Assembly: GCA_000708835.1 (NCBI GenBank)
Contig: DF237229.1
Span: 49,704 to 113,703 of the forward strand
Reading direction: 5' to 3'
Length of the DNA stretch: 64,000 nt
Source: Klebsormidium nitens
Taxonomy: Eukaryota; Plantae; Klebsormidiophyceae
Positions 1 through 64,000 of this stretch are shown one piece after another; the first letter of the stretch is position 1; every line of letters starts with the position of its first letter. The notes beneath the pieces are model-generated. The model saw nothing but the letters and a program-made list of their open reading frames with translations. It did not search any database and was not told where the DNA came from. A program made the translations under genes and the position numbers.

Positions 1-213
1 TGACCTTGCATGTGCAAGTCTGTGCAGCCAAACTTCGGCAACCTTTCCTCATTTCTGAATTTTCTCCCCCACTGGCACGGCCACGGCACACGACTCACAA
101 TCGGTGCTGCAGCTCCTGCCCCCCTCCTGCGCTGCCACAATTACCGTGGCTAATTGTGGCAGACTAAGTTAGAGGAAGGACGGGCCCATCCCCTCCACCA
201 GCCGACCGTTCTA

Positions 214-1810
214 ATGGAGCCCGCTCAGAGGAAGAGGCGCGTGCTCTTTGTCTGCAGCCATAATTCAAACCGCTCCATTGCTGCAGAAGCCATTGCCAGG
301 AAGCTGCGTCCGGACCTGGATGTACATAGTGCGGGAACGCTTTCTGCGGGGTCGCTCAATCCGGTCATGGTCAGCGCGTTGGAAGGCAGGGGGTTCTCCA
401 CGGAAGGCATGTTCTCCAAGGTCAGTACTTTAAGCTTCTGATGACATTTGGCCAGTGTCAAAGTGGAAGTCGTCAACCATCTGCAGCGCCCCAGCAAACC
501 AGCGCGGCAGCCCTTTCGATTGCAGCTCTGCAATGCACTGTGGTATTGCACGTCACAATGCCTCTAGTGGACTGGGGCACTTTTGGTTTAAGTAAGGCAA
601 ACCATGATTCAAACGAGGCTTCTGACTGCCTGTGCTGCATCCCAACCTTTTGTAGTGGCAGACTTGATGCGAATCCCATATGTGTTTGAGAAGCATCACC
701 GCATGAATGAGTCAGCCCAAACTGCTGTCCTTCTTGGAAAGGAAGCAACATGAAGTGGGGGGCTTGGTCGGTAGATTATATGCTAAAGACCCCTGTCGGC
801 TTGCAGAACCAGTCATCCGGATACGCTCTGATTGGGAACAGAGTATTAATACGCTGGGACAGTAACCAGCTCGGCACATGTAAGAGCAGAATTCAGTCTC
901 CGATTGGCTTTCAATCCCTCTGTGGAGTACGTTGCTTGACAACATATGTCCGTGTCTGAGAAGGCTGACATCGGCAAGAGCAAGTGCTGATGCGCGGCTG
1001 GTTTATGCACGCTGTGCAGGGCATTGATGACGACACTGTCAAGGGACTGAACAACCATTGGGATGTAATCTGCACCATGGGCTGCCTGGTAAGTGCATCA
1101 CTGTGTAAGTAGGCTTGAGTTTGGAGACAGGTGAGTCCCAGAGTATCAGCTGCTTGCATCAAAGCTGACATCTGCTTTTGAGGACTCTGAACATGGTTCC
1201 TGGTCTTGAGCCGTTCGGTCAATGGCAAGGAAGACATTGTAATCTCAAGATCAGGAGCAATGTTGCGAAAAGTTGGAAGTCGATGGCATGCTTGACACAA
1301 ACCGCTGTATCAGCCCTTTATTCAGAACACACGATGTTTCGGAATCATGGGGATGTTCTACTTGAAGAGTCAGAAGGGTTGGACAAGGACAGATCGAACG
1401 AGTCGTGCTTACTTGCACGTGTGCCGGTGTCAACATCCTATTATCTTTCCCAAGCACAGTGCCCACCAACTTGTGCAGCGGCCCGTTTCCGCTGCGCACT
1501 TTCTTCTTCTGTTAATCACGCCTCTACTACAATGTGTGGCAACGCGGTTTGTTGGCCAGCATGAAAGCAGTATCATTTATTAAAGCATTACCCACTCTTG
1601 TTTTGATGAAGTACACCCTTAGTATGCCACCTCCTTTTCAACCAGTAGGGATCTGCGGTCTTTTGCTTGCCGCAGGCGAAGGGCCTACCTTACGACCCTC
1701 CTTCATCAACGGAGGTCTACGACTGGGGCCTGCCAGACCCGGCAGCGCAGCCGGAGCTCCTTGACATGGTTGTGGAGAAAGTGATTGAACACGTGAAAAG
1801 TATAAAATGA
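214..1810 (+). CDS. ArsC-like / low-molecular-weight phosphatase (LMWP)-fold protein, 3 exons (214-420, 1020-1088, 1676-1810), 136 aa; an upstream exon outside the window is possible
   Basis: Three phase-0 GT-AG exons join to give the P-loop VLFVCSHNSNRS (C-X5-R-S), HSAGT, DVICTMGC and DWGLPDP. These are the motifs of thioredoxin-type ArsC/LMWP proteins, in the correct order. Confidence 0.85.
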
Positions 1811-2715
1811 GCCCAACACATTTTTGTGGTCACACTGCATCTGTAAGTCCCTGAGTTGTACGGTCAAAGGTTTCGTACCCAACGTTGTTTTGGTCCTTTG
1901 CTGCGAACTTGTAACAGGTTCGAAACCGCGCTGTTTCGGTCAAATGCATGTAGGCCAGGTGCAGTACAATGTTGAGCTCGATGTCAATCTTAGCTAAAGT
2001 GAACTTTGCAGGGGGCCCATGCAGTGCTCAAAGAAAAGGTTACAAGGTTAGTAGACTTCACACTGAGGGCCTCACGACATGATGATAGATGCTTGTCAGG
2101 CCGTGCTCAGAGCAAACATCGGTCTCAGTCTTGCTAACAAACACCGCCCAGGTCAAACGATGGTCTCGCTTTGAAAACATGGCCACGCGCTCGTCATCTT
2201 AACAAGAAGGCATTAATCAGCCGGCCGCGGGCGGTCACGCACGTGATGATAACTTAGTATCAAATTGTGATATAGAATTTGTGTTCGCACACATGCTGCA
2301 GCGTTTTATAGGTAAATTGTCGGAACGTACAACCATGCTATGATCCGTTTCGATCCGCCAATACTGAAAGTTAAGTATATATACGTACTGATACTAACAA
2401 ACACAAGTAGACGGTACATCATGGTATATATATGCAGCCTGAGGCCAGTGCATTTCATGCATCATCCCGCGCAGGCATGTCGGATCAGTGCCTTCCGTGC
2501 ATGCAGTTCGTAATATAAACAGTTGAAAGCAGAAACCTTATCAAAAAGTCTGGCACATGCATAGATCCACATCGTATGTCACCAATCCTTCCCTACACCC
2601 TTCAAATGACTCACAGACGCAGCTATCCGAGTCTGCCTCTCGCTTCTATGCCGCTACCTATTGTCTTGGAAAGATTGACAAGAGTAGGATTGATCAGGCA
2701 GGTACGAAGCTATAA

Positions 2716-4186
2716 CTAGTTGTAGAAGTTGTTGCCCAACTCGTCCACTAAAGTCTTGAGAGCTGAGCTAGCTGGTATTTCAAAGTCAATTGTGTCCAAG
2801 AGTTGCGCAGATGAGACGTAATGTGGAGGTTCTTGGAACGTGATTACAACATCTGGATAACACTTTTGCAAATCAATGGCTCTCTTTGCAAGTCCATCTA
2901 TTGGACCCGCAATGTGCCTCAGATCTACATCCAGAGCCCTCAGATTAGGACAGCAACTCAGGACCTTGGTCATTAACCTGAAATCCTCCGAATTTCTCAC
3001 GCTAAATTGGATGGACTTCAGGAGGGCAAAACGGATGCTCTCCAAAGCCTGGCTGCAATTGATGGACTCGTACAACTGACCAATTCCGGTCCCCATTTGA
3101 TATTCTACTACCGTATGAGGCAAGATTTGTAGAAAAGTTGCCAGCGGACATCGCTCGCTTGCTATTGCCCAGTATTCAACGTTGATGTCGAGGTTGACCT
3201 TGTCAAAACTCTCAAACGTCTGTAAAAGCGTCTCCACATTACTCACATGCCAATTCCCACCTTCAAACCGCAACTCGGTGAGGCTAAACTTGCGGTTCCC
3301 AAGTTCTAAGGACTCTATTGCCCCGGTAAAAGTCACACTTGTCTATTTCGGTGCTTTCAAGATGAGTCTGCTTAGCCGAGGGACTCCTTTGAAGGACTGC
3401 AGGTTGGGTGCATTTATCACCAGATTGCCCCGGATGATTGCACGGAAGAAGTCTAGCTTTTCTAGTGTACAAGACTTTAACTTTGGCTCCTGCAAACCAG
3501 GGCAGTACTTGAGGCTAAGTACCTTCAGTGCAGGCGCCTGAGTCAGCAAGGAGTGCAGGAACTGGTCGGAGATAGTTGCACCTTCCAGTCGCACTTCCAA
3601 AAGGTTGTTGAATGCCAGCAGTCCTCCCCAAGGGAACTTGGAAAGCAAACCCCGAATGCTTCAACAGCACGGTCTCGAGAGGGAGGGCTGCCAGAAGCCT
3701 CCAAAGCTGAGAGGATGCTTCCTCGGTCCGCGGACATTGACCACTGAGCAGGGCAAAGACCCTTAGGTTGGTGCACTGCCTCAGGATGGCAGTCAGCAAC
3801 TCAATCGATGCACAGACCTGCACCTTCAGTGGATCGCCTTCGAACGTCCGGGTGTAATGCAAGGCCAAGCTGCGGAGATGAGGACCCATCTGAGTGACCG
3901 CTTGCACACCCACCATGCTCCCCAGCGTATCGGAAAAGTCCCAGAAGACATGTCTAGCAGCTGCCAGAGCGTTCAATGCTCTAAATCTTTTACAGACCAC
4001 CGACAGTTGGCCCAAGCTCCGGGCGAAGACCCAGTGGCCCTCCCCAGCCACAGCTGGGATGGCTGGGAGCGGCCACACTTCCAAATGCGCGTCTTGCTTT
4101 TCCGCTGCTCTCTCCAGTATCTTCTGCAGAAGCTCGTCATCGAGCTGGTCAAAAGTGCAGCCGCCTCTGTGCTGTCCGCTGGCCAT
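2716..4186 (-). pseudogene. Intronless F-box/LRR (FBD-type) gene with a 1-nt frameshift (~3650) and an in-frame TAG (3343-3345)
   Basis: N-terminal F-box (FDQLDDELLQKILE...LSVVCKRFRAL) followed by LRR-like repeats (LRSLAL, LKVLSLKYCPGL, CPNLRALDV). The reading frame shifts by +1 at CATTCGGGGTTTG. LKAPK-TAG-TSVTF then continues in the same frame into ORF 2716-3336. Confidence 0.75.
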
Positions 4187-5174
4187 GTTCACGAACAAGG
4201 AGAGGTCCAGGGCGCAAAAAGGTCAAAGAACGAAGTTGTAAAAGTGTTCACATGCTACTTTTACGCAAGGTGCGTCAGCATCTTTGACAATCGGGGCACT
4301 CTGCTCTCCTCGGTGACGATTTACAATATCTTGGTTAAGGGCTAGGTAACCGCAAGACAACCGGGTGGTTTTTGAGGGTCAGCTTGATCACGGTTAAAGC
4401 TTCCGGTCGAGCTGACACGATATACATTAAGCTTCGGTTTTGATCTTGTTCAGACCCCGGTTTGGTATTTGACTACCTAGAGAAGCAGTGACTTTTCGGT
4501 CATGGAAGGAAGGCAGGCTGCTACTGTAGTTAGTCTCTGCCCGGTGGTTTGGAGGAGTATTATAGGGTCGCCCGGTGCTTTTTTCAGGTTCCTTGGATGA
4601 CGCGCTACCGCACGCGCGACGACGAGATCTTTGGCAATCTGGCGGCCGACAGTGCCGGCCTTGGTAACACTCAGCTGGTAACACTTTTACAACTTCGTTC
4701 TATGTACTACTTGCGTCGAGGGCCGCCTCCACTACACCGTACACGGTACACCAACACTGCCAGGTGACCTCTCAATCTGTGCCTTGATAGTGTCCGAGAC
4801 TGCGACTGCACCCAGGACCAGAGTCCAGGAAGCTACCGTAGCCTAAGATGGATTGTCGCTGTTTGGTCACCGGGTAAGTTGCTCGTCAGCTACCGTCACG
4901 GCGAGTTCCCCCGTCATGCTCGCCAGCAGGTCCCAGAAACCGGCGTGCCTCTTGACGTCTTTCGGGGCGACCCTCCTGCCTTCAAAAGTAAATTGCCCTT
5001 CTTTCCCGACGGCGAAAGATTGGCTCCGACTCCCGGGTCCAGCAGGCGCTGCCAGTGCCAGGCGCAGCCTTGAAGATCACTGCTTCAGCGCTCTTTGATT
5101 CTTGGAAGGTGGTCACTCGCCAACTTCGCAATCTGCAGAGAGTCTCGGGGTGTTCTGGCGAACAGAAGAGCGCC

Positions 5175-8100
5175 ATGGCAGGCACCCACACTCTCTTGCG
5201 GTTACCTGGACCCACTCTTACTACTTTGCAGTGCAAGGGCAGCCAGCTCCGGTCTCGCTTCGGGCAGGCTATTGCCTGTCCTCTGGTGGCGCGGCCCGCT
5301 GCGGGCAGCTGTCTTGAGCAAAGATGCACGGCGCACAAAGGTGAAAGGTTTGCGACACAGGTGGTTGCGGACAATGACGCCATTTATTGACACGGTGCCA
5401 ATCAATCGTGCTTAGGCCCAGCAGTAATGAGACAATGCAGAAGTCTATGACAGGAGCTTTCAAGCACAAACACATCCCGCTGCCGTCTTTAGGCCATAGT
5501 CCCGCAACCAAATGCTGCCATCTTACACTTTCTCAGACTTACTTCAATGTTTGTGCTGTGCCCTTCCTGCCGTCTCCTTCCTCTTACCTTTCTGGCTGGC
5601 TGTCTTTCCAGCCTGCTCAGCTGACACTAACTTCTTTCTGCATTGGGGCAGCCTTTCTCCCTGCTGGAACGGGACTATCAGCATCCCCGTTTCACCAGCG
5701 GCTTCTGCACCAGTCTGAGAGGAGAGGCGCTCTGAGGCACCGGCCGCAGGCGGTGGCCGACGTGCTGACGGAGGCCCCCCTGCCGGAGCAAGAAGTTAGA
5801 GAAAAGGTGCGGCTTCTTCAGCGGGCACTTGTCGTTTTCACTAGGGGTATTTTGACATGCAATGTAAACAAAAGGAACAAAGTGCTAGTCATGTCGCTGT
5901 AGCTTTGCTTAGCCGTCTTGGAGTGGTACGCTGGTGGAAGGCACGTGAAAACCATTCACAAGGTTGGTAAACGAGCGGCTCGGATTTCTTCTCAACAACT
6001 GCTCAGTTTTGGGGGCAGAATCACCTTGTTCGGAGTTTCTTGATTGCCCTTTCCCAAGTAGCAGAAAAAAGGGCAGTGACAATTTTCAAAAAGAAGACTT
6101 TATATTACACAATCCGCCGCAAAATATGAAAACGAGTTATCCTGAAACCCGCCGTCGTTAAAGCAGTCGGGAAATCAGCAAGATCTGTGTAGGAAAGATT
6201 GAAGGTTTGAAAACCAGAGGTTTAACGTAACCTAAAACCCTGGAGTCGATATATCACACCATGGGCATGTATGTCTTGTACACTTGTGAGATTGTTTTCT
6301 TTGGAAATCATTCCTTTCCAAGTCGTAAAAGGTGTTTGTCAATCACGAGAGAAAAAAATTCCCAAGAGACTAATATAAATAGCAGCGACTTGTTCTTTCT
6401 TAAAATACAGTCCATACTTTTTGATAAAATGTGAAGGGACTGAAAGGGCCCCTGAGTCCTGCAGGCCATTGATGAGGTTGCGGCCCGCCTGGCTGCGGAG
6501 CATGGGTCTCTTCCAACGGGCCCGAATGGGCGGGATGACCGCGACCTGATTCTGTGGTTCCTCCGGGACCGCAAGTTTGACGTTGACAAGGCGGTTGAGA
6601 AGCTGGCCACCGCAATCGTATCCTTACAGCCTCTTCCGGGCAACTGTGGCACATCGACCGTTTTCTTCAGGGGTTTAATTTAAGAAATTCTTTCAGCCTT
6701 GCAAATGCCTCAAGGATATTCTAAGTAGCTGAGCTGAGCCAGGTTGCAGTAGGTCAAGGAAATGCAGGGCTCTACAAAACGATTGCTTGAATACTACAGC
6801 GGGGGGTTTCTGTCTGGCGGACGCCGTAAAGGTCTCTTTTTGGACATTGCCCCGTTGCGCGTTTCCTTGACTCCCTGCTCAGCAATGGCGCACCGACTTT
6901 GGCGTGGAGGCGCTCACGGACGAGAGGGTGGCTGCGTGCGCTGCCACGGGGAAGGCCTACTTGCACACGGCCAAGGACAAGGAGGGGCGCTCCGTCGTTG
7001 TGGTTGTCGCAGGACAGCACCGCCCCGAGGTGAGCACTTTCCCATTGCCCCACGAATCTTGATACAAGTTTTGTGGGCTGACACATTGGCCTGGTTGGTC
7101 AAGAAACACGATGGGAAGCCAGGTCGTAGAGCTACTCTTCCGGTCGAATCGTACTTACGAGGAGAGGTCGTGGATTCAGGTCCTTTGGATGGTCATACAA
7201 GCGCTTTTTTTTTGTCAATCTGTTTGGCAACTTCGATGAGCTCCTTAGGGAGCGCAGTCGGTACAGGTAGTCCACAAGAAACGCTGGGTTGTAAGCTTCA
7301 ACGGAAGTCTTAGAACGGGGCCAAAGTCGAACGTGGAGACTGCCAACGACAAGTTCGCCGTCTCAACGATGGCCAGTTCACCGAGCAGCAACCACCCATC
7401 ATTTGCAGTCGACAATCCATTCTCTTTTTCCTTTTCTTTCCCCCGTTTTTCCGCAACATGTAGTCCCTTGACTACAGATATCATTCTAAGGAGACCCCGC
7501 AACCAGATCCTCGGGCTTGTTAAACACACGAACATGATTCAGATCGTTACATAACGAGATGAGATGCTGAACTCGATCCTGCAAGACTTCCTTTCTTGTG
7601 ATATTCGAATCCAGACCATCAGTCGACCCTTCGCATGCTCTCGCAACATTCATTCCTACGTTTCTGGGGGGGCCGGTCCAAGGTGGCACGGATCAGCGCC
7701 TTCATCCATAACCTGGAGCCAAGACAGAGCGAGAAGCGAAGACACCCCCATCGATTCAGTTGATCACCCTTAGAAGCGTGTCTCGCAGACCTCGGGTGTA
7801 ACAACTTCTTCAAAGTGGCGGAGTTCTCTGGAGAGACTCGCGCCCGTTGCTGTCGTGCGTACATGTCCTTTGAAGGACGTCTCAGCTGATTATCAGCAAG
7901 ACGTTGTGTCACAGACTTCGTGCTGTGTGAAACCATCATCAGAGTTACGGAGTTCTCCGGAATTCTGCGCGCCCGTCTCTCGCTTGCAGGAGTCTTCCGT
8001 TGGAGGACACCTCGGCTGATCGTCAGCAGAATCAATTGTTAGAGACTTCGCGGTGTCTTACACCACCTTCCAAGTCATGTGTTGGAGTTTTCCGGAGAAA

Positions 8101-9648
8101 TCACGAGCTCCTCTTTGTTGTACAGGAGTTTTCGCTGGAGGACAGTCAGCGGCTGTGCGTGCACATCGTGGAGCAGGCGGTCGCCAACCTGGAGCCGCCG
8201 ACGGAGCAGATTTTGGGCATCTTCGACCTGCGCGGCTTCCAGCAGAAGAACACCGACTGGCCCTTCATCAAGTTCCTCGTCGACATCTTCTTCAAGTGAG
8301 GCCGCTTTGCCACTTTTTCTTGTCCGCTCTGAGAATATGACGAAAGTGGTTGATGGAAATACCAACGTAGTACGGAGCTTTAGGTTGTAGAGGGGTCATT
8401 TGTTATACTCTTTCGTCGTCAACTTGAGGAGAAAAGTCTGCGACTTTATTACGTGCCACTTCTCCTTGATGATTCAAGCCTGAGGTTTCGCAATGTACCT
8501 CAATACCCTCTGTCCCTCCTGGTAATCTCGTTTGCCAGCGCTTCCGGACAACCCGCGGTTGACCTTCGCCTAGGTTAGTTTTTCAACAAGCAGTCTCACG
8601 AAAGTTGTAAACGTCCGGACGTAAAGGCGGCGCTCGGTCGCCCAAGTAACGGCACCGCGATCTCCGTTCCCCTAATCCTTTTTGCCGTTTCTCTTGATTC
8701 CTCTGAACACTTTGGGCACTTGATTCCCCTTTGTTTACCGTCAGACGCCGCATGCACGTTTCTGTATAAGCATTGGGGCTCAACGTAAATCTGCCGACAA
8801 AAGCGCCTGATCATGCGCCCTGTTCTTCCAGGTACTACCCGAAGCGCCTCGGTCACGTGCTGTTCGTGGACGCGCCCTTCATCTTCCGGCCAGGCTGGGA
8901 GATCGTCAAGCCCTGGATCGGCAAATACAAGGAGCTGGTAAGCGCGCCGGCTCAGCCTGCCGCTGGAGCAGACTGCCTCTGACAAGTTGCGGATAAGGGA
9001 AGGCTGCTAGATCGAAAAGTACTCAGCAATGTCACAAGTGGAAGTGGATCCCGTATCGTCGCTTCTGTTCCGTGCCTTTGGAGTCATTTGATTTAGGCGA
9101 GCTCAACTTGTGTCGTCGACAAGCTCAACGGTGGTCCCCCTCTGGGGGCGACACCCAGTTTGATCGACCACAATTGACGTTTTTCACTCACCTTCAAGAT
9201 CCTGTCTCCCTTTGTCTGGGGGCATTTTCACAAATTGGAAACGAAGTTAAAAAACAGTTCCTTTTTCTGTCCCACAACAGGGCATCATATATCCACTTTT
9301 CTATCTTTTTGATCCATCGCTGACGGTGGACTAACTCGAACGTGTCCAAGGACGTAAGCGGTGCTGTCTGCAGGCTCCGGGAACAGCCGAACCCCTCTCA
9401 CTTTCTTAAGTTCCATTTGGTCCAGTCGAACGTCCGCAGCTTGTCCTCGAGGATCCTCCAACCAATTGGTTAAAAGAGACATGCTGCTTCTGAAAGCAAC
9501 TGCATAGTGCAAACTTCAGACGCCCGCAAGGCAGGCCAAAGCGGGCGACTGAGCACCGTTTTGCATACCGCAGGTCCGGTTCTGCTCCGCCAAGGACGTC
9601 AAGGAGTATTTCACGGACGAGACGCTGCCTCCCAACTTTCGGACCTGA
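5175..9648 (+). CDS. CRAL-TRIO (Sec14-like) lipid-binding protein, probably plastid-targeted, 7 exons (5175-5360, 5714-5806, 6465-6617, 6883-7029, 8126-8295, 8832-8937, 9574-9648), 309 aa
   Basis: Phase-consistent exons give [30 protein letters not shown]...[20 protein letters not shown] and [28 protein letters not shown]. Exon 1 ([12 protein letters not shown]...) looks like a transit peptide and is the least certain part of the model. Confidence 0.9.
7787..8156 (+). repeat. Degenerate ~130-bp tandem repeat in CRAL-TRIO intron 4; the last copy overlaps the exon 5 acceptor
   Basis: GGAGTT(C/T)TC at 7820, 7949 and 8084; AGAC(C/T)TCG at 7787, 7913 and 8043; G(A/G)AGGAC...GCTG at ~7875, ~8004 and ~8137. 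Confidence 0.7.
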
Positions 9649-11224
9649 CTTCTGTGAGCGCTGAAGCCGAAAGGGGGCCTGTGTTTGGTGCCCCCCTTTG
9701 GCGGGGCGGCTCCCATTTCAGTTTGGGATTGTACGCGCAGGTTGTTGAGTGTGCCCAACTCCGAGATTTTGAGCGTGTTGAGTTGTAACTTAGAAACAAG
9801 GTAGCGGTACTAATCGTCCCCTAGGGATGTTGAGATTGGACCTATTGTTGCAGATTAGCTAGACATCCCCACGGCCATAGGTGTTGCTTGAATCGAGGCG
9901 GTAGGTCTGGTGGACTTCACCGACGGATGACCCCCTGATTTGTTGATGCTTTTACAGCTGTAGCTAGTGGACCATTTGAGCACTTCTGCGTGCTTGAGCG
10001 AGTAAATGATCACGGGCCGGTAGTTGTGAGAACAGGCCGCCCAGGCTTCCACTGCAGCCCGCGGCATATGTTGCCAAAAGAAGTGTAGTAGTGTCCGTTT
10101 ACAACTCTATGTGATGCCCACCCCAGGCGGGGAGACCTGTTTGCAAGCTAGCCCGGCCCGCCCTTGATCGAGTTACTGATTGATTGCGCTCACCAATGTC
10201 AAACTTAAAACACATATCTCATGCGCGAGTTCAAATTAATTGCAAGCGCGCCTTGACGAGCGGGGCCGGCCAGACATTTTTACCATATTAAGGTTTATGT
10301 ATATGCGCATATGAGCAGCCTAGGTGCAGGACTCCGTCCGCACGTGGCGCGCGGCTTTTACCATGTGATGATTGGTAAATTGAGTGTTCAATGAACAGTG
10401 GGCCGAAGTGCTCCGACACATATTTAACATACATTCTGATCGAGAGCTACTGAGCGACACACGTTCTCAAGCATATAGCGCGCAATTCCTAGTAAACTGC
10501 GCCAAGCGCAAGCTTCGCATCAAAATCATCAATTAATATGAGCCACTGAGGGCTGCATAATCAAAAGAGCGGAATGCGTACATATGAAGACGTTTCCATG
10601 GACCACGCTCAGTGTCCTCAGATCTTACATGTGGCAGGCCCTGCATGCGCATTCAGTTGGCATACGTTTCATGACCGAACATCAAACGTTGGTGGTTGCA
10701 GTATCAATTAGAATCACAATTGTGCGCCACGCGTGCACAGCCTAGACTCACTAATATCAAGTGAACCTTGGAACAACATGAAAATGATCTAGCTGTCAAG
10801 CGTTGCGTAACCGCACGGCCCCAATGCTCTGTGTTTGTGCAACATATCTATGCACCCAAGCTCTTTCGATCGGATGATCTTGCACGTCCATTGGCATGAC
10901 GGTCACAAGTTAGGCTGGAATGCAGCGTACCGTGACTGACTAAGCCGTACGTTCAATTGATCCTATAAAATGAGACGGCTTTACTTGCTTGCACGTAGTA
11001 TGGAATGAGCCGCTGATCGACAGCTTTTGCAATATCGATCCAGAAACTTTTCCGCTCTTATTTCAGAAAGAATGCAGCTACAAGCTATTCCTTTGGCGGG
11101 TGCACTGATCATGCCTCCAACGGTGGCAATCGTGCATCTCGGTTTGACGTTCCTAAACCATCGAGCCTGACTATATTGGCTGGAAAAAGCCTTGCTCCTG
11201 TCTTCCTTCGACCGTTGCAGCCCC

Positions 11225-12926
11225 TCACCCGTGGTTCCCGTACCTCCCGGCCGCCTCACCCCGCTCATTGGTGCGTACCGGCGGGCCCGTGGCTTTCTTG
11301 AGGTACTCGATGACGTCAGCCCGGTCCTTGGGTTCGGGGAGGCCCTCGAAGTCCATCTTGGTGCCCTGCACGTACTTCTGCGGGTTCTCCAGCCAGACGT
11401 ACAACGTCTCCTCGTTCCAGATTGTGCCCTGCGGAGAACGAGACGAGAGTCGCTTCAGGGCCCTTTGAAGGCCAATCGATAATTTGGAAACACATCTGTA
11501 AACGAACACTCAACAAAATCCTGATCGACGTGGGGCGGTTGAGGAAAATCAGACGCAATTTTCGTCGACTTTGGCGACCAGCTCTTGCCTCCGTTAAAGA
11601 GCGAATAGCCTAACGACACGCGTTTAGATTCAATCCATGTACCGACCATGATGTCAACTAGAGCCGTCATTTTTCTTTTCTTCAACGGACCGCTGGTGCT
11701 GGCCTGCCAATGCAGGGCATACCGTACACAGGCAGCCTTTTTTCAAGAGCACCGAAATGCACGTTGTTTGCAATAGGAAAGAAAATTTGAATTGTAGCAA
11801 TTTAATAAGTCCCAATGCTTTTGACTCATAAGCCTCGCCAAGAATGACGGCACCCTGACAACTCTACGAGTGTTCCCACCGGGGGCCGGAATCGGTTGTT
11901 TTTCTGGCCGAATTGCCGGTTCCAGAACCTTGCCGCACCAAAAGCATCTCGACTTCTTCACGAAGAAAAACCACATCTGCTTAGAGATTCTTATAGGAAC
12001 CACTTCACACACTCGGACCATTATGCGTCTCATTCGAGAGGTGGACACCCACCTTCAGCTGGAGTGCTTGTGAGTAACCCCGAGGGAAGTCGGGAAGCCT
12101 CCCTGACCTACACAAACCGAGGCAGGCTGAGAGTGAGCAACCTTCAAGTATTTGAAACGGCGCTTTGTGAAAGTTCGAGAAGGAACTCCTTTGCAACGCT
12201 ATCTATTCAAATGCACACTACGGACGGTGCAATCTGCGACAAGTTCCGAAAACGCTGCACTGTCATGAAAGCTACTAAATGACGTACAGGATCAGATACC
12301 CTGAGCTCTTAACCTGCCAATCAAGTGGGGTGCTCATTTTCGAGCAGAATTTTTTGGAAGGGGTTCCAAAGACAGGTAGCCTTTCCTTAACCCGGTGCAT
12401 GCAGCAACACAGTTGTTCAGACCTCATCCCTGTCTTGAGCCCAGACTCATCAGAGCGAGCATCCTCTAGCTGTATTTGGAATCAAGAGTATTTAGAATAC
12501 TAAGAAAGCCTAAGTAGAGCAGATTCTGTGCAAGTTACAGCGCAGCAGCTCTACAACCCCCATCTTCACCTCCCGCCACCTCTCCCATTTGATTACCAAC
12601 CCTCCTCCCCAGCACACCCCTCTCAGCACCTTCCCACTGGCAACATTTAAGTGCTTTGACTTCTGAACGCCAGTTGCCCAAATGTGCACCCAGCCTTTCG
12701 CTGCATGACCTGGAAACCCCCTGGTCTTATCTGCGCGCATGCCCTCTCACCTTCTCCCAAACAGTCCCCACAGGTTTGGCGCTTTGGGTCCATGGGAGTC
12801 TGGCCCCGTTGCATTCGGGTTAATGGCGTGGCACTTGGCACACGTCTGCTTGTAGATCTCCTCCCCTCGTTGTGGATCCCCTTGGGGAGCTTTGGAAAAA
12901 TCCTTGTCCGCGCCCGCCCGTGACAT
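11225..12926 (-). CDS. Divergent class I cytochrome c, 3 exons (12926-12751, 12107-12053, 11428-11225), 144 aa
   Basis: The spliced protein has [18 protein letters not shown] (CxxCH), [18 protein letters not shown] and [13 protein letters not shown] (Met80 ligand). Splice phases 2 and 0 are consistent. Confidence 0.93.
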
Positions 12927-14425
12927 TGCCCCTCGCAGCTGGTAAGACGTGCTAATGTGGGTATACTATGATCTGATTGATTGGACTTCAGATCGCCTCA
13001 ATCTTTAGTTGCTATATCGCATCAAGGCCCACTTCACTAGAGGCGCTCTGCAACTAACCCCAATGTAGCTTAAGGTGCATGCAGCAGATTTAGAAGGTTC
13101 AAATGCAAACAGAACCTTGAACTCTTGAACTGTCACGAGACAGAGTCAAAACACTAGTTTCAGTCCTTGCTGATGATAAATGATCGGAGTGAGTCTGCCT
13201 TGGTTGTCTAGCTTCAAAGAATCAGCTCTAACGTTCCGGAACAGCAATGCAACTGCGGTAGATGTCAGGTTCGCATCCTGCGGTGGTTGCAATGATGGTC
13301 CGAAGCTGGGCCAATAGATTGATTGAATTTCAATACGTGACTCTCGCGCCCCTCGTGCCCCAAATCGAAACCCTGTCCAGGTCCCCTTCCGCTGCAAGAA
13401 GGACAAAAGCAGAATCAGGAAAGCTCGTCAACGCAATCAATAAGATTATTAGAAAGCTGGCAGGGTCTGCAAGAGGAGTAACGTCTGTGCATGTGCCGTG
13501 GATGTAGCTGCGTAGAGCAATGCTACGCAAGGCTACCTATAGTCCTATCTCATGATCCTCCATCGGCAGCAAGTTTACGGGGCTGCAGGGGCGCCTCAAT
13601 GGTCAGACTGCTATGACAGGTGGCGGAGTGCATGATGCTCAACGTCAAGCCAAGGCAAATTCGAGCCGGGGGGATCCCTCAAGCGGCGTCTCAGACTCAG
13701 ATGACCACACTGGAAGTCCACACTGCGCGCGCGGCTTGTTTCACCGGCCGCGTGCTGGCCGCCCAGCTCGGCGTCCATGCACGGTCACTCGCGCTCAATG
13801 AAATTCTGACTAGAATGAGCAGCCGTCCCGCCTAGCATGCAGCGTTCCAAGTGCCTGGCCGGCAGAGCTACGGTATATGTTGGAAGCCAGCGCACTTGAT
13901 TAAGCTGGCTCGGCCACTCAGGTGACAAATCTTGCAGCTGGGCCGTCTTCATCCTCTTGCCACGTCATGGATATGTGCAACTAGCGCAACAGCTAGTGAC
14001 ACATAACTTAAGTCAGCAACTGACTGGAAGCAATGCGCATGGGTTGCGATATTGCATAGTACAGAATCTATCGATCCATTGTTGGAGGCAATCACTTTTC
14101 GAGGCTAGGAACTTACATCAGTTCTGACAATGATACACATGCATCTTCATGCGCATGCCACCTTGGCAGGGCTGCACGCAGCTCTCCATATCAGGATATG
14201 CACATGCATAGTAACTGTCCCGCTCGAATCGCAGACTGCCTGCAACTATGTGCGCAATGCAGACCCTAACTTGCTGGTGGTTTGCTTGGATCTCCTCCGT
14301 ACAGTTTGCACTATCGGATCGACATTGTGGTCACTTCAACATTGGAGCATCATCATCAATCACAATGCAGAGTGCCAACTTGTCATGATTGAGTTGCAAC
14401 GGTCCTGAACGGCGAGGGGCTCAGC

Positions 14426-17400
14426 TCAACTCTTCACCTCCTTTATCAAGGTCGTGGAAACCACCAGTCCGTCAAGGTCGTAGGTCCTGATCAATCTCGA
14501 ACGGTGGCCCGGGTTAACTATCCAGGACATTTCGAAGTAGAACGATTGCCCGGGCTTCACGTTGAGCGGACACGTAACAGCGATGCCCCCGGGTAGTAGC
14601 GTGGTTTGCAGGCCGCCAGGGTACAGGATGACGGACCCGTCTAGAGACGCCGTGGACTTCAACTCAAAACCGCTGGGACCCATCTTGAGCACCTGTCGGG
14701 ATTACGAGCAGTGCGTCAACAAGCAGTGCGTCAAGAGAGACAACAAGGATCGTATCTGCTTGCGCAGGCGACTGCATAGAGAAAACTTAGAAGCCTCTAC
14801 GTAAGAAGGGGCACCCATGCAGGGTACTACTGGGCCTTTTACATGGACAAGTGGTTACTGAATGGATTCACCAGCAATTATGAGTAGGCCTCTTATTTGA
14901 CGTATTGTACCAAACTTCAAAACTTTTGAACCTACAAAAAGAGCGCTGACACAGTACCGAGTATCCACAAAGGTACTTAAAGCGTCTGCATCGAATCCTC
15001 ACCTGTTCTAAAGTGCCCTCCGGTCCTTTCGTATAAGTGATGGACGAATCGTACTCTGTGACAGTGCCCCCGTACAGCGCCGTCCGCCGACTCGAGGCGC
15101 GGCCCTTCCACTTTCCTAGCAACGCGTCAATCCGACTTCCCGGGTCGTCTTGCTGCGTTCAAAGAGAGCGGATCAGGATGGCTGTCAGAGAAATTGGAGC
15201 TTCCCAAAGTTCGTACATCCAAGAAAACAACCCCCTTTCTCAACCTAAAGATGCTTCGTGCCGTTGTTTTCGGAATTTCTGCAGCCGGGTTTACAGGTCT
15301 GGTGAGGAGCCCAAGGAAGGCACATCACGATGGTTTCCGACGGGTGCGCTGGACCGGCGGCTCGCTTCCTCATTCTGGAGCAGCCCAAACTTCACAAGCC
15401 ACGAAGCGTCTCTGTCTGGTGAGCGTGAATTAGTGATCACGAACCCCATCCTGGCGTGCTGGCAACGACGTCAAAACGGAGTCTGCTTGCCGAAGCCGGA
15501 GCAAGTAAAGCCATACACTTCAAAATGGTACCTTAAGAGGACAAACGACCACGCAGAGCTGCAGTCGGGCAAGTAGGGACTACATCAGCATAAAAAAGCC
15601 TATGTCCTCTGATACATCGGAATCCTCGGCCCCTTCTGCTCAGGAAGGGAGAGGGAGATGGATCTATCTCACGAACAGAATCAGTTTTTAGAAACGAAAG
15701 CTGTGAAGAAGAACTTTGTAGAGCTGGCCTCACCGTTTCCAGCTCTTCACCTTCCGTCTTGCTCTCGACGAACACGCCAATCTGGTCCAGCAGGCCGCGC
15801 GTGTCCAACACGTGTATGGCGCGCACGCGTCGGTCGCCGCTGTCCGAATGGAGGCAACATTCGCTCACCAGAGCGGGGCGCTCCGAAGGATAGCGAACAG
15901 TCCTGGGCACAGAGGGAGAGAGCTCTTAGAATCGTCTTCTTGTCGTCTGGCCTCTGACAATCTGACAATCGTTGTGAAGACGAGGCGATCTTGATTTGAA
16001 TTTGGTGATTGACGCTCGCTTTCCGCAAGAAGCAGAATGCGAATGTAGCGGTGCAGGTTTGATTGAACTATCTCAATGGACCTTCCAATAGAAGGAAAGG
16101 ATGACACAGCTAAGTCGCCTGCAGACTTGTTCGAGATAGGGGAGAAGAAAAACGGTCGTTGTTGCAGAATCGCCACATCTTGCTACTCGGAGAGCAAATC
16201 GCATCAAAGCAACTTTTGACCACGGTGTCTTTTGGCAGTAAACCCTCAGACCAAACGGTCAGTAGCTGTGTCCACTCTTGAAGCTACAACAACACAACAG
16301 ATTGGGCTCTGCATTAATGACACCACCTACAATGAAGTGGGCACTGGGCAGAGCTGGGAGGAGGAATAGCATGTAGGATATGAGAATCGAATCTTGACGA
16401 AGCATTAATTTGCGAAGAAACACAATTCGTCTAGGTGATTGACCGTTTGGTTGTAACGTAGTACCTGTCAATGTCTTCTCCGTCCTTTTTCTTGGACAGC
16501 CCTTTCCTTAAGAGTGCGTCCAGTGCTTCTGCAGTTTGGTGTGACAGCGAGAAGGCGCCATCACCAGGAAAGTAACTCAGCTGTCAGAAGAACAGGAACG
16601 AGACTTAGCATGTTGAAGATTCGAATATAAGGGTGGGTTTTTGACTGCTTGGGGCCCGGGAAACACTGATGGCTGCGTCCACTTCTTTGAACATTCAAAG
16701 ACGTTTACGGCAAGGCAGCTTTTCAGAAAGCACTGCAATTCTTTATGTAGGTGCCGCCTCCACAAGATGGTGGTTCAAGATAAGACGTCTGTGCCGTTGC
16801 CTTCCCTGCGATGCAAGGATTCAGAATCTGACATAGGTTTCCCATCCTCTCAAAGGGAAAGTGGATTAACCACAGGCTTGATGGTGCTTAGCGTCACAAA
16901 CCTGGTCAGGGCCCACTTACCTGCTGAGAGTCACCTAGCGAAGTGCGGCTGCTGTGCAAATCAAAGACCGACTCAGAATCTGACGCGCTGGCAGCTCCCA
17001 CAGCTTGATCCTGAACCTTCAACCTACAAAGAATGAATCAATGTTGACAAGAATGACAAAAGACACCTGTCTCAGGAATATCTACGGCCAGGAGGTGCTT
17101 GATCAGCCCAGAAGCATCATAACTCATGCCCTAAGAATCACATCATCAGCTTCAAGAGGCATAAGAACTGGAAACCTTTGACCACCACCACCATCATCAG
17201 ATGAACCCTGACTGTTTGCTTTGAGTCATTGGGATTGATAATATTGTCTCATTTGCCCGCACCTCTGTTGCATCATCAGGTCATCCGCTGTTCCGCTGGA
17301 CGTGACTTCCATGGTCGTTTGGATGCTCTCCAGGACCTTGCCGAATGCATTGAATTGCTGCACATGAGGTTGACTGGATGATTGGTGGCTAGCTCAGAAA

Positions 17401-17999
17401 ACTGTCAATTCTACTGAGGAGCACATTTGAATTATGGTGATGCAATAAGAGTTGCTGTCGACAGGTGCGTCCAACACGTCAGCCCAGCATCTTTCAACCA
17501 CTTGCAGCGATCACGCCCTCACTCACTCAGTCCGGGTGGTAAATATGTTAAGAGCCTCAGAGCTTGAGCGGAAGGCAAGAGTCTTGCTGATGGTCGTGCT
17601 CACATAAAACGTGCCACTCCAGGTCCCGCAGTTCAACTGGACGAACGCAGGAAATGCTGCTGAAGCATCCATATGCCACTTTGCAATGCTGCAGGCAACT
17701 CTCCTTGACTGTCTAGCGCCCCAAGCGAAAGAGGTGCCTAGAAAATGAGAAGCAGGCAACTTGCTTTGCTCTTGTGCCAAGTCACACCAGTCGTGAAGCT
17801 GGTTTGTACCTCTGAGGACGTCTTGGTGGTGAAAAAAGGACGAATGTCGCTCTGGAAATCTGTTACAGGTTGGCAGCTTCCAATGCCGCATGTTTGCTGA
17901 CTGCGGTCGCCGTGCATTTGTCAAAGCAGACCTTGCGCAAGTTGATATTAATGGCCAGCTCCCCCTGCTTCTGAGTGAGTACATGCTAGCTGCCTCCAT
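14426..17999 (-). CDS. DUF3598-like protein with probable plastid transit peptide, about 8 exons
   Basis: Exons encode FVQLNCGTWSGTFY|QFNAFGKVLE, FPGDGAFS, GDRRVRAIHVLDTRGLLDQI, LGKWKG and LLPGGIAVTCPLNVKPGQSFYFEMSWIVNPGHRSRLIRTYDLDGLVVSTTLIKE. This resembles the cyanobacterial/plant DUF3598 pattern as I recall it. The boundaries of one internal exon (~15300-15420) are unresolved. Confidence 0.72.
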
Positions 18000-18275
18000 T
18001 GCTTATAAGATTAGCGCTGCTGCTGCCACTAGCTAGCAATCAGTGAGAGTGTTAGCGGCAGAGGCTGCAGGAAGTTGTTTTGTTGGCGCCTGCCAGCAAC
18101 CGTACCGGCCGAGCCAGTTACTGAGGTAAAACCATCAAAGTAGACTCCTTTTGTTAGTGTCTCCGCCACTCTGATTGGTGTGAATTACTCCCAACCCACC
18201 TGGAAGCACCTGAAGGGTGACAATTATTGCAGTCTGTCAGTGGTTACGGGAGTGGTTACAACGTTGACAATGAGA

Positions 18276-18315
18276 CTGACATCGACATTGACATCGACGT
18301 TGACATTGACATTAA
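18276..18315 (+). repeat. Imperfect hexamer tandem repeat (TTGACA/TCGACA)n
   Basis: CTGACATCGACATTGACATCGACGTTGACATTGACATTAAC read directly from the sequence. Confidence 0.8.
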
Positions 18316-18499
18316 CCCGGGGCACTTACTTTGACATTAGGGTTACGTTGCAAACCTGTGACGGTTCACGCCAATCGACGAGCGCTTTGTTAGGGTTACG
18401 CCATTCCCAGTGACATTAGGGTTACTCACTGACAGAGACAACCGGGCAGAGTTCTTTTAGTTTTAGTGTTGTAGGCCATTTATCCTGACCCGGTTCCAT

Positions 18500-18586
18500 C
18501 CGTACTAGAATCCGTACCGCAAAGTGTACGGTAAAACCTGAAATTCTGACGCATTTTTGTTCAAAGGACCTGAGCTGACAGTACGG
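18500..18586. promoter_or_regulatory. Cluster of four CCGTAC/GTACGG motifs (SBP-box/SPL consensus containing the GTAC copper-response core)
   Basis: CCGTAC at 18500 and 18512; GTACGG at 18526 and 18581; about 500 bp upstream of the DUF3598-like ATG. Function is inferred only. Confidence 0.45.
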
Positions 18587-18922
18587 TCCACGCGGATACC
18601 CTGTGAACCTATGATCCCGCGTGTAAGATGTTTTCACACTTTTTGGGAGCCTGAGACACTAACAAAAGGAGTCTACTTCGTCGTACTTGCGTTACTGAGT
18701 ACTCCCTACATGCACATGTATAGCTAGCGCCCGCCGCCACACCGCGCGTGGCCTCGTCCGGTTCCGCGGCCGCGCCGTTATGCGCGCCGCGCGCGTAACG
18801 CGGCCGGCTTGGCGCAGAAACCCTGCAACGACCGGCCGGCGGCCGGCCGGCCAGCTGCACAGTGCACAGTGCACATGTGACACATGTCCACATCGACACT
18901 GGACAGCTACGGTAGTAGCATC

Positions 18923-19667
18923 TGCATAATGGAGCATAATGGATCAGTCACAACAGTGTTTCTTTACGGCGCTGTCATCCAGGTCGGGCATCCATGATCC
19001 AGGCAACTCCTGCGAGTCCCTTGGACCCTTGTTAAATGGCCGAGGCCCAATTGCGGTAACCCTGGGGTTACGTAAGTCAGGAATCAGGATACTGACGTGA
19101 ATTACTGAGAGGCTTGTCTCCTAAGATTCAGAAGCCCCGGGCAGAGGGGCAGTACCACAACTAGGTACCTAAAACCCCTTAAACCCAAAAACGCGCTCCG
19201 CACCCCTACCCAACTAAACCAACCCTACCCGTCCCGACTCCCCCACCCTAGACCTTGTTAGACAATGGACTCGATCGGGAGTTCCGCAATTCCGCATTCG
19301 ATGTTTATCAGTGCATAATGGTATAATGGAGCATTTCAAAGTGTTTCTTTCGGGCGCTGACATCGTGCTGACATCCAGGTCTGATAGATGTCTTCACAAC
19401 AGTATCCTGTCTTACGTAACCCCAGGGTTACCGCAGAATTGCTACATACGCATTAGAGGCGAATTCAAGGTAACTCGAGCTATGTAACTAACCGCATGTA
19501 GCTGGCCTAACTTTTTTCACGCCAAGCCAGGCGCTATCCATGCTGTAAAAACCGGGAATGTAGAAACAACTTCACTGCGCTGGCAGCCTGGCACTTTCAA
19601 CTGCATAATGGAGCATTAAGTGATTGGGCGTTTCCTTCTTCAAGTTTTTGGCGCTGACATCCAGGTC
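18923..19667 (+). repeat. Three dispersed direct copies of a bipartite ~65-bp motif (TGCATAATGG(A)GCAT ... GGCGCTG(A/T)CATCCAGGTC)
   Basis: Copies at 18923-18985, 19312-19381 and 19602-19667. Confidence 0.85.
19052..19435. repeat. Perfect 25-bp inverted repeat plus an inner 10-bp inverted repeat around a ~300-bp spacer (MITE-like)
   Basis: 19052-19076 TGCGGTAACCCTGGGGTTACGTAAG is the exact reverse complement of 19411-19435. CAGGATACTG (19085-19094) pairs with CAGTATCCTG (19400-19409). No clear target-site duplication. Confidence 0.8.
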
Positions 19668-20752
19668 TGTGCAGTGCAGACTCCAGTGTGCACCTGTTCG
19701 CAGAGTCGGGCTGCGCCACTAAGTGGCAGCCGCTTCCCCCGCGCGTTTCCTGTTGTTGTATTGTTCGATACTGTCGTGATTCGTGAATGCTCCGGAGTCC
19801 AGACTCCAGAGTCCAATGGCAGATTCACTAGGTCAAAACTTTTCAACAGTATCCCGCTTGACTTCTGCTGTATTGCATTGCCTGGGCCCTGGACGGTCAA
19901 TCGCAGGCCCTGTGCAGGACCTGTGCACAGTCAATATTTTTCGGCCGTTTCAGGGGGACCACGCGCGTACGTGGTACGTACCAAGTAAATAATAAGATCA
20001 CAAGAGCTCTCGCTTTGATGACAGTTATTTTTATCGACGGCGGGTGCTAAGCTGTAGGCTACCCTGTGTACGGTTGTCATATTGACCCATGGGTACTTTG
20101 ATTCCTGACAGTGATTCCGACGAATCACGTGAGCTGAGCACGATCCGGCACTGTAGTTACTATGCAGCCCCACCGGCAGAAGGTCGAACCACCTAGAGGC
20201 TAGAAAGAGGCTAGGTTTCGTCGATCGCTAGACGTAGCAGAAGCAGAACAGTAGAACAGTAGAAAACAGACAAGCTAGAAGCCTATGCAGGGCCTATGCA
20301 AACATGCTAGCCTTCATGTAGTAAGACAAGTCGTTTGCGCCCCATTCGACGACGAAAGCATGGGAGATTCGTTTGCATAATACATCGATGCGTACTTCTG
20401 TTTGCATTTAATATACATCATGGATGGAAACCGCCTCAAGGCTCAAAGCCTGTGCGTATACTTTTCAAGAATCAAGGGCATGGGCAGATCCGGTTTGCAT
20501 TTGATGCTTCAGAATCAGCAGCTCTGAAACTGGGGAAGCCTCTTCCATGCAGCTACCATTGGGGCAGTTAGTGCTCACACGACCAAGAAGGTTTTGAGTG
20601 CAGCCTCAGTGCTATAAAGGCAGCTCGCAAGTCCATCGACGGTTATTCACAACTCGCCATTCTCGCAAGCAAGCAAGCAACTCCGCAGCTCTTCTCCAGA
20701 GACACCAGATCTTCTTCCTCACCTACACTACATAGTCCAAGTGCTAGCTGCT

Positions 20753-22294
20753 ATGGCGTCCAGCTCAGCCCTGTCGGTCCTTGTTGCCCTTGTGCTTGTG
20801 GCCGCCCTGAGTGTGCCTACGTCCGGCTCTGAAGCAGCGGACAGCTGGGACATGTCCCACGTCCACCCCGGCCTTTCCAGGGAGCTCCTGGCTACACCTG
20901 TTGCCGGTAAGAAGACTCTGGCAAGGTTGACCATTTGCTAATAATCCTGATCATTGACGTCCTGCCCTCCCTACTGGACCTGAATCAGCGAAGATGTGTT
21001 GTGAAGTTGCGAAGATGGATCTTAATTATGTGTAAGTTGGGTTCCAATTTGATAATGCTTCCTTTGCCTGCAATGACACCCTCTCGAATCTCCCATAGCA
21101 AGAATGTGTAAGACAGCCGAGTCTAATCAGATCATCATGAACAAAGACGTGTTCTTGCTGTTCGAACGTTTCCAGGCAGCTTGATTATGCAGGATCAAAT
21201 ACTTTCACCGTTTCTATCACACTTTTTCCCTCCTGCATCGCTTCAGACTGTCCTCGGCTCTCCCTCAATCCTCTCTTCTACTACTAGTAGGCTACACTTG
21301 TTTGTCTGCCTGTTATGTACCGCCTCACTGGCAGATCCAGGAAGCAGGAAGCTTCTTGGTAGAAGATCCGGCTACTTCCCAGCAGGGAATCATCTCTCTT
21401 TGTGCTTGCCAGCGCCAATCTGCAGAAGCCAACCTCGCGTTCCTTCGATCTTGAACTGATCCTTGATTCGGCAGCTTGTTGACTTGTTAACAAGAACAAG
21501 AACAAGAACAAGTTGCTGAGCTCGTTTCAAACCTCGTCCCCCCCTTATTTTCCAAGGCTGTGTCTGCCCCCCCGGTACTGGCGGCGTCAACTGTGATGTG
21601 TGCCCAGCGGGCACCTTCTCTCCTGGGGGCCCCCCATCCTCCACCAACTGCAACCCTTGCCCCGACTTCTCCATAGCGCCCAGGCCAGGGTTCGGCAAGT
21701 GCAGAGCGTGCGCCGCCGGGCAGGGCACAAACCTTGCCAGAACCAAGTGCTGTGAGTATTTCCTGAGTCCTCTTACATAGGAGGGACAAGTTCTCCTGGA
21801 AGATTGTTTTCCTGAAGATTAATCTCTGCAGAGATTGTTCTCCTGATTGGCAATCAAGGTTCTGGGCTTTCGGGCTTGCCAGGTGCGAGAACGCACTTAC
21901 CCAGGACAGTGATGTCACAAAGAACAAAGCAGCTAGTCCACCTTTTGATGACGTTGCAACGGTTCCTAGCAAGGCGTTCCCAGGTGACTCTTTGCTTCAG
22001 CAATTATCCAGACGTCACTAGCTTCTGATGCGTTGCATTTGCTCAATAAAGATATATATGAAACGTTTCTTGAGAGCACTAATGCTAGCAGTCGGCAAGG
22101 AGATGATGGTCTGATATTTAGTGCGTAAATCTGATCCTATCCATCGCTCGTGCCCTGCAGTTGCTTGCTCGGGGGGGCCCCTCGCACCTTTCCCTTGCAA
22201 CAAACCCCAATTTGGCGGTAACCCCCAGGCGTGCCCTGGCTGCCAGGGAGATAACAGCATCGGCTGCTGCATTCCCGGGACGTATTGCTGCTAA
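20753..22294 (+). CDS. Secreted cysteine-rich protein: signal peptide, pro-region with RELL/RKLL, and TNFR/ephrin-receptor-like Cys repeats; 4 exons (20753-20906, 21335-21358, 21557-21751, 22161-22294), 168 aa
   Basis: Hydrophobic N-terminus (ALSVLVALVLVAALSV). Three phase-1 GT-AG junctions join into an open frame: SRKLLGCVCPPGTGGVNCDVCPAGTFSPGG...ACPGCQGDNSIGCCIPGTYCC-stop. Confidence 0.82.
21489..21512 (+). repeat. (AACAAG)4 microsatellite in an intron
   Basis: Read directly from the sequence. Confidence 0.9.
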
Positions 22295-24430
22295 GCAGTT
22301 GAGAAACTGGGTGACGATCAGTCAAGGAAATTTGAAGAAGGGAATACAGCTTTAGCAACCTTTCTATAAGCTAGTTCTGCAGATCATCGTAATAAGTTGT
22401 GAGGGGTTGAAGAAAAGCCCGGCTGTGGCCAGATGATGATTTTCGAATTCGGCCACAGTCTGCAAGGAGTCAGGTTGACGGTAGGAGTCAGGGATGTCGT
22501 GCACAAAGTCGGATGATGCCGCATCCTATACTAGTTGAATACTGTAGTGACCTAGTAGAAGAAGCAGAACTGTTACCAACCCACAGCGACGTACTACTAG
22601 GATCTCATTGACAAGAAGTGGTCGCTGTTCTGAACGCTAGGTCCACAAATCCACCTCAATGGTAGCCCATTTAGAACTCATCTAGAAGTAGTGCATTAGA
22701 AGTACGTAGTACAGATCTACAAGTAGTTTGCAGCTTGGATTGTGGTGTGGTGCCTCTCCATCTCTGCCGGGACGCACAGATCGCCAGCGTACGGTAGACT
22801 TTCCTGTATTCCTGGTTGTGTGATATGCAAGGACGTTTCGGTTTGGCATTCATCAGACGTTTATTGACGAAGCTCATACGGACTTCATGCAGATTTTAGC
22901 TAAGGCATATAGTGGCATGCAGGGTGCTGCATGATAAGTTTACGAGTGATTGGGCGAAGGATCAAGGCCAAAATTGAGATTGTGATTGCAAGATTGAGCA
23001 AACGTACGGTACTCTGACTTAAACATGATTTGTGCCATAGGAACTTAGCATCTATATGACACCTCGGTATGTCTCCCTAAAAGTTCGTCTTCAAGTGAAC
23101 CGGCGCCATATCAGAGACTTTGAGTCCACTGCTCATGAGCAGATGACATCATCATGCGTCTTGCGTGAGAAAGTGACGTACATGCAACAAATATTCTGGT
23201 CGGCGCGCCGGGCCGGCCGCTCGGCCAGGCCGGACTCACATGGCCGCTGTAGATGGACTATAGTCGATTCGAGTCATTGTTGTCGATCAGTCCAACATGG
23301 TGACTGATCAGCTATTGGAACCACTGAAGATCGATCGACGCTTTTACTGCCAATGAGTCGCGGATCAAACGCATACATCAGACCAGAAATCATGTGTGTA
23401 CATGTATGCATTATTCTACCGTGGCGGCATGCTTCAGACTTGCATGGCGCATGGTTGCGCTAGATGCATATGCATTCTTGACTCAATGCCCGGCCGACTA
23501 CTTTTAAGTTTGAACTATTTCAACAACCTACACATGATAAAGTTAGACTCGGAGAAGCGCCCACAGCTTGTTATCCGGTTATTTGTAAAGCAAGTCATGG
23601 TGTTAATACAGACGCAAGCGGGGCATACACTGACCGATGCCGTCGGTATATGCTGTCACTCGATCGCTGCCAAAAACTTGTGCGAAAACAGAGCCGATCC
23701 CTTATGACCGAGATAAGAGACTGTGGATAAGAAATCTAGGCCAGTAAGCTTGAATGATATTGCCCGACGGTTCACACATCACGCTCAAAAGCGTTCCTGC
23801 TGGTGGCGCGGCCTTGACGACAAGTCGTTTGTGACGTTTTCATTTTAAGCCTATCAAACAGATGGACCAAACAGGCCGGTCTAACAAGTTAATAAACAAG
23901 GCTCCATAATCTACCGCCAGTCCGGTGCCAGTCGAAAAGCTAATGCGAGCGTACCAAAAGTAGTCAGTTGATATCTACCGGTCCTATGCTACGATAATTC
24001 GTGATGACGAAAACTCAAACTTTGGATGGAAGCGGTACAAACCTGATTAGAATTACTTCTCAGTTTTTGGACTCGTAAATAAAACACACAACGAAGCGCC
24101 ACCAAGGTGTGCTCGACAACAGAATAAGCAGTAATCTCTTACTAGTCAAATACATCAGTGAATCTTGTACCTCTTCAAAACAAGATTGAAGCTCGCAAGC
24201 TTCGTATACGCCCTTTGCAGCAATCATCTTTCCCTCCTGACGGGACTGAATGTGGCTAAGGACCTTTCCGGGCTGGTGACAGCCTGCGATGGAACCAATA
24301 ACCGACCGGAAAACGGAACGACGGAGGACGGACCTGCACTCGCAAGAAGGCACAGAGATTGGGACGGCTTTGCTAAGTGTCCAGCTTTTTGAAATGCGAT
24401 GAAATGAGGTTTTAAACACGCGAGATTGCT

Positions 24431-27400
24431 TTACTGCTCTCGACTAAAGTGCGCAGCGTTTTGCAAGCTATTGTTCGGTTTGTGCGGAGACAGAACTGGT
24501 GTCGCTTTGAGCGTATATTTCTGGATCAGCTCTTCCACGAGTGCTCTGCTAGGGTGACGTCGAGGTTCAACTGGGTGAATAGAACTTTAGTGACAGTCCT
24601 AGCTCACGAAGTATCATCTTTTCAAATCGTTGCATTCGCACAAGCAAGAAGTGGTGACTTCACACCCAAAACGGAAAACACGTCGGAATCACTTATGGGG
24701 AAGCTTTCCACACCTGCTCGCTGCCTGAGGGGCGAAGGTGACCGCGGCGCAGGTGTGAACGGGCCCTTCCGCAGCCTGGGAGACATCGAAGTCGGGAATG
24801 GCTCGTAGGGCGCATTTTCATCGCCCTCTCCAAGCACGGACTCCGGACGGCCGTCGGGCGGTGAGAACAGGCGCCGCCTGGCGGGACTCATGGGTCGGGC
24901 TGCTCGGGGAGAGTCTGCACAAACAGTGAAAAACAGTTTGTTTCAACTTATTTCGTTCCTTAGATGTTTCAGCGGATTTTCGCTATCATGTGCGCTCGAT
25001 ACTTTGAGCAGAAGGCCTGCATGGGTATCCAATTGAACTTTATTTCGCAGCCGATGCAACTTCAAAATCTGCGAAGCTTCCAGGATCTTTATGGAGCTTT
25101 CCTGTAAAAGAGCAGACTCCTTTTTTCCACAAGAGCCGCACACTCATTGTTCGCTGCAACCCGCTGTCTACGCAGACAACGTTGTTGGCTCTTGCTTGAG
25201 GGTTGCAAAGAGTGTAAGGCCCGTCTCTCACCACAGCTACTCCAAGGGCTGTAAAGCGCGTTGCCACTTGCAACGTCACCACTCGGCTTATACCGACCAT
25301 TAGCCAACTTCGCGTGCCCAGGCTGAGGTCCCGACGATGATCCCTCTTGTCCAACTTTCGCCTCTCCTACTTCGCCCTCGGTTACCCCCTCGTCGGGACC
25401 CTGCGGCGCATCCAACCGCGCCCCTCGCTGTCCTTTGACACCGTCCGGCGGCACATCTCCGCTGATGTCAGCAGCTTCCCCGCTGACGACGCTGACGTCA
25501 GCGAGCGCCCGGCGCTCCAGGCTGGTGGCGCGGACGAAGATGCCGTGGTTCGCGGGGCACTCGAAGTACGTGACGCCCTGCCACGTGCCGTTGTGCTTGC
25601 CGGCGGGGACGCCGAGCTCGACGCCGACCCACTCCCCGGTTCCGAAGTGGGTTAGGCCCTTGAAGCGGACGAAGCCGGGCTGGTTTCGGTGGGCAACTAG
25701 AACGGGGTCGCCCACCTGGAGGTCGGTGGGCAGCAGTACCTGCAACAAATTGTAAAGCTTGGTCACTGTCGTTTGCAAAGGGGTAACTGGTCACAAGCAC
25801 CTGCATTGACAACCCTGTCACGGTAGCTTGAACCATCATCTCGTGAACTGCCAGGCTCGCGAAAAGAAGCGCCGAGCCGCTGAGTGGATCAATACTCATA
25901 CACCCCGGCATGCAAGTGATAACGAAATGCCTGCCTTCAAGGCGATGCGGTTGTTTCGGATAGTCGTCACTTCTCCTCTGACCACGTAGATGGCTTTGAC
26001 TCTGATCACCCAACAAATCTCAAACTTGCTCAAGCATCTGAAGTCCTCCAGTCCGTGCAGAGCCCCCCGGCTCACCTTGCTCCGTCCCTGGCTCCGGCGC
26101 AGCACTCGTTCTAGTTCCCCACCGATCCCTACCCCCGGAGATGCCCCCACCATTTTGCCGAGCGCCGCGCTTGCTTCCGCAACGGTCTTTAAGAGGGCCC
26201 CCAGCTCCTGGAAGCGCTCCTGGTTGTGCAATCGGCAGCAGCGACCCAGGATGTCCTCCAACTCGCTCACACGCGCGTTCAACGCTAGAGTATCGTCCGC
26301 CTGAGACAAGGACGAAAAGTCGGCCGACGGTCACCAGACGACGTAAGGAGAAGGGAGGGAAAGGGGCTTAAGAAAACCCACCAGGAGTTGGGCCTAAGGT
26401 GGCAAGAAGGAGGCGAAATGTGCGCTTCGGATTGCTCGAAGTGATTGGTGCAACGACTGAATATAGGAAATATCTGGTCGCACGCTGCAGGAAGCGGACA
26501 GGAATGGCAACACGAGAGACTGTTCACGAACAGACAGGCTTCCGGAGCTCCTTTCATTGCCATGAGGATTGTGCTCGGCGCGCACGAAAAGCAGTTGGTA
26601 AGTTCAGGAGCTGACGACACGACCGGCGCCAACGAAATATGCTTTCCAGCGACAGACTTCCTGTAGAAGGACAAGATCGGCAACTCGGTTCGTCGAAGCA
26701 ACACGGAGAGTGGAAAGAAACACTCCAAGAGAAGTAGGTAAAGTAGACAGTGACGAAGTCGGCTGCAACCGGCCTCCCTTGTCATGATGCGCAGACAAGA
26801 AGTCACCACGAATTCTCCAACGGTAGTCCGTAGCCGACATATCCAGAGTTACTAAACATTCTATCATAGGTTCGCTTCCTCACCGGTTGCCCTGCGAACT
26901 GACCCCCCGGCAGCCTCCCCGTCAGCGACTCCCGCAGAAGGTCCTCTGGGCTGGTGTCCACTTTCAGGGCGGCGAAGCCCCGCCTCTTCAACTCCGCCCG
27001 AGCCAGCGCCAGCGGACTCAGTTCCGGTGTCAAAGAACCGGCCCCAGCGCCCACTTCAGAACTCGACACTCTCGCTAGAACCGAGGCCTTGTTCGCTCCT
27101 CCTCCTGTGGGCGATTTTGGCAACTTGTTCTTTTGAGAGGGAGTGGAAAGAAGGCCGAGGCGAGGAGAGGGCTGCGCTGAAGAGGGTTTGGAAGAGGGTT
27201 TGGGGGAGAGTTTGTGAGAGGGTTTGGGAGAGGGTTTCGGAGAGGGTCTGCCCCACACTCCAGGACTTCTGGGCGTAGGAGTGTTGGGCATAGAGTTTGG
27301 CCGCGACCTGAGCGGGCTCGAGGCTCGGGCATTTTGACGGGGGCTTTTGGCTACCAAGGGCTTATTTACACTAGGGGCTGTAAGATTCGGCTTGCTGGGG

Positions 27401-30400
27401 GTCTTCGGGCTGGCACTGATGTTGCTGGGAATTGACGACTTTGGAGAGGATTTGACGATCGCCGGTTTTGTCCGGGGTGTTGAACCGGGGGTTGCCAAGC
27501 CGGTTAACGTAACCCCGGAAGGGCTGGCCGGTTTCTTGTTGGCTGCTGCGCTGGACTTTGGCGTGGAGGCTTCTGGCACCGTCCCCTTTGGCAAGGCCTT
27601 TGGAATTTTGCTAGGAGGGGTTGGCTCTGCTTTGGTGGTGTTGCATCGCGGTGAGAACGCCTTCCGAACAAGCCCACTTGACAAGGGACTTGTTGTCTCT
27701 GATGGAGATTGGCCACCTGCAAACGAACATTCTCGATTTGGGTGAAGGACGAAGAGCCTGAAATCCACGAGATAAGCCGGAGCGTCTGGTCTGCAGAGAT
27801 GCAGGCTCTTGCAGCTTGCACATAACTGATGTATGACTTCCAACAAGCAATTGCTACAGAAGCACTGTGCACCGAATTGCTTATCGAAAAGATATATCGA
27901 GTCGGTGGAAAATGCGCCTGCAGCTGTGGGTCATCCCAGTTCGAAAGTTTAGCATGTTGATACCGGAATTAGATTGCCAACCCCAAACCGATGACGAACA
28001 AGCGGCAACCCGGAAGTTGCATCTGTCACAAGAAGAAGAGTCCATCACAGAGACGGACCAGCTGATATGCACACAACTCAGATTTACGTTTTCCGGAAGC
28101 AAGTTTCTTGACCGTCGCGGCCCCCTTTGCCACCGTGCTTCTGTCCGCTTGCTTTCTCACGGGCCCCTCTAGTCCAGCCTGCTCTCGTATCGTTCCCAGC
28201 ACCGCCGGCTTGCTTTGCCGCCCCATCCCTAGTTCCTCCCACCCCGCCGCTTTCCTTTCCCCACCACTGTTGGGATTCTGCAAACCGTTCCTCGCTGCGG
28301 CAAAGTTGAACCGCCTCTCGCCTGCTTCCCGCCTCTCCCCCGTGGCCGTCAGTCCGTTCCTCTTCGTACCTGGAATCGTGCCACGTGTCAGCCCCGCAGT
28401 TGTTGAACTGGCCGCCGTCTGCGGCCTTCCGGGCACGGTGGCTGACGTCATTCTGTTTGCAGCGGCCAAAGTGCTCTTTGGCGGCGCTGAGGTGGGGCGC
28501 TTTGACAGGGACCCCTCGGACGGTTTCGAAGGTTTGGGTTCGGTCAGCGGGGTTTGGCGCTTAACCGGGGTTTTCAGGGTCGATGTTGGAGAAAGCCCCC
28601 AGGGGACCCGGTTCTGTTTGGGCGTGACCAGGGGAGTTCTGGGGCTGGGCTGTGAGGGCGTGCTGGAGGCAGAACTAATCGAACTCGCTTTAGAAGGCGT
28701 CCGCGCTTGCGCACTGGGGACCCCTAAGGCGGCAACCCGTTTCTGAAACGCGCGCTGCTTGACAACTGACGACTCTATCCCGTCCTGCTGCAACGCGGGT
28801 GACGCTCCGCTCCGTCTAACAGTGAGCTCTCTACGAGCCGTTTGCACGCTGTCGCTGTCCTGCCTGAATGCTGACGTCATGCTGTCATCACCGGCAACAC
28901 TGCTGGCTGCGACTACTGAGGGCGGTCCTGGCTGTCTGTTAGCGCTGTTTGCGGCTGTCTGTGCTGCAGCGCGGCGGTCCAGACTGTCTGTTACAGCCCC
29001 TTGTGACGTCACATCAGCGTCGGGGCTGTCCGATTCTAGTACATGTCTACTCTCGGTCATCCGCGAAGTCCCCCCCGGGACTAGCCTGTCCTGTTGCGCA
29101 GTGCTGTCAATTGCCGATTTGACTTCTCGCTCTGTGAGGTCCCCTACCTCTGATTCAGTTGGAAAGTCGCCTACTTCTGATTTCGTAGCAAAGCGACCAT
29201 CCCCCCCCATCCACATGCCGTCCTTCGAAGCCAGGGCATCCAATTGCTCAACCCTAGCAGCGGCGAATTGCTGCCCGGCAGTCACAGCCCCCGTTCCTGA
29301 TCCACCTCCCAAAGTCTCTTTTCGAAGCCCAACCTCTTCACCCGGCTCAGCTTCTACCTCCGCAAAGGCCGCCCCCCGTTTGCTGCCAATCACGACCTGC
29401 GGTGAAGCAGAGGGCTCCGGCCCAAACCCGTCCACGCTTCCGCTCTTCCGGACAACGCCGTCCGCCGAGTTTCTCAAAAGCGAGGCCCCGAGACTCTCCC
29501 CGTTCCGCACCAGACTCTCCGCGGACTTCCGGAGCGCGGCTCTCGCCAAGTCGTCGCTCCGGCGCGGCTCGTCAGTGTGAATCGGCTCCTGAGAGGCTTC
29601 ATCAGTGAGAATGGACCCTTCGGAGGTGGGCTCGACTGGCGTGTCTTGGTGTATGATCTCCGAGAAGATTTGCTCATGTGGGATGGGAAGAGGCGCTTCA
29701 GGAACGGCCTGTAGCGCATTGAGGCGCTGCCGGCAGGCGGCGACGTGCGGGGCTAAGTATGGGTGCTCGAGCAAATCGTCCACCTGCGGAGAAATTGATG
29801 GCGGTTCAGAAACGCTCGGCTCGGGACTCGCAAGTCGAATCCATCTTTTTTTGGCCGCAAGTACTGCGTGAGACTAGAGCAGAGAATGAGGAGACCCGAA
29901 GATGAGCTGCCTTGTCTCGTCTGCTGGTGTCTGCAAACTATTGGGCCTGTCCTCGGAAGCTATCCACGATCCAAGAGAGCGTATATCAGGGTTCGGACTT
30001 TCTTGTTCGGGCCCATACCGTCCGTGGTAACACGTGAGTGTCTTTGACAAAGCAAAGTATCAGCGCTACGCGCTACACAGACGTCAAATGTAAACCCCGC
30101 AGGTGTTCAAAGGGCGTCAACAAGTTCGAGCAAGCGCACTATCGTTTTCAAGAATGTTGGAAATGGAGGCAGATTTCGACTTGCGGAGGGGGTTCTCAAA
30201 TCCTGGTGAGGGGTTGTCGCCTGCGCTTCACAGAACTTCCCTCTATGTTCTCACTTGACGACGAAGTTACGTACCTACATGTCAAGCATTTCAAACAGCA
30301 GAAAGAGCGAAACAAGTATGCCCAGACTCGTCAGACCGGGTCTCCGAGGTCTTCGAGCCTGCGGTTCCCAGACAAGCGTACAAAAATCGAAAGCAAACGC

Positions 30401-32600
30401 TTCAGGGTAATAGTGGCATCCAAGCCAAACTTTCTAGAGCGTCAAGGAGCGCCGACTCTCGGGACCTACCGAGGGCCGTTGCTCGGGAATCTTCCGCAGC
30501 ATGCTCTTGATGACCGCTTTCCAGTCTGCGGAGTACTCGGACGGGAGCGGCGGCAGGGTGCCCTTCGTAATCTTCTGGATCAGCCCCTGTAGAGCCACGC
30601 CGACCAGAGGATCAGCGGTGGAAAAGCATCGCGAGGGAGCATGGTACGCATGCGCAACAGATTAGTATGTCTCGAGCCGGAATCAATCGACTTATGGAAG
30701 GGTTCTGTAATCACGACTGACCGGAGCTTGTAGCAGCAGCGTCGTGTCCATCCAATGATAGTCCAGATCAATACCTTGATTGGTGATAGGCGGTCGCATG
30801 TGGATGCTATGCGCACCAAAGCTGGCAGCAACGGAGAAACAGTCCTCAACCACGTTCTAAAAACTACTCACAGGACCCCCGAACAGAATCGACAGTCCTT
30901 TTTTTGAAGCTTTACAATGGAGGCCTTGAAGGACGCTGCAATCATGCAGGAGCAAAACCCTACCTGACTGCATAACATATGACAAATCTACCCTAGGCGC
31001 CTAGGCTTTGCTTAAGTGCCACGGCCGCTGACCTGCATGTCGAAGGCCTTGAAGGGCGGGCGGTGCCCCGTGAGCTCGTACATGCAGCAGCCGAGGCTCC
31101 AGACGTCGCTCTTGAAGCCGTACGGCTGGTCCGCCAGCAGCTCCGGGCACATGTAGTTGGGCGTGCCCACCACACTAGTTGTCAGCTGGTTTTCCTCGAG
31201 CACGCGCGCCAGCCCGAAATCGCCGATGCGGACGTCGCCGTCGCGCGTGAGAAACAGGTTCGAGCACTGCGGAAAGGGGTTGGAATTGGCGGTGCGTGGG
31301 TGAATGAAGGCGGACTTGACTACTGCACTTCTCATGAACAGGTGCAGAGTGAGAGCGAGTGTCGATGACTGGATGTGGGTCTCCGAAATGGTATCCTGTA
31401 CTCGAATCTGCAAGACCAGATTTGAGCATTGCAAGAGCCAGAAACATTGACTATAAACGACAAGGACCCAATAGTTGCAAGGGTTTTTGTTTCAATCTGC
31501 CCTCCTCCTGTCTGGCTTCAGCATTGTTTTCCAATTTAAATATTTCGTTCAGGAAACGATGAAAGCCTCAATCGAAGCGGGCAAACTTCAATTACAGCCT
31601 CCACCATTCAGGGACCAGAAGCGGCTCTGACAAAGCTGACAGAAAAGCTGCGTCAGCAGTCAGATTCTCAAAGCCCCAAAAGCTCGTCATCAGCAGAACA
31701 CAGCTAACCGCCCCGTCACTTGAACTCGGCCAACCAGGATCTTTACCTTGAGGTCTCTGTGCAGGACTTTGTGCGCATGCAGGTATTGCAGCGCCAGTAG
31801 AATCTGGACGAACCACTTGATCAGCCGGCCTTCCGAGAACAGGCGCCCATCCGCGCGCCGCAGCAGGTCTGCTACGTCGCCCCCCTCGCAGTAGCCGGTG
31901 ACGATGCACACGTAGACCCCCTTCTCGACCCAGCAGTCGCGGCAGCTGACCACGTGGGGGTGGTCCAGGCTGGACAGCAGCCGCATCTCCTGGTACGCAG
32001 ACCTGGCGACAGGAGTGAAAACGGATGATTCTCGGTCAGGGGGGCAGGAAAAGATTTTGGAGAATGAGAAGAGCAAGAAGGCTTTCCAGGTAGGCAAAGG
32101 CGTATGCGACTTGGAACGCTGACGCACTTCATCAGGTGGTCCGCATGAAGTGTTGTACCAGTTCATCCTCGTGACAGTCCTATTTGCAGAGGTCCTTAGC
32201 GCCGCGACGCGCAACTTGTATGATGAGTGACTTAGACTTGCCTGGGGACTCATTGCGTCACTCGTCAGCCCTCACTTTTCAACACGCTTGAATGTACGGG
32301 CAGGTTGTGACATCCAGTCAAGCCTGGACGCTTTACATAACTTTACGTATCATGCTGTGATGAATAGTACTTAAAGCATCACGGGGTCTGTCATCGATCG
32401 AGCCCTCACCTTTTAGCGCGCTCCGATGCGCGGGCGAGGCGGATCTTCTTCATGACGTACTTGCAGCGCTCCTGCCGGTGAATAACTAGAATGGCGGCAC
32501 CAAACGCCCCCTTCCCCACCTGCTCCAGCACGTCATACTGGTCTATCCGCGACTCGCCCTTCCCCGTATCCTGCTTGGGTCCACTGCTAGCAGAAGCCAT
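24431..32600 (-). CDS. NEK: NIMA-related kinase (plant NEK type) with a long Ser/Pro/basic tail, the plant-NEK C-terminal motif and a CAP-Gly domain; about 10 exons
   Basis: Kinase motifs: [20 protein letters not shown]|[30 protein letters not shown]. Then [30 protein letters not shown] (26300-26076), then exon 25739-25298 with GFVRFKG...[32 protein letters not shown]. Junction phases match along the whole model; the last two exons (from 24914 and near 24570-24431) are less certain. Confidence 0.9.
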
Positions 32601-33915
32601 GGCTCCTGACTTGACTGCCTACCCTCAACTGGTCTTGGCAACTAGGCAGTCAAGCGCCTGCTTCTGTGTCAACCCGAGGTTGGATGCTTTGGAGCCAGGC
32701 ATGATCGGCACCTTGCGCTCAAGTTCCAACCTCATTCTAATGCAAATGAAGAATCCCGCAGCGACAGGTGATCTAGAGACTTTACCTAGAGTGGCTCCCT
32801 GATAAGCTTGTTTCAATAACTGGCTCGGCAGTTGTCTGGCACTTTCTCAAGAACTAGACATTACCCCCAAGTAGTAAGCCAATCTTTCGTTTCTCATATG
32901 AGACCCTCTGATCTATCCTATGTCATGGCTACCTGGTCACCTCAGCCCAGTTTGATGAGTGCTTCGAGCTGCATTGGCCCACATTACTGTCATAGGGCTT
33001 TGTCAACCTGCAAAGACCAAGAAAATGTTGGATTCTCTGAAAATCGATGGCTTACACGCGACGTTGATGCAAATGACAAGGATGGCAGTCTGCAATAAGA
33101 GCGCCCGACTTTGTGCCTGCAGGAGCTCAAGATCCGGCTGTTGCAACGGCTGCAAAATCAAGTATTTTCACTGACCTTCCAGGCTGCGCATCCATGTTCT
33201 TTCAAAGCACTAGCGCCAAACATTACTGCCCATTGCTATTTACCAACTCTTTGCTGAAACTGAACAAGCATCTGCACCAGCATGGTCAAAGTGCAAGCAT
33301 TTTCACTTTTATGTATAAATCTTCCAGGTTGAGGGGGCCAAATACGAAAGGCAGCGCTTCAACAATCCGCCTAGATCCAATGCAGTCAGCTCAGACTAGA
33401 GCGAAGATCACCAAACAGGGGGAATGCGGGCCATGTCTGAACCTTTTGCTGCACCTACCAATCTCGCTTATTCGGACGGTGGCGCAATGCCAATGCTTCC
33501 ACTTCCACTAGGTCGTACCCACATTAACCCCTCAATGATGGAAAAAGCCTGGGAAATCGTACACATGTGTCCCGCCTTACCTCAAAATAAAGTCTCCAAT
33601 GCTGATCAGCTGCAACTCCCCTCCGCCAGGCGACTTTTCTAAGTCCTAGTCCGTCCATTGCCCCCCCATGGGCCCGGGATCACACTGAGATCAGGAGGGG
33701 GGACGGAAACTTGCACATGACTCATTGGCATTGTGCAAGGGGGAGACCTTGTCGCGTGGGCCGCTAGCTGCTGCCTGACTTTTAGGGTTTGCACCGCGGA
33801 TAACAAGCTGTGAACCGATCGGTCCCCCTGCGGGGGACCGTAGCTTGCCTGTGAAATCCGGTATCGTGAATCTGGGTTAACGCGAATTACTGTAACTTAC
33901 ATTTCCGAACCCTAT

Positions 33916-34046
33916 TTACAGCTTCTTCCGAGCAACCTGCCAGTTTTAGTGAAATTTTTAGACTAACTTAGTCAGTCTGTTGTTGAGTGAGATTAGTCTA
34001 AAATAGATGACACTAAAACTGGCCGGTTGATCGGGCGAAGCTGTAA
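33916..34046. other. 131-nt imperfect fold-back (hairpin) in the NEK / glycosyltransferase divergent intergenic region
   Basis: TTACAGCTTC pairs with GAAGCTGTAA, GCCAGTTTTAGTG with CACTAAAACTGGC, and TTTTAGACTAA with TTAGTCTAAAA; about 45-50 paired positions. Confidence 0.75.
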
Positions 34047-35106
34047 CCGTATGTGATACCTATGCTGAGTCAAAAATGATCGACTGAGTCGTTACGAAGA
34101 TGGGGCGGTGCCAACACTAGTGATCGGCCAGGGTTAGCGGTGCATGGCAGAGTCGGAAATCCCGAACGGATCATCACTTGTTCCTCCGCCGGCCGCCTGC
34201 ATGCGGGGCCCATGCACCTGCCTTTGTGTGGTATCGAAATTTGGGCCGTCCGATGACTGCCTTGTCGTCAATCGCACCGTGACAGTCTAAAGTTGCGCGC
34301 AGCGGTTTGCGGCCCGGCGCCCCACGCCGTCACGGTGAAGCGGCTCGCCCAGCTCTCCCGGGCAAATTTTCCTGCTGACCAACCTTCTTCCGATAACCTA
34401 ACCGATCGTAACCCCGCATACTATCAAAGATGCCCATCAACACTAACCCCGATAAGTAACCCAGATATACCAGCTAACGAAGCAGGTGAACCCACCGAAG
34501 CACGTCAATATAGTCTGGCGGTCCCAGACTGCTCCGGATATTGCGGAACTCGGCCCGCAAAGTGCGGAGCGTCAGGAGCTTTTTTCCGACATACAAAAAA
34601 GTGCCATGCATGTCGCGCCGCGCGCGACCGCAAATCGACCAAGCCCGACCAAGACGAATGGCACTACATGCTACGCATCGAAATTCGGCTAAGCGAACGG
34701 CCAGTCCAAAATCGTAGGCTGATGCGGCTGGTCGAACTTTTGTCAGTTACCAAAGGCTATAGGTTGCCTTTGAAAAGGCAAGCCAATATACAGGATAGCG
34801 GAAAGTGACCGGAAATCCACCTGGGCACTCCTGATCCGCTGCGCTACAGGGGCGATTCCGGTCACCAAAAGCTGTGCAGCGGAGATGGACAAGTTAGTCC
34901 TAAAGGGAGAGATCAGATCCCAGGCAAAATGCACCACACACACCGCCGCATTGCACACCAGGGCGCTGGGAATGGCAGTGATTGGCAGTGAAGGCCGCAA
35001 TGGAAGATGATCTATGAAGGATCCAGAGGTCTGTTAATGCTCCATAGACATCTGCACCGTCTGAGTCATTGGTGCGCAGCGGAATGTGGCGGCTGCGTGA
35101 GGCGCT

Positions 35107-38100
35107 ATGTTCAAGTTTAGGGGTTACCTGCTCTGGCTGGCATGCTCCATTCTCGCCCTGTCGTTCATAATCAATGCCGGCCTGCCTTGGCTGCTCTCCT
35201 GCGAGGGGTCGCTCTGGTTGAATGGGGGTGTCACTCCTTCGGGAGGCCCATTAGGGGTTGTCCTCCCTTTCAATGCCAAGGAACTACCACGTGTCATTGA
35301 TGCGTTGAAAAGTTGGCCCTATCCCTGCACCACAGGAAAGCTCCAGAAAGACTCCGTTCTGATCCTTTATGGGGACGCTGACCTCAGTGTCAGCTCGGAG
35401 GCGGGAAGCCGCCTGCGCAGCGAGGTGGCGCGGGTGCAGGGGGTTGGTCAGTGCTTTGGAAATGTCGTCTACCTGACGCTGCCGCCTTATACGGATGGGG
35501 CCATGATCTATGATAAGCGGGAGGAGGACGGGGAGATCGGGCGGGGCCGCAACACTCTGTTTTACACCTTTATGCTTGAGCTGATGTCAGCAAATGGATC
35601 GGAGGTGCACGGATTGGGTCTGCGCCATGTCCTATGGATGGAGCCTGATGTGCAAGCAAGGGCCCCGGTGAGTACTGGCAGGGGTTTGTGTCCGCTTTTG
35701 TTCATTGACTGGTGGCGTTCCCTGATAAACCGTGGTCCACTCAACCGAGGTCTTGAGGTCGGCGCTGATCGGTTCAGGAAGCATTCATGAAGCTGCACAC
35801 TTACTGTTTTGCAAACTGATTAGGATAGAAGCACCTTCTGCACCTTCTGGTTGGAGCAGCAACAAACCAGGTCTTTCTTCGATCTGAAAAGGGACAATGA
35901 TAACTCTCCTTGTCACACAAAAGAAGAACTGCTTTGATGGTGGCAGCTGAGCAAGTATTTTTTTCACACACTATCTGCTGCAGAAAGTGCTTGGTTTGAA
36001 GTGCTCTTATTCATGTCGAACCCCACTCGCAGAGATGCAAGCTCATATCAGCATGCCAATCCAAAATGTTCCGTTATGGGAAGGAACAAATCGCCTCACA
36101 TGAACAAAGATTGAGAACTCTGGAAGGCTAAGAAGAGAACAGAATGATTAGTAAGCCACTTGTCAATGTTGCCAATTGTCAGCTTCTCAGAATGCATCAG
36201 GAGCTTCTCATGCATGCACTGCTGGAATCAAGTATGTAAGTGAAAAGCAATAGACATAGTTGATCATGCCTCATTCCCTCCCTTCCCTCCCTTTCCCTCC
36301 CTAGCCGAAAGGAGGGACCAAGTGCATTTCAGCAACCATGAGATTCAGGATTTCTGACTTTTTGAGAGGATCATGTTATGGAAATTGTATGAAGTGCTCA
36401 GAGACCAATGAGTCCCTTCCCACAGGGCTGGCTGGAGCGCGTGCACCGCGAAGCCGCGCGCCCGTTGTACTGGATCCAAGGCAGCAGCTACCGCGGCAAG
36501 TGCCTCCCCAATGAGGCCGACGGCACCTGCAGCTGGGTCGGGCGCGACGCGCTCGGCTACATTGGTGCGAACGCCCTCTACCACACAGCAGACCCGGACC
36601 TGCTGACCCTTCTGCACGACACCAGCCGGGGCCCATTCGCACTTCGCCCGTTCGACCGCGCGATCTACCAGCACCTAAGCATGGCCTACCCGGAATACCG
36701 GCACAGGGATGCGATGCACTTGTACGAGAGGGTGGATTGGGTGCGGGACTACGGGCGGTACCCTGCGCCCGAGCGAGTTCCGGAGCACGTGATTTTGCTG
36801 CATCAGGAGCACCCGGTGTTGGAGGAGGTGGGGGATAACTATGTCGCCGAGGCGGAAAACGATATCGACAAGGGGTTGAAGGCGGAGGACTTTCAGGAAA
36901 CGGCGTTGAACTTGCAGCAGGAGCTGCTGCAACTGCAGAGCGGAACGGCCCAGGAAGGTGAGCTGACTCGTCAGAACGTGATGGAAGATGCCGTCGAGCT
37001 TTGTTGGCTGATGAGTTCTGCACGTGATTGGGACAATCTCACAAGAATTCGATAAAAGCTACGTCTTAAGCTCGCTCGAACCGCTCCTCTTGTAAAAGTT
37101 CGTACAGACATTGCATTCGTCCTCAGCTCCCCATCATCTGTTCACTTCCTTTATCCAACCTCGGTGCAGCCTCTCTTTGGGTCTTGTTGAAAGTCCGCTG
37201 AGCTTCGAAGGTTTGCGGAGACATGCAGTACCCACCCGAGACTTCCTCCTTTTGAATTTTTTTCGAAGCTGTGCAGCACGGCAGACATCCTGCTAGTTTA
37301 AATTTGTTTGTCCACCAATCTGCTGTCCTGAGCAGATGCAGGTTCTCGTCAGGTTCCTATCTACAAGGTTTTCGTTATTCAATCAGCGTCTTCAAACCAG
37401 GAGCAATTGATTGTGTCAACAATCTCAAAGTAACCCGCTCCTGTCTCCAGGTGACGACAGCCCCCTGAAGAACCCGCCCCGCGACCGAACCCTCACCGCC
37501 GCGCTCGCCAAGGTTGCCACGCCCCGCAAGCAGATTTTGCTCGTTCTAGTTAGTGACGGGTACCACGACCTCCTCGCTAACTTCCTGCACTTCGCCTCTA
37601 AGCACGACCTTTCTCGCCACACTCTTGTGGCTGCGCTCGATGTACCCTCGGTGGCGCTTCTAAAACGGCCGTCCGGGGTTACGGCCTGGGTTGACCTAAC
37701 CGACCACGAGTTCCGCGGCGAGGGCGTGCCGCCGTTCGATCCGGCGGACCCCGAGGGAAGCCTAAAGGTCCTCCGCCTGAGCCTGATGCGCAGGTGTCTG
37801 GTGCAAGGCTATAGGGTACTGAGCTCGGACCTCGACGTCGTGTGGCTCAGAAACCCGTTTCAGGCCGCATACTTCTCAGACGAGTTGGATTTTTGGATCC
37901 AAAGCGACTCGCACACTGGGTTCGTCGAAACCACCAAGGGGGGCCTCCGGGAAGTCTTTGTGTCTGCGGGACTTTCGTACGCTGTACCCTCCGTTCGGAC
38001 CATCCGATTCCTAGCCGCAGCACGGCACATGGCTCGCGAACATCCGGAGCTGAGCGAGCAGCAAATCCTGCGGTTATCGTTAACGGTCAACCGTTACCGG

Positions 38101-41100
38101 TTGCGCTGGCGCGCACTGGAGCCCGCACTGTTCCCAAACGGCTTCCTCTACTGGGAGCAAACCTTTCCGCAGTCGCTCGGGGTCCAGCCGATCGCAGTGC
38201 ACAACAACATGGCCGAAAGCAAGGCCGCGAAAGTGTACCGGTTCCGGGAGGCCGGTTTTTGGAGCGCGGACGAGGCGCTAAGCCCGGAGGCCATTCGCAC
38301 CGGCGAGAAGAAGTACCTGGCATACATGGGCATGGTGTTCGACAACGGGCTGGGGAATAGGCGCGTGGAGCTGAGGCAGGCGCTGGCCATCAGCGAGGTG
38401 AGGCTCAACTGGAGGTTATGGGGGCATGACATAGCCTATGGGAGGCGCTTACATGTCAGAACAAGAAGCTCCCGTGCTGGCGTGCTGTTGAAGTATGCGT
38501 CATATTCGCTATGTCAGTTGTCACGTGTCAATCCGCAGTGTTGGGCCCGGACATGAGTTGCATCCGCATTGTTCTTCTTTTTGGTACAGCAATATGTGAA
38601 GCGTTGCGCTTCAATACGAAAGCCGCCCGTGTTCGGAACGCACGGCCTGATACTTTGAGATTGCTGCAAGTCCGTTTCAAAACACAGAAGAACAGCGTAC
38701 TTACACACAGTGGGTCCCACGACTCTCTGAAGTCGCCTGGACAGCACGTCACGACAGCTCCCTCTCTTCATCGGCGAGCGCTCCTCTCAGAGCCATTTGA
38801 CAACTTCAATCCGAATCGTGTAGACTGTCCTCGTCTCACTACCACCTCGATTGAAGTCCTCAAAGAACCGTCCACAAAAGTCTTTCTTTCAATCCTTCAA
38901 ATCAAAAGGTTTGAGTCCGAGAACGAGGCGGAAACACATAAAATTGCACTCCCAGGCCTTACATTCTCGGACGTCCCTTTTGCAGCTGCTGGGCCGGACG
39001 CTCATTCTGCCGGTGCTGCACCGAGAGCACGAGGAGGACACCCCGGTCACTGTGGACTACTTCTTCGACTTCGACACGCTCACCGCCCACTTCCCGGACG
39101 TCGAGCCGCGCAGCCTGCTGGAGCGCGCGTTCCCCGACTGGCAGACGATGCCCGTGCACGACATCGACATCAAGCTGGCGCTGCCGGAGAATGTCACGGC
39201 GACGGGGCGGCCGCAGGTGAGGCCACGTGGCCTGGCGCCTACTTCCTTTCATAGCATGTTATTCTTCTGAATCTGGTGGCCAGAGAGCATAGCAGCCGCC
39301 GAGAATGTTTGTTCTGCCGAAACCTCGCTCCAGGGCTTCTTTCGTGGCGCTTTATCATAGTATTCGGAGTGCCAAGTTCTGAAGGGCAGCGGCAAGAGTA
39401 GGCTCCTTCTGAGGTGTGTCTTTCAAGAGATGGAACGCAGAGGTCCATTCAGCAGCGTGTTTGAACCACTGCGCACAAACAAGACCGTCACTTGGTCATC
39501 ATGCACTTTTACAAGCGTCAGTCAATCACCTGCTTTCTCCTGCCTCACCCTTTGACGCCTAAACGCAGCCGCCAGGGGGTGGTGACGTCAAACATTGTGG
39601 TACTGACGCCAGTTTGCTTGTGCAGGACGTGTCGTGGGAGGAGCGGTTGCAGCGAGTGGAGGGCGAGTGGCACCCCAACGGCGCCACCCCGGCGGAAATC
39701 CTGGGATGGTACGGCGACCGGCAGGAGCCGCTGCTGGTCTTCTACAGCACATTCAGGAGGTGAGAGATTTCTGGCTAGACGTCCAAATCCCCATGCCTGG
39801 TAGAACCATTGAGGGCTGAAAAACTCTCTGCGGGTACACGAGTGATTGTGAATCTTCCGGGTGTTTTTCTTCCCGTTGATAGCCGTGCGGGCTCATCAGA
39901 AAGGGCGATGCGAAGGATTGACGTGGAAGATTAGGAAGCACGACAACGTGCTCAGATCGAAAATTACTGCGAGGGCGGCTCGTCATGATTTCCTCTCCTT
40001 TGAAGTCTACGTTTTGTAGCCAAACTGCTTCTTCAAAAGTTGCTAATAAACAGAGAGCTCTATTACCAGAGCGCCGCGCCAACTGCAACCCCAATTGGGC
40101 TCGGCCAGGATAACCCTGCGTCGTCCGATCAGCTACGGCGTTGCCGTATTGCCGGACCCTGTCTCGAAGAGCTTCCATGGGAGATTCAGACCCGACTTCT
40201 TCGTGCACCAACCCTTTTCCCATGTTGGAGCGCTCTCTTTTGACTTTTGCTTGCTCGGGTGCCCAGGTTTGGCGGCTTCGAGGACAAGAAAAAGGATGCC
40301 GACTTTGAGGAACGAGTGTTCCAGGGCATTGTCCCAACCAGGAAGACGAGAGAAGTCGCAGACAGCATACACGTGGCAGTCAAAGCGGCTGCCAGGCAGG
40401 CGGCCGGGAAGGACGAGTTTAGCTGCTTGCATGTCAGGTACGTCACTTCCGTCGCGCTGCTGAGGTTGACATAGATCACTAGTCGGTTGAGTTGGTTGGA
40501 ACGCCGAGGTGACGTTTACCTTACCTCTGAAATCATCTGGCAAGTCGCGACTTGCATAATCCAAATGCTGCATACTGATCAAAATACGCTTGTGACGCTA
40601 CAACCGTTAATGAAACGGGCTTATGATATGCTGGAAGTTGAGCAGATTCGCTTCGTTGCTACACTGGTGTTGAAATGCCCTGCGTCCGGGTAAGTTGTCA
40701 GAATGTGAGCCCACAGCTTTCCTCCTCACCAATGTTGCTGTTCCGACTTGCAGGCGAAAGTCGTTCCTGGTCGTGCACTCCGGCACCGAGAAGCCCATGG
40801 CCGAGCTGGTCAAGCTGCTCCCGGATCACCTCCCCCTCGACCGGGCCCTCTATGTAACGACGGACGATCCGTCGGAGGACATGCGGTCGACGCTGGAAGC
40901 AGCCGGCTTCCCAAAAGTGATGTTTATGGGCGATTTCTATCCGCCGTGGCACCGTAGTTTAGTGGAAGGAACCACGGGCGCAAAAACCATGCGGCATGGG
41001 CAGATAGATCAGTTGGTGTGCGCGCAGGCGGAGACGTTTGTCGGGAACGAGTACTCGACGTTCACGTTCCACATCGCGTGGCTGCGGGAGCGGTATGGGA

Positions 41101-41162
41101 AGAAGCAGGTGTGTCGGGATATCTATGGGCGCGAGAAAACGCCGGGCATGGTTTACCAGTAG
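35107..41162 (+). CDS. Type II membrane multi-domain glycosyltransferase: uncharacterised GT-A-like domain + GT77/nucleotide-diphospho-sugar transferase + O-fucosyltransferase-like domain; 7 exons (35107-35667, 36426-36957, 37451-38397, 38986-39216, 39626-39759, 40267-40437, 40754-41162), 994 aa
   Basis: N-terminal TM (YLLWLACSILALSFII). Domain 1: VLWMEPDV...YWIQGSSYRG...GANALY. Domain 2: LVAALD, VLSSDLDVVWLRNPF, FPNG, HNN..K..RFRE.GFW. Domain 3: NGLGNRRVELRQALAISELLGRTLILP, SCLHVR, LYVTTDD, DQLVCAQAETFVGNEYSTFT. All six junctions are phase-consistent. Confidence 0.88.
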
Positions 41163-42433
41163 GAGCTCAGGAGATGCAGGTATGTGCGTTGTCTGCATAC
41201 GTGTACGATACCTCAGTCGCAAGCCGCCAACGAGGCCCCCTCCGAGTCACAAATTGCACCGCTAAAGTGCAATCCAACTAGGCTGTCAGTCGCAGGGTCT
41301 AGATCTCGCCCAGGACGGACTTGAACACCGATCAAGAGCAGAGCGCGAACCCGGATCAACGAAGTGATGGCAGCCATTAGGAGCTCTGAAGTTTAGGAGC
41401 GTAGCTAGCTAGCTAGCAAAGCCTGTCGTTGCACGTGTTTGAGGCACCAGGTCACGAGCAGCCAAGTTAAAGTGTCCGGTCGCGCTGAAATGTATTCATC
41501 CAACTAATCATTAACTATAGGTATATCACCTTTTGAAGTCCAACAGCTTTATCCATCAAAATTATACTCTTTCAAGTAAAGGCATGTCAGAGAGCTGATG
41601 GAGCTACGGTCACATCATCAATCGATAATGCGCTGCTAGTCATGATTGCTCATATGAAAAGGATAGCCCTGAGTGATCATTTTGAAACCCCCATACAAGT
41701 CGTTGCACGTTTCAAATAAGCTAGTTGTGTAACTTGAACGATCTGCATGCACTGATGACTCGGACTTTTGGGAATCGTGATCGTGAAATTGCAATTCTAC
41801 GCGTACATATGTGGCACGGCATATATGGATCAACGATCAATCGGTCAAGTCAATTGCACGTCTTGGCGCGCGCAGTCGATGCAAGACCCACGTTCTGAGA
41901 TCGATCAAGCTAGAATTCGATCGGCTTGCATATATATATAATTGCTGATATCGATCGGTGCGTGCCAATGCACGTATGGGCTGCCGGGTCCGTTCAATCA
42001 GTCCAACTAAGTCGTACGTCGCATGCATGACATCAAGACTCAGCTTTATCAAACGTGAGTATCCGATCATTTCCACTCATGCAGAGCCTTGCGTGATAGC
42101 TTTCATCTTCAGGCTAATTGGCGGTTCATTGGATTTGGATTTGTTTCCTCTACTGTCTTCATGCACGATGATCGATTCATTAGTTGCCGCAGTGCATGAG
42201 TCTCTATTTTCCGGTCGACGCTTAGTAGGCTTCTCTAGCTATGTTCTACCATAGAGACAATTCTAGTGGCCACACCTGCCGCACACATGCGCGGCATGTA
42301 TGACAATTCACCGCCGATACAAAACTCTAGCTGGCAATTAGCTTGTCTACATTCTAACGTCTCCATGCACAACGGAGCTGTTTTTCACTAGCATTAAGTT
42401 AGCAGTCACTATGTATGGTCGAGAGGCGGCTCG

Positions 42434-45400
42434 TCACCTTCCTTCTAACTCAGTTATCTGTCCTGACCAAGCAGACCGGTTGAACTCAATATCTTGAGTC
42501 GTTGAGACACCAGACGAGTTTGACTCGGTGTAATCTAGACCTCGCCGGTAAAAGTCGCTTTGCGAGAATGGGTTAAGCATAACCCTTTTTGACAAGCACC
42601 CATCGCCGCTCAGCGGGCGAATGACAACTTCCCTCCCTTCCGAGCTGGAACTACTTGACGTTACCAGGACCCCTTCCTCGATCCGCTCTAGTTCGATGCG
42701 CACATCGCTTATGGTAGGTCGGCGCCTAGGGTCCTTTTTTATACACGCGAGCGCCAACTTGCAGAACGCGTCTAAGCTGAAGGCCGGGTATTGATTCACC
42801 ATACGAGGGTCGGCAACGGACGCGATGTCGCCCTCCAGAAACAGAGGGATCACCTGCGGAAACATAAGAGAAGGAATAGCAGAAACATATCATAGAAAAA
42901 GTATCAGGCTCTCAAGCAACATCAGACGCATATCTCAGCGGCTTAGTCTGATGGGCAGCGGAATATTACTACCACCTTGTGCTCAAGAATCGCCCATGGA
43001 AGGTCCTTATCTCTATGTTGAAGGTCAATGTTCGGATGAATTGCGCACAAATGCTGATGGCCACAGACTGCTGAGAATATTTACTGACCTGTAACCAGAA
43101 ATACATCCGCCCGCCTCTTCGCTTCTCCCGGACGTGCGTCAATCAGAATGGCCAGCCTTAACGCTGCAACTAAGTCTCCTCTTCCGCTGTCGTTTCTAGT
43201 TACCATTCATCCATCTTTCGGCGACAATCTTTGAAAACGAGTAACAAAAAGCGGTGTGCTGTCTCACCCACGCGAGCAGGTTCGTCCGCTGTCCTTCGCC
43301 GTTGATGCCAATGACTGGTTTCCCGGTGGCTAGCTCCAGCAGGCAGATCCCAAAACTGTAAACATCTGCAATCGAGGACTCGTCGTCAACGCCTTGTGAA
43401 AGCAGACCATGAGACTCGTCAAGAAAACTCTTCCAAGTGCAAATGTCTGGAAAGCGAGCGGAAGTAGAACGGTTGGACAGTTGAGCAACAGAGGCCGCGA
43501 GAACGAAACACGACCATGCGCCAGTCTGGATCGATTAGCTCGTGTTTAGGGACGAGCAAACCTTTGCTATTTGTCGAGACCGTGCTAAATCTTCATAAAT
43601 GCTTTGCAACGTAGACTAGTTTACTTAGCAGGCCAGCCTTTGGGCTCCTACAGATGTTGACACAGTGCTTTCATCGAGTTGATTGATGCCAGACTGAGGG
43701 GCCAAGCAGACTCACCGGATGCGGTCGTCAGCTCGTTGTACTCCACATAGTTCGGATCCAGATAGCCTGCGGCAGCAACGACGAAAACCTCAGTCCTCAA
43801 ACTAAGGAGATCCTGGCAATCGAACCTCTCAGTAGAGATCGCAAGCGAGAGCACAGCCGAGTAAACGGTCACTGTACATGTTCCATCAGCGGACGTCATG
43901 GTTTTGCGAAAATTGCTCATTTGCGGCCACATTCTCCATACACTAAACCTCCTATCGGCCGTTTGTATCGGCTCACTCTGGGGACTACGGTGGAGCTGTC
44001 GCGATCGGACGCAGATTGAGCGCATTGCCTTCCGGACATGAGACGACGCTCGTCGTCTCTCAAAGCTTTTTCATTTGCAATGCGTCAACGAGACAATCTG
44101 CTGGAAAGCCTCACCTATGGTCCCCTTGACTCCCGTGGCCCCCGCGTCGAAGTCCGCCTCCATTTTGCTGATCCCAAAGTCGCCCACCTTGGCGTTGAAT
44201 TGTGCGTCTAGCAGAATGTTGGTGCACTTGACGTCTGCACACGTAAACGATTGGAGGCGTTCCGGAAGAGCAAACTCGACGCGTCATGTCCTTCGACGGC
44301 CGATTTTGCATTGGAGCGTTAAAGAATAGCTCAAGGTTTGTACTGACGGATAAACGTGGGGCAAAGCAGCAAAGAACACGCGAAGGTGAAAGAGAGAATC
44401 GCAATGGAATCGCGCATGAGGTCCCAACACAAAACGTCGCTAAGGAGACGAAGTGCATAACGCAGATGTTTACGTACCTCGATGTATGCACGGAGGCTCC
44501 ACCGCCGTGTGCAGATACTCCAGACCTGCAAGGACGAGGCCAGCTGACGTCATGCTTCGCTTGTCGCGAGACCTGCGTGGTGCAGACATCAGGGTAGCAC
44601 GTTCCTTGTACGTTTGCAACCGTGGCGTAAAATCTTGGGCTCAACTGGCGCGGCATAGTAGGAAGGGGGAAAAGTCGAGGGCTATGAATCCTCGAATCAA
44701 GAAAGTCGAGGAAAAGACTGTGGTGCTCCCAATCACCAACGTCGGTCTATGTACAAACAAAGGTAGATCCGCGAACCCGCTCTGTTCCTGCGAGCACCGT
44801 AAGTGGCGGCTCCATCTACAAAGTCTGGATGCCTAAGAAGGCATCCCACAGTCAGGGTTGGGCAGATCATTGTTGAAATACAACACAAAGAACTAGAATT
44901 TCCGTGACTGCTCAATTTGGAACTGGGTTCCACAACCTCAGTTGACCACAGCACCTCGCTGACCTACCTTAAGAGCTGTCTCCGCAATTGTGCGTCGTGT
45001 TCGTACTTGGACGTATGAAAGGATGCGCTAAATGAAACTTACGGACAAAATCAACTTTTCGTTCCGAGACCCTTGAGACGCGCAGCCTTACCTCTCGCCG
45101 CTCCAATGGCCATTTTGAGCCGGGTCGCCCATGCGATGTAGCCCGCAGATGCAAGTGAGCCTGGCAACACAGCAACAATCGTCAATTCTTTCGTTGTAAC
45201 CCAGTATCATCCTGAGCACTTCCGCTTGACAAGCGTCCACTGGAAGGGATACGGGACTGCATCCGACGCGATCTGCCTGCGCTCAATAGTCTGAAAGCAG
45301 CCTGCGCATCATTGCGCGCCGCTTTCCCACGGTCATCATGAGCGGCGCCAAATCCGTTGACCACCCGCTCGAGCTGATGCATAATTAAAGGTGTCGGGCA

Positions 45401-48400
45401 GCTTGCTTGTAGGTAAACAGCTAACAGACACGAATGGGGCGAAGTCTTCCTGGTCATAGTCAGACTTCCGGGGCCAAGACTTCGATGAGGCAATGAACAG
45501 CGCGGGTTGGGAACCCGTACGGTTAGCCGGTGGCTAAAGCAAAGTGAATACGTCCTTGCAGCAGGGAGTCGAAAAGGGTTATGAAGAAATGTTTCCTCAC
45601 CCCACAAATGATCTCGGATGGTTCCGTTGTCCATGTACTCGTAGACCAAGCATCGTTCGCCCCCGGAGTCGCAAAACCCAATCAGCTGTACCTGGATGAG
45701 CCAGAAACGCGGGAAGTGAAAACTTGACTCGCTCTCGTAGTTTACCGATGCCTCGATTACGATGGCCCCCTTTCTTATGGGCGACAGAAGCTCGCCCCAT
45801 ATGTTAGCTTAACAAGTAGACCGTTGCAAAAGTCAGTAGCACGGCTGACGGCAGATAGACGGAAGCGAACGGCTAATCAAAGCACATGTTGGAGTGAGCA
45901 ACCATGGTTTGAATAGCAGGCTTCGTTGCTCTGGAGCGGATATATGCGGCTACAGGAGCCAGATGCATTTGGAGCAGAGTCTACGAAATGAGCTGAACGA
46001 TTGAGAATCATAACCACAGGCAGAGATGCATTTACCAGAGGACCCAACCTCAACATTCGAATGGAGACAAGCTCACGGAGAAAGGGCGGATGTGGGGTTG
46101 TTTCTCGAGTGAATCATGAGCTGACTTTCAGCCATTAGCAAGGGGTTGGGTTCTTCATCTTGAACCCTGACTTTGCAAGGACACGAGACGGGAGAGAGGC
46201 CGCGCGAAAATTCAAACGAGCCGCTTTTCAGGGAAAGGAAAGAGATGAATGGTTCGAAAAATGACGCACCAAGTTCTGCCAGTCTTAAGAATCTTGGCGG
46301 CCATTCCTAATACTGTAAAGAAAGGCGATCCAAGGGCGTGCAACGCTTTCGTCGTGCTTACCAGGTGCTTATGCCGTAGCCGCGACATGGCCGCAATCTC
46401 TTGCAAGAACTCCCGCTCTCCCCGGCTCGTATTCGGATGCCCCCGTTTGATTGCGACCAGCTGCGGGAGAGAAAAGGGGTGACCTTATCTTTGATAGGGT
46501 GCCCATAGCTTTGTGCAAACCTGTGAATGCCGGGAATCTATTTTCACTTGACTCAAAGTAGGTAGTATGATTGTATGGATCAATGCAGAATACTAAAAGG
46601 TAGAGGATATCAGAATAATTCAATTCCCCAACTTTGATTTGGTACTCCTCCTATCTCCGATTTGGAAAGTCCGGAGTAGCTCAACATGTATGGCTTTCGA
46701 ACAGCAGATTCTTTGACTGCAGAAGCTTGCAAAAGCTCTCAGGAAGGAACAAGGCGACGGGAATCAGGCGAACCGGTTTGGGAGTCCAAACCTCGCGTTT
46801 CACACTTGTGCGACAGCGTCCCATGTTGTTGAGCTCTCTTGGACGTTTAGAGCTCTCTTGAAGCTTTAGCGACGCTTCAAGGAGGCCAACGTCAGAATGG
46901 GGGACAGTCTCGGACTCAATCCGAACCTGAAAGTCCGATGCTTCGTCTGCAGACCCGCCGTAAAGGCACGGAACGAAATAACACGACAAATCGCTAGCGT
47001 TCCTCAATTCAAACCAAGAGGATGATTCTCTACTCAACGGCAAAGTCTCTCGACGCGGTTGAAAATACTGTGCCTTTCCAATATGTTGTCTTTCTGCGAA
47101 GTAGATGCAAGCAAGTGATTGGTTCACCCACCTGCCGTCCATTCTTCGTATGCAGGTAGCCCTTGTACACGTGGCCGAATCCTCCTTCTCCGATGCAGTG
47201 GCTCCTACTCCAGTTGTGGGTTGCTTGCTCAAGCTCCGCCAGACTGCGATAAAAACACATAGGCTCAAAAACAGAAGCCTATTTCGCCTTCGCAACAAAA
47301 GCTAGATAAGCGCTCGCGAGAGCCTCAGGATGTTCTGACTCAGAGCACAGCTGTGTTTATTGAAGGACGCCGACTTCGGCCTGCCAAACGTCGCACTGAT
47401 CGAGTTTCGCAACGGGCTCTACACCTAGCCTGTGTAAGGCCTCCTTCCGCACGCCATATACAGCTCAAAACATACCACCATAGTAACTTTTCCTTGAATG
47501 TGACCATAGTGTTACTTGTTCATTCGTTTGAGACTGGAACGTTTCTTACTGGCCCCTTGTACCAGCCCCCCTGCATTGTTATCTCGAGACCCGCTGGTTG
47601 ATTTGTCGACTATTCACGGGCCAAGCCAATTGCGACGCTTCGATTCGGGTAAGACAAGTCTTTTCCAGCGGGGCGGCATTCCTTTATTTTCTGAACTCTG
47701 ACAGCTTTGGACCGAGATGGAAAGGAAGAAACGGCTCCCCACTTGCCTGTACTCATCTGCCCCGCTGACGAGACCCCCCGCGCTTGACCGAGACAGGACA
47801 ATCTCCTTCGTTTCCACCGGCAGCTTCTGCTGCTCGTAATCTGGGAGGAGGTCAGTAAATCAGCGAACGCAGAGAAGAACAGCATTTGAAGGGCACGTCA
47901 GTACCACCATTGGTTTACTCCACTTCGCTTCCGAGAAACACCCTCTCCGTTTTGTTGTTCGAAAGGTGTGTCCTTTCATCACTACTACTTATGTAAGAAG
48001 CTCAAAGATATGGCGCGCGAGCAGATTTTATGCGGGCCCGTTCCATCCTCTTGGATGGCCACCGATAGGCATTCCGTTATGAGGACAGAGGATTGAAGAA
48101 AGAAACGCATCTTATTGCACGTTTCGTTCCAAAGCGCCGATGCTTGTGACTCACCCGGACCAGAGAGGAACAACCGTGCCAAACCCGGTCTGAAATTCAT
48201 GCATTCATCGGCATTTTGGTCACCTTTTCAGAATAACAAAGAGAACCTCAGTTGACAAAAGAAGAAGAACGAAGCCCACACTTGAAGGGGCTTTTTCCTC
48301 ACCTGAGAGCTGCCGCTGTCTCTTCCAGCAACAGAACAGAACGCCGCACACCAGAGCCAGAAAGAAGGCGACCCCGCCAGCTGATGCCGCAGCGACCAGT

Positions 48401-51400
48401 GCAACGTTTGACGATGACGTCATGACGGGGGCCACAGGGATGGGGACGGGGACGGGGGACTGAGTGGAACGAGAGCCCTCCTGGAAGTGGTTATCTGTGG
48501 GACAAAGACGATCCATAAGCAGAAAAGGAGGAATTTGCTGTTGAAAGCGATAAACAGTTAAAACTTGAATCCCGAAAACAGATTCTCTGTTGCCTCTATA
48601 TGACACAGCAAGAGTGACGCTGAGGAGTCCGAGGTACGATCGGACGGTTTCTCTCTCCACAGATTGAGAGCGATTGGAAGCGCTCTAAGCGTTCTCGCTC
48701 GACACGTCTTTCCAAAGTGAATTTTTAAATGGAAAGTTAAGAGCTTCTAACTTCAAAGGGCACCAATCCCACGCGAATCTTGTCTCGGCCTCTTCCGGTG
48801 CTCACTCTGGTAGTAGCACGTCTTCCCCTGGCACATGCTGAAGAGGACGTCGATCGGCCCCGACAGGTTGTTGTTATGCAGGTCCAGACTGGTCAGGTTC
48901 CCCCGCGAGAAGTTGGCAAACGACGCCGGGATGGGCCCGCTCAGCTCGTTGTTGCCCAGGGCCAGCAGCTCCAAACTGCGGGGCGAAGGAAGAGGCAAAA
49001 GTCGTTTCCAGCAGATTAAGCAAGGGTTAATTTTAGCGTTTACTGAGAAGGTGAGTATCTACCCGCAGTCTTCTTCACCGTTTGAGAACGCCCCGATCGG
49101 TGACGTGGCGGCAGCTGGTGTACATTCTAGCTGGAGCGAAATTGTACCGGCCTGTACAAGCACTGGAGATGCGAGGCTAGATCCTTAACAGTTTTGCGTT
49201 TACACATTCACCAACGCGAAAAGAAACGTTTTGGATTCACGACAAAGACGTGCACTCATAGTGGATACCCCTGAGCAACAGACGAAGCAGATCATGAACT
49301 GTAGTGACGGGTACTTCACCAGAACTGTTTTGTCGAACATCTGATCGCTGAATAGGAAGAGGTCTAAGACACTTTACCTGAGAAGTTCCCCTAGAGACGG
49401 GGGTATAGATCCTGTGAGGCTGTTGTTGGCAAACCCTCTGCAAAGAGACAGTTAACTGCTTTGTCGAAAGGGAGTTACATATATACTCAATCGTTGAGCT
49501 GACAGCGAGGACGATCAGCAGATTGTCGAAGGGCAGAATGTAGCGACGCCCAAAAGATGCAAAATAGGAAACGATGGAACCGGCTGTGCGCAAAAGGTGG
49601 GCGGAAAGCGATTGTCCGAGATCCTAGCGAGCGAGACTTCTTGCCGGTCATATCTTTCGCCGTTGCGAACAGACGCCTTCGGAAGGTGCATGCTCAAAGC
49701 GGAAGCCCTGCGCACATTCCGTGCTTCTGAAAATAACCGCAACAGTCGGTCAACAGGCCGAATTAATCATGACCTGCGGCAACAGGCAGTCGAAGTTTGA
49801 TCCTTCTATGTTGTCGTCCCTTTTCAAGAACAGAAAAGTTGCCTCTGTCATACCCGCGCGTGGAAAGCTTACATGTACAAAAGATCACGCAGTGGTATCC
49901 GGTTGAAGACGTCCGGAACGGGGCCCGTGATGCCCTTCATTTCGGCAATCTCTCTGCACAGGAATGTTGGGAAGCGTCCGGCTATATGTCATAAGTAAGA
50001 TTCTCGATGCTTGACTCTCCAATGACAACTGCCAGTCGCCGCTCCCTAGATCTCGAATTGGTCTTGGTAGACAACTAATAAGGTTGATGCAGTGACAACG
50101 AGAGATTAGACTGCATGATCTCGCTTGCCGAACGGTTATTCGCACCCAAGAAACTGCAGCTGGTGTAGGAAAGATTGCTCAGGAATAACCGTGCATGGAC
50201 TGTACTCGCAACAAACTCCCTGGTGGCATGGAGCACTTCTTGAATTTGGGGATAACCAACCACTGTTCGTTCCGCTCCGTTCTCAAGGAGATCGGTTGCC
50301 CTGAATCTATGAATTCTCCAGCGGCTTCTGACCTTTCCAAAACACGGGATGGGCCCAGCTCTCAATAAAGAGAACCGTCCGATGAGACTACCGCCGTCCG
50401 ACGCACGCCTCCAAGCGCAGAGCATTAGAGCAGATGACCTCCGGTTCTACGAACACCTAATGATACAAAGAAACGGGGTCGAGCGATGGCTTACATTTGC
50501 TGTATGGCCGGCAGGAGGCCAATCTGCGGTGGAATAGAGCCCACGAAGCGGTTGCCCAAGAGATACAGCTGCTGTAACCGGGGCATAGCGCCGATGAGGG
50601 GGATGGGGCCCTCAAACTGGTTGTGGTTCAAGTTCCTGAGAGGAAGAGGAATGAAGCATTTGGCAAACAAACGAAGCCACGAAACGGAAATGTGAGATCC
50701 AGTCTTCATTAATGGTGCCACGTCCCTCGTCGAACACTTGAAAGAATGGTTGAAACGCACTGCGACTTCGGGGAGTCTTTCTGGGGGTACAGATCCTCGT
50801 TGGCACTGCTCTCCAAATATCGACTGTCAAAATTCCAATGGCACATCTTCTGGAAAAAGACGTCGAGGTCTTGCAAAATCGATAGGGCCCAAAGAGCAGA
50901 TGGACGCACTTGCCGTCATTTAGAGCGAAGAAAACGTGCATTCCTCGTCAAGAGGACCCGACTTGGCACCATAGCTTCGTGCTAGCGTGTTCATGATCCG
51001 CCGGATCAAAATGGGTAACCATTCGAAAAAGGGCGCCCTGTTCTCAGCACAAGAAAACCAGTCGCACTTTTCTGTTTTCTCAAATGTCCTCACAATCCCA
51101 GTGCTCCTACAAGAAAAGAGAAGTCAAGAATCACGTCGCTTCCCAGCTTACAGGTAAGTCAGGTTCTTCCAATCTTGGACGGCGAACGGCGGCAACGGCC
51201 CCGAGAAGGCGTTGTTTTGCATGGCCAGCGCCTTCATGCTGACGAGGCGACTGAACGAGTCCGGGATGGGCCCCGTGAAGTTGTTGTCATTGAAATGCCT
51301 GCAGGAAAAGTGAATGCCGTGGTAGAATCAGATAAGCACAAACTTCATAACGTGCAGAAACGGCAAGGTCAACGGCTTTATAACCGCTCCGGTTTTGTAA

Positions 51401-54157
51401 CTCAGAGGGTATGCACAATCAACGCAATTCTAGACGGAAGCCAGGGCAACGAACGAGTTGCAGAGCGATGCATCCAACTGACAAGGGGCCCCCTTGGAGC
51501 ACTCTAGTTTTCAAATTGCAGGAAACGACCGTTTCTAGATCGAAGAGGTTGCGCCGTGAGCTCGGGTTCTCACATCTCTTTCATTCCGGTGCAATTGCCA
51601 AGGGATGCCGGCAGGATTCCAGACAGTCCTGTGTTCAGCGGCAGAATCCTGCAGACGGAAGGATCTCACGATGTGGCCCTTTATGCAGCGGCATAAATGC
51701 TTCCTTCCCACCTCAGTTTCCACTCAGTCCCCTCATAGCTTCGTCAAATGTAAAGGGCACAGGAAAGATTATGCAAGAGAAACGAAAACAAGAAACAAAG
51801 TGAACACCGGTTCTGAAGCTTCGACAGTATTCCTTAGGACAATCGGGCATGTCGGATTCGAGCGGCTCAGATCCATACGGGTATCAGGCTCTTCCCTGAA
51901 CGCCGGGTAGATCCAGATCGCAAGACCGATCGAGAGCGCACAGAAGAAACGGATCGGTGGGTCGAAGCAGAGCACTCACAGGTAGGTAAGAGGGAGGCTC
52001 CCGAGCCCCTCTGGCAGAGTCCCGCTTAGCGAGTTATTGCCGAGGTCCAGGACTGGAATAACGAAAACAAAAAGAATTACCGAGTCAGCGCCGCCTAAGC
52101 TAAGTATCCGCTCCCTTACGTGTGGATTCAACAAAGCGACCTGATTGTCATGTGGGCAATCTTAAAGACGAGTTGAATATCGTGTTCTGGTCAAGCGTCT
52201 CATTCTTTTCACGTTTTCCGGGGACCGGTCAACCCAGGATGGTGCAGTGAACAAAGCATCGGATTCCGTGCCATTTCCATCATAACCCCAGATGCTTGGG
52301 GATACGAGCTGACGTCATCAGTCCGGATCTCTTACCCTCGGATCACGAATGTTCTAACGTTTGAAAGTAACCTTCATCGACTTACTTTGGAGGCCAGTCA
52401 AGTAGAGGACTTCTTGCGGGAACTGGCCGATCAACCGTGGCCACGCGCGCCGGCTTGCACATCTACACAAAGGCAAAAGCTTACTGAAAACGTGCAGCGG
52501 AAGACGAGTCGGGTGGTTCAGAGTGTAAGCGACTTTGAGTACTAAGACATAAGACGAAACACAACGGTACCCATGTGGCAAATAGGGGAACTGCAGGAGA
52601 ACCCCAATATAGGTTCTTGGTTAATCAGTGACAAAAGTGAGAAAAACGCGACTCGATTTTTGACTTAGCCGAAAGTATAGTAGCAGGCGTCTTGGACAGT
52701 GATGCGTTTCGACGTTTCAAGATGCAGCATCATGGCGCTCCTATCTGATGGGAGATGGTCAATGGAATAAGATCTGACTGGAGCAATGTAATCGAGCACG
52801 CCAACCACTTTCTTGAAGATTTTCGCGTTTCTAAACTTTGTGTCTAGAAGTGTGATTGCAATGTCTGAGAATACGTGACACCTAGCGTTCACATTCTGAA
52901 GCCGGCTACATGCATGCCAGCCTTCCTTTGAAGTGGCAAGGGGACTTACACGTCCGCTGGTGTATCCGAGAAGCACTGCCGCGAGAGCGTCAGGTTCGTG
53001 ACGATGTCACCGTCGCAGGCAACGCCTTCCCAACCAGGGGGGCTGCAAGAAGGAGCGCTTCTTCTTCAAACGACATTTTGGAGCTACTAAAGGAGCACTA
53101 GATTATTTAAGTGACGGATGCCTTGAAATCTGATCATGATTTTCATTCCTTCTGTCTGGTGGTACCGCACTTGAAAAGCTCCGGGGTAAGAAACTAAGTG
53201 ACAACTATTTGATGGGGATCTATAATAGCCCCCAGATTGAAACCATTTTAAAAAGCTGCATGCACACTGTGACTTGCAACTGAGATAGTGACCATATCGG
53301 TGGTGGTGGTCGTGCCTTGTCAGTTCCCCCTCTGCTTTGATACATGGAGAGGAATTGAGTCACGTTCCTTTGATGATGCGACAGGGGGCTTTACTAAAGT
53401 CCTCCTTCCACTAATTGAGAGAATGTCTACCGCCCCCTTCGTTAACATCGTCTCAGATGCCAACCAGCTCTGTGGACTTTTTCCATCGCAAGTAAGCAGA
53501 TAAAGTGACGGACTGCATACCTGCAGGGATCAGTTCCAGGCATCCAACTGTCCAACCGGGGGTTCTTCTCAAAGTTGGCCGCAATGGCCATCAAGATATC
53601 TGCAACAATACAAAGAAAGTGGTCAAGTTAAGCCCAGAAGCTGGTTTACACTGTCAGGCTCCTAAACCAGACACTATACGCTAAGTACGCACACAAACTA
53701 TGTGATGATGACTGGTGATGATAAGCGTCTCCTGAGAACCTCAGAATTCAAAGAAGTATTCCTGCGAAAGCTGTGCAACTGCGAGGCGGGAGGGCGGTGC
53801 CTTTGACACCATCGAAAGTTTGGACGCTTACAAACATTATAAACTAAGACCAGCTGAGCGAGAGAGCTGCTCGAATCCCCTGAGAAAACTGAAAACTTTG
53901 CAACCAGTACCATTTAATGAGCCCATGCCCCACCAGCTTTATAAGGAAAAAGAAACCAATTCTGAACTCAGTGTGTCAAACTGCCCCTTCTTACAGACAC
54001 TTCTCAATGACGCTGAAAGCTGCCCCTCACCAGCGTTGGAAGCGACCGCTGTTACTTGCACAAGCCACAACGCAATCGCCGCAACGTAGATTATGAGGCC
54101 CAGACCACAGGGCAACCTGAAAGGTCTCATTCTACAGTACTTTACAGTGTCACCCAT
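42434..54157 (-). CDS. Leucine-rich-repeat receptor-like kinase (RD kinase, LRR-VIII-1/LRR-I-like), many exons; start at 54157 or 54130
   Basis: Signal peptide (GLGLIIYVAAIALWLVQV); LRRNT cap (DSWMPGTDPCSPPGWEGVAC); ~72-nt LRR exons (LDLGNNSLSGTLP, FNDNNFTGPIP, LNHNQFEGPIP, LGNNELSGPIP); TM (ALVAAASAGGVAFFLALVCGVLFCC); kinase (GEGGFGHVYKG, AIKR, LVYEYM, HRDVK, DFGISK, GYLDP, DVYSFG); ends ELEGR. Not every internal exon was resolved. Confidence 0.92.
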
Positions 54158-54951
54158 GAAGATGCAGTTTGCTTTAAGGAACGCACACCCTTTTTCCCTG
54201 CACCAACGCAGTGGGCGTGCATTCGATAGCTGATGGGAAGCATCGATTAAATGCCGGTGGTGCTTCGTTTGACAAAGTGCTTGTCATATTGCTCAATGCT
54301 TGTCTGGGCACCGGTCCGACCAATCCGTGCAGCTACTATACACACAGGAAGTGAGCTGCCCAGTCAAAAGAGCTGTCCTATCATAGTGCGTTTGACGGGT
54401 GGTGGGTGCAAATTCCGAAGACAAGAATTTTTTGAGAAGCTGAAGCTCAGTGTGGCGCACCCTGAAAAAATGGAGCATCAATCCATGCAGCAATGCAGAG
54501 TGCCAGCACCAGAGCTCTCTCGTCATTGGCCATGCTGCTAGAGCTCCTCTACGTCCACTTTGGCTCGCGATGCCATCCGGCTATGTCGTACATATATCCA
54601 GGATATATGATTCAAAGTCAGCTTTGCCGATTCTAATAGCGTACAATTGAAGCTCGAACGTGACCCACCACTTCTGTGACCTGGTGCTTATGGATAAAGA
54701 TTAATGTAAATATAAATATGTGTCTTTGACTCGGCAAGCCGAGCATGAGGCTCGTGTACCTACCTGAGGCTGTAGCTGGATTCGGAAGGCTGCCAGTGCA
54801 GGCATCTTCAGGCATAAAATCATACTTCAGGAAGGACGCATGCAAACCTGTGCTGGTCTAACACTTCAGTCAGGCAACTCACTATCTGGTTCTCTGTGCT
54901 TTGCCCTTCTGTTTAACCCATTGAGTAGCCTACGCACGTAGAATTCGAACA

Positions 54952-56845
54952 ATGCCGAAGAAACTGAGTATCAACACGAAAGCGGAAGAAGCGCGAGAGC
55001 GCAAGGAGACTCAAAAGAAGGAGAAGTCTTCAAAAGAGCAGAAAGAGAAAGAGGATCAGGTATGGGAGGAGGCTGCCGGCCCAAAGAAAAAGAGCCAGAA
55101 GAAAAAGGAGGAAGATGAGGCAAGGAAGGCGGAGGCAGCTGCAAAGAAACTGGAGGCAAAGAAACTGGCCGCCGAGGTATGACCAGGGAATTGATATACT
55201 TCCAGATGACAGTGTTTGCGTTTGGATTCTGCTATAGCGAATCGAGTATGATTGCCGCAGCTTTGTAGCTTGAGTGTGACATCAGGTCTTTGATGGGCAG
55301 ACTTGTTGGACTGGGTTTTATACATTAATTCAGGGGGTGGTGTAATTGTCGCTGACATGGGGTGGTGCAACTGTCTCTGAAATGGTGGTGCGCTCCCTGA
55401 CGTCGCGTGATGCTGAGTGGCCCATGTCTACTTTTGGGCTGGTAGGGCGACTTTGACCATGATTCTACTTGTAGGGTGTTGAGTAGTCTGGCCGCCTGAC
55501 GACAGCATTATATCTTGAGGAAACTTTTAGTTGAAGGTCGTCACTTCAGTCGCAACAGACAATAAGGTTGGAAGCATCGCCATCCGAAGCATGCATTACT
55601 GATGTTGACTCTTCCAACATGGAACATTAAGTAGTAAGGCCAGCATAACAAGAACTCTTTGTTACTCTGTTGGCAGTGCGTAAAGAGATTGATATCATGC
55701 TGCAGGAGGAGAAGGAGGTAGAAAAGTCACTGAAAAAGCCAAACCCGAAGGCGAACCGGGTGGGTGGGGCGGGGCAGAAGATAACTGCGGCTGAGCTTTT
55801 ACGGCAAAAGGAGCAGGATGCAAAGGAACTGGAAAAGAAAGCGGGGAAGAAGGAGCGCGTTGTGGCGGAATATGAGTACGAGAACCTGGTCAATGAACCG
55901 AACTTGAACAAGATAGAGACGGTGGTCGATGCCCGGAATATAGACGAGGCGCTGCAGCAACTAGATTTGGGGGGGCCGTCGGGGACGCCGGATAAGCATC
56001 CGGAAAAGCGTTTGAAGGCGGCTTATAAGGTGAGGAGGGGCTTTGTTCTTGTTAGAACGAAGTCTCATCGTAAGATGATGAACACCGTTCTGTTAAAACC
56101 CGTCTCCCCTTGCAAGCGGGCGGAGTCAACTCGAGTTGAGAAAGGCGCTGTAGCTGAAAACCAGGCGGCGAATGGCTCCTCACACTCGTACTCAACTGCT
56201 TTGGAAGTCGTCTCAATTGCGGCAACGCTCAGCTATGGAAGCGCGGCTGCATTTCAAGCGTGTTATCAGCTTACCCGTTTCTTAAGGTGGCTTTTGGTTT
56301 GTGGCTTCTGCTTTTTTTTTTTCGTAGCCGCTGACAAAGTATCGAGGTATGTTACCATAGGCCGGGCATCATGCGGTCTCGAAGTGGAGGCTAACAAGTT
56401 GTTCAGTTTCCACTGTGCAAACAATCTATCCTTTTAGGCATGGAAAGCCATAGTCGATCTGAAGGATTTAATGTCTATTTTCCTGTACTTGAAAGTTCAC
56501 AAATACTCCCAGCATCTGGCTGCGGTTGACCGCTTGATGAAGAGAGGTAAGAAGGACGGCAACATGCACGTCTGCCTCCTCAAGCGCATTTTTCTTCCAC
56601 TCAGTTCGGGAAACTCTGACTGCAGCCAACCTTGATTGTGTTGCCAAAAACGCGCCTACAGCATATGGTCAATTGTTTGTTGCTCTGGAAACAATGACAA
56701 GCGGTTGCTTTTCTTACAGGCTTTCGAAGAAGCAGAACTGCCCCAACTACGAGCGGAGAAGCCAGGTCTTACTCAGTCCCAGTACAAAGAGGCCCTTTGG
56801 AAACTATGGAAGAAGAGCCCTGATAATCCGCTCAATCAACAATAG
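54952..56845 (+). CDS. CCDC124: Coiled-coil domain-containing protein 124 (Lso2/Oxs1 family), 3 exons (54952-55176, 55706-56029, 56720-56845)
   Basis: MPKK...NTKAEEARERK, DARNIDEAL, DKHPEKRLKAAYKAFEEAELPQLRAEKPGLTQSQYKEALWKLWKKSPDNPLNQ. All junctions are phase 0. Confidence 0.95.
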
Positions 56846-57629
56846 CACGTCAAGGGCAGCGGCTAGCTATGACGCAGTGACGTCGTCTTTCCAAGGCTCA
56901 GGTCTTCAAGTTAACGTGGTATGGGCGACCACGTACACATCCAGGCTTGGAAGCAATCGACAGCCTCACTACTTCGTGATCATTGCGTTTTGAAAGGATC
57001 ATGCATTTTCATGAGAACGTACTTTGAGGGGGCCGTCAAACCGTCTGGTGCCGATGCTTGATTTACTAGGTATACGGCAGTTGGGATTTGGCCACGCAGG
57101 GCAGCACATGCCATTTATTTTTCATTATATACATGATTACGTCCATGCAAAAAAATTGTGTAAACACTGAGTGACATTGCAACTGCAATCGTCACGCCGA
57201 TGGGAGTGACTCGCGCTGGGATCGCGTCACTTTGTACAATACCGTCACTATACGTACCAATTACATGTGCGTCATGCAGCGTTTCAATATCCACTGAGCA
57301 ATGGCCATTGATCCATGCATTGCGCCATTCTCGCGCCTGGTATGTAGATCTGCAGTCATGTCGCGACCGCCACTGAATGCTCATGCATGATATGCATGTT
57401 CCCTTCGACCAATGTGGTGACCGTTCGTTGAATGGCATGGTTAACAGGAGCCCTCAATATCCATGACACTTACAATCTGGTTTCCGAAACCAGATAAAGT
57501 TCGTGGAGTTGAGGACGGAGGGTCAAAGAACATCGCCTCCATGATCCAACGTAGAACACGTCAAATTTGCGTACACTCAGAAAGACGGTTGGTTCGAAGC
57601 CAGTTCACTAAGACCTCAACATGAATCTT

Positions 57630-60600
57630 TCATCGACCTGTTAATCTGTCGATAAGCTGCTTCCCTGCCTCAGGAGCCAGGAACCTCGCCTGCAGAGAAT
57701 GGCAACGCAATATTCGAGGCCCCAAGAAATATATTCAGTGTATAGAAACATGAGACTGCGTTGCCCCGTGATCGACCTAAGGGAATAGGGCGTACAAAAG
57801 CTCGGCGACAAGAGGAACACTCCCATTTGGCGTGTGACTCGCCATTGTCCGATGATTGAGGGTCTCGGTGCCTGTGCTTACGCATTCTGTGGTCATAGAA
57901 ACGCTTGGATTTCCGATCAGCATGGACAGTCGAGATGGCAATACTCTCTTCCCTTGCTCTTGAACGTCTGTGAACGCCTGCCAAGACCTGCGGCTTTGTT
58001 CCTTCTCATACTACAGCCTATTAGTTTCCACAGACGAACAAGCTTGACCCCATGCACTAGCTCCGCTTGTCTTCTCTCCACACACGAACAAACAGACAAC
58101 CACGTGGCTCACCTTGACGAGGTTCCGCTCCGCCTCGCCCTCCTGTTTCTGCTGCTTAAGGAGGAGCCCCTTGGCGAGATACGGCCGGAAGTCGTCCAGA
58201 TGGTCCGCGATTACCCCGTCGTACACGGACAGAGCGTCAGCAGTTTTGTTCCAAGCCTGATATGCCTTTGCCAGGAGCAGCTCAACCTGTGGAGAGTATA
58301 TGCATTGTTTAGCCGCATACAGGCATCTGAGCTACCGGACCGCCGGAGGTTTGCCTTAAAGTATCTGTTTTCGGGTCGGTGCGAAAAGTTTGAAACTAAA
58401 TGCGACCCTAACTGCGAAAAAGCGAAACTTAAAAAATATCTCAAAAATGTGCAATCTACTGATATGCAGGGCAACAAAGCAAAGTTTTGCTTTGCGCGAA
58501 ATGCAAATAATCTCTCCAAGCGCGAGGCTAAACCTCAAAACGAGCAAACTTGAGATTTCGCACCAACAGGTAGCGAACTCGCTTGGCGGTACAAGACTCA
58601 AGATCCTTAGTATGCTGCTCGGAAGTGAGTCGAGTTCTGTCTCAAGAAGAAGAGCTGCTTGGTATCGCTCCGCAATGGCGCGTCTACATCCAATCTGTTG
58701 CTTTCGCACCAACCCAGCGAACCCAAATTTTTGTCGGTTTCAGGTCCAAGCCTTCGACGCCAAGTTTCTTCGGAGTTTCCATGTTGACCATTGCACGTGA
58801 ATGCCCTTTTCTATTAGTTTTCTCCGTCAGGGATTCCTCCTTCTCTGGTCCCCTTTAAAAGCAAAACGCGAACGTCGGCAGAAGTCGCTTGCCTGGACTG
58901 GGTCTATTCTCTCCTCCGCATCCGACGCCCCCGCAGAGGTTTCTTTTCCGCTCCGGATCCGCTCGCGAGCGTTCAAGATCTCACCCACCGCTTCGTTTGG
59001 ACGCTTGTCGTTGACCAGAGCGTCCGCAAGGCCCTTGAGCAGTCCGAGCGACTCCCGCGGGCTGGCCTGCACAGATCAGCAGCTTTTGATCAAGAGAGTC
59101 ACGGAAAATGTTGATAAGCGCAACCTGATAACACCGACTCGAGGGCTTGAAGTCGGTTGACCAGCTTTCTGTTCAATTGCAACGTACGTTGCTTACAGTT
59201 TCGACTCTTACGGAACCCTGGCTTTACGTGACGACCTGTTCCAACAGAACGTGAGGGGTGTTCAGCTCTGACCCAAGGCTTTTCGCGGAGGAAGGCGCCA
59301 GAATAAATTGACGGATCACGCGTACTGTTTTTTTCAATGGCCTAGACAGAGATCTCTATCGATCAGACGGCCATTTTGACCTTCACAATCCAGATACACG
59401 CATGCGACACAGAAACAGCACGCATACGCGAGGTGATGACTGCTGCACATGCGTGTCAGAAAAGTAAAGCAGTAGCAAGGAGTGGGGGCTCTCAGCACCG
59501 GCGAACCCACTCACTCTGATTGCGCGCCGGTACTCGTAGGCGGCCCCCGAGAAGTCTTGTGCGGCGAACTTTACCTCGGCCAACAGTCGCAGCGCTTCGA
59601 CATCCGACGGCCGAGCCTGAACAGACGACATCCAGATGCAATTTGAGCCGTCCGATCAGAAGCCACACCCGCCGACTCTTAGTCGTAATTCTTCTTTCCA
59701 GCAGAGGGCCGCAGAAGGCAAGAGAATGGAAGCCAAATGCTTAAGGTTTGTCCACAAGCCGGCTACGGAAAGAGCGTGCGGATTCAGGCAGGGAGACTGT
59801 TGGAAAATGACAGAGGTTTAGGAGACCTGACCTTGACCAACGTGTTCAGATACTCGGCGGCTTTCTTGTACTCCCCCATCTCAGCATAGCTCACGCCTGC
59901 GCCCTGCGGAAGAGGGAGAAACGACGGCGATTGTGCGGATGCTCTGCCCATTGTATGAAGATCAAACGAGCGTAATTCAGCTGACATTCCTGGTGACCGC
60001 AAGCACTCGACCTCACCCGCTAAGATACCTGACTTCTCGTGTAAGGTCTCAGCGTTCGGAACTACTGAACCAGAAATATACACGCGAGACAGCCACGGAA
60101 ACAAGTGCTGAGACCACACCAGTGCTCTAGCTGCTGAGACCACCGTGCGTGCTCCTCCCCAGTGTGGACAGAAACGGTGACCTTTGCAGAGCCTTCGACT
60201 CTTTTGTTTCCACGGCGTGGTTGCTCACTGAATCTTATTCGCACACGGCTTTCCAGCAGTAACCTCGACCCCTTCCAGATTCTGCCAGTGCTGTTCCCGC
60301 GTATGACTGCCTTGGCAAATCAATCAACCTTCAAACACATCAATCTCAGCAGCTGACCTCAAGAGCGGTTGCGTCTTCGGGCTGCTGTCGAAGCGTCGCC
60401 TCAAACGACTCCGCTTGCTTCTGCAACAATCGGCAGAAGGAAGAGCGTTAACTAGTCTCCCTCAACTTTCGGGCCTGGCGTTTTTTCCGTGAAACCATGA
60501 TGACGTCACGACCCCGTCGGATCCAGACGCGGTCAAGCGCAACTTCGTTTTGAACCACAGAAAAGAAGTCGCCACGTTTGACGGCAGAACTCGAGTGGAA

Positions 60601-62125
60601 CCGCAAAGTGGGATGAAAGGCAACAGTACGTGTGGTCGAAGATAATGATTCCAATCAGCCCGCAAAAAAGCATCCGTCCCCTCACAAGCCAACAAGCAAG
60701 GGGGCCATTAAAACGGCTTTACTTTGCTGCATCAACTTGACTAGCAAAATTCTGCGGGGTGGGTAAATTCGCACCTGGAGGCGTTCCTTTTCCTCTTTCG
60801 GCAACTCCTGCACCTCGGCGCTTGGAGTCTGCTTATCTCGGAACCTGTGCGCGAGGGCGGACGCGGAGGAGTTTACTTGGGAGCCGAACTCGCTTTTGGT
60901 TATTTTGTCGATTAAGGCAGACCTCTAGCTATGCTCTCACATCAATCACGCCAAAGAAGGTGGCCTGGGCGGTTGCTTGGATAAGTCTACGAAGAAGGAA
61001 GGGTCGAAGAGAGCAGAGAAAACAATGGCATCTACTTGGGACTGTTTCAAGTAGAGTAGGGCGTCGAGAAAGAAACTGCGTAGGCCTCTGCTCACCCAAG
61101 GTTCTGGAGGACGAGGTCGCTCAAAGCGAAGCTGCCTAGGAGGATCAGAGCACCAGCGATTGACACAGCCTGCAACAGAGGAGAGCGCGTTGTATCAGTT
61201 TCAACTAGGATGAGATCCAACAAGGGCCTCCAAAGATGGATGTGGCCACACTGGCTCAGGGAGAGCCTCGCGCACTTAACTGATCGGAACTCAGATGGCG
61301 ATAAAGCGAAACGAGGGTTTGACTCAAAAATTCAGACACGAAAATGCTGACAACAGGCATTCTTCTTTACGTTATGCCAGAGCTAATGAGATCAGAAGCG
61401 CTTTGCACTACGAATAGCTGAAAGAGGGCTTCTCGTTGAAATCTCAGAAGCCGCAAACGAGATGAAGTCGTACATAAAGCTCAGGCTTTGTCAAGCAGGC
61501 TCAAAAAACTATGCTCCGCCCCATGTAATTTCACACAGCTTCCTTTACCTGTACTAGTACACACATGTGTGAGTGTGTGTGTAAGTTTATTTCAAAAGCA
61601 TACTGTCGCTAAGCATCGGAGGGTTTTTACCTTCACCCATGGCCGGGCTGGCTGCTCGTCCTTTTTCTCAACAGGCGCCTCGTAGTCGATCGGCCCCAGA
61701 GTGTTTACTTCCGGCTTTGGTCGTTCCGCCTGGGAGCTGCAAAAAAAGAGGACAGGCATCGACCGTTGAGGATGCTCAATCGACTTTTGACGCTGTCGAA
61801 CAAGACATGAATCAAGCAGCTTGAGCCCAACGTAGTTCCATGGGCATTGTGGCCGTTGATTGTTCGTTTTCAGAGCGAGAGTCCATGGCACAAAACTTGC
61901 TCTAATCGGTCACATTAGGGACTGTTTAGAAATGAGCAACGAGGTCTGCTTATACTTACAGATCTGGAGAGTCGAAAACGTGCACAGTGAGCCTATATGA
62001 GATGAGGGAAGGAGGGGCCTCACGCTTTGATCGCTTTCAGGCGCTCATTGAAGGAGCGCTCATCGATATCGGTGGCCAGCCCGCTGGACGACAGCTCTGG
62101 CACTTCGCCTGGGGGTTGTATGGGG
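57630..62125 (-). CDS. TPR-repeat single-TM protein of a plant/algal, probably plastid family; 5' end unresolved (further exons likely at ~62700 and above)
   Basis: Exons join to give FNERLKAIK, LGPIDYEAP, TM AVSIAGALILLGSFALSDL, TPR-like PEDATALEGAGVSYAEMGEYKKA, VELLLAKAY...DDFRPYLAKGLLLKQQKQEGEAER and ARFLAPEAGKQLIDRLTGR-stop. Confidence 0.82.
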
Positions 62126-63010
62126 CTGAAATAAAAAACACAAGATGGTTTTAGCTGAAGGGCAAATGGGTTCCTTCCTTTTCTTTCACGATTCGAAGCT
62201 GATGCGAAGGTAATCCGGTAATTAGCCAGAAGTAGTGCGGGGGATCGCCATACAGAGAAGTTCGGATATCTTTTGCGTCTAAACACTGCAGTGACTCTTG
62301 GCAGTTTAGCTTGCGGTACTCTGTGCCCTCAAAAAGGATCCATTGCGTCTGCGAATGAGGCCCCAAAAAGGAAAGTTGTCCCTCAGATGCAGAAAGCCAA
62401 TGCAGTTTGACTACTAACGAGTAGGGTATCACTTGCTTTCGTAACAAAGCCTTTTGTGATATCTCAAGCCCTTGGCCAATTGATTGTCAATTTCAAGAGG
62501 GCACGAAATAAACCGAACTTTCATACACAGCTTCACTATTCCCAACAGCTTAAGGATGTATGTTGCTCAACGAAGCCAAAGCCGGTTATCTGTTCAAGCC
62601 ACTCCCGTTCTTTATTGGAAACAGAGAAACAATTACTTTTAACCAATTTCGTATGTGCACCGATTGGAAGAGGCCAGAAAACTCACTTTCGACTTTGGAC
62701 ATTCTCTGGTGGCCTCCGCCTTGCCCCCCGCTGCAAGGACAGCGTTTTGGAATTTGGCTTTGGGGGGTGATCGACTTTACCCTATCACCCTAACCTTCCG
62801 ATTGATTCACGTCTGCCTTCGTCAAACAAAAACGTGGCACCTTCTGTAGGATGCCAAGCCTGTTGATTGTCTGAAGCTTAGCAGTGGATCACAGGACCGA
62901 TGGAAGAGCTTGGCTCAACTTCTAAGACTCGAATTGTGAAGAGCGAATGGCTTAGCCCCTACAAGGAGTCTTCAATGACGGCCAGCTCAGATGGACTGAC
63001 AGTAGCCCTC

Positions 63011-64000
63011 TCAACTCCGTTGAAGCCTCAAAAACGTGCGAGTGCGCTGACCAAAGTGGCTCTCAGTTTGTTGATGCATGTAGACTAACAACTGTCTAGA
63101 AGAGTGCGATGGCTCCACCATACCTTGCCAGCACGATCTGGTCGCTTGCTTCCCACCCCTCCACCCCCCCCTTGTCCAGCTCTGACCAACACAGGGTTGT
63201 GTTCTAACTGTTTTCTGAGCCCCACTCCCCATTGATACCCCTGCAGAAGCAGTGCGACAGTTCTTCATGAGTAACTTGCACCCCGCTCTTAAAAGTTGAG
63301 CTTTAGAGTAGTTCAAGTCCAAATTGCACGAATCTGCTTCCATAGGAGCTCGAGCTGGCTGGAGGACCTCAAGAAGCAGAGCATATGGAAGACTCGCATA
63401 CGACTGAAGGTTTGCCTCGACTGGCAAATCTCAGCATCATCTATGTAGGTTTTTTCCAGGATTCCTGTCTACACATCGTTGAAATCGAGGACAGGGGTAG
63501 CTGTCACATTCAATAGATGTTGTACCACCACAAATAGAAACCAACGCTCAGGACTTGCAAAACATGGCCTGGAAACAAGGGGGAAACAAGCTGACAGTGA
63601 CACTACCAGGCCAATGAGGTCGTCCAGAGCACCAGTCTGGTCCTGTAGGCAATGCCGTGGTACACTTGAAGCAAGCGGCAGCTCTGAATAGACGGCATTG
63701 GCAGCTGAAATGCTGACTGCTGAGGGCACCAACTCAAAACATTGCACTGAATGTTTGTGTAATGCCAGCAGCATCCTCACCGTACAATCACCACGCAAAC
63801 CGTGGTCTTTTCCCTGCAGAAGTCCACCATGCAAAAACTCTGTTTGCCGTGTGGCGTTGCTAGCACGGCAACCGGAGGGCCACGCCAAAGGTTTTCTGCA
63901 CAGAACGAGGTCGCTGCAGACTTGCATCGTCCCTGCTGTCCTGCTCAATAGTTTTAGAATGCTGCTGTTCCCTTTGGATGCTCAGAAGTGGGGTGAGCCA
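63011..64000 (-). other. Possible partial minus-strand gene of unknown product running in from beyond the window
   Basis: Short AG/GT-bounded segments (GKDHGLRGDCT, DQTGALDDLIGL) and ORFs 63469-63948 and 63011-63427. No recognisable motif and no consistent model could be built. Confidence 0.25.

Follow-up and report, generated by a model that had tools for sequence, protein, structure and literature searches.

It is uncommon for a eukaryotic protein chain to carry three transferase folds, and a locus in Klebsormidium nitens that seems to encode such a chain raises the question of whether the gene is genuine and, if so, which of its folds are likely to be working enzymes. The window referred to here is the whole stretch of DNA that was analysed, 64,000 nucleotides in length. 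Open reading frames and splice sites, read together, give a seven-exon gene on its forward strand (Table 1) with exon phases that agree throughout (0,1,0,0,2,2) and with GT..AG borders at all six introns, the same total of 994 codons in seven phase-matched exons as in the preliminary description.

The structure was matched by sequencing runs from four studies (X1, X5, X9 and X11), in each of which a single contig of 3547-3734 nt spans all seven exons. The six contig joints (35666/36425, 36955/37449, 38395/38984, 39212/39622, 39757/40265 and 40434/40751) each fall on GT..AG after shifting, the contigs carry neither extra letters nor gaps across the exons, and depth is 44-109 in exons against 0-9 in introns; at the border between exons 1 and 2 (35667/36426) the contigs and the alignment of homologues agree. 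That the runs derive from RNA is a guess, yet spliced contigs could not have been obtained from DNA. The gene is real and expressed, as one spliced mRNA with one reading frame. The single transcript and frame put forward previously are thus borne out by contigs that cross all six introns, and as to whether the modules might be carried by separate transcripts, the full-length spliced contig was present in all four of the runs used. Contigs alone are no general proof of a single molecule and the runs are RNA by guess, but it is highly improbable that two or three adjacent genes have been wrongly merged or that the assembly is chimeric, as the same full-length spliced contig recurs at even depth in four independent studies, the colinear seven-exon layout is found in two other loci and the protein is uninterrupted in other organisms. 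Moreover, the GT77 module and the start of the module resembling protein O-fucosyltransferases (POFUT-like) both lie inside exon 3, where GLGN is followed by RRVELRQALAISE, so that the tie between these two modules is independent of splicing. No paralogues or pseudo-exons were found within the 64-kb window.

Table 1. Features of the gene, with positions counted from the first nucleotide of the window.
Feature	Position (nt)	Strand	Residues (aa)	Content
Gene	35107..41162	+	1-994	seven exons, 2985 nt in total
5' UTR, ~166 nt	34941..35106	+		inferred: 35200 is position 260 of the X1 contig; contig comparison began at 35200
Exon 1	35107..35667	+	1-187	start codon, anchor, first half of N-terminal GT-A-like module up to EPD
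Type II signal anchor	35125..35199	+	7-31
EPD of MEPD	35641..35649	+	179-181	MEPD at 178-181
Exon 2	36426..36957	+	188-364 and first base of codon 365	second half of N-terminal module, then acidic linker
YIGANALY	36558..36581	+
Acidic linker	36801..36957	+		52 residues, ending in exon 3
Exon 3	37451..38397	+	365-680	linker end, complete GT77 module, first POFUT-like motif
DxD of SDLDVVW	37828..37836	+	491/493
HNN	38200..38208	+	615-617
GLGN	38347..38358	+	664-667
Exon 4	38986..39216	+	681-757	POFUT-like module: LLGRTLILP motif, then strand/helix
Exon 5	39626..39759	+	758-801 and two bases of codon 802	middle, N-terminal half of POFUT-like module
Exon 6	40267..40437	+	802-858 and two bases of codon 859	ends C-L-H-V of C.H.RR donor-binding motif
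LHV-R-RKSF		+	856-863	spans exon 6/7 junction
Exon 7	40754..41162	+	859-994 and stop TAG (41160-41162)	R-RKSF, C-terminal Rossmann half, TTDD, IDQLVCAQAETFVGNEYSTFTF
TTDD		+	894-897
3' UTR, ~396 nt	41163..41558	+		inferred: X1 contig is 3547 nt, 41162 is its position 3151

The identity of the middle module is straightforward. Exon 3 matches PF03407 (Nucleotid_trans) at 66.6 bits (cut-off 22, E 3.9e-18), and the window is identical at 12 of the 12 invariant columns of the GT77 alignment A4 (N43, G119, D126, D128, P135, Q203, L222, G230, H250, N252, K260 and W270 in exon 3 numbering). At the level of sequence this is a canonical GT77 with intact signature residues, in agreement with the domain recognised previously from its SDLD, WLRNPF, FPNG and HNN motifs. 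The membrane anchor and the acidic linker noted at the same time are likewise upheld, the Kyte-Doolittle 19-mer mean being maximal (2.14) at residues 8-26, with K3 and R5 upstream, and the linker holding 13 acidic residues to 2 basic ones.

For the C-terminal module, when the exons were searched piecewise, exon 7 scored 27.9 bits against PF10250 (2.4e-6), under the cut-off of 31.5 because the domain is divided over five exons, and exon 4 gave a weak match (0.11); uninterrupted relatives exceed the cut-off (P0011 at 55 bits, P0182 at 51.5 and P0005 at 45). With phmmer, exon 4 matched P0005, P0002, P0006 and P0011 at 1e-7 to 1e-9, and exon 7 matched POFUT2 chains across the IDQ..STF motif. A C-terminal family profile that includes the window exons found POFUT2 (4ap5, E 4.6e-9) and also POFUT1 (5ux6, E 2.5e-5), the latter along almost its entire length, and the best PDB matches of a full-length model of the homologue P0182 (pLDDT 83, pTM 0.67) were again POFUT2 and POFUT1 (E 1e-10, TM by target 0.56-0.58). 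Judged from these profiles, and with its fold seen on a homologue model, the module is a complete POFUT-like GT-B, as had been proposed for the O-fucosyltransferase-like domain.

POFUTs are soluble proteins of the ER whose acceptors are folded EGF or TSR repeats. An acceptor of that kind is not implied for the window protein, which differs from POFUT1 (GT65) and POFUT2 (GT68) in having its POFUT-like module joined to the end of a GT77. Identity to these enzymes is ~16-18%, but fold and motifs are alike: DQLVC...FVGNEYSTF is present, and IDQLVCA..FVGN.YSTFTF of the window aligns with IDQWICA..FIGTSVSTFSF of the POFUTs, H857-V-R859-R860 with H292-L-R294-R295 of POFUT2, TTDD (D896/897) with ATDA (D371), and S960-T961-F962 with S387-F389. 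The POFUT2 residues aligned here are held to be critical in section 8 of PMC10481521, which cites Chen 2012. On this alignment the window module retains its catalytic Arg and the residues that bind the nucleotide, along with 22 of 28 conserved columns. The motif itself had been correctly read as HVRRKSF, and its departure from the usual form had been taken as a hint of altered donor specificity. Of this, the change of Asp to Ser is real, Ser862 replacing the Asp of HxRRxD that is found in POFUT2 and in the fungal relatives, but the change of Gly to Lys is ordinary: human POFUT2 reads HLRRKDF, which leaves the Asp as the single change. The same stretch reads RRSF and RKSF in two related genomic loci, L001 and L002 respectively.

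This Ser for Asp, together with an Ala for a family-invariant Cys, means that the POFUT-like module might be impaired too. Furthermore, a marine subgroup of relatives (P0116, P0058, P0096, P0052 and P0083) has lost the His and the Arg-Arg of the HxRR motif, which the window retains, and has kept the module, so it is able to persist without its catalytic signature. Both observations would suit a protein in which one module alone is catalytic, most likely the GT77, the N-terminal GT-A and the POFUT-like GT-B being degenerate and serving to bind acceptor or product or to hold a complex. We consider this unlikely, given that the window retains H857, R859/R860, D896/897 and S960-T961-F962 and most of the conserved columns of its POFUT-like module.

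It is the N-terminal module that is the least familiar part of the protein. Exons 1 and 2, searched singly, matched no Pfam family at E up to 10, and a sequence search of the PDB with exon 1, exon 2 or exon 3 alone gave no match. Relatives were found with exon 2, which carries WIQGSSYRGKC, YIGANALY and PFDRA, by BLASTP (P0007 at 1e-22, P0011 at 5e-19 and P0002 at 2e-12), and a model of residues 1-330 of the homologue P0116 (pLDDT 80.4, pTM 0.80) takes a GT-A fold, with Z of 12-13.7 to XylT1, Fringe, LARGE1 and glycogenin, the highest value being to 6ej8 and 2j0b, and with over 130 chains reaching Z >= 8. The window module was aligned to the homologues in two exon pieces, and the modelled homologues are 23-37% identical to it. 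The GT-A-like fold of the preliminary description is therefore retained for the window, as a prediction from the homologue model. The best Foldseek match of that model was COLGALT1, in which two GT-A domains stand in tandem, a point which may also be counted towards a single catalytic module. Two further ideas on its kinship found no support. As a test of whether the module is a diverged GT77 or GT8 copy, hhalign of its alignment A1 against A4 was not significant (E 0.52), and for the same reason HINGNALY, a motif of the family, could be equated only tentatively with the metal-binding His or the N.G donor strand; At3g56750 is a FucT-like GT-B and a different module from this one.

The family to which this module belongs has a clear signature, W..GPN..F, (M/L)EPD, WI.GS, HINGNALY, PFDLA and VHS, from which the window departs. 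An audit of conserved columns found 14 of 44 to differ, among them W115I, P119R, H196Y, N198G, G199A, N258D and H280G, such that HINGNALY has become YIGANALY, GPN has become GRN (GRGRN for W..GPN) and the His of VHS is lost; EPD, GS, four conserved Cys and PFD are kept. Locus L001 shares all 14 changes, and the translation of L002 shows both GRGRN and YIGANALY. As so many family-conserved residues have been replaced, catalysis by this module is doubtful in the window lineage, though its loss, judged from conservation alone, can be put forward only tentatively.

These replacements bear on the full assembly line first suggested for the gene, in which three active transferases build a defined trisaccharide or add three sugars in order to one acceptor. 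The EPD and the four Cys that remain in the N-module speak in its favour, as do a dN/dS as low there as in the other two modules and an order of modules common to fungi, protists and the window organism. Yet the residues gone from the window, namely both conserved His, the NG of HINGNALY and the Pro of GPN, are invariant in 12 of the 12 other N-modules examined. We consider this reading rather unlikely, and the earlier claim of three active enzymes is weakened.

The window protein is not alone in its design. At least 10 other protein clusters combine these three modules in this order, among them P0182 (Rhodotorula toruloides), P0007 (Quaeritorhiza haematococci), P0011, P0025, P0091, P0116, P0151, P0164 and P0167, and the N-modules of three-module relatives match the family profile at E 1e-89 to 1e-120. 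Such relatives, for example the R. toruloides 'Proteophosphoglycan ppg4' of 969 aa, HK102_004281 of Q. haematococci (1200 aa) and the marine P0116 (941 aa), are similar in length to the window protein and 26-37% identical to it; their names are automatic and none is characterised. HINGNALY, GPN and VHS, all altered in the window lineage, are intact in these relatives. In a GT77 tree obtained by a quick search under LG+G4, a clade of 22 rows (SH-aLRT 99) unites the window with all three-module rows. The combination of a third, N-terminal transferase with a full O-fucosyltransferase-like domain, which had seemed unfamiliar, thus recurs within one GT77 clade, and as the same design is found in fungi and marine protists, we are dealing with a widespread uncharacterised enzyme family and not an algal one-off. 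A survey of the literature on the pairing of PF03407 with PF10250, on three-domain transferases and on GT77 in streptophyte algae found no description of the three-module architecture, and the family appears to have been undescribed until now.

Closer to the window, loci L001 and L002 keep all seven exons in colinear order, exon 5 being 86% identical in the sister locus L001. Against L002, dN/dS for the three modules is 0.067, 0.062 and 0.073 at dS of ~0.4, and against L001, where introns are not alignable, it is 0.15, 0.10 and 0.09. By these substitution ratios, the three modules are under purifying selection of equal strength. The equal ratio of the N-module is as compatible with a scaffold as with an active enzyme.

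The nearest named relatives are fungal (Rhodotorula, Leucosporidium, Hyaloraphidium and Quaeritorhiza), and we know of no extensins in fungi. This distribution matters for a further possibility, suggested by the earlier comparison with XEG113: that the protein is an extensin beta-arabinosyltransferase of the XEG113/RRA type that carries further domains and modifies hydroxyproline-rich glycoproteins of the wall. XEG113 and RRA1-3 are extensin beta-1,2-arabinosyltransferases and RGXT1-4 are RG-II alpha-1,3-xylosyltransferases; with Dictyostelium AgtA, they have the PF03407 fold family, DxD, H.N and type II topology in common with the window (PMC3797821) but have no N-terminal GT-A module. Among plant GT77s, those members of clades A and C that have been characterised transfer arabinose to extensins (PMC3797821, PMC3342304). 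In many of the GT77 relatives an O-FucT-like domain is present as its first half, which agrees with the partial extension described earlier for XEG113. These 24 rows form a clade of their own apart from the window, which falls with the full O-FucT-like proteins, in a tree without authentic XEG113 or RRA sequences. None of the 20 relatives looked up by name from the best 150 matches was a land-plant protein, and when the names XEG113, RRA or RGXT were sought among the clusters looked up, none came with a land-plant name. A protein search with alignment A3 recovered the fungal relatives but neither the protein of the window itself nor any plant GT77; that with the N-module region of P0007 matched P0007 alone, and a region-restricted search with the exon 3 ORF matched P0188 and P0001 alone, both close relatives. 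An enzyme of the XEG113/RRA type is on these grounds quite improbable, the suggested tie to extensins is not supported, and the fungal affinity argues against a role specific to the algal wall.

The explanation that we somewhat favour as a whole is an anchored three-module protein in which the second and third modules are active and the N-module is altered or non-catalytic. It would be a single type II protein, anchored in the membranes of the secretory pathway with Golgi-type topology, in which the anchor is followed by an unclassified GT-A module, the acidic linker, a GT77 (a retaining, DxD/metal-dependent GT-A) and, directly abutting it, a POFUT-like inverting GT-B. The latter two are predicted to be active and, tethered in the lumen on one chain, may attach two different sugars, one after the other, to a single acceptor, by analogy with LARGE1, K4CP and Dictyostelium PgtA. 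The N-module, with its fold-defining Cys and EPD kept and two conserved His and the NG of HINGNALY lost, has most likely changed or lost its transferase activity, and would be either a binding or scaffolding module or a transferase of new specificity. Sequential glycosylation by the gene product is a plausible prediction. LARGE1 (GT8+GT49), E. coli K4CP, COLGALT1, LH3, WbbM and PgtA all carry at least two transferase folds per chain and act on one acceptor, and the two GT-A folds in tandem in the P0182 model find K4CP, COLGALT1 and LARGE1 as matches (E 4e-9 to 1e-7); however, they belong to other families in another order, and none pairs two GT-A with a POFUT-like GT-B. Multidomain glycosyltransferases are treated in bioRxiv 10.64898/2026.06.04.729992.

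In multidomain transferases such as LARGE1 and the chondroitin polymerases, the tethering of enzymes fixes the order of sugars, and here there is a conserved version with three folds that basidiomycete yeasts, chytrids, marine protists and an alga have in common. Its first module is without a family assignment. Once the product is known a function would follow for the whole family, and probably a new CAZy family as well. More speculatively, and with little confidence as yet, the N-module may found an unclassified GT family and the three-module proteins may be true single-chain assembly lines for a unit of two or three sugars, on an acceptor of the secretory pathway that occurs alike in fungi, marine protists and the alga, module 1 having been re-tuned in the window lineage to a new donor or acceptor. 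The gene also joins a POFUT-like fold to a GT77, a family which in plants takes part in making extensin and RG-II, and its product would tell whether the common GT77/FucT-like pairing, which many GT77 proteins show in the form of a 'half' extension, is a functional unit. For annotation, the gene model is now verified, and the gene should not be named an XEG113 orthologue by default. The nearest look-alikes of the N-module are stand-alone proteins of 230-295 aa, mostly from phage-rich metagenomes.

The gene on the forward strand of the window is transcribed as one mRNA encoding one membrane-anchored chain, and this chain is a member of a conserved three-module family and is strongly constrained in every module. 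The preliminary description had proposed seven phase-matched exons and a single reading frame of 994 amino acids, and this model was borne out by contigs in four runs from four studies. The coding sequence comprises 994 codons and the TAG stop, 2985 nt in total, and all introns are canonical GT..AG with matching phases (table). Between 45 and 61% of the words sampled from a 5963-base stretch were found in public runs, approximately the exonic share. The four runs, which were only guessed to be RNA, were aligned to the gene stretch, and each (4/4) yielded one contig of 3547-3734 nt that covered all exons, skipped exactly the six predicted introns and showed zero mismatches to the gene. Read depth was 44-109 in exons versus 0-9 in introns; as the contigs are intron-less at high depth, they are not from genomic DNA. 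Neither separate transcripts nor termination in intron 1 or 2 was found. The intron-1 junction, EPDVQARAP|GWLERV, aligns without gaps to EPDTVPLRDGWLDAV of the homologous protein cluster P0007 and therefore has independent support as a splice site.

Exons and untranslated regions of the three-module gene (window coordinates; lengths for the untranslated regions)
Feature	Position or length	Strand	Basis
E1	35107-35667	+	ORF, GT..AG intron borders
E2	36426-36957	+	ORF, GT..AG intron borders
E3	37451-38397	+	ORF, GT..AG intron borders
E4	38986-39216	+	ORF, GT..AG intron borders
E5	39626-39759	+	ORF, GT..AG intron borders
E6	40267-40437	+	ORF, GT..AG intron borders
E7	40754-41162	+	ORF, GT..AG border, ends in TAG
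5' UTR	~166 nt	+	run contig
3' UTR	~396 nt	+	run contig

Two introns carry features of their own. Low-depth contigs from intron 5 (39760-40266) occurred in all four runs, at a depth of 3-9 versus 44-109 for the exons, and these may be only pre-mRNA. Retention of this intron would bring in an in-frame TGA at 39761-39763, directly after exon 5, and the product would stop midway through the POFUT-like module, the ‘GT77 plus half O-FucT’ shape of a separate clade of relatives. Intron 1 holds a pyrimidine-rich CCCT/CCCTT-type repeat at 36271-36302, which was treated as repetitive and passed over in the read alignment, and in one run (X1) positions 35843 and 35979 of this intron are connected, at a low depth of 2.2, by a joint of the ‘opposite strands’ type.

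The chain begins with a hydrophobic anchor (residues 7-31, preceded by Lys3 and Arg5) in which 19-mer hydropathy peaks at 2.14, and a linker of 52 residues, 13 acidic and 2 basic, lies at the end of exon 2. A Pfam search carried out exon by exon matched exon 3 to PF03407 (66.6 bits), exon 7, searched alone, to PF10250 below the cut-off (27.9 bits) and exon 4 weakly to PF10250, with no match for exons 1 and 2. Exon 3 holds the whole GT77 module and, downstream of it, the first O-FucT-type motif (GLGN...ALAISE), the O-FucT-type sequence continuing in exon 4 (LLGRTLILP); since both modules begin within exon 3, their linkage is independent of splicing. The proposal of three transferase folds on one membrane-anchored chain stands, the N-module and whole-chain folds being supported through models of homologues.

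Searched exhaustively with HMMER, exon 3 had 568 matches, just four of them below 1e-30. The top match, P0001, shares 79% identity and corresponds to the ORF of exon 3 in a related organism, located on a metagenome contig of 58 kb (L001); P0188, 95% identical, sits on a Logan contig (L002). Both loci contain the seven exons in the same order and without stops, at identities of 69-86% (L001) and 91-98% (L002); the introns of the window and L001 gave no alignment. Intron 3 of L001 contains, at 5732-5803, a degenerate second copy of the exon 4 start (LLGRI..VIHQEHGEDTPV), which matches at 50% identity across 28 aa (E 2e-4), precedes the genuine exon by ~150 nt and is absent from the window.

Multi-domain transferases are well known, and the pairing of GT77 with O-FucT is already present in automatic annotations of fungal proteins; our literature search found no paper on the three-module architecture or the N-module. 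The architecture, initially not recognised from other organisms, does have precedent. Local phmmer and hmmsearch runs over the fetched proteins, using the exons and profiles of the N-module (A1) and C-module (A2) alignments, recovered the three modules in the same order in P0007, P0011, P0025, P0091, P0116, P0151, P0164, P0167, P0182 and others, and versions cut N- or C-terminally in P0002, P0003, P0004, P0083 and P0109. Named three-module members come from the chytrid Quaeritorhiza haematococci and from Rhodotorula toruloides (‘Proteophosphoglycan ppg4’, 969 aa), the P0116 cluster contains Tara and ENA marine assemblies, and Hyaloraphidium curvatum and Leucosporidium creatinivorum have two-module GT77 plus O-FucT proteins. 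No land-plant protein was seen among the 20 of the top-150 hits whose names were looked up, and the analogy with XEG113 drawn in the preliminary description is accordingly tentative. In a quick maximum likelihood tree of 123 GT77 modules, built without XEG113, RRA or RGXT sequences, the window and P0001 fell inside a 22-row clade (SH-aLRT 99) which takes in all three-module rows and all rows with a full O-FucT module. Set apart from it is a clade of 24 rows, one of them from the annelid Owenia fusiformis, in which GT77 is followed by just the N-terminal half of an O-FucT-like domain; this suggests that the first Rossmann half is built into that GT77 branch as an extension. Proteins of this half-domain type, P0088 (O. 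fusiformis) and the 23 other rows, are 490-620 aa long.

Purifying selection is equally strong on the three modules. Against L002 (dS ~0.4), dN/dS was 0.067 for the N-module, 0.062 for GT77 and 0.073 for the POFUT-like module, and against L001 (dS > 1) it was 0.15, 0.10 and 0.09, respectively.

Five N-modules had no Pfam match even at E 10, exons 1 and 2 had none among PDB sequences, and a profile-profile comparison of the N-module with the GT77 module was not significant (E 0.52). An AlphaFold model of residues 1-330 of the homologue P0116, from the 13-row alignment A1, was confident (pLDDT 80.4, pTM 0.80), and the fold it predicts is GT-A. With this model, Foldseek E values of 1e-7 to 1e-5 were obtained for COLGALT1, XXYLT1 and glycogenin. 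In VIA-align, XylT1 and Manic Fringe scored Z 13.7, and more than 130 chains had Z of at least 8, those listed being GT-A-type folds with no family prominent. The closest ESM Atlas look-alikes of P0116:1-310 (features 0.97, shape TM 0.6-0.8) are free-standing proteins of 230-295 aa that have no Pfam family; most are labelled Uroviricota and derive from phage-rich data, and a cluster with 522 members bears the automatic name ‘Glycosyltransferase family protein’. As relatives of the N-module, these are a lead only.

Reading the exon 1 and 2 rows column by column against the 44 columns at least 90% conserved across 12 other N-modules, we found 30 kept, among them EPD, four Cys, WI.GS and PFD. The 14 deviations include W115I, P119R, H196Y, N198G, G199A, L229R, N258D and H280G, by which GPN becomes GRN, HINGNALY becomes YIGANALY and the His of VHS is lost. 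As all 14 are common to L001, and the two motifs checked in the L002 translation (GRGRN and YIGANALY) are also present there, the changes are old and fixed rather than errors. In this lineage, the activity of the N-module has probably been altered or lost.

The GT77 module has the family residue at 12/12 invariant columns of a 15-row alignment, including D491/D493 (SDLDVVW), NPF, FPNG and H615-N-N617, and on these residues there is no reason to doubt that it would be active. For the C-terminal module, the A2 profile (13 rows, including the four exon pieces of the window) matched human POFUT2 (4ap5) at E 4.6e-9 and POFUT1 (5ux6) at E 2.5e-5, spanning positions 18-306 of 324, and exon 7 by itself matches POFUT2 over IDQLVCAQAETFVGNEYSTFTF. 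P0182, the homologue from Rhodotorula, was modelled over its full length (pLDDT 83.1, pTM 0.67). The model has three folded modules, with disorder only between the N-module and GT77, and GT77 runs into the GT-B module without interruption; its top PDB matches were POFUT2 and POFUT1 (E 1e-10, TM by target 0.56-0.58), followed by the two-GT-A enzymes K4CP, COLGALT1 and LARGE1.

The POFUT2 residues named as critical in the passage of PMC10481521 that cites Chen 2012 are all kept in the window: R294 (in H857-V-R859-R860), D371 (in TTDD) and S387-T388-F389 (as STF). The donor-binding motif HVRRKSF straddles the exon 6/7 junction; POFUT2 has HLRRKDF, the Asp to Ser change being counted here as the sole difference, whereas fungal relatives have H(I/L)RRGDF, from which the window departs at two places. 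The Ser is common to L001 and L002. Overall, 22/28 conserved columns of the module are kept, and Ala stands in place of one invariant Cys. Both the GT77 module and the POFUT-like module would be active, adding two sugars successively to one secretory-pathway acceptor; a role specific to extensins or to the algal wall is disfavoured by the fungal relatives.

In a marine/metagenome subgroup (P0116, P0058, P0096, P0052 and P0083) the His and Arg-Arg are wholly lost, C.H.RR.D having become C(I/V)D.S... and STF (A/P)ST, so that the catalytic signature is gone and the POFUT-like fold is retained. Beyond the gene, an ORF on the reverse strand (42434-42865) closes with sequence resembling the C-terminal lobe in plant receptor-like Ser/Thr kinases (..FCKLALACIKKDPRRRPTISDVRIELERIEEG..) and then a tail rich in Ser; this ORF probably represents the final exon of an adjacent gene in convergent orientation.
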